Part shown: positions 1 to 64,000 of the stretch, piece after piece
How the letters are laid out: each line of letters starts with the position of its first letter
Position numbering within the stretch: position 1 is the first letter of the stretch
NCBI GenBank assembly: GCA_964410125.1
Contig: CAYPGQ010000001.1
Coordinates: 54,549 to 118,548 of the forward strand
From: an uncultured Eubacteriales bacterium
GTDB taxonomy: Bacteria > Acidobacteriota > Aminicenantia > Aminicenantales > Aminicenantaceae
Length of the DNA stretch: 64,000 nt
Direction of reading: 5' to 3'
Notes under the pieces: model-generated
Told to the model about the DNA's origin: nothing
Seen by the model: only the letters and a program-made list of their open reading frames with translations
Databases searched by the model: none
Program-made: the position numbers and the translations under genes

Positions 1-48
1 AAAAAACAGGATGAGGAACGAAGATAATAGAACACATATTTTTTTCAC
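1..48 (-). CDS. 5' end of a secreted protein running off the window
   Basis: GTG at 48 with AAGGAG RBS at 55-60; reads MKKICVLLSSFLILFF, a signal-peptide pattern. Confidence 0.55.
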   Translation of the reverse strand, partial: MKKICVLLSSFLILFF

Positions 49-310
49 GATTGTCTCCTTATTTAGTGAATATGTATATCATATAACCTGAGAAAATAAC
101 ATGTGTTCGCATTTTATCCTTTTTCGATATAATATTCAAAGTTTCATTGATAGACTTTATATTTGATGGTATATATATAATGAGATTGTTTGCCGGTATT
201 TTATCGATGATGATTGGAGGTATACACGGTAATAGCCTGATTTATACAAAATCCGGTGCCGGTTTAGACCAGAATATCTAAAAGTTGACATTGGATCGAA
301 GGAGAAACAA

Positions 311-1648
311 ATGAAATTTTTTAAATCAACAGGTTTTATTTTACTGGCAGCATTTTTTTCAATCGGCAGCCTGTCTTACGGACAAGAAAAAAATCCCCTG
401 ATCAATGTCCTCACCAATGGCCATTTGATCGATGGCACAGGTAAGGCCTTGAGGAAAGATGTGACCGTTGTAATCGAAGGAAACATAATCAAAGAAATAA
501 AACAAGGGATCTATCATCAACTACCAGGAAAAAAGAATGTCAGGGTGTTCGACCTCGATGGAGGATATATCCTTCCTGGATTGTGGAACATGCATGTGCA
601 TCTGTCCGATCTTTTGCCGGATGTGCACGATATACTCGGGCACGAACCGACTTTCCCAGCATTCATTCGAGCCGGCCGTAACGCAATGGATGCACTCAAA
701 AGGGGCTTCACCGGTCTCAGAGTTGTCGGCGAACGGGACTACATCGATATAGCGTGGAGGGACGCATTCGATTCAGGTATTTTTGTGGGACCACGAATAT
801 TTGCCGCCGGGAAGGTTGTGACACCTACAGAAGGAGATCCATCGGAACCTGGTTGGCCGGTGGAAATATATGCAGATGGACCTGATGAAATACGGAAGGC
901 CGTACGGAAAAACATAGCCAGAGGTATAGATTTTGTGAAAATTTTTGCTCCTCCGCTCCAAGATGATGAGATGGCCACAATAATTGGGCTTGCCCACAGA
1001 CATGGGCTAAATGTAACTGCTCATTCAGGAGGAGAGAGCGCTCACAGGGCAGTTGTGGCAGGTGTTGACTGCATCGAACACGGAACAATGATATCCGATG
1101 AAACGATTCAACTCATGGCTGAAAAAGGCACATTTTTATGTCCAACCGTCGTATGTAATCTCAGCGAAAAATACATTCAAGAGCGCGAAGATCGGTTGGC
1201 GAAATTGGGATTCTCTGACGATAAAGATGTTGTCAAAGGAAGAGTTCTTGTCGCCCATGCCGATGAAAGACCCCCGAGAGTGGCCGCAAGACACCGGGAG
1301 ATAATCGTCAAAGCAGCCAATGCCGGAGTTAAAATTTTAAGCGGAAGCGATTCGAATCCGCTTGGAGAACTCGGCATTTTGGAAATCGAGCAACTTTATC
1401 TGTCGGGATTGACCGAAATGCAGGCCATCATCGCTGCCACTAGAAATTGTGCCGAGATGTGCGGTGTTTTGGAAAAACTTGGCACTGTTGAACAGGGTAA
1501 ATTCGCGGATTTGATTGTAGTGGAAGAAAATCCCTTGGAAAACATATCCTATCTCAGAAAATTGAAGTGGGTGTTCAAAGATGGAAAACCCGTCAATTTG
1601 ACAAAAGATGAGGGGCAGGCCAGTTTCTGGGATCTCTACTTCAAATAA
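311..1648 (+). CDS. secreted metal-dependent amidohydrolase (Xaa-Pro dipeptidase-like)
   Basis: Signal peptide; PGLWNMHVH (HxH), VKI, AHS, IEHG, SGSDS, GTVEQGKFADL motifs; RBS AAGGAG. Confidence 0.9.
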   Translation: MKFFKSTGFILLAAFFSIGSLSYGQEKNPLINVLTNGHLIDGTGKALRKDVTVVIEGNIIKEIKQGIYHQLPGKKNVRVFDLDGGYILPGLWNMHVHLSDLLPDVHDILGHEPTFPAFIRAGRNAMDALKRGFTGLRVVGERDYIDIAWRDAFDSGIFVGPRIFAAGKVVTPTEGDPSEPGWPVEIYADGPDEIRKAVRKNIARGIDFVKIFAPPLQDDEMATIIGLAHRHGLNVTAHSGGESAHRAVVAGVDCIEHGTMISDETIQLMAEKGTFLCPTVVCNLSEKYIQEREDRLAKLGFSDDKDVVKGRVLVAHADERPPRVAARHREIIVKAANAGVKILSGSDSNPLGELGILEIEQLYLSGLTEMQAIIAATRNCAEMCGVLEKLGTVEQGKFADLIVVEENPLENISYLRKLKWVFKDGKPVNLTKDEGQASFWDLYFK

Positions 1649-1700
1649 AATCACAGATGACTTAGAAAACACCCTTTTATACTTGTATAGGGAGGGATAG

Positions 1701-3980
1701 GTGAAAAAGAAGAAAATATTCACAAAAATATTAATATTTTGTGTTTTTCCAGGAATATCACTATCCGGCATACACATCGGGTCATCTCAGGAAATGCCTC
1801 CGTACAAAAATCCTGAACTCAGACTTGAAGAGAGGGTGAACGATCTTCTCTCAAGAATGACAATCGAGGAAAAGGCACATCAATTGGCTTCCTTTTTCCC
1901 GAATGCCAATGTTCGGCTGGGTATTCCCCATATGCAGGCAGGAGAAGCACTTCACGGTATTTGTTTGCCGAATGCAACGAGCTTTCCAATGGCCATAGCT
2001 CTCGCCAGCACATGGGATCCGGAAATTATCGAAGCAATGGCAAGCATTATTGCAAAAGAAGCGCGGGCACTCGGGGTGCATCATGTTTATTCACCCATGT
2101 TGGGTGTTGCCCGAGACCCACGATGGGGCAGAACAGAGGAAAGCTACGGGGAAGATCCCTGCCAAATTTCCAGGATCGGGGTTGCATTTATCAAAGGGCT
2201 GCAGGGTACAGGAGAACAGCGCTTTGATGAGAACCACATTATCGCAACGGCCAAGCATTATATTGCAGATGGGGAACCGATCGCCGGTTTGAACGGATCG
2301 GCTTTCGATGTATCAAAACGAACTCTTCATGAAATATACCTTCCCCCATTCAAGGATGCTGTGGAAGAAGCACATGTGGGCAGCATCATGCCTGCACACC
2401 ACAGCCTTAACGGAGTGCCCTGTCATTCCAACACATATATTATGAACGATATACTCAGGGATACTTATGGTTTTGACGGTTTGGTCGTTTGTGATAACAA
2501 CGATATTTTCAACCTGATGGAATTTATGCGAGTCGCAAAAACATGGACAGAAGCTGCCCGGCTTTCTTTAAAAGCGGGCATCGATACAGAATTAGCCTGG
2601 GAACGCTCGTGGGAAAAAGGACGTGCCTACGGAGCTCCGCTGGTAGAAGGAGTGAAAAACGGTACTATACCAGCCAATCTTCTCGACGGAGCTGTTAAAA
2701 ATGTCCTTAGAGCCAAGTTCAAGCTTGGTTTATTCGACGATGGTTCAGAAGTAGTTGCATGGCAGGATTTTGAGTTGTCCGGAGAAAAGGGCAAAACAGA
2801 TTACAAAGTGAAAACTTATTCCGATTCCATTCGTGGAAGGGACCTGGGAGGTGACTATTTCAACACCCTCGATCGCCTTACAAATCCCCGAGAAAATGTT
2901 GATGAGATACTGAATAATCCTTCCCACAATAAAATGGCACTTAAAGTGGCGCATAAGTCCATCATTCTATTGAAGAATGGAAACAATATGCTTCCCCTTG
3001 ATAAGGCTAAGCTAAAAAGGATCGCTGTTATCGGACCTAATGCCGATGAAGAGCTGCTTGGTGGTTATTCAACGCCAAAACCCCGATATTTTGTTTCTGT
3101 TCTCGATGGCATCAGAAACCATGTGGGCAACGAGGTAGAGGTGCTCTATGCAGAAGGAGTAAGCATAGAAGATTTTGAAAGAGAAAACATCGATGAAGCC
3201 GTTTCGATCGTACAGATATCGGATGTGGCTGTCGTCGTTATCGGAGGGAATGAAATCACTTGCAAAGAGAACGAAGATCGGGACGACCTGGGGCTGGTGG
3301 GAAAACAGCAAGAGCTGGTTGAAGCGGTCTATGCCACCGGGACACCCGTTGTTGTTTTGCTGCTGCATGGGCGGCCTCTTGCCATCGAGTGGATCAAAGA
3401 CCACATTCCTGCGATTCTTGACGGCTGGTATTTGGGACAGGAAACCGGGAACGCTGTGGCAGATGTGCTGTTCGGCAAAGTCAATCCAGGAGGCAAGCTT
3501 CCTATGACCGTTCCTAGGAATGTGGGACAGGTGCCGATTTATTACAATATCATGCCTCCGGGACGCCCAGGCCAGTATTTTCAATCCAAAGCAGAGCCGC
3601 TGTGGCCGTTCGGTCATGGATTGAGCTACACTACATTTTCCTATTCAAACCTTCAGATGCATGCCACCTCCTCCACATCAGCGAATGTCAGTTTTTATAT
3701 TCAAAACACTGGTGACTGTCCCGGAGATGAAGTGGTGCAGCTTTATGTGCATGATGAGTATTCCTCTGTGGTTCGCCCGGCAATGGAGCTAAAACGGTTT
3801 ACACGCATTACTCTGGGAGCCGGCGAAACAGGCACAGTGATTTTTAAGCTCGACAAGGATACTTTTGCTTTTTTCGATGAAAAAAGCAACGATTGGGTTG
3901 TCGAACCGGGAGATTTTACCATCATGATCGGGAGCTCTTCGACGGATATCCGGATCTCAAAAATTCTCACACTGAAATAG
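1701..3980 (+). CDS. GH3 beta-glucosidase/xylosidase (BglX-like)
   Basis: RDPRWGRTEESYGEDP, KHY, IAVIGPNAD, PFGHGLSYTTF and C-terminal Fn3-like EVVQLY..ELKRF motifs. Confidence 0.93.
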   Translation: MKKKKIFTKILIFCVFPGISLSGIHIGSSQEMPPYKNPELRLEERVNDLLSRMTIEEKAHQLASFFPNANVRLGIPHMQAGEALHGICLPNATSFPMAIALASTWDPEIIEAMASIIAKEARALGVHHVYSPMLGVARDPRWGRTEESYGEDPCQISRIGVAFIKGLQGTGEQRFDENHIIATAKHYIADGEPIAGLNGSAFDVSKRTLHEIYLPPFKDAVEEAHVGSIMPAHHSLNGVPCHSNTYIMNDILRDTYGFDGLVVCDNNDIFNLMEFMRVAKTWTEAARLSLKAGIDTELAWERSWEKGRAYGAPLVEGVKNGTIPANLLDGAVKNVLRAKFKLGLFDDGSEVVAWQDFELSGEKGKTDYKVKTYSDSIRGRDLGGDYFNTLDRLTNPRENVDEILNNPSHNKMALKVAHKSIILLKNGNNMLPLDKAKLKRIAVIGPNADEELLGGYSTPKPRYFVSVLDGIRNHVGNEVEVLYAEGVSIEDFERENIDEAVSIVQISDVAVVVIGGNEITCKENEDRDDLGLVGKQQELVEAVYATGTPVVVLLLHGRPLAIEWIKDHIPAILDGWYLGQETGNAVADVLFGKVNPGGKLPMTVPRNVGQVPIYYNIMPPGRPGQYFQSKAEPLWPFGHGLSYTTFSYSNLQMHATSSTSANVSFYIQNTGDCPGDEVVQLYVHDEYSSVVRPAMELKRFTRITLGAGETGTVIFKLDKDTFAFFDEKSNDWVVEPGDFTIMIGSSSTDIRISKILTLK

Positions 3981-4051
3981 TAGTAAAAACGTCATGAGAT
4001 CAGACATTATATGATATTAAAATTTTTTTCTTTAGAAATAGGAGAATGTTG

Positions 4052-5489
4052 ATGGAAATAGGAGATAAAAATTTCAAAAGAAAGGGCCAAAAAATAACCC
4101 GGCGTGAATTTATAGGCAGCTCAGCGGCGGCAGCCGCAGCATTCACGATTATTCCCCGTTCTGTCCTGGGGGCACCTGGAAAACCAGCCCCGAGTGAGAA
4201 GGTCAACCTAGCCTTTATCGGTACAGGAGACATGGGTATGGGGAATCTCAATAATCTCATCAGACTCCCGGATGTAGAGGTGATTGCTGTCTGTGATGTA
4301 GCACAGGTGGTTGACTACAGTAATGTTGAATTCGGAGGCAAAGCAGGCCTGAAAATTGCGCAGGAGACTGTGGAACGCAACAATGCCGAACGAAAAAAAT
4401 CGGGTGCCTCCAAAGGCTGCGCTGGTTATGCAGATTTTCGTGAGATGCTGGACAAAGAAACCGGTATCGATGCCGTCGTGGTATCCACACCCGATCATGT
4501 CCACGCAGTGGCCTGCATGGCAGCCATCAATAAAGGCAAACATGTGTACTGTGAAAAACCTCTGACTCATTCGATCTATGAAACGCGCATGGTGACCGAG
4601 GCCGCCCGAAAAGCAGGTGTTGCAACCCAAATGGGCAACCACGGCCATTCCGGGGAAGGGATTCGCTTGGCTGTGGAATGGATACGGGACGGGGCGATCG
4701 GACCGGTGCGAGAGGTTCACGGCTCGACTACTGTGGGACGGGAAGATTGGGTGCAAACCAAGGGCAGACCAAAGGAGAGACCGCCGGTGCCTGGGACACT
4801 GGATTGGAATCTCTGGATAGGGCCAGCACTTTTCCGCCCCTATCATCCTGCCTATGCCCCTTACAATTGGCGCGGCTGGTGGGATTTCGGTACGGGAGCT
4901 ATAGGCGATATGGCCTGTCATAACTTGGATCCGGCATTTTGGGCTCTCGACCTGGGCTCACCCATCAGCGTGGAAGCCAGCTGCTCCGGGCTAAACGATG
5001 AGACAGTCCCTTTTGGAGCTATGTATCATTACAAATTTCCGGCCCGGGGGGGAGATGCCCCCAGTTACTTTAAATTGGTATGATGGGGGTTTGATGCCCC
5101 CGCGACCACAGGAACTGGAAGAAGACCGTAGAATGGGCGGTGAGGGAGTTTACTTTGTGGGTGACAAGGGAGTCTTATTGATGGGCGGCTGGGCTGAATC
5201 GCCGCGTTTGATTCCCGAGTCAAAGATGAAGGCTTACAAACGTCCGCCAAAGACAATCCCTCGCGTTAAGGGACATCATCGCGACTGGATAGACGCCTGT
5301 AAGGGTGGTGATGCCGCCAGTTCTAACTTTGACTATGCAGGTCCGTTGACAGAAATGGTGCTGCTTGGCCAAGTCGCTTTACGGACGGGCAAGAAAATAC
5401 ATTGGGATGGGCCCAATCTGAAAGCCACCAAAACACCGGAGGCAGACCGATATATCAAACCGGCCTTCAGAGAGGGCTGGAATTTGTAG
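4052..5489 (+). pseudogene. Tat-exported Gfo/Idh/MocA oxidoreductase split by a +1 frameshift
   Basis: TRREFIG Tat motif, IGTGDMG, STPDHVH, YCEKP in ORF 4046-5083; protein continues in ORF 4998-5489 after the G7 run at 5046-5052 (G6 gives FPARGEMPPVTLNWYDGG). Confidence 0.8.
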
Positions 5490-5500
5490 GAGAACAGAGG

Positions 5501-6140
5501 ATGGCTAAAGTCAAAGTATTCTTTATATTTGTTTTGATTTCTGTTTTGAGCTGCGTCAGTTTTGGTTCTCAAAAGATCAAAGTACTGATTATCGATGGTG
5601 TCAATAATCACGATTGGAAGAGTACCACCATCGCCGCCAAAGCTACTCTTGAGCAGACAGGCCGATTCACCGTGGATGTATGCACTTCCCCCTCTAGAAA
5701 TGCGTGAATTTCTGATGATTCACGACCAGCCCTCGCATCCGATTCTCAAGGGGCTGCCCACCAAGTGGAAACACGCAACAGATGAACTGTACAGTGCTCT
5801 GCGCGGCCCTTATAAAAACGTCGAAGTGCTGGCTCATTCCTATTCCCTTTATACGAAGGAAAACGAGCCCACGTTGATGATCATCACCTACGGAAAAGGC
5901 AAGGTATTTCACATTCCATTAGGGCACTACAATGACGAATATCCCCCATTTGGTGAAGCGGTTCACTGTGTGGGCTATCAGACTGTCCTAGCCAGGGGAA
6001 CAGAATACGTTGCAACCGGCAAAGTTACCATAGGCATTCCAGACTCATTCCCGGGCAAAAAAAAGGCCGTCATGGTCGCTCCAGAAAAGCTGAAATGGCC
6101 GAAGTTGTCCATTCGCCTAATCACCAAGACAGGATTTTGA
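5501..6140 (+). pseudogene. ThuA-like domain protein with internal deletion and frameshift
   Basis: N-terminus (signal, KVLIIDGVNNHDW) joins out of frame at ~5700 to HPILKGLP..DELYS..YGKGKVFH; the central part of the domain is missing. Confidence 0.7.
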
Positions 6141-6221
6141 GGAGGGTGGATTCATTCGATTTCTTTACTGAGGGGAAAAAAGTTGATATCATCAAAATTA
6201 CGATAAGAGGAGGAATCATAA

Positions 6222-7547
6222 ATGAGAAAATTATTCATAACCCTTTCAATTATTTTGGTATTTTCACTTTTGTCATGCGGAACACAAAATGAAAATGTTG
6301 CTAAGAATGAGTCAGAACAGGCAGGTCAGGAAGATAGAAGAGCAAGGATGGAAAAGGAAATGGCTGAGATTAAATATGATGTACCTGATGAAATCGATAT
6401 CAATTATGAAATATTGGACAATATCGACACCTCGACATCCCCTTATGGAGTTGTTTCTCTTCCTGAAGAGCTTGGCAAAACGTTGAATGGTTTGTTCTCA
6501 AAATACACTAAGCATATGGCTCCGAATGGAAAACCCATCCACATCTTTGCTCAAGCTGGAGTGAGCGACCTTCAGGTCGCAAGGGCAAGAGAGATCCTGA
6601 AATACCATCTTACCGATGCCCCCGGTACACAATACGGTCATGACAAAGCCGCGGTTGCAAACAGAATGGCTGATGTAAGAGCCACTCTTTTATATACGGA
6701 CACAGAGATAAAATCTTTTGCCATGCGTCCTATACTGAGGGATTCAAAGCTCAGGCTTCAGGATTTGTATGCCACAGAATCTCCTGTGGAAGGAAGTTAT
6801 GAATATATCCACAATAAAGGAAAGCCAGGGGAAAGATTTACTCGTGATGCTTCGTATGAGGAGATAATGCATCTCGTTCATGACAAAGGACTTGAGGATA
6901 TATTGCCTGCCTACCATCAAGAGATCGTCGAAGCTGAAAAGGCAGCTGTCGCAGCTGATATCTATCACTATGGCCGTCTTGCACCCCATGAATACATCAT
7001 CACAGGTTTCGATATCTATTTCGGCTTATGGGACCATAATCCACAAGGTGATGGGACCTCTTTCGGAGACGAGTACCCCTTCCACACAAAACAGGAAATG
7101 AAAAAAGGAGATCCGGCTCTGTACGATCTTGTTGAAAAATTTTGGCCGAAGTATTTGACATATGACGCCTACATCGATCCTTCCTTCGAAGGGACTTTTT
7201 CCACCGTGCGCGAAAAAAACACGGAATACACTTTTAAATCCCAGTATCTTGTCAATATCATATTGACGGGAAAGAAAGACACAAACGTTCTCGGGAATGA
7301 TCAGGACAACCAATTAACCGGAAATGATGGAAACAATATTCTCACCGGAGGCAAAGGAAATGATGTCATTGCGGGAGGGAAAGGCGAAGACACTGCGGAA
7401 TATTCCGGCAATTATTCAGAATATGAGGTTACAAAAGTAGGTAATAAAACAACCGTCACTGATACTGTTCAGGATCGCGATGGAAAAGATGAACTGACGG
7501 ATATCGAAGTCCTTAAGTTTAAAGACAAAAAAGTTGAAGTGAAATAG
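6222..7547 (+). CDS. uncharacterised lipoprotein with EExxHxxH motif and C-terminal RTX-like Ca-binding repeats
   Basis: Lipobox LLSC; DASYEEIMHLVHD; GNDGNNILTGGKGNDVIAGGKGED repeats; paralog of 17810-19060. Confidence 0.8.
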   Translation: MRKLFITLSIILVFSLLSCGTQNENVAKNESEQAGQEDRRARMEKEMAEIKYDVPDEIDINYEILDNIDTSTSPYGVVSLPEELGKTLNGLFSKYTKHMAPNGKPIHIFAQAGVSDLQVARAREILKYHLTDAPGTQYGHDKAAVANRMADVRATLLYTDTEIKSFAMRPILRDSKLRLQDLYATESPVEGSYEYIHNKGKPGERFTRDASYEEIMHLVHDKGLEDILPAYHQEIVEAEKAAVAADIYHYGRLAPHEYIITGFDIYFGLWDHNPQGDGTSFGDEYPFHTKQEMKKGDPALYDLVEKFWPKYLTYDAYIDPSFEGTFSTVREKNTEYTFKSQYLVNIILTGKKDTNVLGNDQDNQLTGNDGNNILTGGKGNDVIAGGKGEDTAEYSGNYSEYEVTKVGNKTTVTDTVQDRDGKDELTDIEVLKFKDKKVEVK

Positions 7548-7580
7548 ACATATTTTTTTTGTATTAATGGAGGTTATAAA

Positions 7581-8501
7581 ATGAAAACTCGATACGTATT
7601 TTGTGCAATTCTTTGTTTGGCCCTAGTTTTGGCCTCCTGCAGCCCAGGCAAAGATGAACAAGATAAGACCGAGCCGGCAAAAACAGCGACAGAAACGACC
7701 GAAACGGTAAAAATCCATGTAGGAGGATGTATTCTAGCCTCACCGGCGGCTGAAGCGCCCGCGGATTTGTATCAGGCAACCGACGTCGTTCCGACCGAGG
7801 AATACAAACCGTTCACGAACAAGCTATCGGTCTACGGAATTACCCTGATCGGACGGGATGATATTTCCGACGATTTTATGCGAAAGGTCGCCAAAACCAT
7901 TAAAGAGATATTCCCACAAAATGAGGCCATTGAAACTGAACTGCAAAAAGAAGTTCTCAGGAACTTGTACAGATACAAAGCAGTTATCCCTCTTTTTAGG
8001 GATGAAGAGTTTGAGTTCTCTCCCGAGGATCGAGAGGCCTGGGATCTCACGACTAGCCAGAACAGCATATGCGACATTATAATGGAAGGAGTGCCCGGAC
8101 AGGTGAACGAGGTTGTCGAACATATTCTGCATTTCGTGAGCGATGTAGGACTTCACTATACATTTCCCGCTGAGTGGGGCTGCACATCGAAAACATCGAA
8201 GATATATTTTGCTATGCAGGAAGCGATCGACAAAGGGCATTACAATATCGCACAGTACAAAGAAGCGGGTATCGATGATGAAGAGCGAACAAGAGTATTG
8301 ATCCAGGAATACACTTATTGGGTCATTTTTACCGCATGGGACCTTTATGAGCCCTATGGTCCGGAAGCGGAGTGGACAGGGATCGCCAATCCTGAGGACT
8401 TAAAGAACAAGCTGCCTCTGTCTTATGAGGTTTTTGAAGAAACCATTCCGAAAATCATGGCTCCTCCCAGTCGCTCCACGCTGGAAGAATTCATTAAATA
8501 G
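7581..8501 (+). CDS. uncharacterised lipoprotein, probably distantly related to the upstream one
   Basis: Lipobox LASC; EVVEHILHFVSDVG and IQEYTY motifs; GGAGG RBS. Confidence 0.7.
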   Translation: MKTRYVFCAILCLALVLASCSPGKDEQDKTEPAKTATETTETVKIHVGGCILASPAAEAPADLYQATDVVPTEEYKPFTNKLSVYGITLIGRDDISDDFMRKVAKTIKEIFPQNEAIETELQKEVLRNLYRYKAVIPLFRDEEFEFSPEDREAWDLTTSQNSICDIIMEGVPGQVNEVVEHILHFVSDVGLHYTFPAEWGCTSKTSKIYFAMQEAIDKGHYNIAQYKEAGIDDEERTRVLIQEYTYWVIFTAWDLYEPYGPEAEWTGIANPEDLKNKLPLSYEVFEETIPKIMAPPSRSTLEEFIK

Positions 8502-8590
8502 CAGCTTCACTCGACGCCGTGGATTGCATCAACACCTCATTATTGTGTAATATAATAACGTTGGGAAACTAGCAATTTTATCCAAAGTGT

Positions 8591-9553
8591 ATGAATGTTG
8601 GGAGTGATTGTTTCATAAAAAGGATGTTTAAGATACAAAAAATTGGTCTGTATTTTCTCCTCGTTCTCTGGTTTGTGATTGCCGTCGGCTGCCGTCTGTA
8701 TCAGTTGGAAAAAAAATTGAGTCCCGGATATAAGGAATTCCTTTCTAAAGTCCGCTACATCGTAACCAAGGAGGAAAGGAAGATATTCTTGGAGCTTCCC
8801 GATTCAGAAAAAAAAGAATTCCAGGAGGAATTTTGGAGCCGGCGGGATCCTGATTCAACAACAGAAGAGAATGAATTCAAGGATGAGTATTTCCGGAGAA
8901 TCGATGAGGCCAACCGGTTATTCCATGGAGGTCGTCCTGGGTGGCTCCAAGACAGAGGAAGAATTTACATTCTTTTTGGTCCGCCCTCAGAGAGACACAC
9001 CTACTCCACAGACCCTGCACCTAGGGAAGTTTGGTACTATGGGAACTTTCCGGTGATATTCATAGATCACATGGGGACCGGAGATTACAAACTTGAAGCC
9101 CTGAATTTGATGCATCTTGCTGAACTGAACAAAGCGCAAAATGCTTTTCAAAAACTAGCCAAACCAAGGGAAGAATTCTTTGATTTTGAGGTGAAAACCC
9201 ACATTAATGAAAAGAATGAGGTCATTGTGACTTTAGAAATAAATTATAAAGATATCTGGTTTGCCGGAGTTGAGGATCGTTTGGAGACAACGATTGTATT
9301 GTCTGTGGAGGTGCTGGATGCAGAAGAGAAAATCGTTCTATCAGAAACAAAGGAGTATTCAATTTCCATCCTTGAGGATGATATAGGAAAAGAAGACAAA
9401 ATTATCATAAAGTATCCCCTGATGTTGAAGAGAGGGACTTATACATTGAATTTGGAATTAGAGAACACGTCGGGAAAGGAGAAGCGCAAAAAAATCCTGA
9501 AAATAAAGGCAAAAAGGACAGCCCGGGATTACAGATTAGAATTAATGAACTAA
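8591..9553 (+). CDS. GWxTD domain protein
   Basis: FWSRRDPD..ENEFKDEYFRRIDEAN..GWLQDRGRIYILFGPP. Confidence 0.88.
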   Translation: MNVGSDCFIKRMFKIQKIGLYFLLVLWFVIAVGCRLYQLEKKLSPGYKEFLSKVRYIVTKEERKIFLELPDSEKKEFQEEFWSRRDPDSTTEENEFKDEYFRRIDEANRLFHGGRPGWLQDRGRIYILFGPPSERHTYSTDPAPREVWYYGNFPVIFIDHMGTGDYKLEALNLMHLAELNKAQNAFQKLAKPREEFFDFEVKTHINEKNEVIVTLEINYKDIWFAGVEDRLETTIVLSVEVLDAEEKIVLSETKEYSISILEDDIGKEDKIIIKYPLMLKRGTYTLNLELENTSGKEKRKKILKIKAKRTARDYRLELMN

Positions 9554-9673
9554 AATTGTGCATATATTACAAGCTACTGGAATTATTGGAAAAGTTACAT
9601 CTCCGGAGGGTGAAGCCCTGATGTCTTTTTCCACAAAAGTTTAGCCACACATAATGGAAGAGAACCATTCAGG

Positions 9674-10558
9674 TTAACTTTTCTTGTAAAAATTGATTTT
9701 GTGAGCAATAAATGTCATTATCCAGAGCAAGTTAAAAACCAATAGCAATCCAAAAATCATAATCTTCTTTTGATAAAAAGCTGTACATAATACTATAAAA
9801 ACAATTTTGGTTTTTGCAGCATTCCATGTCCATAATCTCATTATCAACCTAAATCTTTTATAATATTGTTTTCTTTCATCCTCACTAAAATATTTAACTT
9901 CTCTTTTCTTATAGGGAAAAGTTGGCGATAAAAACCTTTCTATTGCCAGGTTATAAATATAATAGCCAAGTATGCCAATTTTTGCGATTACCCCTCTTTC
10001 TTTATATCTCAGTTCTGTATGTTTTTGGAAAAAATCACTGAAACTAGTCACAGGTTCAAATATTCCCTTTTCCATGATATTCATAAATTGCATCTTAGAA
10101 TAATCCCACCCAATGTTCTGGACAACAATCATGATAAAAACAATGACGATAACAAATAAAGTTCCCTTGCTATAATTACTCTCCCTATAAAGACTAATTG
10201 AAAGACCTATGAAAACGAATATCCCAACTAAATAATCAACTGTTCCCTCCAGTATCTTGCCAAATTCTGACTGCATATTCTTCAATCTCGCAAGAGGGCC
10301 ATCTGTACAATCTATTAAAGAAGCAATAAAAAGAAAAAGTGCGCCAAAAAAATAGTTTGAATTCCCTCCGTAATAATAAAAAACACCTGATAAAATTCCA
10401 AAAATCAACCCAACAAAAGTCAATTGGTTGGCTGAAATTGGCGTTTTTTTTAGAAATTTAGCAATAGGCCAGCCTAATGGCCTAAACATGTAAGTGTTTA
10501 CTGCTTCATCGGCTACTGCAAATAGATTGTTTTTTCCATAAATCGGGTCTTTTATCAT
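9674..10558 (-). CDS. CDP-alcohol phosphotransferase family membrane protein
   Basis: ISANQLT and DCTDGPLARLKNMQSEFGKILEGTVD signature; multiple TM segments. Confidence 0.88.
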   Translation of the reverse strand: MIKDPIYGKNNLFAVADEAVNTYMFRPLGWPIAKFLKKTPISANQLTFVGLIFGILSGVFYYYGGNSNYFFGALFLFIASLIDCTDGPLARLKNMQSEFGKILEGTVDYLVGIFVFIGLSISLYRESNYSKGTLFVIVIVFIMIVVQNIGWDYSKMQFMNIMEKGIFEPVTSFSDFFQKHTELRYKERGVIAKIGILGYYIYNLAIERFLSPTFPYKKREVKYFSEDERKQYYKRFRLIMRLWTWNAAKTKIVFIVLCTAFYQKKIMIFGLLLVFNLLWIMTFIAHKINFYKKS

Positions 10559-10632
10559 ATTTTACTCTGCACTCCAATTATTATCAAAATGAATCTATGG
10601 AGTAAAGTAAAAACTATTGGCTCTTCCCCATG

Positions 10633-11778
10633 TTAAAAATAGTAAGCAAACTGCATTAATAAAGCATCATTTTCAGGCTCTGGAACACCAACAGGCATAT
10701 CTTCATTCTTCAGAATATAGTTTAACTGCATTTTCAAATGATGAGCTTCAAAAAAGTAATTCATGCCAAAGGTCAGCCATTTATCCATATTTTGCTCATC
10801 AGGTCCCAGGAGCAACTCATTTTTATCGAATTTCACAAATTCATAGCGTGCTGTCAGTTCTAATTTTTTTGGGATTATCATTAATCCACCCTGTAAAGTA
10901 AAAGTGTCTTGAGCCGCCTCTTTAGTCTGATCATCAGAGTTCCACCAGGAAATGTCTCTATGTATATATTCGAAGGTACCGGCAAAGCCTTTAAATTTAA
11001 TGGCAGCATCTCCTCCATAAACCAAGGTTTTTTCAAGTTCTGCAACTCCTGAATTATGGCCTCCGCTTGGAGAATCATCAGATGAATAGAAATTTATTCC
11101 AAAGCCTAAAAGAGGACGTTCTAAATCCTCCAGATAAGACTGCTGCTTTTTCATGTACCCAAAGGGATGGAGATCAATTCTTCCAGCATAGAGAAATTTA
11201 TTATTGTCTTTGCTAGCACCAATATCAATGTGATAGATTTTGACTTTGCTCAGCATATTGTTCGAAAGATTTGAGACAGAGCTGCTGTTTACTGCTCCAT
11301 TATAAATGCCCACTGAATATTCCAATTTTTTATCCAGTGCAAAACCATGCACCTCGACTCCCATCTGACGAAAAGGCGCAAATTCAGATGAACGGTTTCG
11401 CTCAATCATTTGAAGATATTTTGAGGAGTTTAAAGCCTCTCTGGAGAAGGGAACATGTTTCTGTCCGATGAAGATATAAAACCACTCTGGCTTCAAGCTT
11501 AAATAGATATCTTTTAAAGTGAAGTGCTGTTTCCCTGCCTCAATTTGCACCTTAATATATGCCCATTCAGCCAAATTAGACTGGAAAGTCAGGCGCGCTC
11601 TCCGCAGAATAAGCCGGTTTGTATATGGGCTGGAATTTACGTACTGGTATTGAGTTTGCAGTCTTCCCCCAATTGTAAGCTTGGAAGTTTTTGTAGTCAC
11701 TTCTTCGCTGTCAAGAGCAAAAGTGTACACTGAGAGAATAGCTAGAACTAAAAACAATACTATAGATTTTGTTTTCAT
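10633..11778 (-). CDS. OprO/OprP-like phosphate-selective porin
   Basis: Signal peptide; IGGRLQ, LRRARL, GQKHVPFSRE motifs; alternating beta-strand pattern; C-terminal aromatic YYF. Confidence 0.8.
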   Translation of the reverse strand: MKTKSIVLFLVLAILSVYTFALDSEEVTTKTSKLTIGGRLQTQYQYVNSSPYTNRLILRRARLTFQSNLAEWAYIKVQIEAGKQHFTLKDIYLSLKPEWFYIFIGQKHVPFSREALNSSKYLQMIERNRSSEFAPFRQMGVEVHGFALDKKLEYSVGIYNGAVNSSSVSNLSNNMLSKVKIYHIDIGASKDNNKFLYAGRIDLHPFGYMKKQQSYLEDLERPLLGFGINFYSSDDSPSGGHNSGVAELEKTLVYGGDAAIKFKGFAGTFEYIHRDISWWNSDDQTKEAAQDTFTLQGGLMIIPKKLELTARYEFVKFDKNELLLGPDEQNMDKWLTFGMNYFFEAHHLKMQLNYILKNEDMPVGVPEPENDALLMQFAYYF

Positions 11779-11788
11779 TTCCTTCTCC

Positions 11789-12988
11789 TCAAGGATTTAG
11801 TGGGGCTTCCTCTTTGCAGGCATTGTTGCGTTTAAAATGGAGAAAATATGCAAGAGTAACAGAAACGGCAGCTACAAATGATAGAACTACCCAGAATGTA
11901 AATACATAATTCCATTTTCCTTGTCCCATATCAACTAAGACAGGAACGATTATCCCGATTAATACAGTTCCTACGTAACCCATTCCATCTATGAAGCCTG
12001 TCGATGCAGCTACAACATTTTCATCTTTGAATCTTGAGGGGCATGTTGTCACTAAGAAAACATGTGGTCCGTATAAAAAGAAACTGCCAATCAACAAAAT
12101 TGCAGTTGCTAATAAGCCACTTGTTAATGGAAAAATTATGAAACTAACTCCCAAAAGGCTTAAAAAGACAATACTTGTAATATCCTTGTCTAGTTTTATC
12201 TTGTTGTATACTAAAGTACCAAAAATACCAAATACTGGGATCAGAAATACTTTTAAACCAACCTTTTCCATGTCTCCTATCCCAAAATTTCCTTCTATAA
12301 AGAAATATAAGGGTATCCAGGTGATAACCCCGTATCTAACCATATTCAAAAAACATAATGATATGCCACTCATGACTATAGGGAATGATAATGTTGATCT
12401 AACCTGAGCTGTTACCTTTTGTTTTGGTTTAAACTCCATTTCTGGCTTAGTGAGTAGTAGAGATATTCCTCTTGCAAACAAGAAAACACTTGCAACCCAA
12501 AATCCGGCTTGCCAGCCCCATGTTCCAACAGCAAATGCAGAAATAAGCCATGCGATAGAATTTCCTGCTTGATAAGATGTGCCCAGGATTGTAGATGTCC
12601 TCTCCCTGCTTTTTGCATCTTTTTGAATCTCAGCATTAGCTCTCACAATAGATGACCACCCCATTGCCTGAAATCCACCATCAAGAATTTCTCCGACAAA
12701 TAACAAAATAAAAAATCCTGCAGTAAATCCAAGAAATACGTTCATAACAGCTGAGAATATGAGACCTAGCGATATATAAACAAATGGATTAAATCGTTCT
12801 GAAATCTGGCCATGCAAAAACTGACCAATGGCGTAGGCAAAGAAAAATCCACTTGATACCAAACCGACGCTATGCAGGTTCAAATCCTTATATGTAACTA
12901 AAAGCGCCGGGACCACTATGCTTAAATTTACTTTCCCAAAGTAGTAAGTTGCATAAGAAGTCCAAATGTTCCAAAATGTTTTATTCAT
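11789..12988 (-). CDS. MFS transporter, organophosphate:Pi antiporter (GlpT/UhpT-like)
   Basis: About 12 TM; YYFGKVNLS, AYAIGQF, GGFQAMGW, YGP, TGFIDGMGYVG match OPA family motifs. Confidence 0.8.
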   Translation of the reverse strand: MNKTFWNIWTSYATYYFGKVNLSIVVPALLVTYKDLNLHSVGLVSSGFFFAYAIGQFLHGQISERFNPFVYISLGLIFSAVMNVFLGFTAGFFILLFVGEILDGGFQAMGWSSIVRANAEIQKDAKSRERTSTILGTSYQAGNSIAWLISAFAVGTWGWQAGFWVASVFLFARGISLLLTKPEMEFKPKQKVTAQVRSTLSFPIVMSGISLCFLNMVRYGVITWIPLYFFIEGNFGIGDMEKVGLKVFLIPVFGIFGTLVYNKIKLDKDITSIVFLSLLGVSFIIFPLTSGLLATAILLIGSFFLYGPHVFLVTTCPSRFKDENVVAASTGFIDGMGYVGTVLIGIIVPVLVDMGQGKWNYVFTFWVVLSFVAAVSVTLAYFLHFKRNNACKEEAPLNP

Positions 12989-13122
12989 TATATCCTCTTT
13001 ATTCTTCTTTAAATCTTTTTACTTCCTTTTTATTCTGATTTTTGCTGTTGGAGCTTAAGTCTTCTAGTTGTACCGTCTTAAAACTTCCAGTACTCTGTTC
13101 TTATGACTTCATAAAATTATTT

Positions 13123-13863
13123 TCATTTTTCTCCGACGAGGATAAGATTCTTAGTGTCAATCAGGCAGTCACCATTTACATTTTTCATGTTATAAGCTTT
13201 TTTAAAAATTTCGGAGCCGTTTACATGCATCTTGTATATTTTATTTTGTTTGTCTTTAGGCAGACCGCTGTTATTTAGCCAGTCACACACACTGAAATTT
13301 TTCATTATATGAACAAAGATTCTGATGTTCTTAAAGCCTGAGTTTTTCATAAGGCTTACAAGATCTTCTTCTGTAAAAGTTAGCCTTTTTTCTTTTAATT
13401 TGAATATTCTTTTATAGTCTTCCTTAACTTCTGGTGCTGGGGGCACTCCTTCTGAGAGGACCATCTTTCCGCCAATTTTTAAAATCCTATAGCACTCATC
13501 CATTGCTTCCTGAGTTTTTTCAGTAATATGGTGGAAGACCATTCTTGCTGTTACCTTGTCAAAAACTTTGTCGCAAAATATAGAATCTCGAATATCTCTT
13601 TTGATGAAATATTTATTATCTTTCCAGTTGCTGTGGTCGAGCATGTCCTGGGAAATATCAAGGCCTATTACCTCTTTTACTAATGGAGCTATTGCATGGG
13701 CTATAACTCCAGTACCTGTCCCTACATCTAAAACTAGATTGTTGTTACTAAAATCAGCTGAGGATTTAAACGCCTTGATATAAGCCCGCTCATGTACCCA
13801 CTTAAGATTATTGTATTTATCTGATCTTATTTTCCAAAACTGCTCTTGCTTCATATCGGACAT
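13123..13863 (-). CDS. class I SAM-dependent methyltransferase
   Basis: VLDVGTGTG, IGLDISQDML, FDKV, ECYRILKIGG; alternative start 13887. Confidence 0.88.
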   Translation of the reverse strand: MSDMKQEQFWKIRSDKYNNLKWVHERAYIKAFKSSADFSNNNLVLDVGTGTGVIAHAIAPLVKEVIGLDISQDMLDHSNWKDNKYFIKRDIRDSIFCDKVFDKVTARMVFHHITEKTQEAMDECYRILKIGGKMVLSEGVPPAPEVKEDYKRIFKLKEKRLTFTEEDLVSLMKNSGFKNIRIFVHIMKNFSVCDWLNNSGLPKDKQNKIYKMHVNGSEIFKKAYNMKNVNGDCLIDTKNLILVGEK

Positions 13864-13876
13864 GTTCTGTTCTTCT

Positions 13877-15016
13877 TTAATCTTCAAATTCTTTTATGGC
13901 TTTTTTATAATCCTCAACCGTATCGATTTCTTTCCAGCCGCGCTTAATAATAACGCAGTGTATGGGAACTCCCAAATCAACCATTTCCTGAATTATATCG
14001 GTCAAGTACGCCTTTTCAAAAGTAGACGCTCTTTGAAACGGTTTTCCCCAAAAAAGCTTTTTGGAACGATTAAAATGTCTTTTGAAAATCTCAGAACCTC
14101 TCTCAGTAAGTTTCATCATGCCAATAAATTCACCATGAACATCATGCTTTTTCGCCAAAATTTTTCCTATCTCCACAACATTGTTTTCAGCATCAAAAAT
14201 AACATTTTCCGCTTCTTCTATGGGATGATCCTTGCGATTTTCATAATATCCTCTCCAATCTATATCCACGACAATTGAAATGTCCATTTTAGATTCAAGC
14301 AGTCTCTCCACGACTTGTTTTTCAAAAAGAATATCTGAATAGGAAATAATTACTCCTCCTTTAATTTCTTCCTCAGCATAGAATAATGAATTCAGGATGT
14401 TATTATTTTTATAATTATCGTTGAAATAATATTTAATTCCGGGATAACTAATTTTTTCTTCTTTATATCCTTTTATGGCCACTATGTTTTTTACTTTACA
14501 TGCTTTAAAAGCATCGATCTGACGTTGAAAAAGTGTCTTTCCTCCAAATTCAAGCATGCATTTTGGTAAATCATTTGTATAAGGCATCAATCGATTGCCC
14601 ATTCCTGCAGCAATTACAATTGCTTTCATGTGTTCCTCCTCAATCTTTCTTCTTATTTCTTTTATTTCCATGCTAGTTAATCCGTACATATTTATGGTTC
14701 TCATTAATGATGGAATTTCCTTATTTTTCTTAATAATATCAGGAATATCTGGAGGGATTTTATTTTTGGCTTTTCCAGCAAGGTCATATAAATTATCTAA
14801 ATTCGCTTCTAAAACATAAGCGATTTTTTTTATTAATTCTTTTTTTTGAGGATATCTATTATTGTTTTCTATATCATTCAGATAAGAAGGAGAAATACCT
14901 ATAGCTTTTGCCAACTTTCTTTGCCCAATATTTCTTGCCATTCTTAAGGTTTTTATGTGATTACCAAATGCTTGAGAATGCTTTTTACTAAATTTAGTTG
15001 CCATGTTCGCTAACAT
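13877..15016 (-). CDS. XRE-family HTH regulator fused to LicC/PntC-like cytidylyltransferase
   Basis: N-terminal QRKLAKAIGISPSYLNDIENN HTH; from residue 130 MKAIVIAAGMGNRLMPYTNDLPKC, YSDILF, WKEIDTVED; true start may be 15004. Confidence 0.88.
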   Translation of the reverse strand: MLANMATKFSKKHSQAFGNHIKTLRMARNIGQRKLAKAIGISPSYLNDIENNNRYPQKKELIKKIAYVLEANLDNLYDLAGKAKNKIPPDIPDIIKKNKEIPSLMRTINMYGLTSMEIKEIRRKIEEEHMKAIVIAAGMGNRLMPYTNDLPKCMLEFGGKTLFQRQIDAFKACKVKNIVAIKGYKEEKISYPGIKYYFNDNYKNNNILNSLFYAEEEIKGGVIISYSDILFEKQVVERLLESKMDISIVVDIDWRGYYENRKDHPIEEAENVIFDAENNVVEIGKILAKKHDVHGEFIGMMKLTERGSEIFKRHFNRSKKLFWGKPFQRASTFEKAYLTDIIQEMVDLGVPIHCVIIKRGWKEIDTVEDYKKAIKEFED

Positions 15017-15043
15017 GTAAACACGGTGTTTTTATTTTGTCAA
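15002..15043 (-). promoter_or_regulatory. putative promoter with two palindromic operator-like sites
   Basis: TTGACA (15043-15038), 17 nt, TTACAT preceded by TG; palindromes CATGTT-n4-AACATG (15002-15017) and AAACAC-n-GTGTTT (15019-15031). Confidence 0.5.
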
Positions 15044-15169
15044 GGACTTTTTTTTTAGCGCTTTATTTAAGTTAGAAATAAACATCAGAATTGACACCTT
15101 TTTTATTCGTGTGATATTTTTATGTAATCAGAAAAAAATAAATCCTTATAAAACCAGGAGGTTAATATT

Positions 15170-16816
15170 ATGCATAGAAGAAATTATTTAACTATTGTAT
15201 TGATTTTTCTTTTGGGACTCACATTATCATGCAGCACTCAGAAAAAAGAGGAAGCCGCTGTGGTCTCCAGCAGTGATTACAACGACCTCATCAGCCTGTT
15301 TCAGGAGTTCCGTGAATTTCAGAAACCAGAACTCATTAACGGTCTACCCGATTACTCCAAAGCCACAATGGAGGAACAAAGTCTCGGTCTGAAGCAATAC
15401 CAGAAGCGGCTGGCTGCCATCGATCCAAACAGCTGGCCTGTCGCAGAGCAAGTCGACTATGTTTTAGTCTGGGCGGAAATGAACGGGATGGAATTTTACC
15501 AACGCGTCCTTAAACCCTGGTCACGTGACCCCGTTTTCTACCTCCCATCCCAAGGAGGAGCCGGGCCTGTCATAAATATCAATCTCCGGATACGCAATGG
15601 TCTGCCTCTCCCGGATAATAAAATTGATGAATTCAGAACACAGCTGAAGTCTATCCCGGAGATTTACAAACAGGCCGAGCAGAACCTTACCGAAGCAGCG
15701 GGGGATCTGGCAACCATTGCCATATATTATATTGATCGCGAGGCCGGCAGGTACCAAAATCTTGCAAACCGCCTGGCGGAATACCATCCGGATCTGGTTC
15801 CTGATGCAGAACGGGCGCGAGATGCGGTTAAAAACTATGGTAAATGGCTCGTGGAGAATAAGAGCAGTATGACTGCCCCCGCCGGCATCGGGATAGAGAA
15901 CTACAACTGGTGGCTGCAAAACGTTCATCTTTTTCCCTATACCTGGGAGGAGTGTCTCTGCATCTCGACACACGAATATAACCGTATTGTAACCTTTCTG
16001 AAATTAGAAGAAAACAGGAACCGCAACCTTCCCGAGCTTGAGGTGGCAGATACTGAAGAGGAATGGTACCGTCGTTTGGACATAGCCCTGAATTTCGTTC
16101 TTGAGTTCCTCCGAGACGAGGAAATCTTAACAGTCCCCGACTGGCTTGATGCCGCAGACTACAGTGATCCAAACGAACCGAGAGGTCCATTGCCGGCGAT
16201 CCCTACAATCGATAGCAGAGCCCGGGAGAGAGAGGTGCTACCCGGTGAAACGCATGAATTTATTGGCCATCTGTTCGATGAGCAAAGATTAGAGCTTGAT
16301 AACCGTCAGATCCGACGTGCGAGGCGCCTTTATAATATGGATTGGATTCGTTCGGAGGGATGGGCTGTCAGCCTGGAAGAGCTGCTGATGCAGGCGGGTG
16401 TACTCGATAATCGGTCGCAAAGGGGCAGAGAAGTTGAATACCTCATGAACGCTTCACATATGAGCCTTTCACTTCCTGACCTTAGAATGCACAGCAACGA
16501 GATAAACTTTACCGAGGCAAGGCAGTACTGCGCAGAGTTAATGCCGCTCGGCTGGTCTGATGCAGATGACCGGATGGTGTGGTACGAACAGCAATCCAAC
16601 CTGCGGTTTCCGGGTTTTCATACAGGCTGCGTGGTTGGAAAGGCCCAATTCATGAAGCTGTTTAGGGAACGGGCTATGCAATTAGGAGACGAATTCAACT
16701 TACGCGAGTTTATTGACGGTTTTCTGGCAGCCGGAATGATTCCCATGGCGCTTACAAGGTGGGAAATGACCGGATATGACGATGAGATTAAAAAGTTATG
16801 TCCCGTCATAAAATAA
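15170..16816 (+). CDS. DUF885 family lipoprotein
   Basis: Lipobox TLSC; PWSRDP, HEFIGH, SEGWA, LGDEFNLREF motifs. Confidence 0.8.
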   Translation: MHRRNYLTIVLIFLLGLTLSCSTQKKEEAAVVSSSDYNDLISLFQEFREFQKPELINGLPDYSKATMEEQSLGLKQYQKRLAAIDPNSWPVAEQVDYVLVWAEMNGMEFYQRVLKPWSRDPVFYLPSQGGAGPVININLRIRNGLPLPDNKIDEFRTQLKSIPEIYKQAEQNLTEAAGDLATIAIYYIDREAGRYQNLANRLAEYHPDLVPDAERARDAVKNYGKWLVENKSSMTAPAGIGIENYNWWLQNVHLFPYTWEECLCISTHEYNRIVTFLKLEENRNRNLPELEVADTEEEWYRRLDIALNFVLEFLRDEEILTVPDWLDAADYSDPNEPRGPLPAIPTIDSRAREREVLPGETHEFIGHLFDEQRLELDNRQIRRARRLYNMDWIRSEGWAVSLEELLMQAGVLDNRSQRGREVEYLMNASHMSLSLPDLRMHSNEINFTEARQYCAELMPLGWSDADDRMVWYEQQSNLRFPGFHTGCVVGKAQFMKLFRERAMQLGDEFNLREFIDGFLAAGMIPMALTRWEMTGYDDEIKKLCPVIK

Positions 16817-16828
16817 ACGACCTAGTTC

Positions 16829-17674
16829 TCATTTTATTTTGCCTCTCTTAAAACCGGCTGCCTCCTCGGCATCGGCCAAAAAACCTTTTTTCAGTTCATC
16901 CGTGATATAGTAATCCCAATAACCAGCCGTTCGTCCCGCTCCTTGATGTACTGGTCGCTCAGATTACAGATGATAGTGGGAACATAAAACGTACCTTTTT
17001 CGGCCATCAGTTTGATTGTCTCGTCCTTCAATCCATATCCATGCTCGATACTATCCACACCAGCCTGGACGGAACGGTAAGTTGCCGGTTCTCTCGAGTG
17101 GGAGGCGACACGCAACCCATTGTGATGGGCAACTTCCACAGCGGCCTCGACCTCATCGTCAAGCATCTCCGCTGGCAAAGATCCGTGGACCCATAAAATA
17201 CCCGCTGTCAAAAGCATCTCTCCAGGCTATGTCCAGATAACTTCTCTCTCCCACTGTGCGTATGCTTGTGACCCCGAACCGAAGACCATCCATGGCGTTC
17301 AACCCTGCCCGGATAACTGCCGAAGGAAGGGATTCATCATCCTGGAGATGGTTGGGATCGGGCAACAGAGCAGCCATGTGCATGTGCACATTCCATAAAC
17401 CTGGAAGAACATATCCATTCTCGAGATTTAATATCCGGACATTCTTTTCACCTACTGACTTTTTGTAGGTCCCCTGAAGGATATCCGTGATAGTGTTTCC
17501 GACAATCACAACGGACATATTCTTAAGGGGTTCGTTCCCTGTACAGTCGATTATATTGCAATTGGTCAGGATTGTTTTTATGGGAGTTTTTTGCTCTCTC
17601 GGACTAGATGTCAGCAGTAGGCTTACGGCCAATACTGACATAAAAATGACCAATAAAAATCGTTTTAGTGCCAT
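16829..17674 (-). pseudogene. amidohydrolase paralog of 311-1648 with two internal deletions
   Basis: Three segments in different frames: signal..PGLWNVHMH..GPRIFASG / EMLDDE..SIEHG..ERDERL / GYWDYYITDELKKGFLADAEEAAGFKRGKIK*; the intervening parts present in the intact paralog are absent. Confidence 0.85.
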
Positions 17675-17809
17675 TGTCTCCCTCCTTATTTTTGATGTTG
17701 GAATCTTAATATTTTTTTTCACTTGATTCAAGACAGAGAGGGGTAATTTGATCTGTTGGAGAACTTGTGATAGAAAGAATCCATAAATCCCCCAAAATAT
17801 GGAGAGAAC

Positions 17810-19060
17810 ATGAAAAAATTATACGTCACTTTAATAATCCTTGGTTTTTTAATGACATTTCTAGCATGCAAAAAGTCTGATGAGGAGCTTGTCACACTTC
17901 CTGAAATAGACATCTCTGCGTCACCAAACGGCATCGTGGAATTGCCGGAGGATGTCCCATCCGTAATTAGGGATATTTTCACAAAATACACAAAAATCCT
18001 GGCCCCAAACGGCAAACCCATCCATATGCTGGCACAAGCCGGATGGACAGATAACCAGATCAAAAAAGCCCGAAATATCCTCCAATTCATCCTGATCGAC
18101 TATCCGGGATCGGAATATGGGAGCGACAAATCTATGATTGCAAATGCTATGGCCGATAGAAAGGCCACCATGGTCTTTTTTAATACCGAACCCGATCTTC
18201 ACGAGGCTATGCGCGGCCCTCTGGGAAGAGGAACGGATCTGAGCATGCAGGATTTGCGCGGGAATGAAAATCCGGCCGAAGGGATGAAGGACTACATGAA
18301 TCACATAACCCGTGATGCCTCATTTGAGGAGATATGGCATCTTGTGCATGATAACGGCATCAAGGTTACCCGGCCCGCGATGATCGCCGAAATGCAGAAA
18401 GCAAATGACGCAGCGGCAGAGAAAGGATGGCGCGCTTGGCCGGATGACGAACCTCAAGAGCACGCCAATGAATATGTCGGTGTCCTCATCGATAATTATT
18501 ATGATTTATGGACGGTAAGACCGAAAAAATACGAAGGAAGAGATATCAGTCCTAAGGATGTACCAGAGGGATATTCCCATTTCGGACGTTATTTTGCCGG
18601 CAGCCGTGAGAGGATGAAAGAGCTTGACTCAGATGGATATGCTTTGATCCAAAAATTCTTCCCTCCTTATCTGACCTACACGCCTGAACTGCCGGAGTAT
18701 TTTGAGGGAACCTTTTCTCTTAAATTTGACGAATCCTTAGTTTACACCTATAAATCACAGCATCTTGTCAATGTTAACCTAACGGGCAACAACAATTCTT
18801 CTTTAATCGGAAATGGCTTCGATAACTCACTCACTGGCAATGCCGGGAATAATATCTTCGAAGGAAGAGGCGGAAACGATACCATGGATGGCGGAATCGG
18901 CACGGATACGGCCGTGTTTTCAGGCATATACACCGAGTACAAAATCACAGAAGCTGAGGGAACGTTCATAGTCGAGGATAATCAACAACAGAGAGACGGA
19001 TCCGATACTCTAAAAAATATCGAAATACTAAGATTCAGTGACAAAGAAATAATACTGTAG
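17810..19060 (+). CDS. uncharacterised lipoprotein with EExxHxxH motif and RTX-like repeats
   Basis: Lipobox FLAC; APNGKPIH, DASFEEIWHLVHD, YTYKSQ shared with 6222-7547; GNAGNNIFEGRGGNDTMDGGIGTD. Confidence 0.8.
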   Translation: MKKLYVTLIILGFLMTFLACKKSDEELVTLPEIDISASPNGIVELPEDVPSVIRDIFTKYTKILAPNGKPIHMLAQAGWTDNQIKKARNILQFILIDYPGSEYGSDKSMIANAMADRKATMVFFNTEPDLHEAMRGPLGRGTDLSMQDLRGNENPAEGMKDYMNHITRDASFEEIWHLVHDNGIKVTRPAMIAEMQKANDAAAEKGWRAWPDDEPQEHANEYVGVLIDNYYDLWTVRPKKYEGRDISPKDVPEGYSHFGRYFAGSRERMKELDSDGYALIQKFFPPYLTYTPELPEYFEGTFSLKFDESLVYTYKSQHLVNVNLTGNNNSSLIGNGFDNSLTGNAGNNIFEGRGGNDTMDGGIGTDTAVFSGIYTEYKITEAEGTFIVEDNQQQRDGSDTLKNIEILRFSDKEIIL

Positions 19061-19074
19061 AGAGCAGCAGTACG

Positions 19075-20964
19075 TTAAAACCTGGTAAGATCGGCGATGT
19101 TGAGGTGATAGAGCTTGGCCTCTCGTGGCACTCCGGTGGCCACATCCCATCCCATCATTTCATAATAACAGTCCAGGGCTTTTTCAAATTCTTCTCTGTC
19201 TAATTTCACTCCTGTTAGTGGGCCTGTTTCAAGAGGTTCAAAAAGTCTGTCGGGAAGCGCATCGTCCTTGCGATCAAGACCTTCTCTAGCGTTGAAAACC
19301 CGGGCTAAGGTGGTTGTTCGCTCTCCGAGCATCATGAGTTCGAATAAGCTTGTTTCCCAACCTGTGGCTCCCGCCACCATTTCCACGATGTGATTCAGAC
19401 GGAATAGCCGAGCCGGACCTGCCGTGAAAAAACATAGAGACAGCGTATTCAGTAGACTGTAGATATGTTGATTTAGAACAAACCATCTGACTTTATCGGG
19501 GCTGAGGTCACGAGCGGGGACCCCTTTCAGGATTCCGATGGGATACAGATCGGGAACAGCCCATCTCCCCTCTTCAAAGGGCATATCATGGGCTGCTTCG
19601 ATGTGGTCGGCTCCTGTGGGGGAAAGTGCAAAGGCGAAGCCGATATTATTCTTGCCCCTTGGCTCATGCATGGCAAAACTTTGCTTTTTTACGGCACAAA
19701 CAAATCGATCGGCTCCGTTGCCTATAACTTTGGCCGCCCGGAAACTCCCCTCTGCCAGCAAAGCTCCAAATCCCTGCTTGAAAGCAATCTTTTTGATCAT
19801 CTCCAAGGCCGCTTCTCCGTTCCCAAAAGACAAATCAATCCCGTCAGTATCCTCTTTGGTTATAAGTCCATTCTCATAACACTCCATAGCGAATGAAATC
19901 GTCATTCCCGCATCTATGGAATCGAGGGTGTATTTATTGCAGAGCTCATGGGCTTTGGCAATGACTTCAATATCATCTATAAGCATATTCGGGCCAAAGG
20001 CACCGGAAGTTTCGTATTGAGGCCCCCCAAAATCCGGATTGATATCGAATTTCCCTCCTTCACAAATTGGTTTGCATTGTATAGGACAGGCATAGCAGGT
20101 GTATTGGCCAGAAAAAACCGTCTCTTTCAACTTTTCGAACGTGACCTCCTCCACCTTATCGAAGGAACCGCCGTGGAAGTTATATGTCGGTAGAACACCG
20201 TCTGCATCCATGTCTTCCATATCCCAGGCTAATGTGCCGCCGTATTTCAGGATTTCACACACAGGGTGATCTTTCATATTTTTGATAAAATAAGCTCCTA
20301 ATTCCCTGATTTTCTCCTTATCATGGAGTTCCGGATTGTTTTTTCCTCTGGCAGCAATGGCTTTGATGTTTTTAGACCCCAAAACTGCCCCCATGCCCGA
20401 ACGGCCAAAGGTATGCCGGAGATCATGAACCACGCATGCATAACGGACCTGATTCTCACCTCCCTGCCCTATGGTGAGGGTCATGATCTTTTCATCATTT
20501 AATTCTTCACGGATCGTTTTTTGTGCAAAGCCAGAATCATTTCCCCATAGATTAGAAGCATCTTTGAATTCCACAGCATTATCTGAAATCCAGAGGTATA
20601 CAGGATGAGGAGCTTTGCCTTTGATCACGACCGCATCAAAGCCCGCTTTTTTGAGTTCGACAGAAAAGAATCCCCCGGCTTCTGCTTCTCCAAATCCCTC
20701 GCTGAGAGGCGACTTTGCCGCAATCGTTAATCGATTGGCTCCGGCTAAAGGAGCACCTGTTAAAACAGATGTCGTCAACACCAAAACATTATCCGGGCCG
20801 AGAGGATCGACTCCTTTTTCCATTTCGGTCAGGAGAAAATAGGAAGCCATGGCGCTCCCCCCCATAAAGGTTCTGAAAAAATAATCTCCCTTTTCTTCGA
20901 CCGAGGATGAAAGATCATTCAGGTTTATCTTTAGAATTTTTCCTACATATCCAGGAGCCATCAT
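19075..20964 (-). CDS. aor: tungsten-dependent aldehyde:ferredoxin oxidoreductase family protein
   Basis: AKSPLS, GRSGMGAVLGSKNIKAI, CYACPIQC, LDSID, HEPR, GADH, LCFF. Confidence 0.92.
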   Translation of the reverse strand: MMAPGYVGKILKINLNDLSSSVEEKGDYFFRTFMGGSAMASYFLLTEMEKGVDPLGPDNVLVLTTSVLTGAPLAGANRLTIAAKSPLSEGFGEAEAGGFFSVELKKAGFDAVVIKGKAPHPVYLWISDNAVEFKDASNLWGNDSGFAQKTIREELNDEKIMTLTIGQGGENQVRYACVVHDLRHTFGRSGMGAVLGSKNIKAIAARGKNNPELHDKEKIRELGAYFIKNMKDHPVCEILKYGGTLAWDMEDMDADGVLPTYNFHGGSFDKVEEVTFEKLKETVFSGQYTCYACPIQCKPICEGGKFDINPDFGGPQYETSGAFGPNMLIDDIEVIAKAHELCNKYTLDSIDAGMTISFAMECYENGLITKEDTDGIDLSFGNGEAALEMIKKIAFKQGFGALLAEGSFRAAKVIGNGADRFVCAVKKQSFAMHEPRGKNNIGFAFALSPTGADHIEAAHDMPFEEGRWAVPDLYPIGILKGVPARDLSPDKVRWFVLNQHIYSLLNTLSLCFFTAGPARLFRLNHIVEMVAGATGWETSLFELMMLGERTTTLARVFNAREGLDRKDDALPDRLFEPLETGPLTGVKLDREEFEKALDCYYEMMGWDVATGVPREAKLYHLNIADLTRF

Positions 20965-20975
20965 GAACCTCCATA

Positions 20976-21190
20976 CCTGAATTATTCATAATAAATGCTG
21001 ATGCCTTCATTTCAATTTTTTCAAAATAAAACAAATTTACATCTATAAAAATATGCATCAGCACTTATTACCCAAAGGGCGAGCCGATCTCACCACATCG
21101 GCATCGTTGTAGCCCAATCGCAGTATACAGATACAGCTCATGAGCAACTGCCTTGCCGCTGCAGCAATCTCAACTCGTGAATAATCCAGG
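20976..21190 (-). mobile_element. structured miniature inverted-repeat element, copy A (diverged)
   Basis: Reverse complement begins CCTGGATTATTCACGA and ends TGAATAATTCAGG; shares GAGATCGGCTCGCCC core with copies at 56328 and 57769. Confidence 0.75.
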
Positions 21191-21217
21191 CCATTATGAA
21201 TTATTCATAATAAATGC

Positions 21218-22336
21218 CTATCTGTTCAGAATCTCTTTTAGCGCAGATAAAACACGATCGACATTTTCTTCCCGGGCAGTGTGCCCCATCAACCCGATGC
21301 GCCATATTTTTCCCGCAAGAGGTCCTAATCCGGGGCCTATTTCTATTTTGTATTCCTGCCGCAGTCTACTCCTCACTTCGGCATCATCTGCCCCTTCAGG
21401 AATGATGATCGAATTAAGCATGGGGAGCCGGTATTCGGGCGCCACAAGCATCTGAATCCCTAGGCTTTCTAAGCCTCCAACAAGTTTTTCGTGGTTCTCG
21501 AGGTGCCGCTGAAACACTTCTGTTAAGCCTTCCTCAGTTATCAAAAACAAGGATTGGTACAGCGCATACAGCATATTAATCGGAGCCGTATGATGGTAGA
21601 CTCTCGTTTGTCCTTCCCAATATTTTGTCAGCATACTCACATCCAGATACCAGTTCGGGACTTTACTCTGGCGGTTCAGAATAATGCTCAATGCTCTATC
21701 AGAAAACGACACCGGAGCCAAACCCGGGGGGCAGGAGAGGCACTTTTGTGTGCCACTGTATAAGGCATCTATGCCCCACAAATCGGTTGCTACCTCGATT
21801 CCACCAAGACTGGTCACAGTGTCAACCATGTAAATCGTATCCGTTCCCTTAATAAGCTCACCAATTTCCTCGACAGGATTTCTCACTCCCGTTGACGTCT
21901 CCGCATGAACGACTGCGACAATCTTATAATTTTTCGATCTCAATTTGTCTTCCACTTTTTCTGGAACCACAGGGTTACCCCACTCGAACTCCAAAGAATC
22001 CACATCAGCCCCCAATCGCGTCGCCACATCCTGCATACGTTGTCCAAAAACACCATTGATCAAGATCAATACCGGATCATTTTTTTCTACCAGGTTCACA
22101 AAACAGGTTTCCATCCCTGCAGATCCCGTGCCAGAAACTGGGATGGTCATCTTATTCTGGGTTTGCATAACAATCTGGAGAAGCCTTTTGATCTCGTCCA
22201 TGATAATGATGAAATAAGGATCCATATGACCAAGAGTTTTTCGGCTTAATGCTTCATAAACGGTTTCATGAATACAGGAAGGACCAGGCCCCATCAATAA
22301 AATTTCTTCAACGTCGTCGAGCACATTTTTTTTCAT
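21218..22336 (-). CDS. alanine-glyoxylate / serine-pyruvate aminotransferase (class V)
   Basis: LLMGPGPS, SGTGSAGME, VHAETSTG, SGTQKCLSCPPGL, YHHTAP, WRIGLMG. Confidence 0.92.
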   Translation of the reverse strand: MKKNVLDDVEEILLMGPGPSCIHETVYEALSRKTLGHMDPYFIIIMDEIKRLLQIVMQTQNKMTIPVSGTGSAGMETCFVNLVEKNDPVLILINGVFGQRMQDVATRLGADVDSLEFEWGNPVVPEKVEDKLRSKNYKIVAVVHAETSTGVRNPVEEIGELIKGTDTIYMVDTVTSLGGIEVATDLWGIDALYSGTQKCLSCPPGLAPVSFSDRALSIILNRQSKVPNWYLDVSMLTKYWEGQTRVYHHTAPINMLYALYQSLFLITEEGLTEVFQRHLENHEKLVGGLESLGIQMLVAPEYRLPMLNSIIIPEGADDAEVRSRLRQEYKIEIGPGLGPLAGKIWRIGLMGHTAREENVDRVLSALKEILNR

Positions 22337-22536
22337 TTTCAGATTCCTCCTCTAATCGGGATTTTGATGATATCAACTTTTTTTTCCTCCGTAAAGGAAT
22401 TTATCAATCAGAGACGAAAATTTTTGCAAATTTGATCCTTTTTCATTAGAATGTAGACTACAAATTAGAATTCACTTTATTTCTGAACAATCAGTGTTAC
22501 TCAAATAAATTCTAAAGCACTGACAGGAGAATTCAC

Positions 22537-23811
22537 ATGACGGAAGTAACAGAAAACGGGATGTTCTCTTCTGACTTTCTGGCAGAGATAAGACAAAAAT
22601 TTTTGTACGTCGATTGGGACCCTTATTCTGGGCAGCGAGTTTACCTCGAAGCATCCGGAGGATCATTAAGGCTTCGGACCGTTTTGGAGACTTTGGCTAA
22701 AGAAGCCGCCATTCCAGACGAACTGTTTCGGTTCAATCCAGCCTCTGACTATATAACCAAATGGATTGACAAAGGAATCGAGGATGTCAAGATTTTCCTC
22801 GGTGCAAAATCCGGTGAAATCATCCCGGCCCACAGCGCAACTCAGACAATGTTCCGTGCGATAAACACGATTACTGCAAATATTCCGGGCACAAACATTG
22901 TCACAACTGAACTCGAACACCCATCCGTGTTAGGGGCTACCAATTATTTCACCAAAAGCACGGGAAAGGAGTGGCGGGTCGCCAAGATTTCCAAGGAAAC
23001 AAGTTCTGTTCCGGTAAAAGCGATTCTGGAAATTGTGGATAAAGAAACATGTCTCCTTGCTTTTCAGCACGGATCTAACCAAACCGGCGCAATAAATGAT
23101 GTCAAGACTATCATACAGGAAGCAAGAAAAATCAAACCGGACCTTTATGTTCTGGTCGATGCTGTGCAGTACGCTCCCCACGGTCAGATCGATGTTGAGG
23201 ATTATGGTGCCGATGTTTATTCTTTTGGTCCCTATAAAGCCTACTGCGTCAAAGGGATCGGTTTCGCCCACATATCAGATAGGCTCGCCAAGCTCCCGCA
23301 TGAGAATTTACTCGGAAAACCCGTAACAAATTGGGTTCTCGGCTCTCCGGCTCACATGATGTATGCCTGCTGGTCGGCAACAGTTGACTATCTGTGCTGG
23401 GTAGGCAGCCGCTTCACACATTCCCAAGATCGGCGCAATCAAATGATCGCCGCAAAAGATGCCATTCATGCCCACATGAAAGCGCTTCTCCATCGAGCCA
23501 TGCACGGGTCCGAAAAAGTTGAGGGGCTTCTGGGACAAGAACATGTCACCGTATGTGGGATGCCAAAAGGCCTCGAAGATCGCCTGTGTATCTTTCTATT
23601 CCGTCTGGGAAGAATGGATTCTTCGACAGCGATTTCAAGATACAACAAGGAACATGGTATCCGATTGGCTGCGAGGATCAGGGATGCCTATTCTTCGGTT
23701 CCGCTCGATGCTCTGGGATGGCCGGATGCTGTCCGCTTATCGGCTTGTCATTACAACACACCCGAAGAAATCGACCTGTTCCTGAAGGCAACTAAAGCAC
23801 TGGCGGATTAG
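22537..23811 (+). CDS. class V PLP enzyme, cysteine desulfurase-like but lacking the catalytic Cys motif
   Basis: ELEHPS, VDAVQYAPH, SFGPYK, VRLSACHYNTPEEID; no RxGHHC or SSGSAC motif. Confidence 0.8.
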   Translation: MTEVTENGMFSSDFLAEIRQKFLYVDWDPYSGQRVYLEASGGSLRLRTVLETLAKEAAIPDELFRFNPASDYITKWIDKGIEDVKIFLGAKSGEIIPAHSATQTMFRAINTITANIPGTNIVTTELEHPSVLGATNYFTKSTGKEWRVAKISKETSSVPVKAILEIVDKETCLLAFQHGSNQTGAINDVKTIIQEARKIKPDLYVLVDAVQYAPHGQIDVEDYGADVYSFGPYKAYCVKGIGFAHISDRLAKLPHENLLGKPVTNWVLGSPAHMMYACWSATVDYLCWVGSRFTHSQDRRNQMIAAKDAIHAHMKALLHRAMHGSEKVEGLLGQEHVTVCGMPKGLEDRLCIFLFRLGRMDSSTAISRYNKEHGIRLAARIRDAYSSVPLDALGWPDAVRLSACHYNTPEEIDLFLKATKALAD

Positions 23812-23816
23812 AATTA

Positions 23817-24650
23817 CTATTCAACAAGATCCGGTATTTTCAAGATTGCTTGAATAGGATCGATCAATAAACTCACCACCAGATTCGCCTGGTGATGAGC
23901 AGCTATTCCTACCCGGGGCGCCATCAGGCCTTGTCCGGGACCGGCAGATTTCTTCATATCTCCGATGATAAAGATCTTTTCGCCTATTCTACGGGTCTGA
24001 ATACTATTGCTATCACCATACCCGGCAAGTCCTGACGCTCCTATTACATAAACCTCAGGCATACATTCTGCAACGGTCTCTAATATCATGGTCTTTTCCT
24101 CAACGCGATCAAAACATTCCACAATAATATCGGCAGTTTTGAAGATTTTGGGAATATTGTGAGCGTTGAGAACGACATTATGGGCAATAACCTTGACGTA
24201 GGGATTCATGTTGGCCAGGTTTTTTTCCATGGCCTCTGTTTTTGACAAACCGATTTGATCAACAGAGTATTGTTGCCGATTCAGATTACTCGGTTCTACA
24301 ACATCATGGTCAGCAATAATCAATGTTCCTAGGCCCATTCTGGTCAGGGCGATCGAAACCGAAGAACCAAGCCCGCCCAGACCTGCGACTCCGACCGTGG
24401 CCGTTTTCATGCGCTCATGTACGCCAGGCGAGTGCCGGGCAATCATCAGAGCTTCCAATTCCTCACTTTTTGGGATCTCTCCTTTCTTGATCAAAGCAAC
24501 TTGATCCCCTTCTTTTAAAATAGAATCTTCTTCACAGGGATACCCGTTGACAATGATCACATCTGCCCCGGGTTTTTTTTCGTCTCGGAGTTTTCCCGCA
24601 GTCATATTCTCAGGAAAAGACTGGATTCGCTCATTGACAAAAATTTTCAT
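23817..24650 (-). CDS. thiF: sulfur-carrier adenylyltransferase ThiF with N-terminal ThiS-like domain
   Basis: VGVAGLGGLGS, DHDVVEPSNLNRQ, GLMAPRVGIAAHHQAN; N-terminal MKIFVNE ubiquitin-like segment. Confidence 0.88.
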   Translation of the reverse strand: MKIFVNERIQSFPENMTAGKLRDEKKPGADVIIVNGYPCEEDSILKEGDQVALIKKGEIPKSEELEALMIARHSPGVHERMKTATVGVAGLGGLGSSVSIALTRMGLGTLIIADHDVVEPSNLNRQQYSVDQIGLSKTEAMEKNLANMNPYVKVIAHNVVLNAHNIPKIFKTADIIVECFDRVEEKTMILETVAECMPEVYVIGASGLAGYGDSNSIQTRRIGEKIFIIGDMKKSAGPGQGLMAPRVGIAAHHQANLVVSLLIDPIQAILKIPDLVE

Positions 24651-24680
24651 TATCATTCTTAATTTCCTACGATAATAATT

Positions 24681-24702
24681 CTGGATTATTCATAAAAGCT
24701 GA
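24681..24702 (+). repeat. solo terminus of the miniature inverted-repeat element
   Basis: CTGGATTATTCATAAAAGCTGA resembles the element end CCTGGACTATTCATAAAAAATGCCGA. Confidence 0.45.
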
Positions 24703-24705
24703 AAT

Positions 24706-27024
24706 TTATTCTTTTTTAATATTATTCCGGGCTTCTTCACCCATACGTAAATATTCCTTGGATTTTGTGTAATCCCCTATTCTATTGTACAGGTCAGCCA
24801 GCAGGTAATAGCCAAGAGGGAGCTGATCATCTTCAGGTTTCAACTCGATCCCCTTTTGCACCATGGCGATCGCCTCTTCAAATTTCTCTCCCCGATTGAG
24901 ATAAATCCGTGCTTTGTAAAAATAGCTTAGGGGAAATTCCGGATTGCTCTCTATGGTCTTATCCAGGTATTCCAATTCTTTTTCCGTATCTTTGCTGATT
25001 CTAAACAAACGGGAAAGGTTGTAACTGGCTCTGAAATTATGAGGGATATTCTCCAGCTCCACGAGATACTCTGACATGGCCCCGGACGGATCACCTCGGG
25101 CTTCCTGAAGCTGGGCAAAATTGTAATGCAGGTCTCTCAACTTAGTATTAAGCCCAACTGCTTTATTAAGATAGCTCTCGGCTTTATCCAGATCATTTTG
25201 AATGACATAAATTCCTCCAAGAGCATTATAAGCCGAGGCTGATGAAGGATTGAGTTCAACACATTTATCGAAATACTTCACAGCCTCATTATATTCCTTT
25301 TTTGAATTCTTGATTCTTCCCAGATTTAAATAAATTTGAGAATCCGGCGGGAGTAGTTCTAGTCTATTTAAGATAAATTCCTCCGCCTCATCTAATTTTC
25401 CCATCAGTATATAAGTATTGGAGATATTGATCACAGTAATATTATTATCTGGCTTCATTTCCAGAATTTTCTGGAACGTATTAATGGCTTCTTCTAACAT
25501 CCATTCCCTTTTATACAGAATCCCTAGGGCAGAATAGGCATCGATCACATCCGGATCCTCATCGATGATTTCCAGCATCATTTTGGCAGCCTGCTCAAAC
25601 TCTCCCTCAAGTCCAAGTTCTCTTGCTTCAGACAACCGGTTGAAAATGATTATCTTTTCCTTGGGGTCGCCCAACCGCCTTCCCTCAAGCGATGAGGAGG
25701 CTGTATACGAGCCAATATATCCAAGAGCTGCTAGCTTTTGCCGGCTTTCTTCATCCATATGGCTGTAATCCAATTTATAGGAATTTTTTCCGGTCTCAAC
25801 AATAAACTCATTGATAAGATTCATAAACCTACGGGCTTCCTCAGGTTGGGAATCGACGATATTATTCAATTCTTCCGGATCATTTGAAAGATCATAAAGT
25901 TCAAGTTTGGGCGCAACGATCAGTTTGAACCTCTCGTTTTGATAACTCTTCAATTCACTCCATCCGAAATGGAATCGTGGATAATAGGTCTCCGAGTAAG
26001 AAAAGTCCTCATCTTTGCCTACAGAAAAAAACTGTGGAAGCAGGCTTTTGCCTTGCACCTGAATAGGAATGGGAACTTGGGCTAGTTCGAGTATAGTAGG
26101 CATTATGTCGACCAGTGATACGACTGATGAACGGCTGAGACCATAGATATGTTCAAATGGCGTAACAAAAATGAGAGGGACATGAATGCCAGCCTGATAG
26201 ATGAAAAAACCATGGCCGCTTTCTCTATGTTCCCCTAGACTTTCCCCATGATCAGAAGTGAAAACGAGAATAGTGTTATTTACCAGTCCGTTTTCTTCAA
26301 GATAATCCCATAATCTGGCTATCTGAGAGTCTGTATAGGCGATTTCTCCGATATAGGGACGATTGGGATACATTTCAGAATAGGGAGATGGAGGTTCATA
26401 AGGTGTGTGAGGATCATACAGATGAATCCAGGTGAAAAACTTCTGCTGTTTATGCTCCTCTAACCAAGGAATAACTTGATCCATAACTTCATCCCCAGGA
26501 CGTTGCACATTTCCTAAAGAAATGGTTTTGTACTTGCTCAAATCGAAATTATCAAAATAATAATCAAAACCTTGGTCCAATCCCCATTTTGAATCCAGCA
26601 CATAAGCCGCAACAAAAGCGGAAGTCTGGTATCCGTTTTGCTTCATAAGTTCTGTCAGGGTAGTCATCTCCTGCGGTACTAAAAAACCTCCATTATCCCG
26701 AACCCCATGAAATGTGGGATAAGTGCCAGTCAAGAGCGAAGTGTGGGAAGGCAGGGTCAGCGGCGTCTGGGCAAAACATTTTTCGAATTTCACTCCCCGT
26801 GAGGCAAACATGTCCATGGTAGGTGTTTTCACGTCAGAAAATCCGTAACATCCAATCCGGTCGGCCCGCAGTGTGTCAACGCTGATGATGATATAATTAA
26901 AATTTTCAGCCCCTTTAAGTCGGGATAATGGGCCTTTTGGAATAAATAGAAAACAAACAAGAGCCACCAGCAAGATTAGCACGGGGAGGGTAAAATAGAG
27001 AATTTTCTTTTGCGGAACTCTCAT
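24706..27024 (-). CDS. sulfatase-like hydrolase with C-terminal TPR repeats
   Basis: ISVDTLRAD, PLTLPSHTSLLTG, HLYDPH, TSDHGE, LAALGY followed by TPRs. Confidence 0.9.
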   Translation of the reverse strand: MRVPQKKILYFTLPVLILLVALVCFLFIPKGPLSRLKGAENFNYIIISVDTLRADRIGCYGFSDVKTPTMDMFASRGVKFEKCFAQTPLTLPSHTSLLTGTYPTFHGVRDNGGFLVPQEMTTLTELMKQNGYQTSAFVAAYVLDSKWGLDQGFDYYFDNFDLSKYKTISLGNVQRPGDEVMDQVIPWLEEHKQQKFFTWIHLYDPHTPYEPPSPYSEMYPNRPYIGEIAYTDSQIARLWDYLEENGLVNNTILVFTSDHGESLGEHRESGHGFFIYQAGIHVPLIFVTPFEHIYGLSRSSVVSLVDIMPTILELAQVPIPIQVQGKSLLPQFFSVGKDEDFSYSETYYPRFHFGWSELKSYQNERFKLIVAPKLELYDLSNDPEELNNIVDSQPEEARRFMNLINEFIVETGKNSYKLDYSHMDEESRQKLAALGYIGSYTASSSLEGRRLGDPKEKIIIFNRLSEARELGLEGEFEQAAKMMLEIIDEDPDVIDAYSALGILYKREWMLEEAINTFQKILEMKPDNNITVINISNTYILMGKLDEAEEFILNRLELLPPDSQIYLNLGRIKNSKKEYNEAVKYFDKCVELNPSSASAYNALGGIYVIQNDLDKAESYLNKAVGLNTKLRDLHYNFAQLQEARGDPSGAMSEYLVELENIPHNFRASYNLSRLFRISKDTEKELEYLDKTIESNPEFPLSYFYKARIYLNRGEKFEEAIAMVQKGIELKPEDDQLPLGYYLLADLYNRIGDYTKSKEYLRMGEEARNNIKKE

Positions 27025-27036
27025 ATCAAAATGGTA

Positions 27037-27489
27037 TCACAAATCGCGATAAATCGCTGCAACGGTTACGTTGGCTAGCTCGATCACTCTATGGGAAATA
27101 ACTTTCATCTTTATTTCGCCGTTCCAACCGCGTGATTCCAACATCTCGGTCAGACCAACTCTTATTTCCTCCTCACAGTCTTCCTGACTGAATTCCCCTT
27201 TAGACTCGATGAACAATCCTCCCTGTTCTGTTTGGACCCATCCTAGACCAGCTGAAATGATCGCATTTGGCTTTTTACAACCGAAGCTGGCAATAACAAC
27301 ATGCAGAATATCCCCAATCTCATTTGACAAATGAGCTTTTCCGACTTCTTCGACAATAGAATTTTTAGGGATGACCGAGCTTAACGGAATCAGGTTAAAG
27401 TTATGTATACCTGCTTCGAGCAGAGCCTTATCAAAGGCACTGAGCAAAGTCTTCCCTTCTCCCTGTCCCCAGACAATATCTATTTTCAT
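27037..27489 (-). CDS. pdaD: pyruvoyl-dependent arginine decarboxylase
   Basis: LSAFDKALLEAGIHNFNLIPLSSVIP self-cleavage motif. Confidence 0.85.
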   Translation of the reverse strand: MKIDIVWGQGEGKTLLSAFDKALLEAGIHNFNLIPLSSVIPKNSIVEEVGKAHLSNEIGDILHVVIASFGCKKPNAIISAGLGWVQTEQGGLFIESKGEFSQEDCEEEIRVGLTEMLESRGWNGEIKMKVISHRVIELANVTVAAIYRDL

Positions 27490-27624
27490 GATAGCTTACT
27501 CCATATTTCTCAAGCTTAAACAAAGAAAAAGTTTAATCATTTTGAAGCCTTACTGCAACCCATTTTTATTTATTCATAACGCTCTATTTCGATTGGAATT
27601 TGACATCATCTTCGCTTCTGTGAG

Positions 27625-29460
27625 ATGTTGGAAAAAATGAATAAGAAGAAACTGTACTTATCCATATCTATTATTTTTATCATCTCTTTATGTCATGGAA
27701 GGTTCCAAGAGGACATGCCGGACCTCAGCAACGTCAAGATCATAACGACTCACGTGGCCGGCAATATCTACGTGCTCGAGGCGACAGGAGATGTGGCTGG
27801 CAACATCGCGGTTTCTGCAGGGCCGGATGGGATCCTTATGGTCGACACGCAATTCGCTCCCCTTTCCGATTTAATCCGAGCCGAATTAAAAAAAATCACT
27901 AAAGGAAAGATCAAGTTCATAATAAACACGCACCATCATGCAGACCATACCCACGGCAACATGGCTCTCGGAAAATCTTCAATCATTATTTCCCATGCCA
28001 ATGCGCAAAAACGGTTATTGCATATGCCTAGTGAAGCTCAGCCAACAATAACATTTGACAAACGGATATCCATCTTTTTCAACAGGGAAAAGATTAATCT
28101 CGTCCACTACCCACATGGCCATACTGACAATGATGTTGTTGTGTTCTTTACTAATTCTAACGTTATCCACATGGGTGACCTCTGGAACTCCGGAATTTCC
28201 AGTTTTCCTACAGTCGATCTCGAGGCTGGCGGAAGTATTATGGGCATGTTGGAGAACATAAAGGAGCTGATCCGCATAATCCCGAAAGATGCAAAGATAA
28301 TCCCCGGACACTATGAGCTTTCAGACCTTGACGACCTCAAATCCACCCGGGATATGCTACAGGAAACGATTGGCTTGGTAATGAAAAAAAAGTCTGATGG
28401 AAAAAGCCTTGAGGAAATCAAAAAAGAAGGATTTCCTCCTCGATATGATTCCTGGGGAACCGCTTACACAAATGCCGAGACATGGATTGAAAATATTTAC
28501 CAGGGGTTGGATAAAGACCTACCGGCAGACATCATAAAAATTCAAAATACAGCAAAACGAATCTATAAAAATAAAAAGGAATTTTGGGAGGCGGAATTCA
28601 ATGGCGGCCATGTTATGGTCTACATTCCAGCAGGAGAATTTCCCATGGGCTCGGAAGAAGGATTGTCGAACGAAAGACCTGTTCACAAAGTTTTTCTAGA
28701 AGATTACTGGATGGGGAAATTTCCTGTAACAGTCGGACAGTTCAGAAAATTTGTAGAAGAAACCGGATATGTGACCGACGCAGAAAATGGGAATGGGTCT
28801 TGGCAATTCTGGGAAGGAGAGTGGGTAGTCAGACTGGACGGGAACTGGAAAAACACCTATTTCGAGCAGGGGGACGATCATCCCGTTGTCAGCGTGAGCT
28901 GGAACGATGCTGTGGCCTATTGCCATTGGCTTTCAAAAAAGACGGGATTGGATTTCAAATTACTAACAGCCGCTCAATGGGAAAAAGGAGCTCGCGGCAC
29001 AGACAAACGGAAATTTCCCTGGGGGAATGAAAAACCAAAAGGCACCAATGCCAACTATGCGGATATCAATTACTGGAACAAATACAAAGATGCTCGACAA
29101 CCGGACAAAAATATAAATGACGGTTATACAGAGACTTCACCGGTAGGTTCATATCCAAAGGGTTCATCACCTTATGGCCTGCTGGATATGGCTGGGAATG
29201 TGTGGGAATGGTGCCATGATGTCTTCCAAACCGATTATTACAACATTTCCCCTTATAAAAATCCATTAGGACCTCCAAACACCGGCAAACCGGATCAGGA
29301 ACGCGTTAATCGTGGAGGAGGGAGCTGGACGGATAGATCCGGCTTCATTACGCCGGAAGGAGGTCATAATCTGCGTTCTGCCGCTCGGACCGGGGACGGA
29401 CAGAACAGCAGCGACGATCATATGGGATTCCGGATCTGTATGGATTATATCAAGCGCTAA
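27625..29460 (+). CDS. MBL-fold hydrolase fused to FGE/SUMF1-like domain
   Basis: NTHHHADHTHGN, GHTD, HMGD, PGH; then FPMGS, HPVVSVSWNDA, GLLDMAGNVWEW, RGGGSW, MGFR. Confidence 0.88.
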   Translation: MLEKMNKKKLYLSISIIFIISLCHGRFQEDMPDLSNVKIITTHVAGNIYVLEATGDVAGNIAVSAGPDGILMVDTQFAPLSDLIRAELKKITKGKIKFIINTHHHADHTHGNMALGKSSIIISHANAQKRLLHMPSEAQPTITFDKRISIFFNREKINLVHYPHGHTDNDVVVFFTNSNVIHMGDLWNSGISSFPTVDLEAGGSIMGMLENIKELIRIIPKDAKIIPGHYELSDLDDLKSTRDMLQETIGLVMKKKSDGKSLEEIKKEGFPPRYDSWGTAYTNAETWIENIYQGLDKDLPADIIKIQNTAKRIYKNKKEFWEAEFNGGHVMVYIPAGEFPMGSEEGLSNERPVHKVFLEDYWMGKFPVTVGQFRKFVEETGYVTDAENGNGSWQFWEGEWVVRLDGNWKNTYFEQGDDHPVVSVSWNDAVAYCHWLSKKTGLDFKLLTAAQWEKGARGTDKRKFPWGNEKPKGTNANYADINYWNKYKDARQPDKNINDGYTETSPVGSYPKGSSPYGLLDMAGNVWEWCHDVFQTDYYNISPYKNPLGPPNTGKPDQERVNRGGGSWTDRSGFITPEGGHNLRSAARTGDGQNSSDDHMGFRICMDYIKR

Positions 29461-30071
29461 AACGTCTTCCCGTTCATCCCTGTAAATTCTTTAAAGGCAT
29501 CCAATACATCTTTGATAGCTTTTTTTGAACTGTTGTGAATTTTTTCCTTTTTATAGCCTTTGACTCCGTTGTAGCGTAATTTGACTGTCTTGGCATTGCT
29601 GATCTTTTCCATCAAGTCAAATTCCTCCTGATTTGCTGCCACATCATAAACTTCGCAAATTCCCCTACTGGCAGTGTTTGGATTTCCACCAACAGGGTTT
29701 TCACCCATCTCGACTGTCTGAATTGTATTTCGCGGAGTAAGGATATATTCTTCATCATCGACAGTAAATATGTACTCTTTAATGAACAAATTGTCCGGCC
29801 CTTGATACAAGATAACCATACGTAAAAAGCATTGGTTATCTTCAATCCTTTTTCCGATATACGGGTAGATTTTTGTATTGCTTCCGCTACCTTTTTTATG
29901 CTTGTACCATATGATACCGTTTTTTTTGTCTATTTGGGATTTCAAATTATATTTCTTTTCAAAATCTGATGAAAAAAGTGATAAAGATAAAAATAACACA
30001 AAAAACATCAGGGCTATAAACCCAATTTTACTCTTAAGAATTTGTTTGATATATAGATACAAACGTTTCAC
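29457..30071 (-). CDS. hypothetical secreted or membrane-anchored protein
   Basis: 204-aa ORF with N-terminal hydrophobic segment; GGGAG RBS. Confidence 0.65.
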   Translation of the reverse strand: MKRLYLYIKQILKSKIGFIALMFFVLFLSLSLFSSDFEKKYNLKSQIDKKNGIIWYKHKKGSGSNTKIYPYIGKRIEDNQCFLRMVILYQGPDNLFIKEYIFTVDDEEYILTPRNTIQTVEMGENPVGGNPNTASRGICEVYDVAANQEEFDLMEKISNAKTVKLRYNGVKGYKKEKIHNSSKKAIKDVLDAFKEFTGMNGKTF

Positions 30072-30098
30072 TCCCTAGTAACAATTTATCAAAAACAG

Positions 30099-30129
30099 AA
30101 AAAAAAGGGGGATTTAATCCCCCTTTTTT
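30099..30129 (-). terminator. rho-independent terminator (bidirectional type) after the TonB receptor gene
   Basis: A8-GGGGGAT-TTA-ATCCCCC-T6. Confidence 0.85.
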
Positions 30130-30165
30130 ATCTACTGGAACTTTAAATTAGAAAAAGTAAAAAAA

Positions 30166-32979
30166 TTAGAATATAAGCCGAACTCCTAATCTAAAGCGCC
30201 TGGGAGAAACAATATCCTGCGGATCCTGAAAGGGCCTTTCGGCCTCGGACCAGTCACTGGTAACAACGTTGGTAATGGTGCCAGAGTTAAACACGTTGGC
30301 GATATCCACCATTGGACTTAATCTTACACTGCCGAGATTAAAGATCTTCTCCAATCTCAGGTCCAAAAGAAAAATATCAGGAAGTCGGTATTCACCTGTC
30401 TCGGTTGTTTTGAGCCACACGGTGTCACCCCTATCCCTGACATCTGTCCTTGCATTTCGCGCATATGGCATGCCACTGGAAAAGACAAAATTTGCACCTA
30501 AACTAACATCCCCTGGCATCAACCATGATCCCTGTATTTTTACCATATGAGTGGCATCATATGTCAGGCGACCGTCTATATTGGTCTGTAAATTACGGTC
30601 GAAGGAGAAGGCTCCTGAATTAGCAAAAGAGTTATCTCCATCAGAGTCGTGTTCGTTAGAGGAAGTACCCCAGGCTTTGCCGTAAAGATATGAAGCCTGC
30701 ATCTGCCACCTGTTTGAAAAGCGCTTATTAAAGACCAATTCGATGCCACTGTATTTGGCGTATGGGGTGTAGCCTACCAAGCCGTTGAAATCACCTTGTA
30801 TGGGATTATAGATTCGATAAACATGTTCGTCTGTGTCACTTGTAACTTCCCATACATCAAAGGTTTCACCAGTAGGATTTGATCCTTCATTATCGGTCCA
30901 CTTATTAGACTCAAACTCTCCATTTGTTAAAACCATATCCAGGAGGTCGTGATTAGTGCGATAAATGTAGTTAACCGCTACAGATAGATCTGCATTGAGA
31001 GCTCTTTCAACTCCAACTGTAAACTGATTCACATAGGGGAAGCTAATATCTTTACTCATCTCAAACTTATGGGGATTCCACACATCGACAAAATCGAGTA
31101 CGTATTCATCTTCGGGAAACGGATAACCTTCAAAATGTTCTCCGCTCTCTTCAAATTCCTCTTCTGACCACATATTCATAACCGAACCTATTACATACTC
31201 ATATGCGCTTTCTCTTTCACCCATCCAGCTGTAAATAAAATTAATGAATGGATGATAATATTTTCCATAGTGAAATTTCAGAGCGGTTGAATTGTCGCCA
31301 AAAACATCATAGGTTATGCCGAGTCGTGGAGCGATCCCTAATTTGGGTTCAAAGACATTTCCCCTGTCCAGCGGATCTCCTTCCAGCTCACCTCTCCAAA
31401 TGTTGAAGCGAATACCCGGATTAATAACCAGTTTTTCACCGATGGACCAGGAATCTTGGACATAAGCGGCCAAGCGCTTGTTTATTGGACGAACATCATA
31501 TTCTGTCAAAACAGTTTTGGCGTAGGGCTCGCCATCGTAATCATAATAATTAGCCCAATTTCCATCCTCATCCTTGCCGGCTGGACGGGCATAAGTCCTG
31601 CTGGGAGAGCGTTCCCACTCTACACCGAATTTAAAGTCATGGGAACCTCCTAAAAAATTTTCGGCATGGTGGCTCACAGATAAATTAGCCTGATTTCGGT
31701 TACGGTAGGCATCCCAGGGTCCCCAAAAATTTCCTGTTTGATAATCTATGACTTCATCTATATGCAGCGGATTTTCAGACTCTACTGTAGGGATATCTTT
31801 GATCAGCCAGTCAAAGCCGCTGAATTTAGCTTCCAAAAAAGTACGATCTGAAAAGATATGCAGCCAACTGAGATTATATGTTTTCTGGTCACGGCTTTCT
31901 CCACTGGCTGCCTCGGGGGACATCCAGGGACCCAGATCACGGTTTGTACTTTCAGAATTCAGATACTGGAAGTAACCAGAAAAGCGGTCCTTTGGACTTA
32001 TTTGCCAAGTAAGTTTTCCAAAAAGCTTGATCCTGTTTCCAGTCCTATCCTCCTCCAGATCTTCGATATCTCCTCGACTCCTTGCGTATTCTAATGCGGA
32101 GTAAAACCATAATTTGTCTTTTACGATGGGACCGCCCAGGCTGAAATGGGCCTGATATGAATCTCTGAAAGTTGTCAGCAGATCCGGGTCATCGGAATTA
32201 TCACTGACCCAGTTTCCCAAACCACCGTAAAGGTCAACAACACCGTGGAAATTATTTCCGCCGGATTTGGTTATAGTGTTCATAATGAGCCCATTAAATC
32301 CGTCGTATTCGGCCGGAGATCCTAATCCCATGACATTGACCTCTTCGACAGTGTTGAAATCCAGATCTGTATCAAGAACACCACCTTCAGGATTATTCAC
32401 TCCAACACCATCAACCTGGAACATTACTCCGTTATTATTTCCTCCAAATGCGACTGCCCGTTCAGTGGATTCGGTTCCAATGGTTCCGGGAACGAGCGTA
32501 ATTAGACTTCCGACATCTCTCCCAACTGGAAGACTATTGATGAACTCTTTTGACATGTTCGTTACAGATGTTTGTGAATCTTTAACATCGATAAGAGGAG
32601 CTACTCCAAGGACCTCGATAGATTCGCTGAGCGTGCCTATTGTAAGAACAAAGTCTACGGTCAGCGTCATTCCTACCGAAAGGCGGACACCTTCTTTCTT
32701 TTGTGGATTGAATCCATCTAGCTTGGCTTCAATTTCGTAAATTCCAGGAAGAAGAGCGACGAACCGGAATTTGCCAGTTATGCTGGTGAAAACACCTTGA
32801 GTGCCTCCTATAAGAGAAGGAGACGAAATTGAGACCGTTACACCGGGAAGGCCTTCTCCCTCTGGAGTTACTACTTTCCCTTCAATCGCACCATTTTCTT
32901 GGGACTGAGAGAACGTCAGCGAACAGAGAATCGCCAAAAGATAAAATAAGACTAAAAACATTTTTACAAATTTTTTCAT
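30166..32979 (-). CDS. Oar-like TonB-dependent receptor with N-terminal carboxypeptidase-regulatory-like domain
   Basis: Signal; GKVVTPEGEGLPGV, AEYDG..TKSGGNNFHG, LGGPIVKDKLWF, APRLG, PRRFRLGVRLIF. Confidence 0.92.
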   Translation of the reverse strand: MKKFVKMFLVLFYLLAILCSLTFSQSQENGAIEGKVVTPEGEGLPGVTVSISSPSLIGGTQGVFTSITGKFRFVALLPGIYEIEAKLDGFNPQKKEGVRLSVGMTLTVDFVLTIGTLSESIEVLGVAPLIDVKDSQTSVTNMSKEFINSLPVGRDVGSLITLVPGTIGTESTERAVAFGGNNNGVMFQVDGVGVNNPEGGVLDTDLDFNTVEEVNVMGLGSPAEYDGFNGLIMNTITKSGGNNFHGVVDLYGGLGNWVSDNSDDPDLLTTFRDSYQAHFSLGGPIVKDKLWFYSALEYARSRGDIEDLEEDRTGNRIKLFGKLTWQISPKDRFSGYFQYLNSESTNRDLGPWMSPEAASGESRDQKTYNLSWLHIFSDRTFLEAKFSGFDWLIKDIPTVESENPLHIDEVIDYQTGNFWGPWDAYRNRNQANLSVSHHAENFLGGSHDFKFGVEWERSPSRTYARPAGKDEDGNWANYYDYDGEPYAKTVLTEYDVRPINKRLAAYVQDSWSIGEKLVINPGIRFNIWRGELEGDPLDRGNVFEPKLGIAPRLGITYDVFGDNSTALKFHYGKYYHPFINFIYSWMGERESAYEYVIGSVMNMWSEEEFEESGEHFEGYPFPEDEYVLDFVDVWNPHKFEMSKDISFPYVNQFTVGVERALNADLSVAVNYIYRTNHDLLDMVLTNGEFESNKWTDNEGSNPTGETFDVWEVTSDTDEHVYRIYNPIQGDFNGLVGYTPYAKYSGIELVFNKRFSNRWQMQASYLYGKAWGTSSNEHDSDGDNSFANSGAFSFDRNLQTNIDGRLTYDATHMVKIQGSWLMPGDVSLGANFVFSSGMPYARNARTDVRDRGDTVWLKTTETGEYRLPDIFLLDLRLEKIFNLGSVRLSPMVDIANVFNSGTITNVVTSDWSEAERPFQDPQDIVSPRRFRLGVRLIF

Positions 32980-33075
32980 TTTAACTCCTTAAATTTAGTT
33001 TTCTTAGATGTATATTAATCCCTCAATGTGAACAAAGTAACAAAAATTTTTGCTTCAACATCCTATACGTTAAGC

Positions 33076-33104
33076 AATTTAGCTAATATAAGAGTAAAAG
33101 TCAA
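33076..33104 (-). promoter_or_regulatory. putative sigma70 promoter for the TonB receptor gene
   Basis: TTGACT-17 nt-TAAATT. Confidence 0.45.
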
Positions 33105-33130
33105 GATATTTGGGAAAAAAGTTGCAAATA

Positions 33131-34066
33131 TCACTTCAAACTCTCTATTATTTTTTCGGCAATAGGCGCATTCTTGTTTTTTGGATCCAACTTGATAAAC
33201 TTCTGAAGATGCTCTTTTGCTCTTTCAGATTCCCCCTGGCCGATAGAGATGATTCCGAGATGATAATAGGCATCAGCATACTCTTCATCCAGTGAGAGTA
33301 AGTTTTCGAACACAGTTTTAGCTTCCGTGCTTTTTCCAAGATTTATCAACACCACACCAAAGTTATAATGGGTTGTGATATCTTGATCACCCAATTCAAC
33401 AGATTTTTGATAAAATTCTCTGGCTTTTTCGTAGTTCTGCTGCCTCGCATGGATCTTGGCAGTCCTAGCATAAGGAAGTACAAAATCAGGCTTGAGTTCA
33501 ATGGTTTTCTGATAATCTAAAATGGCTTCTTCTGCGTTGCTATTTTTTTCTTGAGCTAGCCCTCTGTAAAAATAGGGCAAGGGATTGGCTTGATCTTCTG
33601 ATATCAGTTCTGAAAATTTCCTGACAGCATCTTCATATATGCCTTTTTCTAACAGGGCCATCGCTTCTTTTGCCTTTTTCACAGATTCAGGAACCCGGCT
33701 GATCGAGTTTTCAAGAATCCTAAGCTCAAAATCAGTCTGAATTGTATCGCCAAGTCTCACTCGTATTGTTTTTGATGTGGGCAGAAATCCTTCTTTTTCA
33801 ATAGTGAATTTGTAATACCCAGGCGTTAGGCCTCCTTTATAATAATTTCCTTTTTTATCCGATCGAAGCTCATATTTCATTGCGTCATTTTTTGAGTTCA
33901 CCAAGATTATTTTGACTTTGGCTATAGCTTTACCTGTCTTGGCATCCTTTACGAATCCTTTTACGGCACCAGTAGTGCCGCTTTGGGATCCTATAAAAAA
34001 AACACATAAGTAACAAACAAGAAAAATGAACAAAATCAAATGGGTAAACTTGTTGTGTACTCTCAT
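33131..34066 (-). CDS. carboxypeptidase-regulatory-like domain plus TPR protein
   Basis: GAVKGFVKD..GLTPGYYKFTIEKEGF followed by TPR repeats. Confidence 0.85.
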   Translation of the reverse strand: MRVHNKFTHLILFIFLVCYLCVFFIGSQSGTTGAVKGFVKDAKTGKAIAKVKIILVNSKNDAMKYELRSDKKGNYYKGGLTPGYYKFTIEKEGFLPTSKTIRVRLGDTIQTDFELRILENSISRVPESVKKAKEAMALLEKGIYEDAVRKFSELISEDQANPLPYFYRGLAQEKNSNAEEAILDYQKTIELKPDFVLPYARTAKIHARQQNYEKAREFYQKSVELGDQDITTHYNFGVVLINLGKSTEAKTVFENLLSLDEEYADAYYHLGIISIGQGESERAKEHLQKFIKLDPKNKNAPIAEKIIESLK

Positions 34067-36051
34067 TGAGTTACTCCTGATCGAAGTTTTTCTTCTTTCT
34101 TGATTGCAGATTCATTTTGTATTTTTTTGGCCCTGTCAAAATACACTTTGGCTTTTTCTCTCTCTCCCAATGAGAGAAAAATGGCCCCGAGAACTTGATT
34201 GATTTTGACAGTATCTCCATAGTTCCTAAGCTGCTCAAAGTATTCTGCGGCTTTTTCCAATTGTTTGAGTTCTAAGGAAGAATTGCCAAGGAGAAGGAGG
34301 ACAGAATAGTCTTTTGTGACATTTTCTCCTCCGAGAAGTTCAACAACTTTTTCGTAATCCTTGTTTCGATAATATGCACGCGAGATGACAGGAAGCGTTT
34401 TTGCATTCCATAACTCTTGTGGCAGTTTATTAAAGTATTCAATGGCAGTTTCCAGATCATCAATATTCAAGTACTGCCGAGCCAATTCAAATATATAGGA
34501 ATTCCCGGATGAAGGCGTATCAGACCACTCAAACCATCTCGGTTTTTCTATAATCAAGGGAAGAACAGCTATGATTTTTTTATAAATTTCAGTACTCTCG
34601 TGTTTAACTATCAAATGGTAGTGGCTTGACCTCAAATCTGCCAAAGGATGTTTAAAAACATAGTAGCTGCCTTGTTTCTCGATATCTGTTATCTCGACAA
34701 CATCACTTTCATCGTCAAACCGGACGAGTTGGACATCGGGTTTCTTCTCCGTCAATACTATTCCCACTATTGAATCGGTTTTATTGAATCCTAATCTCGG
34801 ATCAGAAAATATTTTATGCCGGTCGGTACAAAAAGGCATATAATTGTCAGAATGGATTTTTTCCGCTTTATAACCCACCAAAACAGGAACAGTTTGATCT
34901 GAAATATTAACCTTCTCCTTATGGCTAAAAAATTCTTCCTTGGTCTTATTTAAAAATACTATGCTGACATTAAAATCCCCCTCTATGATCGGCACAAAAT
35001 CTCTGAATATGGCCTTATTATCTTCAATATTTTTTTGCTCATGGTCTGTGAGTCGAAATTCAATTTTTCTTTCTTTCTGATATATAGTCCTTCCATCAAG
35101 ATCTGCTATTCTTAAGGTAACCTGCAAATTTGCTGTATGCAGGTTATCCGCAACCTTTATTGTGTGAATAACATCAGGCATTATGGCGTAATTCAAGAAT
35201 TTATTCCCTCTATTCTCACTTATGGATATTTGTCCGGATCCTCCAACTTCATTTACCGAATATGATACATCTACAATCCCTTCGACGGATCCAAAATTTC
35301 GAAGATAGTTATTTGCCGCTTCTTTTTCAGGTAAAGAAAATATTTGTGCAAAAACGAAGTTCGACGAGGTGGCTGATGCCGGAAAATTGGGACTGCCCTC
35401 TCCCGGGATAACTGACAAAGTGGCTTGGGCAAGTTCAGAGTAACTTCCACTGATCTCTCTATAAGCGCTAAGTCGAGAAATTTTACCGGAATTATAACTT
35501 GGGGAAAGGATATCTATAGCCGAATGAATTCCTGGATAAAACAACTCATAGTCCCCAACATCTCTTCTTTTATAGAATAGCAGATTCATAACCGGCGGCA
35601 GCCCCGGTCTTTCCTCAGAATGATATGTCCATAATTCGCACTCTACCATCTGTTCGGCCCCGACATAGTTGCTCCTCTCGAACGGCTTACCCAAAATCAT
35701 GTATATTCTCCCTCGATCGGATCTAATTCCGCGCAAACGGTTTTTCACGTAGCTGAGCCGTTTATAGTAATCTAATTTATACTCATTTTGAGGCGTTTTG
35801 AGCTCAGGATCTCTAGCTCTCCAGAACGAGTTAATAAACCTCATCCTGTCTTCTTCTGTCTTCAAGCTTTTAAATACTTTTTCTTCTGCTTTAGTGATGA
35901 TTGGCTCTACATCTTCCAGCCATTGCTGCCAAGACTCTGCTTCTTGACTAAAGACAGAAGCAAAGCTTAAAAAAGATAGGGCGAGGATAAAAAGAGGGTA
36001 TCTCAACAATTCTGAACCAGAAAATTTACTCCAGGAGCGGGCGCTTCTCAT
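34063..36051 (-). CDS. GWxTD domain protein with C-terminal TPRs
   Basis: WLEDVEPIIT..FWRARDP..NEYKLDYYKR..GIRSDRGRIYMILGKP. Confidence 0.87.
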   Translation of the reverse strand: MRSARSWSKFSGSELLRYPLFILALSFLSFASVFSQEAESWQQWLEDVEPIITKAEEKVFKSLKTEEDRMRFINSFWRARDPELKTPQNEYKLDYYKRLSYVKNRLRGIRSDRGRIYMILGKPFERSNYVGAEQMVECELWTYHSEERPGLPPVMNLLFYKRRDVGDYELFYPGIHSAIDILSPSYNSGKISRLSAYREISGSYSELAQATLSVIPGEGSPNFPASATSSNFVFAQIFSLPEKEAANNYLRNFGSVEGIVDVSYSVNEVGGSGQISISENRGNKFLNYAIMPDVIHTIKVADNLHTANLQVTLRIADLDGRTIYQKERKIEFRLTDHEQKNIEDNKAIFRDFVPIIEGDFNVSIVFLNKTKEEFFSHKEKVNISDQTVPVLVGYKAEKIHSDNYMPFCTDRHKIFSDPRLGFNKTDSIVGIVLTEKKPDVQLVRFDDESDVVEITDIEKQGSYYVFKHPLADLRSSHYHLIVKHESTEIYKKIIAVLPLIIEKPRWFEWSDTPSSGNSYIFELARQYLNIDDLETAIEYFNKLPQELWNAKTLPVISRAYYRNKDYEKVVELLGGENVTKDYSVLLLLGNSSLELKQLEKAAEYFEQLRNYGDTVKINQVLGAIFLSLGEREKAKVYFDRAKKIQNESAIKKEEKLRSGVTQ

Positions 36052-36478
36052 CTTTAATCACATTGAGAACGACATGAGTGACAACTCTTTCGATGTGCGG
36101 CACCGTTAGTTTTGTCTTTAAAAAATTGTCCAGCTCTTTACGCTCCTTAAAATAGCAGATGAGGATTGCCTCCCACTCTCCTGTAATATCGAATATCAAC
36201 TTGACCGGAGGCAAATCCTTTAATGCCTTATAAACACTTTTCAGCTTTCCATGAGCAATACGTAAAGCCACGATAGCAACGAGGTCAAAACCAAGCATGA
36301 CTTCGTCCACATCAGGGATGTAGCCCTTCAAAAGACCGGACTTTTCCATTTTTTTAACGTTGTTATAAACAGCTGTTGTTGACGTCTCAACTTCCTTTGC
36401 CACGCTTCGAAAGCTTTTTCTGGCATTCTCAGTAAGAGAGATTAATATCTTTCGTTCTAATTCGCTTATCATTTTCAC
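36026..36478 (-). CDS. Lrp/AsnC family transcriptional regulator
   Basis: NARKSFRSVAKEV HTH; ITGEWE RAM-domain motif; 150 aa. Confidence 0.9.
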   Translation of the reverse strand: MKMISELERKILISLTENARKSFRSVAKEVETSTTAVYNNVKKMEKSGLLKGYIPDVDEVMLGFDLVAIVALRIAHGKLKSVYKALKDLPPVKLIFDITGEWEAILICYFKERKELDNFLKTKLTVPHIERVVTHVVLNVIKDEKRPLLE

Positions 36479-36609
36479 CTCTTTTTTTAAAATTACAAGA
36501 AAATCAATAAAATGTAAAGTTTAAAAGGTATTTTCCTGAATACTATTCTCCAAATATACTTAAATAATCACATCTTTAAACTAATTATACCATAAAGACC
36601 TAACCTGTA

Positions 36610-39417
36610 TTATTTATCGAACCAATAATCTGGGAGTATAACTGCTTTTCTCTTTAACACTTTTCCGTCAGCCATCAACGCTATTGTATATTCACCTGGT
36701 TTGACACGATAATACGCATACAGCCGGTCTGTTAAGCCCGGAGGCTGATGGACTCTTGTCTGTAATGATCGGCCCCATTTGTCCACCTCTTCATCAGGAT
36801 CGCCATACCATTCCACAGTGTCGTAGTAATCGAAGAATTCCTCGTCTTCCTCCATGAATTTTTGCCATCTTTCCCAACGGGCAATTTCCTTTTGAGTCCT
36901 CTCTCTCCGCCAGGTCATCCCCCACTCTACTCTGTTCAGGCTTTGTGTATTCGATCCAGAAAATTCATTGATGATCCGTTTTTTATCATAAACAACAAAC
37001 TTCACATCCCCTTTTATTGGCTGTTTCAGGTAATAGTTAATCACTACAGAATGGGACTCGTTTTCGCCGGCAAAGTTTTGGGCGCTTGTGGCTTTCTGGC
37101 TGGGCATGATCCACTGCACCTTCGGTTCAATGGCGAACATGTAGACATCTTTCAATAAAACATCCGGAGTTAATTCCTGCAAGGGAGAGATGCCAGTGAT
37201 GAAAAATCCCCTGCCGTGTGTTCCCACAACAAGATCATTCTCCCTTGGATGGATCACAAGATCATGCACTGGGATGGTTGGCATATTATTTTTCATCTTA
37301 GTCCAGTTTTGCCCCCCATCTATGGTGACATACACAGCCTTATCCGTTCCGATAAACAGCAAATGTGGATTTTTGTGGTCCTCGCGAATGACATTGACCG
37401 ATTCCTCGGGCAAATTACTGACAATTGAGGTCCATGTATCTCCAAAATCTAAGGTTTTGTAGACAAAAGGCCTGAAATCATCATTGTGAAATCCTGTATA
37501 GGTTAAGTAGGCTGTTCCTGCATCAAAATGGGAAGCGATGATTCTGCTGACCCAATATCCCGGATTTTTTGGAATCCGGTCATCCAACTTCGTCCAAGTT
37601 TTCCCCTCATTTCTTGTTAAATGGACATTCCCATCATCCGTTCCGACCCAGATCACACCCTTTTCAACAGGCGATTCATCTATAGTTGTTATCGTGCAAT
37701 ACTGGACAGCACCCACTCCTTTGATCTTTTGAGGATCGTTTGTGGTCAAATCCGGGCTTATTTGCTCCCAGCTTTCCCCCCTATTGGAAGAACGAAGGAC
37801 CATGTTGGCCCCATGATAAATTACTTCTGGATTGTGAGGGGAAAGCAAAAAAGGAGCGTTCCAATTAAACCTAACGCCAGATTCCCTTTCTATCTGGATA
37901 TGTTTTCTCTTCCCGGTCTTCTGATCGATCCGGCTTAGTCCGCCGAATTGGGATTCACTGTACAACCAGCGGCTGTTGGTCGGATCGACCTGGTTATAAA
38001 ATCCGTCTCCTCCTTGGACATGTTCCCAATCTTCGAACCGTATCGGGAAACGGCCCTTTTTTGTGCTGGGCCCCTTCCACGAGCCAAAATCCTGCATGCC
38101 GCCGTAGACATTGTATGGATAGTCCATGTCGACTCCGAGGGCATATAGTTGTGCCATGGACAATTCGTCCGGATGATACCAGTTTTTACCGGAATCATAG
38201 GTGATGGCCATTCCATAGTCATAGCCCATCAATATATGCCTGGAATCGTGGGGATCGATCCACAACACATGATTGTCTCCTCCGTAGCGAAAGGCTCTCC
38301 TCCAGGTTTTCCCTCCATCTGTCGATTCATCTGCCCGAGAACTCAACACAAAAACATGATCCTCATCGTTGGGATCGACAATGATCTGGCCGTAATAATT
38401 TGATCTGTTTCCGATGCTTTTCCCTTCCGGGCTGACCAGCCGCCAGGATTCCCCTCTGTCATCGCTGCGGTATATTCCGTGTCCGACTGTGGGTTTGCTC
38501 GCCGGTTTCCCTTCGAACAATTCCTTATAGCGTTTTTCATAAGACATGCCTGGTATGTTGGCATTATCTACTGTGGCATAAAGGATTTTCGGATTTTTGG
38601 GGTAAATGGCCAGACCGATTTTCCCGAGCATTCCCCCTGGAAGGCCATTGATCAGTTTTTTCCATGTTTTCCCTTCATCGACTGTCTTGTGTATCCCGCT
38701 TCCTGGACCTGCTGTTCGAAAGGACCAGGCCCAACGCCTTCTGTCATAACTGGATGCATAAAGGATATCTGGATCGCCGGAATCCATTACAAGATCGGTG
38801 GCTCCTATATATCTATCATAAACAACAACCTCCAGTGATTTTTTCCATGTTTTCCCTCCATTTGACGTCTTGTATACACCTCGCTCGGTATTCTCGGAAT
38901 AAAGATGCCCTTGGGCTGCCACATAAACAATATTTGGATTTTCAGGATGGATCACGACACGGCCAATGTGATGGGATTCTTTTAATCCCATGTATTTCCA
39001 GGTCTTTCCTCCATCTGTAGATTTGTACATCCCGTTGCCAAAATATGTGCTATTGCGAAGGTTGGCCTCACCTGTTCCGATCCACACGATGTTTGGATCG
39101 GATGGTGCGACTGCGATATCTCCGATGGATGAAATATTTTCATGATCAAAAACAGGAAAAAAGGAATGCCCGTTATTGATCGTCTTCCACACTCCTCCCG
39201 GACCAGCTCCGACATAAAATGTATGAGAATCCTGTTTTGCTACAGCAAAGGCCACGACTCTCCCGCCCTGCCGAGTGGGGCCTATCTCCCGGGAATGAAA
39301 AAATTTCAAAAACTCCTCAGAGAGCTCCTGACCGAAAACATCCGATAGCAATAGGGAAAAAATCACCATGAGCCCTATGCTTAAGTGTTTTAAAAGTAGC
39401 CTCTTTTTCAAAACCAT
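36610..39417 (-). CDS. VPS10/BNR-repeat (sortilin-like) secreted protein
   Basis: REIGP..GGR, repeated S/TxDGGxTW BNR motifs, RFNWNAP, DLVVGTHGRG. Confidence 0.88.
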   Translation of the reverse strand: MVLKKRLLLKHLSIGLMVIFSLLLSDVFGQELSEEFLKFFHSREIGPTRQGGRVVAFAVAKQDSHTFYVGAGPGGVWKTINNGHSFFPVFDHENISSIGDIAVAPSDPNIVWIGTGEANLRNSTYFGNGMYKSTDGGKTWKYMGLKESHHIGRVVIHPENPNIVYVAAQGHLYSENTERGVYKTSNGGKTWKKSLEVVVYDRYIGATDLVMDSGDPDILYASSYDRRRWAWSFRTAGPGSGIHKTVDEGKTWKKLINGLPGGMLGKIGLAIYPKNPKILYATVDNANIPGMSYEKRYKELFEGKPASKPTVGHGIYRSDDRGESWRLVSPEGKSIGNRSNYYGQIIVDPNDEDHVFVLSSRADESTDGGKTWRRAFRYGGDNHVLWIDPHDSRHILMGYDYGMAITYDSGKNWYHPDELSMAQLYALGVDMDYPYNVYGGMQDFGSWKGPSTKKGRFPIRFEDWEHVQGGDGFYNQVDPTNSRWLYSESQFGGLSRIDQKTGKRKHIQIERESGVRFNWNAPFLLSPHNPEVIYHGANMVLRSSNRGESWEQISPDLTTNDPQKIKGVGAVQYCTITTIDESPVEKGVIWVGTDDGNVHLTRNEGKTWTKLDDRIPKNPGYWVSRIIASHFDAGTAYLTYTGFHNDDFRPFVYKTLDFGDTWTSIVSNLPEESVNVIREDHKNPHLLFIGTDKAVYVTIDGGQNWTKMKNNMPTIPVHDLVIHPRENDLVVGTHGRGFFITGISPLQELTPDVLLKDVYMFAIEPKVQWIMPSQKATSAQNFAGENESHSVVINYYLKQPIKGDVKFVVYDKKRIINEFSGSNTQSLNRVEWGMTWRRERTQKEIARWERWQKFMEEDEEFFDYYDTVEWYGDPDEEVDKWGRSLQTRVHQPPGLTDRLYAYYRVKPGEYTIALMADGKVLKRKAVILPDYWFDK

Positions 39418-39481
39418 CACGCCTCCTAAATACAAAATATTTCTTTCTTGTAGACTTATCGCAACTGTTTCGGGCTTCAGC

Positions 39482-40864
39482 TCACCTGATCACATGCCAC
39501 TTGTGTTCTTGTGGCCGGGCAAGGTATTGCAATCCATCTTTCGTGAAAGCTGTGATCTGTCCGATGCCCAACTCGACACCGTGTTTCCAACCGGGAACAG
39601 CAATTCTGGTGTGCGGTTCAAAGGCATAAAGGGTGTTGAAATGCAGCTTATGATTATTCGTCACGATCGACGTGGGATAATAGCCAGTGCCTGATGTCAT
39701 GCCGGCAACATAGGATTTCCTGTCAAACATATAACCTCCCAGCCAGAAACGCCATATGTACATCGGGGGAGGATGAAATCCCAATTCGGTCTCGATGATC
39801 CCCTCCTCCGGAATTATCTTCCTGGATGCTGCGACAATTTCCTTCCCTGTGCGCCTTACCTTGAATTCTTTCCTGAACAGATCCTGGATTCGGTTGACTT
39901 TTCGCAACGCCTCTTTCAATGGCTCTGGGACATCGGTCTCGCCTTTTTTCAATACGTAGGCATGCTGGTGAGAATCGGTAATCAGTCCGTACAAATAAAG
40001 ATCGGTATCACAACTGACAACATCGCCTCGTCGAATGATTACGCTGACTCCATTGTTAGTTCTTCCGTTTCGAAAAAATTCGGGAGGATCATCATATTTG
40101 GCCATGTTTTTTTCATTTCTCTGCACATTGATGGTGGGATAGTTTTCCATATCCAGGCCCAGTTCCAGGTATTTATGCAGGACCCACCAGTTCAAATCTT
40201 CTGTCGTTGTGACATCAGGAATAACCACTTTATTCGAAAACGCCTCGGCAATAACCTCATTGGCGACTCTTTGCACATGACGGTAAACACTTATCCTTTC
40301 TGGGCCGACTGTCTCAAGCCATCTCACTCCCAATGTCCAGGAATCAATGGACCGAGAGGCATACTTTTTCCCCAGGGCCAAGATCATTTTTTCCTTGTTA
40401 TATTGATCAATGGCGATTGTGTTGGGATCCCGCTCTTTCACTAATTCTGAAATATGTTCATAATCCCGGGGTTCCACATTTTCGATCTTTTTTCCTGTGT
40501 CATAAAACATAAGAAATCTAGGAAGTCTTTGCGAGCCTGGAGGAGCATATTTGCTGGGATAGGTCAAACCCTGATGATTCGCAGGTAAAAGAGAAACATA
40601 AACCGGACCTTGATTATTATAATAAAGATCGGCTTCATCATCGCGGATGATCCACATATCGATACCCTGTTCCCTCATTACCATCGGAAGCACATGCATT
40701 ATTTTCCATTTCCACCACTTTTCTGTGAGCTTCACCCTTTCTCGCAGGGGCAAAATATTCTTGCTGTCTTCGATCGCTACAATTTGGGCTTGAATAAAAA
40801 TCTGACTTGTCAAAATCCCCAATATCAATACAAACAAAAACCATAATAAACCTTTTTTGCTCAT
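39482..40864 (-). CDS. secreted M24 family (Xaa-Pro) aminopeptidase-like protein
   Basis: LPMVMREQGIDMW, IIRRGDVVSCD, LITDSHQHAYVL, YAFE. Confidence 0.8.
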   Translation of the reverse strand: MSKKGLLWFLFVLILGILTSQIFIQAQIVAIEDSKNILPLRERVKLTEKWWKWKIMHVLPMVMREQGIDMWIIRDDEADLYYNNQGPVYVSLLPANHQGLTYPSKYAPPGSQRLPRFLMFYDTGKKIENVEPRDYEHISELVKERDPNTIAIDQYNKEKMILALGKKYASRSIDSWTLGVRWLETVGPERISVYRHVQRVANEVIAEAFSNKVVIPDVTTTEDLNWWVLHKYLELGLDMENYPTINVQRNEKNMAKYDDPPEFFRNGRTNNGVSVIIRRGDVVSCDTDLYLYGLITDSHQHAYVLKKGETDVPEPLKEALRKVNRIQDLFRKEFKVRRTGKEIVAASRKIIPEEGIIETELGFHPPPMYIWRFWLGGYMFDRKSYVAGMTSGTGYYPTSIVTNNHKLHFNTLYAFEPHTRIAVPGWKHGVELGIGQITAFTKDGLQYLARPQEHKWHVIR

Positions 40865-40883
40865 CGTTCCTCCTCCTATTTAC

Positions 40884-41099
40884 CTATTTATGCCATCGCC
40901 TATTGTTTTTCATTTGATTGGGCGTTCTCGGGAGTTTCTGATCCTGCATGGCCGCGTTATATGCGAAACTCGCGCGGTTGAATCCCTCGTCCCTGATATT
41001 TTCTATCATTTCGTAATCGATTTTTTCCTGGGATGACACTAAAAAAGAACTGAGAATTCCGAATGCAACCACCGACAAATATTTTCCATATTTTTTCAT
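40884..41099 (-). pseudogene. M28-type peptidase remnant with large in-frame internal deletion
   Basis: Signal plus QEKIDYEMIENIRDEGFNR (typical N-terminus) fused to ASFAYNAAMQDQKLPR (typical C-terminus); AAGGAGG RBS; family recognised from memory. Confidence 0.65.
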
Positions 41100-41307
41100 T
41101 CGTCCTCCTTTTCAATTAGCTTGAATTAAAATTAAATATGTCCGCTCAATAGGAAGGCCTTTATCCAACATATCCGCACCAAATAATGATTTTTGTCCAC
41201 CTTTTCACGTTTGAGCTTTTCATACTACCACTTTTCTGTCTTGTTTATCTAGGAAAGTTTTACTATTCTATAGAGAATATGTCCAAAATCTCAATGGAGA
41301 TTCAAGA

Positions 41308-42579
41308 ATGATTAAAACCACCAAAACCGCCCCAAAATTGGACCGCCGTCAGTTTCTGAAGATAAGCACACTGGCGACTGCATCCGGAGCCTTGATGGGA
41401 ACGAGTGCAAATTGCTTTCCTGTTAAAATCACAGACAAATGCAAACGAATGGACCAAAAAAACACGATTTTTGCGAGGCAGCTCTGGGACTTTGAATTTG
41501 TTAAAAGAATCGAAGCATCCATCGATAGATCAAGCATTGAAGCCCTGGAAAAAGTGAAAGGATGGACTCCTCTGGATGAGGCATTGGATGAAGCAGCATG
41601 GGCTCTGGACCATAAATTCGCCTCGGAGAGCGAAAACGGCCAGCCCCATTCCCAAGCTTATGAATGGGATGAACCTGTACGAAGAAATAAAGTTGAATTC
41701 CAAAATCCCAAAGATGCCAGCAGAAAAATCAAAAAAGCTGCACGCTACCTTGGGGCAGATCTCGTTGGAATTTCCCCCTATGATCCTCTCTGGACTTACT
41801 CCCGGCTGATCAAAGAAAACTTCGAATCGGAGCCAGACTCAGATGGAAGGCCAGAATTAGAGCATTTTGTCCCAGAATTTCCGTTTGAGCCAAAATCTGT
41901 TGTGGTCATTGCTGTTGAAATGGACTATGAAACAATCGCGCTTTCTCCATCATCCCTCGAAGGGGCAGCCACTGGCCTCGGGTACTCCCGAATGTGCTCT
42001 GTGGGATATTCGGTGGCAACTTTCATTCGAGCCCTGGGGTATCGAGCTTTTGCCAACGGGAACGATGTTTCCTTGAGCATTCCTTATGCAATCGCAGCTG
42101 GATTAGGTGAACTGGGCCGCCACGGTTTATTGATAACTCCGGAATACGGACCCCGAGTGAGATTGGTGAAGATTTTCACTGAACTGGAGCTCAAACCTGA
42201 CAAGCCCAAGACTTTTGGAGTATGGGAATTCTGTAAACACTGTAAGCGCTGCGCTGATTCCTGTCCTTCCCAGGCCATTTCAACGGGTGAACCCACATTG
42301 GAGGGCAAAACGATTTCCAACAATCCAGGTGTCTTGAAGTGGTATATCAATCCTGAAAAATGCATCCAGTTCTGGAGGGAGAACGGATCAGACTGTGCCA
42401 ACTGCATAACAGCCTGCCCTTTTAATAAACTTCCGATGTGGCATCATCAGCTTTCGGCAGGAATAGCAGCTCTTCCGGCTGCACCAATACACACGTTAAT
42501 GGCTAAAATGGATAAATTCTTCGGATTCGGGGATATCAATAACAGACGGGCGAACGCAGCCTTCTGGGACGAGGATTGA
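41308..42579 (+). CDS. rdhA: reductive dehalogenase catalytic subunit
   Basis: Tat motif DRRQFLK; IKKAARYLGADLVGI; AGLGELGRHGLLITPEYGPRVR; Fe-S motifs FCKHCKRCADSCP and C..CANCITACP. Confidence 0.92.
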   Translation: MIKTTKTAPKLDRRQFLKISTLATASGALMGTSANCFPVKITDKCKRMDQKNTIFARQLWDFEFVKRIEASIDRSSIEALEKVKGWTPLDEALDEAAWALDHKFASESENGQPHSQAYEWDEPVRRNKVEFQNPKDASRKIKKAARYLGADLVGISPYDPLWTYSRLIKENFESEPDSDGRPELEHFVPEFPFEPKSVVVIAVEMDYETIALSPSSLEGAATGLGYSRMCSVGYSVATFIRALGYRAFANGNDVSLSIPYAIAAGLGELGRHGLLITPEYGPRVRLVKIFTELELKPDKPKTFGVWEFCKHCKRCADSCPSQAISTGEPTLEGKTISNNPGVLKWYINPEKCIQFWRENGSDCANCITACPFNKLPMWHHQLSAGIAALPAAPIHTLMAKMDKFFGFGDINNRRANAAFWDED

Positions 42580-42583
42580 TACA

Positions 42584-42877
42584 ATGAGTCTTATAACATT
42601 TTGTCTAGGAGCCATGGTTGTTTTAATTTTATGGGGAATTACAGGTTGGATCAAAAAGAACCAAATCAAACTTTCCTGGCCTTCCTGGTTGGGAGTCATC
42701 CTGACCGCATTTCTTGCATTTTTCACGGTCGCATGGTTACTGAGTTGCATTATAGAGCGAGAATCACAGGCAGCCGGAATGGGACTTTTGATTTTTGGGG
42801 CCCTGGCCTTTATCGCTTTCGGGCTGACACGGAAAAAAATCATCAAAGACACCAAATCCCAAGCTAAAGGAAAATAA
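42584..42877 (+). CDS. rdhB: reductive dehalogenase membrane anchor
   Basis: 97 aa, 3 TM, WxxW (WPSW) and ExExxA (ERESQAA) motifs; 4 nt after rdhA. Confidence 0.85.
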   Translation: MSLITFCLGAMVVLILWGITGWIKKNQIKLSWPSWLGVILTAFLAFFTVAWLLSCIIERESQAAGMGLLIFGALAFIAFGLTRKKIIKDTKSQAKGK

Positions 42878-42898
42878 AAAGAGACTCGACCTCTAAAC

Positions 42899-44080
42899 AT
42901 GAACCATAAAAATTATAAGATCTTGAACAAAACATCCATCCTGAAAATTATTGTTTGGTTTACAGTTATTATCTCTTTGACCTTCGCCTATATTTATGGA
43001 TTTATCCGAAAAGACACACAAGTGTTGACACTCCTCCGCAGCATTTTTTCTGAAAAGGTTAAATTCAAAACAAGAGGCAATAATCCCCTGTTACTGGAGA
43101 TCTATGACCAGGAAACAAGAAAATTTCTGGGATATTGCGCAGTAGAAAAATCTCAGGGATGGGGCGGACCATTGCTTGTAGCTGCCATCATCGATTCGGG
43201 AGGCACCCTTAAAAAGGCCATAGTCTTAGATCACAAAGAAACCCCATCCTTTTTCCTTAAGTTACAAAGACACAATTTCTTAGATCAATTTTCTGGGAAA
43301 GGGATTTCTGAACCATTCATTATGGAAGAGGATATAGATACGATCACTCAAGCTACCGTCACGTCCAAGGCAGTAACAGATGCCGTGAGAACAGCTTCTC
43401 ATGCGCTAGGGAAAAAGCTTTTAAATCTCCAAATCAAGGATACGCGAGCGAGGTGGAATTTCGGAATCAATGAACTGATCCTACTTCTTCTGTATTTAGG
43501 AGTATTGATCAACATAAAACTAAAATCGAAAATTATGCGTTATATAGTCATGACAACAGCTTTTATCTTTTTGGGCTTCTATCTCAATTCTGCCATCGCC
43601 ATCGGTAACATCTCCCAGATATTGCTTGGATTTATTCCCTCGATCAAAGAAAATATATTTTGGTGGATTCTCGTAGGGGGAGCATTGCTTATGCCGCTTG
43701 TTCTGAAAAAGAATCTCTATTGTTCCTGTGTCTGTCCATTCGGAATTCTCCAGGATTACACAGCAAAACTAAGTGGTATCAACATCGTTATGCACAAAAA
43801 GAATGTGAAACTCGCCAAAACTATTGCTTACTTCCTAACCTGGATTGCCTTTATGATTATATTCATCACCTCAAATCCTGCACTGGGAAGTTATGAACCG
43901 TTTGCCACGTTCTTTAGACTCGAAGGGATGGGAATTCAGTGGTACATCCTTCCGGCCGTTGTTCTTGGATCCTTTATCTTGACAAGATTTTTTTGCCGAT
44001 TCTTCTGTCCGGTGGGAGTTATATTGAACATACTGATCAAATCCAGACAGAGTCTGGAAAATATTTTAAAGAGACAATAA
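42899..44080 (+). CDS. rdhC: RdhC/NosR-like membrane flavoprotein (FMN-binding plus CX3CP motifs)
   Basis: GWGGP, HKETP, DTITQATVTS flavinylation-like motif; TM region with CSCVCP and CRFFCP. Confidence 0.85.
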   Translation: MNHKNYKILNKTSILKIIVWFTVIISLTFAYIYGFIRKDTQVLTLLRSIFSEKVKFKTRGNNPLLLEIYDQETRKFLGYCAVEKSQGWGGPLLVAAIIDSGGTLKKAIVLDHKETPSFFLKLQRHNFLDQFSGKGISEPFIMEEDIDTITQATVTSKAVTDAVRTASHALGKKLLNLQIKDTRARWNFGINELILLLLYLGVLINIKLKSKIMRYIVMTTAFIFLGFYLNSAIAIGNISQILLGFIPSIKENIFWWILVGGALLMPLVLKKNLYCSCVCPFGILQDYTAKLSGINIVMHKKNVKLAKTIAYFLTWIAFMIIFITSNPALGSYEPFATFFRLEGMGIQWYILPAVVLGSFILTRFFCRFFCPVGVILNILIKSRQSLENILKRQ

Positions 44081-44082
44081 AA

Positions 44083-44178
44083 ATGATCAAAATGAAGATC
44101 AAAGAGGCCATCGCAATGGCCTTGATTTTGCTTACTTTCGGGCTTATCATGGCATATTTCTACCAAATACTTTTTTAA
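44083..44178 (+). CDS. small single-TM protein
   Basis: MIKMKIKEAIAMALILLTFGLIMAYFYQILF, starts 2 nt after the rdhC stop. Confidence 0.4.
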   Translation: MIKMKIKEAIAMALILLTFGLIMAYFYQILF

Positions 44179-44254
44179 AACTCCTCCCTATGCTATACTT
44201 TCTTCCTTTCAAGAATCGAGGTCAAATTTCATCAATTTATAATGAGGTAAAAAC

Positions 44255-45559
44255 ATGAAAAAAGCCATTATTATGGGTGCTGCGGGAAGGGATTTCCACA
44301 ATTTCAACGTTCATTTTCGAAAAAATGAAGATCTTCGTGTTGTGGCTTTTACAGCCACCCAAATTCCTGATATAGAAGGCAGAAAATATCCTCCTCAACT
44401 CGCAGGAAAAATATACCCTGAGGGGATTCCTATTTATCCTGAAGAAGAGCTCGTCTCATTAATCAAGGATAATGAAGTTGACGAAGTTTATTTTTCCTAC
44501 AGCGACGTCCTGCATGAGTATGTGATGCACAAAGCATCGGAAGTGATGGCAGCAGGGGCATCATTCGTTCTCTTAGGACCGGATGAGACTATGATTAAAA
44601 GCAGGCTCCCTGTTGTCTCGGTGTGCGCAGTAAGAACAGGGTGCGGAAAAAGCCAAACCAGTCGAAAAATATCCCTTATACTAAAAAATAATGGCCGAAG
44701 AGTCGTCGTCATCCGCCACCCGATGCCGTATGGAAATCTGGCTGACCAGAAGGTCCAGCGTTTTGAAAAATACGAGGACCTTGCCAAACACCATTGCACC
44801 ATCGAAGAGAGGGAGGAGTATGAACCACACATCAGCAATGGAATCATTGTCTACGCTGGTGTGGATTTCCAGGCCATCTTGGACGAAGCAGAAAAAGAAG
44901 CGGACATCATCATATGGGATGGAGGGAACAATGATTTTTCTTTTTATAGGGCTGACCTTGAAATTGTCGTGGTTGATCCTCACAGAGTCGGTCACGAGCT
45001 CCTATATCATCCTGGGGAGACAAATTTTAGAAGAGCAGATGTGATCGTCATCAACAAAATAGGAACTGCGGATGAGGAAAAAGTCAATCTTGTGACAGAA
45101 AACATTAAAAAATACAATCCGAAAGCACGCGTTGTCCGCGCTAACTCCCCAATCTATGTCTCTGGAGGAGAGGAAATCGCGAATAAAAACGTCTTGGTTG
45201 TCGAGGATGGTCCCACCTTAACTCATGGCGAAATGTCTTATGGAGCTGGAATCGTTGCTGCCAACCAATTCGGGGCTGCTACAATCATAGATCCAAGACC
45301 TTTTTCAGTCGGAAGCATTGAGGGCACATTCAAAAAATTCAAACATTTGGATAAAGTCCTCCCAGCCATGGGTTACGGAGAACAACAAATAGCTGAGCTA
45401 ACTGAAACTATCAATCGCAGCGATTGTGATCTTGTTGTCAGCGGTACACCAATCGATCTTAGCCGATTGATCGAATCCAACAAAAAAATTCTTCGTGTCC
45501 AATACGATATTGAAGAAATCGGATCGCCAGATTTAGAAGAAATTCTTAAAGATTTTTAA
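44255..45559 (+). CDS. arginine synthetase (ArcE)-like P-loop enzyme (often annotated GTPase / cyclic 2,3-DPG synthetase)
   Basis: IMGAAGRDFHNFN, AVRTGCGKSQT, RHPMPYG, WDGGNND, VEDGPTLTHG; directly upstream of OTCase. Confidence 0.8.
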   Translation: MKKAIIMGAAGRDFHNFNVHFRKNEDLRVVAFTATQIPDIEGRKYPPQLAGKIYPEGIPIYPEEELVSLIKDNEVDEVYFSYSDVLHEYVMHKASEVMAAGASFVLLGPDETMIKSRLPVVSVCAVRTGCGKSQTSRKISLILKNNGRRVVVIRHPMPYGNLADQKVQRFEKYEDLAKHHCTIEEREEYEPHISNGIIVYAGVDFQAILDEAEKEADIIIWDGGNNDFSFYRADLEIVVVDPHRVGHELLYHPGETNFRRADVIVINKIGTADEEKVNLVTENIKKYNPKARVVRANSPIYVSGGEEIANKNVLVVEDGPTLTHGEMSYGAGIVAANQFGAATIIDPRPFSVGSIEGTFKKFKHLDKVLPAMGYGEQQIAELTETINRSDCDLVVSGTPIDLSRLIESNKKILRVQYDIEEIGSPDLEEILKDF

Positions 45560-45601
45560 TCCAGGTTTTAAACGCGATTGAGGATAAAAAGGGAGGATAA
45601 A

Positions 45602-46600
45602 ATGGCTCACAACTTGAAAAACCGAAATTTTCTGAAATTATTGGATTTCACACCAGAAGAAATTCGCTTTTTGCTGAATCTCTCGGCTGATCTCAAAAAA
45701 GCAAAATATGCTGGGTCAGAGCAACCAAGATTAATCGGGAAAAACATTGCCCTCATTTTTGAAAAAGCTTCAACCAGGACAAGATGCGCTTTTGAAACAG
45801 CGGCCTTCGATCAAGGAGCGAATGTGACATATCTCGGACCGACCGGCTCCCAAATCGGAAAAAAGGAAACCATAAAAGATACGGCTCGCGTGCTGGGAAG
45901 AATGTATGATGGCATTGAATATCGAGGTTTTGGGCAGGCGATAGTCGAAGAATTGGCAAAATACTCTGGAGTGCCGGTGTGGAATGGTCTCACAAATGAG
46001 TATCATCCAACCCAAGTTCTTGCTGATCTGTTAACAATGATGGAGCATTCTGACAAGCCTCTAAACCAAGTGGCATTCGCTTATTTGGGCGATGCGAGAA
46101 ACAACATGGGAAATTCGCTGCTAATAGGGGCAGCCAAGATGGGAATGGACTTTCGTTCAATCGCACCAGCATCGATTCAGCCTGATGAAAAACTAGTCGA
46201 AGATGCCAAAAGAATTGCGGAAAAAACAGGCGCAAAAATAGTATTAACGGAGGATATCGAACAGGGTGTAAGGAGCTGTGATTTTCTCTGCACCGATGTC
46301 TGGGTATCCATGGGAGAGCCAGAAGATGTTTGGAAAAAGAGAATTGAGCTGCTGAAGCCATATCAGGTGAATAAAGAGACCTTGAAAATGACCAACAATC
46401 CACAAGTTAAATTCATGCACTGTTTGCCCGCATTCCACAATTGCGAAACATCTATTGGCGAAGACATCTATCAAAAATTTGGACTAGAAGCGATGGAAGT
46501 CACTGAGGAAGTTTTTGAATCTGATGCCTCCATTGTTTTTGATGAGGCGGAAAACAGAGTCCATACGATTAAAGCCATTATGGTTGCAACGTTAGCCTAG
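45602..46600 (+). CDS. argF: ornithine carbamoyltransferase (probably catabolic, ArcB-type)
   Basis: [37 protein letters not shown]. Confidence 0.95.
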
Positions 46601-46748
46601 TTTTAAAAGAGACGCTCCAAGGCTTAACATCTTTTCAAAACTTTAAAACTTTCCCATAATTATAAGCGAGGATTTTTCTGTTGAGATATTTATTAAGTTT
46701 CAACGGCCAAAAATGTTATATTATTGGGGAATAAAGGGAAGAAAAAAC

Positions 46749-47876
46749 ATGAAAATCGGAATAATTTCTACCTATCCCCCTATCCACTGCGGAATAGCCA
46801 CTTACTCTTCCTACTTGATCAAAGAATTGCAACGACTCAAAAACAGAGTGTATGTCGTTTGTCACAAGGGAGGGGAAGGAATGGACTGTTCTCCTGTGTT
46901 CAACGCCGATGATCCAGACTTGCCCCACAAAGCTTTCAAAGCCATGATGGAGTTCACTCCAGACCTTGTCCATATCCAACATGAATACGGCCTCTTTGGG
47001 AAGCAAAACGGGATGAATGTCATTCCCCTTGCTTATAAATTTAAATTGAGCCGTATCCCGACAGTCATAACCCTCCATACCGTCCTGGAAGAGTGCAGTT
47101 ATGAAGAGCAGGTCATCGAGAAGGCACTGGCAGATATTTCAGATGCCATTATTGTTCACGAACTATATCAAAGAGAATTAATCAAAAAGAGGACTGGCCA
47201 TCAAGATAAAGTATACGTCATTCCTCATGGTGTGCGCGATCTTATCCCCGTCTCCAAAGCGAAAGAGGGATTGAGACTCGAAAGGAAAAGGATTGTGCTT
47301 CTTATGGGTTACTTTAGGAGAAGCAAAAATTTTGAGCGTGTGGTGAAGATTTTCCCTCGCGTTACAGAATCCGTCGATAATGCCCTTCTGCTTGTAGCTT
47401 CTGGAGCAAGGATGCCAGAAGATATCTCCTATCAGGAAGAGTTTCTTGAAGATGTGGCTACCTCAGCTGTAAAAGATAAAATAAAAGTACTACTTGGGCC
47501 ATTTTCCCACAATAAATTTGACCTTATCCTATCAGCAGCGGATGTTGTAGTCCTTCCCTATCTCAAGGGCGGCCAAAGCGGGATTTTAGCTCATTGTCAT
47601 GCCTTTGCAAAACCAGCTGTCGTTTGCTCCGAAGTGACAGCCATGGCTAATCTGGTCCAAAAGGCAAGAAGCGGCCTTGTGGCGCATACCGATTCTGAGC
47701 TGGCAGAGGCAATAATTACCATTCTGACAGAGAAGAATCTGGCGAGAGAATTTTCAGAGAATGCCAGAGCTTATGTCGAAAAGCATATCTCCTGGAAGAT
47801 CATTGCATCCAGACATATGGATGTCTATAATAAGATTCTAAAAAATCGGCATCCGCCTGGAGAAAGCTACGATTGA
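46749..47876 (+). CDS. GT4 family glycosyltransferase
   Basis: STYPPIHCGIATY, HIQHEYGLFG, TLHT, IPHG, ADVVVLPY..QSG. Confidence 0.88.
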   Translation: MKIGIISTYPPIHCGIATYSSYLIKELQRLKNRVYVVCHKGGEGMDCSPVFNADDPDLPHKAFKAMMEFTPDLVHIQHEYGLFGKQNGMNVIPLAYKFKLSRIPTVITLHTVLEECSYEEQVIEKALADISDAIIVHELYQRELIKKRTGHQDKVYVIPHGVRDLIPVSKAKEGLRLERKRIVLLMGYFRRSKNFERVVKIFPRVTESVDNALLLVASGARMPEDISYQEEFLEDVATSAVKDKIKVLLGPFSHNKFDLILSAADVVVLPYLKGGQSGILAHCHAFAKPAVVCSEVTAMANLVQKARSGLVAHTDSELAEAIITILTEKNLAREFSENARAYVEKHISWKIIASRHMDVYNKILKNRHPPGESYD

Positions 47877-47895
47877 GGAGGATTCAAGGAGCAAG

Positions 47896-48840
47896 ATGAG
47901 TAAAGGAAGAAAAAAAAGGAAAGAGATTGTCGAAAAATATATTGGAAATCCGATCATCACGAGCAAAGACATCCCCATTCCGTGTAACACGGTTTTTAAT
48001 GCAGCTGCCACGGTGTATAGGGATGAATATATCCTTCTTGTTCGAGTTGAGGGCGTTGAGGGCAAATCTTCGCTCTGGATAGCTAGGAGCAAAGATGGAA
48101 AGAAGTTTGAAATAGATAAAAAACCTGCCCTTATTCCATCGAATCAGGAGCCCTTCAAGACATATGAAAAGAGGGGCCTGGAGGATCCGCGAATCACGAA
48201 GGTCGATGATACTTACTATATCATCTACACGGCTTATTCCCATTATTCCCCCCGCCTTGCGCTGGCTAAAACACGAGATTTTGAAAATTTTGAGAGGATT
48301 GCACTGATTTCTGAGCCAGTGAATAAAAACGCTGTTATTTTCCCCAAAAAATTTCAAAGAAGATATGTCCGCTATGATAGACCCATGGCAACAGGCATTG
48401 CCACTTGGATATCTTATTCCTATGACCTCATACATTGGGGAAATTCAAGCATGATCTTCGAAACACGGCCAGGCTTTTGGGATGCAGACAGGATTGGCCC
48501 TGGCGCCCCGCCCATCCGAACAAAAAAGGGGTGGCTTCTCATATACCATGGCGTCAAAAAGACATCTGCGGGTCCCATTTACAGACTTGGAGTTGCCCTT
48601 TTCGATCTCAAGGATCCGTCCAAGCTTATTGGCCGCTCAAGAGAGCCGATTCTCTCACCTTCTGAATATTACGAGAGGGCCGGTGATGTTCCGAATGTTG
48701 TTTTTACAACCGGGGCAATCCTGGAGAAAACAGGAGAAGTTAAGATATACTATGGGGCCTGCGATACATATATATGTCTTGCGACTGCCCGAATAGATGA
48801 TCTCCTTGCTCTGTGCAAAAAGAAAGAAACAGAGGTTTAA
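47896..48840 (+). CDS. GH130 glycoside phosphorylase/hydrolase
   Basis: VFNAAA, GLEDPRIT, NKNAVIFP, IGPGAPP, WLLIYHG, GDVPNVVF, IYYGACD. Confidence 0.9.
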   Translation: MSKGRKKRKEIVEKYIGNPIITSKDIPIPCNTVFNAAATVYRDEYILLVRVEGVEGKSSLWIARSKDGKKFEIDKKPALIPSNQEPFKTYEKRGLEDPRITKVDDTYYIIYTAYSHYSPRLALAKTRDFENFERIALISEPVNKNAVIFPKKFQRRYVRYDRPMATGIATWISYSYDLIHWGNSSMIFETRPGFWDADRIGPGAPPIRTKKGWLLIYHGVKKTSAGPIYRLGVALFDLKDPSKLIGRSREPILSPSEYYERAGDVPNVVFTTGAILEKTGEVKIYYGACDTYICLATARIDDLLALCKKKETEV

Positions 48841-48857
48841 AAAGCTTCGTCGTGTAA

Positions 48858-49598
48858 TTATTCCCGCCTCAACCTTCTCCGCTGGATGAATAGGCTGAGG
48901 ACAAAAAATAACGAAGTAAAGAGAACCAGCATGATTAGATCCAGCCCTAGGGGAAAGCCACTTGAATGGTCAAAAAGGGTGTTCCTCAAGCCATCTACGG
49001 AATATGTCAGAGGGAGCAGCCAGGCTAAATATTTTAAAAATCCAGGCATAGATTCCAAAGGGATAAAAACTCCACAGACGAAAATCATAGGAAAACGAAA
49101 AAAATTAAACATCGTCATAGCTTCGAAAACTTCCTTTACGCTGTTTGCCACAAACATGCCCAGGGCTGCAAAGGAAGCCGCAGAGAGCAACATCAGAACT
49201 AAGCTCATGAATATTTTATGGGGACTGAGGTGAAAAAAGAACACGGAAACGATGAAAAAAAGAAGCCCCATAAGGAATCCGAATATCACTCCGCTGAGCA
49301 TTTTCCCCAAAAGCAATGAAGCCTTACCGATGGGGGCCAAAAATAATCTCTCCAGCGTCCCTACTCTTTTCTCAAAGGTTATCACCACCCCCTCCATTGA
49401 GGTGGCACCGAAAAGCAGCACCATTCCGATCAAGCCAGGGACGATTTCTCGGATTCCTTGAGGGTTTTTCAAATAGAAGGCAAAAACAAGTGCCAGGGGC
49501 ATGATAATGCCCCAACTTATCAGCGGAGGTTTCAGGTAATAGGTTTTTAAATCTTTTAAGGTCACATAAAAGATTTTGGAGAGAGTAGGTGTGTGCAT
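48858..49598 (-). CDS. ABC-2 type exporter permease
   Basis: 6 TM; EKRVGTLERLFLAP, GVFIP, PLTYSVD. Confidence 0.88.
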   Translation of the reverse strand: MHTPTLSKIFYVTLKDLKTYYLKPPLISWGIIMPLALVFAFYLKNPQGIREIVPGLIGMVLLFGATSMEGVVITFEKRVGTLERLFLAPIGKASLLLGKMLSGVIFGFLMGLLFFIVSVFFFHLSPHKIFMSLVLMLLSAASFAALGMFVANSVKEVFEAMTMFNFFRFPMIFVCGVFIPLESMPGFLKYLAWLLPLTYSVDGLRNTLFDHSSGFPLGLDLIMLVLFTSLFFVLSLFIQRRRLRRE

Positions 49599-49599
49599 T

Positions 49600-50577
49600 T
49601 TATGGTTTCAATTCTTTATCGATTTTCATAAGTTCAAGGTCTAAGCCTGTCAAATGAACGAAGGTATCTTCCAGCGAGGCTGAAGCAGTATTGATAGCGC
49701 GAATCCTGACTTTTTCTTTCCGCAGAATCTTTAGAACTGCCTCGAGGACCAGATCCACATCATCGCATTGAACCTCTATGCTGGAATTCGTCAGTTCAAG
49801 GCTTTTGACCCTTTCCATTCTGGACAACTGCTGCTTGAGGCCCTGCTTGATTCCGTCTACCGTAAAAATAAGGCGTTGAGGAGCAGGCGTCATCCGTTTC
49901 AAGGCCTCAACCGTATCCATGGAAATAATTTCTCCCTTTACAAGAATGGCAACCCTCTGGCATAAGGCTTCGGCCTCTCCGATATTGTGCGTGGTTAAAA
50001 ATATGGTCACACCGGAGCGATGCAACTGCTGAATTAAAGCTCTTAAATGTCTTGAGCTTGCTACATCTAGACCAATGGTGGGTTCGTCAAGAAAAACGAT
50101 TTCCGGTTTATGAACAAGAGATGCGGCTATGGTAAGACTGCGCTTCATGCCTTTGGAAAGCTGGGAAAAGAGTACATTTCGCTTGTCATAGAGGCCAAAT
50201 TCTCTCAATAAATCCTCAGCCCGTTCTCTTCGCGATTTCTTTGCTATTCCATAAAGTTGTGCAATAAATATGAGGTTGTTGAGGGAGCTCAGCTCTGGAT
50301 AGAGGTTGGACACCTCTGGCACAGCCCCAATATGTTGTTTAACCCAGATTTCATCTTTTTGGATATTGTGCCCGAAGATAAAGACATCCCCGCGGTTAGA
50401 CCGGCTCAAACCTGTGATTATTCGTAGAGTGGTTGTTTTTCCGGCCCCGTTAGGTCCAAGGAAGCCGAATATTTCCCCTTTCTGGACAGAAAAATCGATT
50501 CCTTTAAGAGCCCAGAATCCATTATAACTTTTGGCCAATCCGGCCGTCTGAACAGCTAATTTATTAATTTTGGACAT
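49600..50577 (-). CDS. ABC exporter ATP-binding protein
   Basis: GPNGAGKTT, LSKGM, FLDEP, TTH. Confidence 0.92.
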   Translation of the reverse strand: MSKINKLAVQTAGLAKSYNGFWALKGIDFSVQKGEIFGFLGPNGAGKTTTLRIITGLSRSNRGDVFIFGHNIQKDEIWVKQHIGAVPEVSNLYPELSSLNNLIFIAQLYGIAKKSRRERAEDLLREFGLYDKRNVLFSQLSKGMKRSLTIAASLVHKPEIVFLDEPTIGLDVASSRHLRALIQQLHRSGVTIFLTTHNIGEAEALCQRVAILVKGEIISMDTVEALKRMTPAPQRLIFTVDGIKQGLKQQLSRMERVKSLELTNSSIEVQCDDVDLVLEAVLKILRKEKVRIRAINTASASLEDTFVHLTGLDLELMKIDKELKP

Positions 50578-50676
50578 TTATGGATTGACACTCCTATCTT
50601 TTCAGTCTTTATTTCTGAAGACCATTACCCAAGCAAATAATTTCTGTTCCAAATAACTATTCTAAAACGACGTCTA

Positions 50677-51310
50677 CTATTTTAATACAACATCTTTGAT
50701 AATTAAAAGGGCCGCGACTCCTAATAGAACTGTTCCAAAAATCAACTTGATAGATCTCGATTTCAACTTCCCCGCCATAAGCCAAGAGCCTGCCTGGCTT
50801 CCAGCGAAAACGGCTAACACACACAGCCCCCAAACAAGCCAAACAGGCTGGGCAGCCGTGAAAATATGGGATATAAAGCTTGAAGCTCCGGAAAAAGTGA
50901 CCACCATGGCCGAAGTTGCGGCAGCTATTTTTGCCTCAAATCCCACAATATACAACAAGGGAACAACAAAACTGCCCCCCTCCTCTGCCAATCAAGCCAG
51001 CAAAAATCCGAGAACTGCCCCCGCGCTTATGCTTAAAACAATTTTTTTCTTTGTGGATAAGGCGCCTCTCTCGGGCTTCCACCCACTGAGCATCAGCATG
51101 GCGGCCGATCTATGAGTTTTTTCCGCCCATAGGTTAAAGCTGCAGAGGAGCTGTTCACAATATTCAACAACATGCCCAAAGGGATGGCCTGTGTTTTAAA
51201 ATCCATTCCCAACCAATAGAGAACGGGAATATAGAGTTGAAACCCACCCATGCCCAGAATAGAAAACAAAAAAGCGATAAAGAAAAAAATGAGCGGTGCA
51301 AGATATAATG
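50677..51310 (-). pseudogene. TauE/SafE (TSUP) sulfite exporter pseudogene
   Basis: [18 protein letters not shown] / [14 protein letters not shown] / AGLIGRG / GGSFVVP segments in different frames; internal deletion at ~51108 and two homopolymer indels near 50975-51006; no in-frame start found. Confidence 0.75.
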
Positions 51311-51380
51311 TGAATTTTCCTTCAATCGCATCTCTTTCTTAACAGTCAGCTGGCACTTGAGTGTAGGGAAGAAAAACGGA

Positions 51381-51472
51381 TGGCGGAGAGGGTGGGATTC
51401 GAACCCACGATACTGCATTCACAGTATAGCGATTTTCGAGACCGCCGCCTTCAACCACTCGGCCACCTCTCC
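51381..51472 (-). tRNA. tRNA-Ser(CGA)
   Basis: GGAGAGG acceptor, D-loop GAGTGG, anticodon arm GCGGT-CTCGAAA-ATCGC, long variable arm, GTTCGAATC, encoded CCA. Confidence 0.96.
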
Positions 51473-51479
51473 ATATCTC

Positions 51480-51941
51480 CTATTTTACAAAGCCTGATCT
51501 CTTTTTTTCAAAGAAAGATTTCAAGATTTTACCGCATTCTGCTGCCAAAACTCCACCTTTTACTTCAACCCTGTGATTCATTTTTACAAAAGGAAAGGAC
51601 ATCACCGATTCCACGGCTCCGCCCTTGGGATCGAAAGCGCCAAAAACCACTCTCCGCAACCTGGCATGAACAGCTGCCCCCAAACACATGGCACACGGTT
51701 CGAGGGTTACATACAGCTCACAGCCTGTAAGTCTGTAGTTCCTTTTCTCCTGACAGGCCTCTCTTATCACCTCAATTTCTGCGTGAGCTGTTGGGTCAGC
51801 GGACAAAAGCGGTTTATTATGCCCGCACGCAATAACCTTTTCGCCTTCAACAAGAACAGCTCCCACAGGAACCTCTCCTACCTTCATTGCCTTCTTCGCC
51901 TCTGCTAAGGCTTCCTGCATGAAATGTTCGTCTTTATCCAT
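51480..51941 (-). CDS. tadA: tRNA adenosine(34) deaminase
   Basis: GEVPVGAV, DPTAHAE, TLEPCAMC. Confidence 0.95.
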   Translation of the reverse strand: MDKDEHFMQEALAEAKKAMKVGEVPVGAVLVEGEKVIACGHNKPLLSADPTAHAEIEVIREACQEKRNYRLTGCELYVTLEPCAMCLGAAVHARLRRVVFGAFDPKGGAVESVMSFPFVKMNHRVEVKGGVLAAECGKILKSFFEKKRSGFVK

Positions 51942-52010
51942 TCGAAGCTGCCTCAATCACAGCGATTGATTTTACCTCTGCTGCCCCAAATTTACAACCA
52001 AATGCTCTCG

Positions 52011-52039
52011 TTGATGCAATAGGGAGATTGCGATATAAT
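52011..52039 (+). promoter_or_regulatory. putative sigma70 promoter, possibly giving a leaderless thrC mRNA
   Basis: TTGATG-17 nt-TATAAT, with the ATG 5 nt further on. Confidence 0.5.
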
Positions 52040-52044
52040 CATCG

Positions 52045-53259
52045 ATGAATTCGATGGAAGCATTCGAGTGTGTTTTTTGCCAGAAAAACTACCCTGTCGA
52101 CCCATTTCATACATTCTGTCCCAAATGTCAGGAGCCGCTTCTATACATAGGCCCACAAACAGATAAAAAATTTCATCACAACAAAGATCATCCTTTAGAA
52201 GTTATGCTTGATTTTCTTCCCCTGGACCACGTAAACCATGATCTCAGTCTGGGTGAAGGCAATACACCTTTGATCAGACTCAAGAATGTTGAAAAAAACT
52301 TCCGGTTGCCAGCCCTGTATGCAAAAAACGAGACCATCAATCCAACACTCAGTTTTAAAGACAGAGGAACAGCATTAGCCATTCAAAAAGCAATCTCTCT
52401 CGGCATTGAAAAAATTGGCACTGTTTCTACTGGAAATATGGCCATTTCGACAGCTGCTTATGGAGCAAGAGCGGGAATAAAAACATTTGTGTTGGTCAAA
52501 GATGGCGCACATCGCGAAATACTCAATTCAACTGGCATATACAATCCTGTGATGATCAATGTCAAAGGGGACTATGGAGAGCTATTCCGGAGGAGTTTTT
52601 CTCTTGGCAAAAAAAATAATATTTATTTCACAAATTCGGTGGATCCTTTCCGGATCGAAGGTTATAAGGTGACAGCGTTTGAGACCTTCTTTCAGTTAGA
52701 TCAAAGAGTGCCTGATTTCATCTTTGTTCCTGTGAGTTCAGGGGGGCATTTGATCGGAATTATAAAAGCTTTCCACGAACTCAAACAACACGGATTCATC
52801 AAGAAGTATCCCCATTTTGTTGGTGTTCAAGCGGAAGGCTGCTCTCCGATTGCTAGAACCTTCCAAGCAAAAAAGCTAAGTGTGGAAAGGATTGAAAAAG
52901 CCGAGACCATCGCAAAAGCCATTTCCAATCCCGATCCGCCAGGGGGAAATATTTTGCTTAGGATGATTAGGCGTGCTGGAGGAACCATAATGAGTGCTCC
53001 AGAGGATAAAATTCTCGAGGCCCAAAGAAAATTGGCCGAACTCGAGGGGATATTTATCCAACCTGCTTCGGCAACAACTCTTGTCGGTTTTCTGGAGCTA
53101 GCTGAAAAGGGAAAGATTGGCCCAAAGAGCAGAATCGTTTTGATCCTCACAGGAAGCGGGATGAAAGCTTCAAAAAAAACCAAGAAATCTGATGCTCAAG
53201 TTTTGCAAGCGTCTCTTTCTGATCTGCCAGATATCATAAAATCTGTTAAATCAGATTGA
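52045..53259 (+). CDS. thrC: threonine synthase
   Basis: CxxC..CxxC N-terminus, LGEGNTPL, NPTLSFKDRG, STGN, RIEGYK, ILTGSG. Confidence 0.88.
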   Translation: MNSMEAFECVFCQKNYPVDPFHTFCPKCQEPLLYIGPQTDKKFHHNKDHPLEVMLDFLPLDHVNHDLSLGEGNTPLIRLKNVEKNFRLPALYAKNETINPTLSFKDRGTALAIQKAISLGIEKIGTVSTGNMAISTAAYGARAGIKTFVLVKDGAHREILNSTGIYNPVMINVKGDYGELFRRSFSLGKKNNIYFTNSVDPFRIEGYKVTAFETFFQLDQRVPDFIFVPVSSGGHLIGIIKAFHELKQHGFIKKYPHFVGVQAEGCSPIARTFQAKKLSVERIEKAETIAKAISNPDPPGGNILLRMIRRAGGTIMSAPEDKILEAQRKLAELEGIFIQPASATTLVGFLELAEKGKIGPKSRIVLILTGSGMKASKKTKKSDAQVLQASLSDLPDIIKSVKSD

Positions 53260-53340
53260 ATTTCTGTTGGTAAAAAAAAGTATCTTTTGTGTAAGAATAT
53301 GTTATCATGACTAATACTCAACGCAAGAAAGGAGGTCTTT

Positions 53341-54318
53341 ATGAGTAACGGCGACTTTCCAGCTATGGAGATTCGGCTACCAAAAATTAATCCAACAATC
53401 ATCAAACTTTCCGTAGTAGGCCTGGTCATCCTCATCGTGCTGTTCAGTTCTTTCTATCAGATTCGTCCCGAGGAAATGGGTGTAATCCTCCGGTTCGGAA
53501 AATTCGTCAGGACGACAGATCCTGGACTCCACCTCAAGCTCCCAGGTATCGAGCAATTGATGAAAGTACCGGTTCAAAGGCAGTTGAAGATGGAGTTTGG
53601 GTTTCGAACAGAAGTGCCAGGAATAAGGACAGAATACAGGGCAACTCCGGAAACCCAAAAGGAATCTCGGATGCTGACAGGTGACTTGAACGTGGCGGAT
53701 GTGGAATGGATCGTGCAGTACAAAATAAAGGATGCCTATAATTTCCTCTTCAAGCTCAGAGATGCAGAAAGCACTTTTCACTACATGAACGAGGCGGTTG
53801 TGAGAAAAATCGTCGGGGATAATTCAGTGGATGAGGTCATCACCGTCGGAAGAGCCAGAATAGCCTTAGAAGCCAAAGAAGAGCTGCAGACACTTTGCGA
53901 CCTGTACGAGATCGGAATAGAAGTCAACCAGCTCATCTTCCAGGATGTCAATCCCCCTGCCCCTGTGAAACCATCATTCAACGAAGTCAACGAGGCGCTT
54001 CAAGAAAAAGAGCGAAAAATCAACGAGGCCTGGTCGGAATATAACCAAGAAATCCCCAAGGCCCGTGGAGAAGCAGAGCAGATGATTCGAGGTGCCGAAG
54101 GGTACGCCACGGAAAGAGTGAACAACGCCGAAGGAGACGCCAACCGTTTCAGAGCTATCTACAGAGAGTATGCCCGGGCTCCATTGGTGACAAGAAAACG
54201 TCTCTATCTTGAAGCCATCAACGAGATTCTCCCGAAGATAAACAAAAAAATCATTTTTGACGAGCAAATGAAAAACATCCTGCCTCTTCTGAATCTCGGG
54301 GAGGAGGTGATAAAATGA
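53341..54318 (+). CDS. hflK: FtsH protease modulator HflK
   Basis: SPFH domain; MLTGDLN, IPKARGEA, AEGDANRF, TRKRLYLE. Confidence 0.93.
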   Translation: MSNGDFPAMEIRLPKINPTIIKLSVVGLVILIVLFSSFYQIRPEEMGVILRFGKFVRTTDPGLHLKLPGIEQLMKVPVQRQLKMEFGFRTEVPGIRTEYRATPETQKESRMLTGDLNVADVEWIVQYKIKDAYNFLFKLRDAESTFHYMNEAVVRKIVGDNSVDEVITVGRARIALEAKEELQTLCDLYEIGIEVNQLIFQDVNPPAPVKPSFNEVNEALQEKERKINEAWSEYNQEIPKARGEAEQMIRGAEGYATERVNNAEGDANRFRAIYREYARAPLVTRKRLYLEAINEILPKINKKIIFDEQMKNILPLLNLGEEVIK

Positions 54319-55259
54319 CCAAACAGACAACTACAGTCATCATTGTCGTGGCAGCGTTCTTAGTGCTGATCGTCCTCTTCGCTTCCTTTTACATCGTTTC
54401 GGAAACGAACCAGGTCATAATCACGCAATTCGGAGATCCCATCGGGGAAGCCATCACAACCCCGGGACTGCACATCAAAGTCCCTTTTATCCAGAAAGCC
54501 AATTATTTCGAGAAACGCTGGCTGGAATGGGATGGCGATGCCAACGAAATTCCCACAAAAGATAAAAAATACATATGGGTCGACACGTATGCCAGATGGC
54601 GAATCATTGATCCGCTCGTTTTCTTCCAGAGAGTGCGGGACGAAAGAGGCGCCCATTCCAGAATCGATGATATCATCGACGGTGAAACAAGGAATGCGAT
54701 TGCCAACTTTGACCTGATAGAGATCGTGCGTTCCACAAACCGGGAATTCGAAATGACAGAGGAAGCCGAAATCCTCGATCTCGCCAGCGTCATAGTTAAG
54801 ATTCAGACTGGACGGGAGAGAATCGCCCAAATCATCCTGGAAAAATCCTCTGAAACAACCCCGGAAATCGGCGTGGAACTCAAGGACGTCAAAATAAAAA
54901 GAATCAACTATGTGGATGAGGTCGAGAGAAAACAGTTCGACCGGATGATCTCCGAGAGACAGCGAATCGCATCCAAATATCGCTCCGAAGGTGACGGAAA
55001 GAGCGCGGAAATCCGCGGCCAGAAAGAGAAGGAACTGCTAAAGATTCAATCAGAAGCCTACAGGACATCTCAGGAAATAAAAGGTAAAGCCGATGCGGAA
55101 GCCACGGCGATATACGCGGATGCCTACAACCGTGACCCGGAATTTTACCAGTTTATGAAAACACTGGAGGTTTACCGGAATATTATGGATAAAGAAACCT
55201 GGCTTCTTCTGTCGACAGATGCGGAATTTTTGAAATATCTCAAAAGCACCCGCAAGTAG
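54315..55259 (+). CDS. hflC: FtsH protease modulator HflC
   Basis: PGLHIKVPF, VDTYARWRIIDP, RMISER, AYNRDPEFY. Confidence 0.93.
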   Translation: MTKQTTTVIIVVAAFLVLIVLFASFYIVSETNQVIITQFGDPIGEAITTPGLHIKVPFIQKANYFEKRWLEWDGDANEIPTKDKKYIWVDTYARWRIIDPLVFFQRVRDERGAHSRIDDIIDGETRNAIANFDLIEIVRSTNREFEMTEEAEILDLASVIVKIQTGRERIAQIILEKSSETTPEIGVELKDVKIKRINYVDEVERKQFDRMISERQRIASKYRSEGDGKSAEIRGQKEKELLKIQSEAYRTSQEIKGKADAEATAIYADAYNRDPEFYQFMKTLEVYRNIMDKETWLLLSTDAEFLKYLKSTRK

Positions 55260-56219
55260 CTAAACGAGTATCTTACGCAAGCGGTTCATTGAAATATTGC
55301 CGCCGCTCAGCACAAGTGCTACACTTTTGCCTTTGATCCTTTCTTTTATTTTCAAGGCGGCTGCCAGAGGGGAAGCGCCGGCTTCTTCTGCCATATTCCG
55401 GATGAGCTCCATGATCAGCAATATGGCCTGCACCATCTCCTCTTCCGAAACAAGTACAAAATCCGCAAGGTAATCCTGCAATATTTCTTGTGTCAGCTCG
55501 TAACCGATTTCGGTTGCGAGACCTTCTGCTTCTGTCTCCATTTTGTCTTTGACGATTTTTCCGCCCTTCCAGGAGAGATAGGCAGCCGACGCCATTGCGG
55601 CCTGAACACCGATAACCTGACACTCGGGATTGACCGCTTCCGTGACAATACAACAACCGGAGGCGCCACTCCCTCCCCCCACGGGAACGATTATCACATC
55701 CAGGTTGGGGACTTCCTCGAAAATTTCCAGGGCGTAGGTTCCAACTCCCGCGATTAAATCCGGTTCATTCGCCGGATGGATGAATCGGGCACGTCTCTCC
55801 CCGGCCAATTTTTCGGCATAATCCTTGGATTCATCAAAAATCCTGCCGAAAAAAACGATTTGAGCACCCATGCTTTTAATAGCTTTGACCTTAGTCGGAT
55901 TGGACTTCTCTGGCATCACAATAGTGACAGGAACGTTAAACAGATTGGATGCATACACGATCGACAGAGCGTGGTTTCCGGTGGAAGCGGTAACCACCCC
56001 TCTATGCCTTTGTTTCCGGTTCAGATTGTATATGAGATTTATGCCCCCTCTTGTTTTAAACGCCCCGGTTGGCAGATGATTCTCATGCTTGATATACACC
56101 CTTGCATCCAACAGTTGATTGACTTGGGGATAGGAATATATAGGAGTCCTCGGAAGGAAATCCTTGATCAAACTCCTGGCTTTCAGAACATCCTTAAATG
56201 TGGGCCTCTCCAGTTTCAT
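55260..56219 (-). CDS. serine/threonine dehydratase (catabolic type, no ACT domain)
   Basis: KHENHLPTGAFKTRG, ASTGNHA, VPVGGGSG, LSGGN. Confidence 0.9.
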   Translation of the reverse strand: MKLERPTFKDVLKARSLIKDFLPRTPIYSYPQVNQLLDARVYIKHENHLPTGAFKTRGGINLIYNLNRKQRHRGVVTASTGNHALSIVYASNLFNVPVTIVMPEKSNPTKVKAIKSMGAQIVFFGRIFDESKDYAEKLAGERRARFIHPANEPDLIAGVGTYALEIFEEVPNLDVIIVPVGGGSGASGCCIVTEAVNPECQVIGVQAAMASAAYLSWKGGKIVKDKMETEAEGLATEIGYELTQEILQDYLADFVLVSEEEMVQAILLIMELIRNMAEEAGASPLAAALKIKERIKGKSVALVLSGGNISMNRLRKILV

Positions 56220-56234
56220 CAGTTTGCCCTTTGA

Positions 56235-56303
56235 TCAACGAGCCATGCTTATCAGTGCGCGGAACAATTTATATCCCTCGATGTAATCTTGGATCTCGAA
56301 CAT
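56235..56303 (-). CDS. possible 22-aa small ORF or gene remnant
   Basis: GGAGG RBS then MFEIQDYIEGYKLFRALISMAR*, ending 15 nt before the dehydratase start. Confidence 0.3.
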   Translation of the reverse strand: MFEIQDYIEGYKLFRALISMAR

Positions 56304-56327
56304 GATACCTCCATTTTTCATATATAT

Positions 56328-56568
56328 CCTGGATTATTCACGAACTAAGCTTGCTGCAGATGCGAGGCGTCGATCCATGCTGCTGTACAAGTGTACCGCA
56401 AATGGATCGCAACGAAGCAGATGCAGTGAGATCGGCTCGCCCGAAGGGTAAAAAATGCCGATGAATATAAATAGATTCTTCTTGAAAAGTTTTTTTGGCA
56501 ATGTCAGGATAACTTCCTGATACTGCTGAAATAAAAAAAACATCGGCATTTTTTATGAATAGTCCAGG
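56328..56568 (+). mobile_element. structured miniature inverted-repeat element, copy B
   Basis: TIRs CCTGGATTATTCA / TGAATAGTCCAGG; core nearly identical to copy C; flanked by TA-N..N-TA. Confidence 0.82.
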
Positions 56569-56571
56569 TTA

Positions 56572-57645
56572 TTAGCCGTTGAGATATTTTCCCAGCTTCT
56601 GTTTGTTAGGGAACAAGGCTGCCGTTCCTCCTGTGTGGAAAAAAACGACATTGTCTTCCTTTTCAAAATAGCCTTTTTGCACAAGATCCATCAAAGCGAC
56701 CATGGCTTTACCGGTATAAACCGGATCCAGAAAAATGCCTTCTTTCATGCTCATTTGCCGGATAGCCTCAGCCACTTCCTTGTTCACTTCTCCATACCCT
56801 TCTCCCAAATACTCATCAAAAACGATGATATCATCCTTCTCAATTTCCAATTTTATATCCAAGGCCGTCACAGTATCTGCGGCGATGTCCAACACATAAT
56901 CAGCATACGTGTTTTTCTCCTCTGCAACACTCACCCCGAGTACTTTGGCTTTGTCACTCAATGCTTTTGATCCCACTGCTAAACCGGCTTGTGTCCCACC
57001 CGAGCCTGATGCATGTATTATATAATTCACATCCATTCCCTCGTCTTCGACCTGTTTTATCAACTCCACATAAGCATTCACATAACTGATGGCTCCCAGG
57101 GGATCCCCCATCGAACCTCCAGCCGCAGATCCTCCGATAGGAGCAATATAAGGCGTATTCCCCCTTTCTTTCACCTCTTTCGCCGCTTCTTCCAGAATCT
57201 CATCGACATCTTCCATATGCAAGATGCTTCCTTTGCCAATTTCCCTGATCTTGATATCGGAACTCAGGATAAAATCGAGCAAAAGATTCCCATCATATTC
57301 CGCAGGAAGATCATAAACATTGAAAAGGATCAGGATCGGTTTGATCCCGAATTTTTTGGCCGCTGCAGCTGTCTGGAGACACCAGTTGGACTGCAGCCCT
57401 GCCCAGGTGATGATCGCATCCGCTTTTTTATCCAGGACATCCTGCATGATGAATTCAAGTTTCCGAGATTTATTGCCTCCAAATGCCAATCCGGTCATAT
57501 CATCCCGTTTGATGTATATGTTCGGACCGCCCAGTTCCTTTGTGAGATTTTCCAATTTTTTAAACGGCGTGGGGAGATGGATCAAATCTTTCTTGGGAAA
57601 CTTCAGGATTTTTTTCTTTATTTCTGGAATGGAATAAGCCGCCAT
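56572..57645 (-). CDS. dcyD: D-cysteine desulfhydrase / ACC deaminase family PLP enzyme
   Basis: IKRDDMTGLAFGGNKSRKLE, QSN, ASGSGGTQAG, LDPVYTGKA, FFHTGG. Confidence 0.88.
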   Translation of the reverse strand: MAAYSIPEIKKKILKFPKKDLIHLPTPFKKLENLTKELGGPNIYIKRDDMTGLAFGGNKSRKLEFIMQDVLDKKADAIITWAGLQSNWCLQTAAAAKKFGIKPILILFNVYDLPAEYDGNLLLDFILSSDIKIREIGKGSILHMEDVDEILEEAAKEVKERGNTPYIAPIGGSAAGGSMGDPLGAISYVNAYVELIKQVEDEGMDVNYIIHASGSGGTQAGLAVGSKALSDKAKVLGVSVAEEKNTYADYVLDIAADTVTALDIKLEIEKDDIIVFDEYLGEGYGEVNKEVAEAIRQMSMKEGIFLDPVYTGKAMVALMDLVQKGYFEKEDNVVFFHTGGTAALFPNKQKLGKYLNG

Positions 57646-57768
57646 GTCGTCCTCCAATGGCAGAATTTTACAACAGAATCCCCTCACAAATCAAAAAATA
57701 TCCAAATTAGAAATTTTGATTTATATTCTCAAAAATAATAGAATTTCCAAAAAACATGTATGACTTAG

Positions 57769-58066
57769 CCTGGATTATTCACGAGCCTAGCTTGTTGTAG
57801 ATGCGAGGCGTCGGTCCATGCTGCTGTACAAGTGTACCGCAAATGGATCGCAACGAAGCAGATGCAGCGAGATCGGCTCGCCGCGTTTCCCATAAGGGTA
57901 AAAATTGCCGATGCCGATCCAGCCAACCCTAACATTAAGGTTTATATAAACTTGAAAGAATGGTACTCTTGAAAATGTTTTTATTGTCATTTGCAGCAAT
58001 GTCAGGATAACTTCCTGATATTGCTGAAGCAAAAAAAAGCATCGGCATTTTTATGAATAGTTCAGG
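57769..58066 (+). mobile_element. structured miniature inverted-repeat element, copy C
   Basis: TAG-CCTGGATTATTCA ... TGAATAGTTCAGG-CTA; core shared with copy B, longer variable insert. Confidence 0.82.
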
Positions 58067-58075
58067 CTAGAGACT

Positions 58076-58471
58076 TTGCTCAAAGATATCAAAAATCCGA
58101 GGCATATCGCACTATCCGCCTTGATATGCCTTTTTTGTATGTTCCTGGGATATGCACGCGGATCGATCGCGGGATTGATTGTCGGGATAATCATGGGAAT
58201 TTTCCTTCCCTTGTCGGGAGTAATCTTGATTTACAAACATGAAGAAAGGCAGAAAGAAATCCGGGATTCCTTGATTATCCCTAAAATCGGGATGACAGAA
58301 AAAAAAGAACAATGGTTGCGTAAGAAAAAATTACGCGAAGTGAAAGCCGAAAACAGGATTGACCTGCTGATCAAGATTGTGTGGTGGATTATTTTTGTGA
58401 TTATCGGGTTGAACATTCTGTATTGGACCTCCCCGATTTTGTATCACTTGATACAGGTAAGCAAGATGTGA
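58076..58471 (+). CDS. hypothetical membrane protein (3 TM)
   Basis: 131-aa ORF with two N-terminal and one C-terminal hydrophobic helices; TTG start uncertain. Confidence 0.55.
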   Translation: MLKDIKNPRHIALSALICLFCMFLGYARGSIAGLIVGIIMGIFLPLSGVILIYKHEERQKEIRDSLIIPKIGMTEKKEQWLRKKKLREVKAENRIDLLIKIVWWIIFVIIGLNILYWTSPILYHLIQVSKM

Positions 58472-58478
58472 TTTTAAA

Positions 58479-58493
58479 CCTGGATTATTCACG
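58479..58493 (+). repeat. solo left terminus of the element overlapping the RND stop codon
   Basis: CCTGGATTATTCACG is identical to the first 15 nt of copies A, B and C. Confidence 0.65.
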
Positions 58494-61400
58494 GGCTGTT
58501 GAAGTTAGCCCATGCCTTCTTGAACTCTCCTATCTTCTTGGAAGAAAAGCCCCGGATGCGGTCGCCATAAAAATAAAAGATGGGGATGACGATCAAGATA
58601 AAAATCGTGGAGCTGATCAATCCTCCCACTGCTGACAGGGCAAGTGAAGACCAGAGGCGGCGTCTTTCGACCTCCAGTTGGATCAATATCAAAGGAAACA
58701 TTCCCAAAACAGTCGTGCTCGTGGTCATGAAGATCGGGCGTATCCTTTCCCTAGCTCCGGCCAAAACAGCATCGAGCACAGGGAGGCCTTCTTTTTTCTT
58801 CAAATTGATGTGATCCACAAGAAGTATGGAGTTGTTGACCACAATCCCACCCAGCAGAATAACGCCTATGTAGGCCGAGGAATCAAACGGAAAATCGGCG
58901 ATGACAAAAGCCACGAACACCCCGATCAAGGCTAAGGGTACAGCCAACAGGATGAAAAAAGGCTGGATGAACGATTCATACAAAGACGCTAAAATCATAA
59001 AAATGATGATTAACGAAAAGATGATGGCAAACTTGATCTGGCCCAATTCTTCCTCGGTCATGCGCCAATCATATCCTTCTAAAGTCGCCGAAAATCCAGG
59101 CGGTAATGAGAGCTTGTTAAAAAGTGCCTCCTTATAACGTTCTGCAGCTTTGTGAGGTCCTCGGAATTCCCACATAAGAGTTTGCTGGAATTCCTGATCT
59201 TCCCTGTCGATCGATCCGGCGATCGGCCACTCTTCAAGAACGGAGATGTCCTTCAATCTCAACAATTCTCCCCCCTGAGTCTGGATAATCTCATTCTGCA
59301 GGCCTTTTAGGTCGATCAAAGCCGCTTCAGGAAATTTTATCGAGATGTCTGTCTCCTTGCCTTCGATTTTGGCCTTTAGAGGCATCGACAACCGTCCAGC
59401 CATTAAAACCTGGAGATGATAGTAGAGATACTGGGGATCGATGTTGTATTGGCGGAGAATCTCTTTATCGATCTTCAAAACATATGCGTAGGAATCCAGC
59501 CTCCACCAACCGAAGCGGCCGGATGTTATTTTGACATCCTTTATGCGCGGATTTCTCTTCAAGGTGTTCTCGAGGTTGGACGTGATCTCCTGGAGTTTTT
59601 TCAGGTTATACCCATAAAATTTTATCCGTGAATCATAATAGGTCGTGGGCCCGATGGAAGAATAATAGCCTTGAGGATCAAAGCCAGAAACTCCGATACT
59701 GATCCCTGCAAAATTGGTGGCCAGTTGAATCAACTCTTCCTTCAGCACATAGGGATGGTAGGAGAATTCGATCTCCGGGGGAAATTCTATGGAAATGTAG
59801 GCTCTCTCAGACATTACGGTTGTGTTCATCTCCTTTTCGTAGGACTTTTGCATTACCTTTTCTTCGAACTTCATGATCACGTTGTCTGTCGCTTCGATCG
59901 GTGTTCCGGGAGGCATGCCTACGGAAACAAAAAGTCTCTGCTGGTACTGCCAGGAAAAAAAGGACCCGATGGTCACTTCGGAACGGAACCATTTGTAAGC
60001 CCCGAAAAAGATGGCCGCGATGATCAGAATGACTTCTATCGGATGACGGATCAGAAACTTCAGAGATTTCACATAAAAATTACGGACTTTTTCCTCTTTT
60101 TTCTCCTTTCGCTCCTTCAGCAACCGTGGGCTCATGGCCGGAATGAGCGAAAAAGATACCAGGAGAGAAGCCGCCAAAGCGGAACTAATGACAATGGCTA
60201 ACGGGAGATAATAAATCTTCATGCGGCCAGTGAAATAAACAAACGAGAAAAAAACACTCATGGTGGTCAATGTCGCCGCCAATACAGGAAGAAATACCTC
60301 TTTTGCTCCTTGAATAGCCGCTTTAATCGGAGGAACGCCTCTCTCTCTCAATCGGAGCACGTTCTCGAATACAACGATGGAATTATCCACAAACAGGCCG
60401 AATCCAAGAGCCAATCCTCCCAACGTAAACATATTCAAGGAAATCTTGAAAAAGTAGATCAAATTGAATGTGATCAAAACGGAAAAGGCTATGGAAGAGA
60501 GGACAAGAATAGAGGGCTTGAAACTCCTCAACACAACAAAAACCAGGATAAAAATGACACCGACGATGATTCCCACCAGAAGATAGAGCTCCCCCAGTCC
60601 CTTGCCTATTTTTTCGCTTTCATCATTCACAACCCGGAAAACCAAATCCTGCGGTAATTCTTGTTTGACTTCTTCAAGTTTATTCTTAACAGCCTTTGCC
60701 ACTTTTAGTGTACTTGTTCTTGGGGTTTTGTAGACCGTCATCCTGATCGTTGGCTGCCCGTTGATCCTGTTTATGTAATAAACATCCTGGTAAGAAGGGA
60801 AGATTTTTGCAACATTCTTTAATTTGACCGGATTCTCCCCAGAGTGGATCACAACAATTTCCCCCAATTCCCTGGTGCTTGTAATCGGGTTTGAAACCTT
60901 GAAGATATACTCCTGGGCTCCTTTTTGGACTCTTCCAGCGGGATAGATCTCGATCCTCTCCTGGATGCGGTAGCGGACTTGAAATGGGGATATCCCAAAC
61001 GCTTTGAGCTTTTCTTTATCAAGGAGTATCTTAATTTCCGGGTCAGAGCCCCCCGTCACAGAAACACCAGCGACGCCCTTAATGGAACCGATTCCGATCT
61101 CGATACGATCCTTAATATGCTCTCTCAGTTTATGGAGTGAATAACTCCCGGAGATTGTGTATTCCAGGAAGTCCTCTTCCTGGAATTCCTCGGGCTCATA
61201 GGGTTGCACGGTGGGGCGCACACTGTAGGGAAGGACATCGCGTAGCTCGGCAATTTTTTCTCTGAGGGCAAGATGGGCGAACTCCATGTTTGTTTTTTCG
61301 TCGAATTCCAGAGTTATCCTCGAACTGCCGTTTTGCGACTCGGAATAAATCTTGCGGATTCCTTTGACCGTCGAGACTTTTTCTTCGATAGGAGCGGTAA

Positions 61401-61578
61401 TCTCGGTCTGAATGACCTCAGGCGGTACGCCCTGCCAGGATGTGTTGATGTTAAGCTCGGGAAACTCTTCTTTGGGAGCCAGCTCTAAAGGCAAGTTCAT
61501 AAAAGAATACACACCAAGAACGAGCAAGGCCATGAATATCATGGCTGTGGCGATCGGCCGCTCGACAAAAATCTTCAT
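58489..61578 (-). CDS. AcrB/AcrD/AcrF family RND transporter
   Basis: FVERPIA, GLFVDNSIVVFEN, GIVVNNSILLVD, RIRPIFMTT. Confidence 0.94.
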   Translation of the reverse strand: MKIFVERPIATAMIFMALLVLGVYSFMNLPLELAPKEEFPELNINTSWQGVPPEVIQTEITAPIEEKVSTVKGIRKIYSESQNGSSRITLEFDEKTNMEFAHLALREKIAELRDVLPYSVRPTVQPYEPEEFQEEDFLEYTISGSYSLHKLREHIKDRIEIGIGSIKGVAGVSVTGGSDPEIKILLDKEKLKAFGISPFQVRYRIQERIEIYPAGRVQKGAQEYIFKVSNPITSTRELGEIVVIHSGENPVKLKNVAKIFPSYQDVYYINRINGQPTIRMTVYKTPRTSTLKVAKAVKNKLEEVKQELPQDLVFRVVNDESEKIGKGLGELYLLVGIIVGVIFILVFVVLRSFKPSILVLSSIAFSVLITFNLIYFFKISLNMFTLGGLALGFGLFVDNSIVVFENVLRLRERGVPPIKAAIQGAKEVFLPVLAATLTTMSVFFSFVYFTGRMKIYYLPLAIVISSALAASLLVSFSLIPAMSPRLLKERKEKKEEKVRNFYVKSLKFLIRHPIEVILIIAAIFFGAYKWFRSEVTIGSFFSWQYQQRLFVSVGMPPGTPIEATDNVIMKFEEKVMQKSYEKEMNTTVMSERAYISIEFPPEIEFSYHPYVLKEELIQLATNFAGISIGVSGFDPQGYYSSIGPTTYYDSRIKFYGYNLKKLQEITSNLENTLKRNPRIKDVKITSGRFGWWRLDSYAYVLKIDKEILRQYNIDPQYLYYHLQVLMAGRLSMPLKAKIEGKETDISIKFPEAALIDLKGLQNEIIQTQGGELLRLKDISVLEEWPIAGSIDREDQEFQQTLMWEFRGPHKAAERYKEALFNKLSLPPGFSATLEGYDWRMTEEELGQIKFAIIFSLIIIFMILASLYESFIQPFFILLAVPLALIGVFVAFVIADFPFDSSAYIGVILLGGIVVNNSILLVDHINLKKKEGLPVLDAVLAGARERIRPIFMTTSTTVLGMFPLILIQLEVERRRLWSSLALSAVGGLISSTIFILIVIPIFYFYGDRIRGFSSKKIGEFKKAWANFNSP

Positions 61579-64000
61579 GATTTATTTTTCTCTGCTTTTC
61601 TTTTCTCAGCCAGATCATAAGATAGGGGAATAAGGATTAAGGTCAGGAAGGTGGCTAACATCAAACCACCTATGACCGATATGGCAAGAGGCTGTTGAAG
61701 CTCTGCGCCTTTTCCCAGGCCTAAGGACATCGGGAAAAGTCCAAAGGCCGTGGTGACCGTGGTCATCAGGATCGGCCTGAGCCTCACCTTGCTGGCCTCC
61801 ATGATGGCCTCTCGCAAGGCCATGCCTTTTTTCCTGAGTTGATTAGTGTAGTCTATTTTGACGATGGCGTCGTTGACCACAATCCCCGCTAAAACGACCA
61901 TCCCCATGACAGAGATCACGTTCAATGTTTGCCCTGTGATGTACAGGGCCCATATAGCGCCGGTCAAGCCCATAGGGAGTGTAAAAAGGATCAAAAAGGG
62001 ATGAAGGAGCGATTCGAACTGGGCGGCCATGATCATGTAAACCAAAAGCACCGCCAGGGAGAAAGCAAAGATCAGACTCCGGAAAGATTTGGCCATTTCT
62101 TCCTGTTCGCCGCTGAACACAACTCTATAGTTTGGCGGCAATTCCAGTTCATCGATTTTCTCTCTGATCTGAGGAGCCACCTGGCTGATTTTGGTCCCGC
62201 GCAAATTGGCCGTCACCAGGACTTCTCTCTGTTGATTCTCTCTCCGAATCTCCTTCGGTCCACGCGCAAGCTCGTAATACACCAGTTCTCTCAAGGGGAT
62301 AAGGTTTCCTTGATGATTGATCTGTTCATTGAGAAGGAATTCGATGTTATCTCTCACATCCTCAGTAAGACGGACCAGAATGTCGTATTTCTTTTCCATC
62401 TCCTTAAACTGCGTATCTCTTCTTCCTCTGACCGCATCCGTAAAATATGAGCCGATCGTTGCAGCCGAGATATCATATTTTTCCAGGGCTCCCTTCCTAA
62501 TCTTGATCAAAAACTCTGGTTTTCCTTCACCGATATTGGTGCTGATATCGGCAATCCCTTGAATGCCATTCAATTTTTCGACAAGTTCAAGGGCCAGTCC
62601 ATTCAATTTGTTGAGATCCTCCCCCTTGATTTTCAATCCGATCTCGGCCGTGGCAAAAGCCAAGAACTGTGCCATGGTGGACTGTTCCTTGATGATCGAG
62701 TAGGTCAGGCCAGGAAATTTATCCATTCTTTCCCTCAAATACTCGATCGTTTCGTCAACCGCGGATGATTGATCCACTTCCACATAAATTCTACCGGAAT
62801 TGACAGAAATATCCGGATTTTGGCTCTCCAAACCTGAAACAATCCCGACTTGAGAAAAATAATCGACCACACTCTTTTTCTGGCCCAGTGCTTGTTCGAG
62901 GGAGGCGACCACATCGGCAGTTTGCTCAAAAGAAAAGTCGATCGGCGTTTTTAAGTTGGCCTCGAACGAGACTGTCTCTGGTTTGGGCATGAGTTCTCGC
63001 GGGATCTTTGTGGCCACAAATAAAGTAAGCGATAGAAAAAATAACGATCCCAGAAGAACCTTGCCCTTGTTATCCAGGCTCCATAAGAGAAACTGATGGT
63101 ACACAAGAGCAAACCTCTGATAAAAAGCGTTGTATGCTTTAAAAATAGCCCGTACTACGGGTCTGAAGGGAATGGCAATATAATGGACGATCAAAAGGAC
63201 GGCTTGGACGATAAAACTGAACAGAAAGTTGAGCACCCAATAGACTACCTTAAACAGGAAATAAACGAGCCTTCGCAGACCTTTGTACGGCAGCCCCAAG
63301 AAATGCCATTTGGATTTTTTTGGGTGCTCGTCAAGATGTTCTATTTCAGCTGAATCTTCTGCTCCTTTTTTGTCTTTTTCGATGGCCAATCGGCGGGACG
63401 CCAGCATCGGGAGCAAAGTCAAAGAAACGATCAAGGATGAGAGGAGAGCAAAAGTAACCGTCAGGGCTTGGTCTTTAAAGAGCTGACCTGCTACTCCATG
63501 AACATAAATGATCGGGAGAAAAACCGAAATGGTCGTTAGAGTCGATGCCGTGACTGCCATGCCGACTTCTTTGGTGCCCGACAAAGCGGCCTCGAACAGG
63601 GACTTCCCCAAAGATCTATGCCGGAAAATGCTCTCGGATACAACGATGGAGTTGTCTACCAGCATTCCACAGCCCAAGGCAAGTCCTCCTAAAGACATGA
63701 TATTCAGGGTGATGTCCCTGAAATAAAGAAGGTTAAAAGTGGCAATGATAGAAATTGGAATAACCACGGCAATGATGGACGGTGTTTTGAAATCCTGGAG
63801 AAAGATGATCAGGACAAAAAAAGCCAAAATCCCACCAAAAATGATAGCGTTCAACACAGAAGAGATGGCATTTTCGATGTATTTGGCCTGCTCTGAGACG
63901 ATCAGGATGTCTATCTGAGTGTTTTCCTGTTCGATCTCTTCCATGACCTCCCTGGCTAATTGTGTCACTTCTACCGTGTTGGCGCCGGATTCTTTTCTGA
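61575..64000 (-). CDS. second AcrB-family RND transporter (5' part outside window)
   Basis: GMLVDNSIVVSE, AAQFES, RLRPILMTT; frame open to the window edge (RKESGANTVEV). Confidence 0.93.
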   Translation of the reverse strand, partial: RKESGANTVEVTQLAREVMEEIEQENTQIDILIVSEQAKYIENAISSVLNAIIFGGILAFFVLIIFLQDFKTPSIIAVVIPISIIATFNLLYFRDITLNIMSLGGLALGCGMLVDNSIVVSESIFRHRSLGKSLFEAALSGTKEVGMAVTASTLTTISVFLPIIYVHGVAGQLFKDQALTVTFALLSSLIVSLTLLPMLASRRLAIEKDKKGAEDSAEIEHLDEHPKKSKWHFLGLPYKGLRRLVYFLFKVVYWVLNFLFSFIVQAVLLIVHYIAIPFRPVVRAIFKAYNAFYQRFALVYHQFLLWSLDNKGKVLLGSLFFLSLTLFVATKIPRELMPKPETVSFEANLKTPIDFSFEQTADVVASLEQALGQKKSVVDYFSQVGIVSGLESQNPDISVNSGRIYVEVDQSSAVDETIEYLRERMDKFPGLTYSIIKEQSTMAQFLAFATAEIGLKIKGEDLNKLNGLALELVEKLNGIQGIADISTNIGEGKPEFLIKIRKGALEKYDISAATIGSYFTDAVRGRRDTQFKEMEKKYDILVRLTEDVRDNIEFLLNEQINHQGNLIPLRELVYYELARGPKEIRRENQQREVLVTANLRGTKISQVAPQIREKIDELELPPNYRVVFSGEQEEMAKSFRSLIFAFSLAVLLVYMIMAAQFESLLHPFLILFTLPMGLTGAIWALYITGQTLNVISVMGMVVLAGIVVNDAIVKIDYTNQLRKKGMALREAIMEASKVRLRPILMTTVTTAFGLFPMSLGLGKGAELQQPLAISVIGGLMLATFLTLILIPLSYDLAEKRKAEKNKS

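Follow-up and report, generated by a model that had tools for sequence, protein, structure and literature searches.

A cluster of three genes, rdhA, rdhB and rdhC, in an uncultured marine-sediment bacterium of the Aminicenantes is best read, at a probability of roughly 0.6, as an operon for a quinol-fed, membrane-bound respiratory-type reductive dehalogenase that relies on scavenged corrinoid. The cluster lies in the 64,000-nt window, i.e. the whole stretch of DNA that was analysed. It is a well-supported addition to the rdh genes already reported from Aminicenantes; earlier publications cover this gene family, this gene layout and this group of hosts.

Organization of the rdhABC locus

The features of the locus, all on the + strand, are as follows.

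40865-41307, +, leader of 443 bases, AT-rich (38% GC), from the divergent M24 peptidase gene to rdhA
41308-42579, +, rdhA, catalytic subunit of 423 aa, a corrinoid/2x[4Fe-4S] reductive dehalogenase, predicted to be Tat-exported
41344-41361, +, twin-arginine motif RRQFLK, RdhA residues 13-18 (regex match), followed by a hydrophobic stretch
42232-42267, +, first Fe-S motif, CX2CX2CX3CP, RdhA residues 309-320 (motif scan)
42361-42420, +, second Fe-S motif, CX10CX2CX3CP, RdhA residues 352-371 (motif scan)
42424-42579, +, C-terminal region of RdhA aligned with the two quinone-pocket helices of DhPceA (alignment to 8q4h_A)
42584-42877, +, rdhB, 97-aa membrane anchor with three helices (hydropathy and motif scan, PceB match)
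42899-44080, +, rdhC, 393-aa membrane flavoprotein of the NosR/NapH/RnfG kind (FMN_bind and Fer4_5 matches)
44104-44123, +, terminator-like hairpin with a T-rich tail, 24 bases 3' of the rdhC stop codon (consensus scan)

The complete respiratory-type rdhABC layout and the tight spacing described in the initial annotation are borne out by three intact open reading frames on the same strand, with gaps of 4 bases between rdhA and rdhB and 21 bases between rdhB and rdhC. In the leader, no sigma-70-like site was detected on the + strand, nor were inverted repeats, riboswitches or members of any other Rfam family; across the entire window, the Rfam scan returned one tRNA only. The hairpin downstream of rdhC probably marks the end of the operon, a weak indication because the region holds 8 such sites where 3.4 are expected. 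The neighbourhood scan covered 17 genes flanking the cluster (seven and ten), and none of these encodes a CRP/FNR-type, trigger-factor-like, corrin-synthesis or mobility protein, in agreement with the earlier remark that rdhK/rdhT, cobalamin and mobility genes are not adjacent.

A downstream gene for a 434-aa GTPase, which matches PF02492 in part (23.9 bits, cut-off 20.7), was rejected as an operon member, being separated from rdhC by 174 bases and the terminator-like hairpin. In related loci this gene is adjacent in L020 and about 3 kb off in L027, and it is unmatched within about 960 bases 3' of rdhC in L021. In locus L020, the peptidase gene and rdhA are also separated by a second M24 paralogue. 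A remnant of that paralogue in the window was considered and rejected, as the sole match falls inside the intact peptidase gene.

The catalytic subunit RdhA

By its profile scores, Tat motif, Fe-S motifs and Tyr/Arg pair, RdhA is the catalytic subunit of a respiratory-type reductive dehalogenase. In profile searches it scores 220.8 bits against TIGR02486 (cut-off 160.35) and 30.3 bits against PF13486 (cut-off 24.3). The concern that the protein might be a QueG is answered by the QueG model TIGR00276, against which it scores 61.6 bits, far under the cut-off of 200. The Tat signal and the two Fe-S motifs of the initial annotation were both recovered. The Pfam TAT_signal profile scores 19.1 bits, just under its cut-off of 22.7, and Arg13, Arg14 and Phe16 are at least 90% conserved among 24 aligned homologues. 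Residues 309-320 read CKHCKRCADSCP; the four cysteines of this motif (Cys309, Cys312, Cys315 and Cys319) and those of the second (Cys352, Cys363, Cys366 and Cys370) are invariant in 24 of 24 sequences.

The closest solved structure is DhPceA, a subunit of a menaquinol:organohalide oxidoreductase (8q4h_A, E-value 6.4e-79), followed by SmPceA (4uqu_A, 1.1e-57). RdhA Tyr226 and Arg285 align with DhPceA Tyr337 and Arg396, which are termed essential by the authors of that structure (PMC10624902); among the 24 aligned homologues, Tyr226 is invariant and Arg285 at least 90% conserved. The quinone-pocket residues of PceA are Lys489, His495, Arg499, Asp515 and Tyr520 (PMC10624902). RdhA retains the quinone-head residues as Lys374, His380 and Asp402, equivalent to DhPceA Lys489, His495 and Asp515, and carries Ala in place of Arg499 and Phe in place of Tyr520, so that two of five quinone-head or proton-path residues differ. 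In the same 24 homologues His380 is invariant, and Lys374, Trp378 and Asp402 are at least 90% conserved. These residues do not discriminate between modes of electron delivery, because the PceA pocket residues are conserved in quinone-independent organisms too (PMC10624902).

The membrane proteins RdhB and RdhC

RdhB matched no Pfam or NCBIfam family above cut-off in profile searches. It contains three hydrophobic segments, with Glu58-Arg-Glu60 in the loop joining helices 2 and 3, and it matches the PceB chain 8q4h_C (E-value 7.7e-07, residues 3-81 against 7-84), the motif falling on PceB Glu61-Arg-Glu63, ERE over ERE. The E-x-E motif shared by RdhB and PceB is named in PMC10624902. Glu58 is invariant in seven of seven RdhB sequences. 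These observations agree with the three-transmembrane RdhB of the initial annotation, just as the FMN and CX3CP features attributed there to RdhC were located by the searches described below.

RdhC comprises an FMN_bind domain at residues 87-166 (48 bits), a Fer4_5 match (52 bits) and two CX3CP motifs, CSCVCP at 275-280 and CRFFCP at 366-371. Seven hydrophobic segments were located by a crude hydropathy scan; because the final pair, 343-361 and 362-380, adjoin, the protein is read as having some six helices. Segments one and two flank the FMN_bind domain. The chain ends 22 residues beyond the second CX3CP motif, and no ferredoxin-type domain was matched in the profile search. The published description of RdhC is of six predicted TM segments, a peripheral FMN domain, two CX3CP motifs and no C-terminal 4Fe-4S motifs (PMC5928378). 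The curated 2018 RdhC set of that source holds Firmicutes, Chloroflexi, Proteobacteria and Bacteroidetes only.

The FMN motif reads T-Q-A-T-V-T, with Thr153 predicted to bear the flavin. It departs from the published consensus, [S/T]G[A/S]TX[S/T] with a flavinylated Thr (PMC5928378), in the replacement of Gly by Gln. Among 120 homologues Thr153 is kept in all 120, and the Gly position is occupied by Gly in 65, Gln in 41, Arg in 8, Ser in 4, His in 1 and Thr in 1. Of the 120, all but one retain the second CX3CP motif; the first was partly tallied, Cys279 and Pro280 being invariant in a 32-row alignment. Like NosR, NapH and RnfG, RdhC combines an outward FMN domain, here predicted to be flavinylated, with a membrane module that carries two CX3CP motifs, and it matches solved RnfG chains with an E-value of 4e-4. 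Unlike them, it belongs to an rdh operon and is without a C-terminal ferredoxin-type cluster domain, and its scores are far under the cut-offs (46 of 1000 for NosR, 38 of 213 for NapH and 44 of 102 for RnfG).

Host and orthologous loci

The host belongs to the Aminicenantes, a group abundant in anoxic marine sediments and usually described as fermenters. It is not a known organohalide respirer, a possibility that the initial annotation had named as refuting its reading. Its guess of an Aminicenantes host is supported by eight orthologous loci at 66-89% identity, seven of which come from MAGs labelled Aminicenantes or Acidobacteriota and one from a MAG labelled Eubacteriales. The divergent M24 peptidase gene beside rdhA is kept in all eight. 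The A-B-C gene order is present in four other MAG loci; of six loci that could be assessed, rdhB and rdhC follow the orthologous rdhA in four and are missing in two, where the Tat-rdhA stands alone.

In a 42-row tree, composed of database matches and MAG loci only, RdhA falls within an Aminicenantes clade nested among Deltaproteobacteria MAG sequences, beyond which lie sequences of Dehalobacter, Desulfosporosinus and Peptococcaceae. The nearest named sequences are 44-55% identical to RdhA and carry annotation only.

The genome is a MAG of 283 contigs, 90.4% complete with 3.4% estimated contamination. The operon sits mid-way in a 145.5-kb contig and has a GC content of 43.3%, compared with 44.6 +/- 3.8% for the genome. 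A public contig of 26.7 kb spans positions 39000-46000 with zero differences, although its run may be the source of this DNA; likewise, contigs from runs of three studies tile the region without differences, and each of these runs may be a source. Together with the A-B-C order in other MAGs, the matching public contig indicates that the locus is intact, in answer to the earlier concern about misassembly. No RNA run is listed among the public sequencing runs that match the locus. Eleven runs from cold seep, hydrothermal vent and other sediments contain 0.00-0.10 of the words of the locus.

rdhA genes in the genome and the lineage

The genome encodes five differently built rdhA genes. One belongs to a second cluster with rdhB and rdhC; other types are a hybrid N-terminal-helix form (contig C18) and a signal-less form (contig C220). 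Among 41 related genomes of the order, which include four single-contig genomes, the RDH cut-off is exceeded in 21, all in one family, and 20 of the 24 genomes of the host's own family exceed it.

The initial annotation overstated the novelty of the locus, since rdhA in Aminicenantes is in print (PMC6472368, PMC12219181, PMC6797604). Reported are 31 rdhA genes in 22 MAGs, mainly of Aminicenantes and Bathyarchaeota (PMC6472368), respiratory rdhA-like genes of Aminicenantaceae from cold seeps (PMC12219181), and N-terminal-helix hybrid rdhA with two Aminicenantes entries among them (PMC6797604). These concern the same lineage and the same gene family, and the present cluster may already be in their supplements. 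The passages on Aminicenantes count rdhA, one of them also rdhB, and leave rdhC unmentioned; the term occurs 0 times in PMC12219181, outside its supplements.

Corrinoid, quinone and electron supply

Of the genes for which a genome-wide search had been proposed, ApbE was found twice, and the corrinoid and quinone genes were found in part. A cobalamin riboswitch (98.7 bits) immediately precedes a gene with a TonB-dependent receptor plug. CobS and CbiC were not found in the host's own 90.4% complete genome, and CobS occurs in one of the 41 related genomes; activity would hence depend on outside cobamide. Gene absences in the host genome alone weigh little because of its incompleteness.

Neither known menaquinone ring pathway was detected: MqnA/D, and MenD above its cut-off, are found in 0 of the 41 genomes of the order, and the best MenB match in the host genome has 161 bits against a cut-off of 342.7. 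On the other side of the ledger, a MenA-like prenyltransferase gene is present, under every equivalog cut-off, as is a MenG/UbiE gene over its cut-off on contig C91. Complex I is complete, with nuoABCDEFGHI and three NuoL/M/N-type genes. Some quinone is probably present in the host, given that Complex I, the MenA-like prenyltransferase and MenG/UbiE are all encoded. Three [NiFe] hydrogenase large subunits are most like cytoplasmic group-3 enzymes, a provisional typing because all matches are below cut-off. The genome showed no periplasmic uptake hydrogenase like that of the Dehalococcoides supercomplex.

Proposed mechanism and alternatives

In the preferred reading, RdhA would acquire its corrinoid and two [4Fe-4S] clusters while folding in the cytoplasm and then be exported by the Tat system, for which the genome encodes TatC (239.5 bits). 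The three-helix RdhB would anchor it to the inner membrane on the outward side. On the model of PceA2B2, the C-terminal helices of RdhA would build a pocket together with helices 2 and 3 of RdhB, quinol would be oxidised there, and electrons would then pass through the two Fe-S clusters to the corrinoid, where an organohalide would give up its halide. NADH from fermentative metabolism of amino acids or sugars would supply the quinone pool through Complex I, RdhC would serve as an accessory redox protein flavinylated by ApbE on Thr153 outside the membrane, and corrinoid would be scavenged from outside. Natural organobromines and organochlorines of the sediment are a guess at the substrate. Counted against the quinol-fed reading are the undetected menaquinone ring pathways, the MenA-like score under cut-off, the changes at Arg499 and Tyr520, the failure to find CobS and CbiC, the lack of rdhBC in two of six loci, and the Gln in the FMN motif of RdhC.

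An unlikely alternative dispenses with the quinone pool. RdhC would be a true third subunit and transmembrane conduit, passing electrons from a soluble donor through its cytoplasm-facing CX3CP module and outward FMN domain to RdhA. The failure to detect a canonical menaquinone ring pathway in any of the 41 genomes is consistent with this, as is the grouping of Aminicenantaceae respiratory rdhA-like genes with the quinone-independent type (PMC12219181), which does not necessarily refer to the present clade. RdhC accompanies rdhAB in four of six loci and again in the second cluster of the genome, and the retention of Thr153, the second CX3CP motif and Cys279/Pro280 points the same way. Co-folding of RdhC with RdhA and RdhB gave an ipSAE of 0.54 compared with 0.05 for the best of three controls (pLDDT of the partner 75 or higher; 78% or more of contacts common to the runs). 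The calibration set comprised 80 solved complexes, 58 of which reached the mark, and 110 mismatched pairs, 2 of which did, counts that apply only roughly to a three-chain job with custom alignments; passing values at or below 0.60 came from only 7 of the 80 solved complexes and from both passing mismatches, so that the predicted contact lends weak support. Against a quinone-free route stand the encoded NADH:quinone oxidoreductase, MenA-like prenyltransferase and MenG/UbiE, and a hydrogenase complement that, as provisionally typed, is group-3-like only, with no periplasmic uptake enzyme seen. The PceA of Desulfitobacterium and Dehalobacter outnumbers PceC by about 50 to 1, and the active complex obtained on purification, PceA2B2, contains no PceC (PMC10624902). 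The two loci with a solitary Tat-rdhA likewise argue against an obligatory RdhC. The stricter proposal, that RdhC is a stoichiometric subunit of a quinone-free RdhABC passing electrons from CX3CP to FMN on Thr153 to the Fe-S clusters, with TQAT marking a subfamily, is more doubtful still.

The enzyme might instead dispose of reducing equivalents or toxic halogenated compounds in the periplasm of an organism that lives essentially by fermentation, opportunistically and with no growth-supporting terminal respiration. The cluster has no dedicated regulator or chaperone, its corrinoid has to be scavenged, only cytoplasmic-type hydrogenases were found, and five rdhA genes of different build, one signal-less, suggest broad, low-level use of diverse substrates. 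Tat export with a dedicated anchor is, however, the respiratory layout (PMC12219181). This alternative is improbable; it differs from the quinol-fed reading in degree only, since electrons that arrive by way of Complex I and a quinone would conserve some energy in any case. That RdhA is a corrinoid reductase of a non-halogenated substrate is highly improbable. The family does include QueG, an epoxide reducer, and the nearest named relatives are known by annotation, but the score is well over the RDH cut-off and far under that of QueG, the dehalogenase Tyr/Arg pair is kept, and partner genes of the rdhB and rdhC kinds occur specifically in dehalogenase clusters. Finally, a binning or assembly artefact that placed a foreign cluster in this fragmented, slightly contaminated MAG (one orthologous record being labelled Eubacteriales) can be dismissed as extremely improbable in view of the mid-contig position, the flanking genes shared by all eight orthologous loci, the typical GC content and the difference-free tiling contigs, with the caveat on their source given above.

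Comparison with known systems

The A-B-C order is common to the present cluster and pceABCT of Desulfitobacterium hafniense TCE1 and Dehalobacter restrictus (8Q4H; PMC10624902). Also shared are a Tat-type RdhA with two Fe-S motifs, the Tyr/Arg pair and the Lys, His and Asp at the quinone head, a three-helix RdhB with E-x-E, and an RdhC whose FMN domain faces outward and which bears two CX3CP motifs. The present cluster differs in having no pceT-like chaperone, transposon or regulator. Its RdhA is much shorter (423 aa compared with 503 in the solved DhPceA chain) and has the Ala and Phe substitutions described above, and the FMN motif of RdhC is TQAT rather than [S/T]G[A/S]T. Unlike the Pce hosts, the organism is a Gram-negative-type member of the Acidobacteriota in which neither a menaquinone ring pathway nor genes for cobamide assembly were detected.

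Sulfate reducers of the Desulfoluna spongiiphila type resemble the present host in their marine sediment habitat, rdhABC layout and facultative use of the system beside another energy metabolism (bioRxiv 10.1101/630186). In the tree, the closest sequences outside the Aminicenantes clade include those of Desulfobacterales and Deltaproteobacteria MAGs, at only about 41-55% identity; Desulfoluna itself is likened by description. In contrast to the present host, Desulfoluna-type hosts possess corrinoid genes, and their respiration of organohalides has been demonstrated (bioRxiv 10.1101/630186).

Implications

The known enzyme mechanism of reductive dehalogenases is unchanged by the present locus. 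As a conserved and complete dehalogenase module, predicted to be membrane-bound and containing one of five rdhA genes in its genome, it adds weight to published suggestions that Aminicenantes contribute to the natural cycling of halogens. The host is expected to need cobamide from outside and either to obtain quinone by an unknown route or to use RdhC in place of quinone. If RdhC does act as a third subunit, this would provide a function for the long-unexplained C subunit of reductive dehalogenases.

Operon layout and host genome

Three open reading frames were found on the + strand at exactly the coordinates claimed in the initial annotation, which described a complete respiratory-type rdhABC operon at 41308-44080. 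They are followed by a terminator-like hairpin:

41308-42579, + strand, rdhA (423 aa)
42584-42877, + strand, rdhB (97 aa)
42899-44080, + strand, rdhC (393 aa)
44104-44123, + strand, terminator-like hairpin after the rdhC stop codon (consensus scan)

The gaps between the genes are 4 bases (rdhA-rdhB) and 21 bases (rdhB-rdhC). The hairpin is weak evidence, as eight terminator-like sites were observed against 3.4 expected. Scans of the 443-base, AT-rich rdhA leader returned no recognisable promoter, palindrome or riboswitch. At 43.3% GC, the operon does not stand out from the rest of the genome (44.6 ± 3.8% in 2.8-kb windows). Downstream, a gene for a 434-aa protein labelled 'predicted GTPase', which has a partial match to CobW/HypB/UreG (44255-45559), directly precedes an ornithine carbamoyltransferase gene (45578-46600). 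The GTPase gene also follows the operon in two orthologous loci, L020 (90% identity) and, at a distance of about 3 kb, L027 (62%).

The window is located mid-contig on a 145.5-kb contig of a 5.08-Mb MAG comprising 283 contigs, with an estimated completeness of 90.4% and contamination of 3.4%. Its DNA is present in full in nine runs from three studies that carry the labels marine sediment or subsurface metagenome, and each of these runs is a possible source of the DNA; contigs from four of these source-candidate runs cover or tile 39000-46000 with zero differences, and one contig of 26.7 kb spans the whole interval.

When one genome per species was scanned, 21 related loci came up. The eight closest, 66-89% identical, comprise six titled Candidatus Aminicenantes, one Acidobacteriota and one 'uncultured Eubacteriales'; the other 13 are at most 46% identical and belong to Desulfobacterales and other Deltaproteobacteria, Dehalococcoidia, Thorarchaeota and KSB1 MAGs. 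The Aminicenantes-like host suspected earlier is supported by the titles of most of the eight closest loci, with which the source names from the protein search agree. L020 (CAZOJY010000096.1), titled 'uncultured Eubacteriales bacterium', is 83-90% identical to the window with the same order across seven genes, and because it has this identity and gene order in common with an Aminicenantes window, its taxonomic label is probably wrong.

RdhA belongs to the dehalogenase family

Against the dehalogenase models, RdhA scored 220.8 bits (TIGR02486, cut-off 160.35) and 30.3 bits (PF13486, cut-off 24.3), compared with 61.6 bits against the QueG model (cut-off 200). These profile scores assign the protein to the dehalogenase family and separate it from QueG, with which clustering had been considered. 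Motif scans located the following elements in the protein:

Residues 13-18, twin-arginine motif RRQFLK
Residues 309-320, Fe-S motif CX2CX2CX3CP
Residues 352-371, Fe-S motif CX10CX2CX3CP

The best solved relative is PceA of the Desulfitobacterium hafniense menaquinol:organohalide oxidoreductase (DhPceA; 8q4h_A, E 6.4e-79), followed by Sulfurospirillum PceA (1.1e-57), the cytoplasmic NpRdhA (2.3e-23) and QueG (5e-10). PMC10624902 describes Y337 and R396 of DhPceA as essential and also names K489, H495, R499, D515 and Y520. When these residues are mapped through the 8q4h_A alignment, RdhA Y226 and R285 align with Y337 and R396, and K374, H380 and D402 with the quinone-head residues K489, H495 and D515; R499 is replaced by Ala and Y520 by Phe. 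The window RdhA was aligned with 23 of the 120 homologues listed. Every sequence in this alignment has Y226, H380 and the eight cluster cysteines, and conservation reaches at least 90% at R285, K374, W378 and D402. Longer homologues such as P0052 and P0065 (601-709 aa; Desulfitobacterium sp. PCE1, Peptococcaceae) are 44-49% identical over 81-86% of the window RdhA and carry about 250 extra residues.

RdhB and RdhC

No Pfam or NCBIfam family scored over its cut-off for RdhB. Hydropathy and motif scans identified three hydrophobic segments and E58-R-E60, and the protein matches PceB from the cryo-EM entry that also holds DhPceA (8q4h_C, E 7.7e-07) over residues 3-81 versus 7-84, with ERE aligned to ERE.

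RdhC contains an FMN_bind domain (residues 87-166), a Fer4_5 region and CX3CP motifs at 275-280 and 366-371. A crude hydropathy scan gave seven hydrophobic segments, the last two adjoining, which were read as about six helices. Matches to NosR, NapH and RnfG are weak and all sub-threshold. Judged by sequence, the protein appears to fit the RdhC definition of PMC5928378 in all but the FMN motif: residues 150-155 read T-Q-A-T-V-T and depart from the consensus [S/T]G[A/S]TX[S/T] stated there. The Gln is common to all four alignable window-type RdhC proteins (window, L020, L021 and L027); the paralogous RdhC encoded elsewhere in this genome carries the canonical TGAT. The motif Thr is kept in all of the best 120 database homologues (P0121-P0240), among which the position before Ala-Thr is occupied by G (65), Q (41), R (8), S (4), H (1) or T (1).

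Conservation and phylogeny

A divergent M24 peptidase gene adjoins rdhA in 8/8 Aminicenantes-type loci. In L020, L021, L022 and L027 rdhA is followed by rdhB and rdhC; L023 and L024 lie on contigs that end before their presence can be judged. Two further Aminicenantes MAGs (L025:4981-7852 and L026:4897-7716) encode the orthologous Tat-signal rdhA without rdhB or rdhC, followed by three convergent genes whose translations, read by eye, look like a TRAP-type transporter. Taken together, the kept M24 neighbour, the pattern of rdhB and rdhC across loci and the ordinary operon GC indicate that the cluster was passed down within the lineage, with rdhB and rdhC lost now and then, and was not recently transferred.

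A 42-row RdhA tree was built by a quick method from the window protein, five other sequences of the same genome, 26 of the 120 listed protein matches and 10 of the 21 related loci, and was rooted on the QueG-like gene of this genome. The window RdhA falls within a clade, starred in the tree, whose members are Aminicenantes and unnamed metagenome sequences. Around this clade lie MAG sequences of Deltaproteobacteria and Desulfobacterales, and beyond these, sequences of Dehalobacter, Desulfosporosinus and Peptococcaceae. No row of the tree is a biochemically characterised reference enzyme.

Five rdhA genes over the RDH-model cut-off were found in the genome, scattered in the tree and not grouped together:

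Window, contig C1: Tat-rdhA, rdhB and rdhC, the cluster under study
C63:9540-11324: Tat-rdhA and rdhB
C40:32914-34412, continuing on C120:3-1456: rdhB, Tat-rdhA and rdhC, split over two contig ends
C220:3176-4228, continuing on C241:3044-3259 (- strand): rdhA without signal peptide, split over two contig ends
C18:45921-47264: rdhA with N-terminal transmembrane helices, the 'hybrid' type of PMC6797604

The C40/C120 RdhC is 31% identical to that of the window, with FMN_bind and Fer4_5 present. Among 41 genomes of the order Aminicenantales, RDH matches over cut-off occur in 21, namely this genome and 20 of 24 others of its family, and in none of the 16 from other families. RdhC is rarer than rdhA (8/41 genomes at E ≤ 1e-10), and the window type, 83-88% identical, is present in three of five congeners.

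Cofactor and quinone inventory

The genome encodes TatC and, as had been proposed for inspection, ApbE, in the form of two flavin transferases. It also carries nuoABCDEFGHI, with NuoD and NuoF over equivalog cut-offs, and three NuoL/M/N-type genes. The search for quinone synthesis was answered in part. In addition to this complete NADH:quinone oxidoreductase (Complex I), a MenG/UbiE methyltransferase scores over cut-off here and in 34/41 genomes, and a MenA-like prenyltransferase, below all its cut-offs, has orthologues of at least 63% identity in 15/41 genomes, this one counted. Neither MqnA/D of the futalosine route nor MenD of the classical route (over cut-off) was found in any of the 41 genomes, and MenB over cut-off was not found in this 90.4%-complete MAG, the only genome searched for it. 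The naphthoquinone ring precursor would be either taken up or made by a route other than these two.

As for corrinoid salvage, the single cobalamin riboswitch hit in the genome (98.7 bits, C219:2819-2992) lies directly upstream of a gene for a TonB-dependent receptor with a Plug domain (start near C219:3066; L045:1748-2917). CobS was not found here and turned up in only 1/41 genomes; CbiC was not found in this MAG, the one genome searched. By its gene content, the lineage would appear to scavenge cobamide, although it carries many corrinoid enzymes. Since all 41 genomes were searched and four of them are single-contig, the absences of CobS, MqnA/D and MenD are unlikely to be assembly gaps.

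Three [NiFe] hydrogenase large subunits are closest to cytoplasmic group-3 enzymes, a provisional typing as all matches are below cut-off. One, a sulfhydrogenase-like subunit of 580 aa on C87 (L016:136-1878, - strand), has an in-frame C-terminal maturation protease domain (TIGR00072, residues 449-578), an unusual fusion.

Proposed electron transfer

Homology and gene inventory together suggest, with a probability of roughly 0.6, that the operon functions in the manner of PceA2B2, which is the simplest reading. NADH from fermentative metabolism would feed Complex I, and the resulting quinol would be oxidised at the RdhA-RdhB interface. From there, both clusters would relay the electrons to a corrinoid obtained by scavenging, and this cofactor would dehalogenate a substrate on the outer side of the membrane. 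The undetected quinone ring pathway is the main weakness of this reading.

Co-folding bears on a different and rather unlikely route, in which RdhC itself would carry electrons across the membrane without quinone. Three chains were co-folded with custom alignments, and RdhC was scored against RdhA 36-423 plus RdhB. The ipSAE of 0.54, compared with 0.05 for the best of three controls, lends this route weak support at the level of a predicted model, with partner pLDDT of at least 75 and at least 78% of contacts shared between runs. A known structure is probably not where the score comes from, because the solved complex found (8Q4H) contains PceA and PceB without a C subunit. In the tool's calibration, 58 of 80 solved complexes passed, as did 2 of 110 mismatched pairs; the passes at 0.60 or lower comprise only 7 of the 80 solved complexes plus both passing mismatches. 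According to the tool, a pass in that range misleads more often than it holds, unless the proposed interaction was already likely. Against a conduit role, PceC of Desulfitobacterium/Dehalobacter is about 50-fold scarcer than PceA and is missing from the purified active complex, according to PMC10624902.

Relation to published work

Published work provides the following background. Twenty-two MAGs, chiefly of Aminicenantes and Bathyarchaeota, were reported to carry 31 putative rdhA genes and were proposed to be organohalide respirers (PMC6472368). Cold-seep RdhAs were divided into prototypical respiratory, transmembrane, cytosolic and 'novel' types, and respiratory rdhA-like genes of Aminicenantaceae were placed with the quinone-independent type; the text never mentions 'rdhC' (PMC12219181). 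Two Aminicenantes RdhAs with N-terminal helices appear in PMC6797604, and PMC5928378 lists RdhC from Firmicutes, Chloroflexi, Proteobacteria and Bacteroidetes only. A full-text literature search found no description of an Aminicenantes rdhABC cluster or RdhC; survey supplements may list one.

The initial annotation is right in its observation and reasonable in its interpretation. Relative to the literature searched, the order-wide lack of cobamide assembly genes (CobS in 1/41 genomes; CbiC searched in this genome) is new, as is the paradox that enzymes which use quinone are encoded while no known pathway to the quinone ring was found. The same applies to the Gln form of the flavin motif in RdhC, to the presence of four architectural rdhA types within one genome, and to rdhC-bearing clusters in this phylum.
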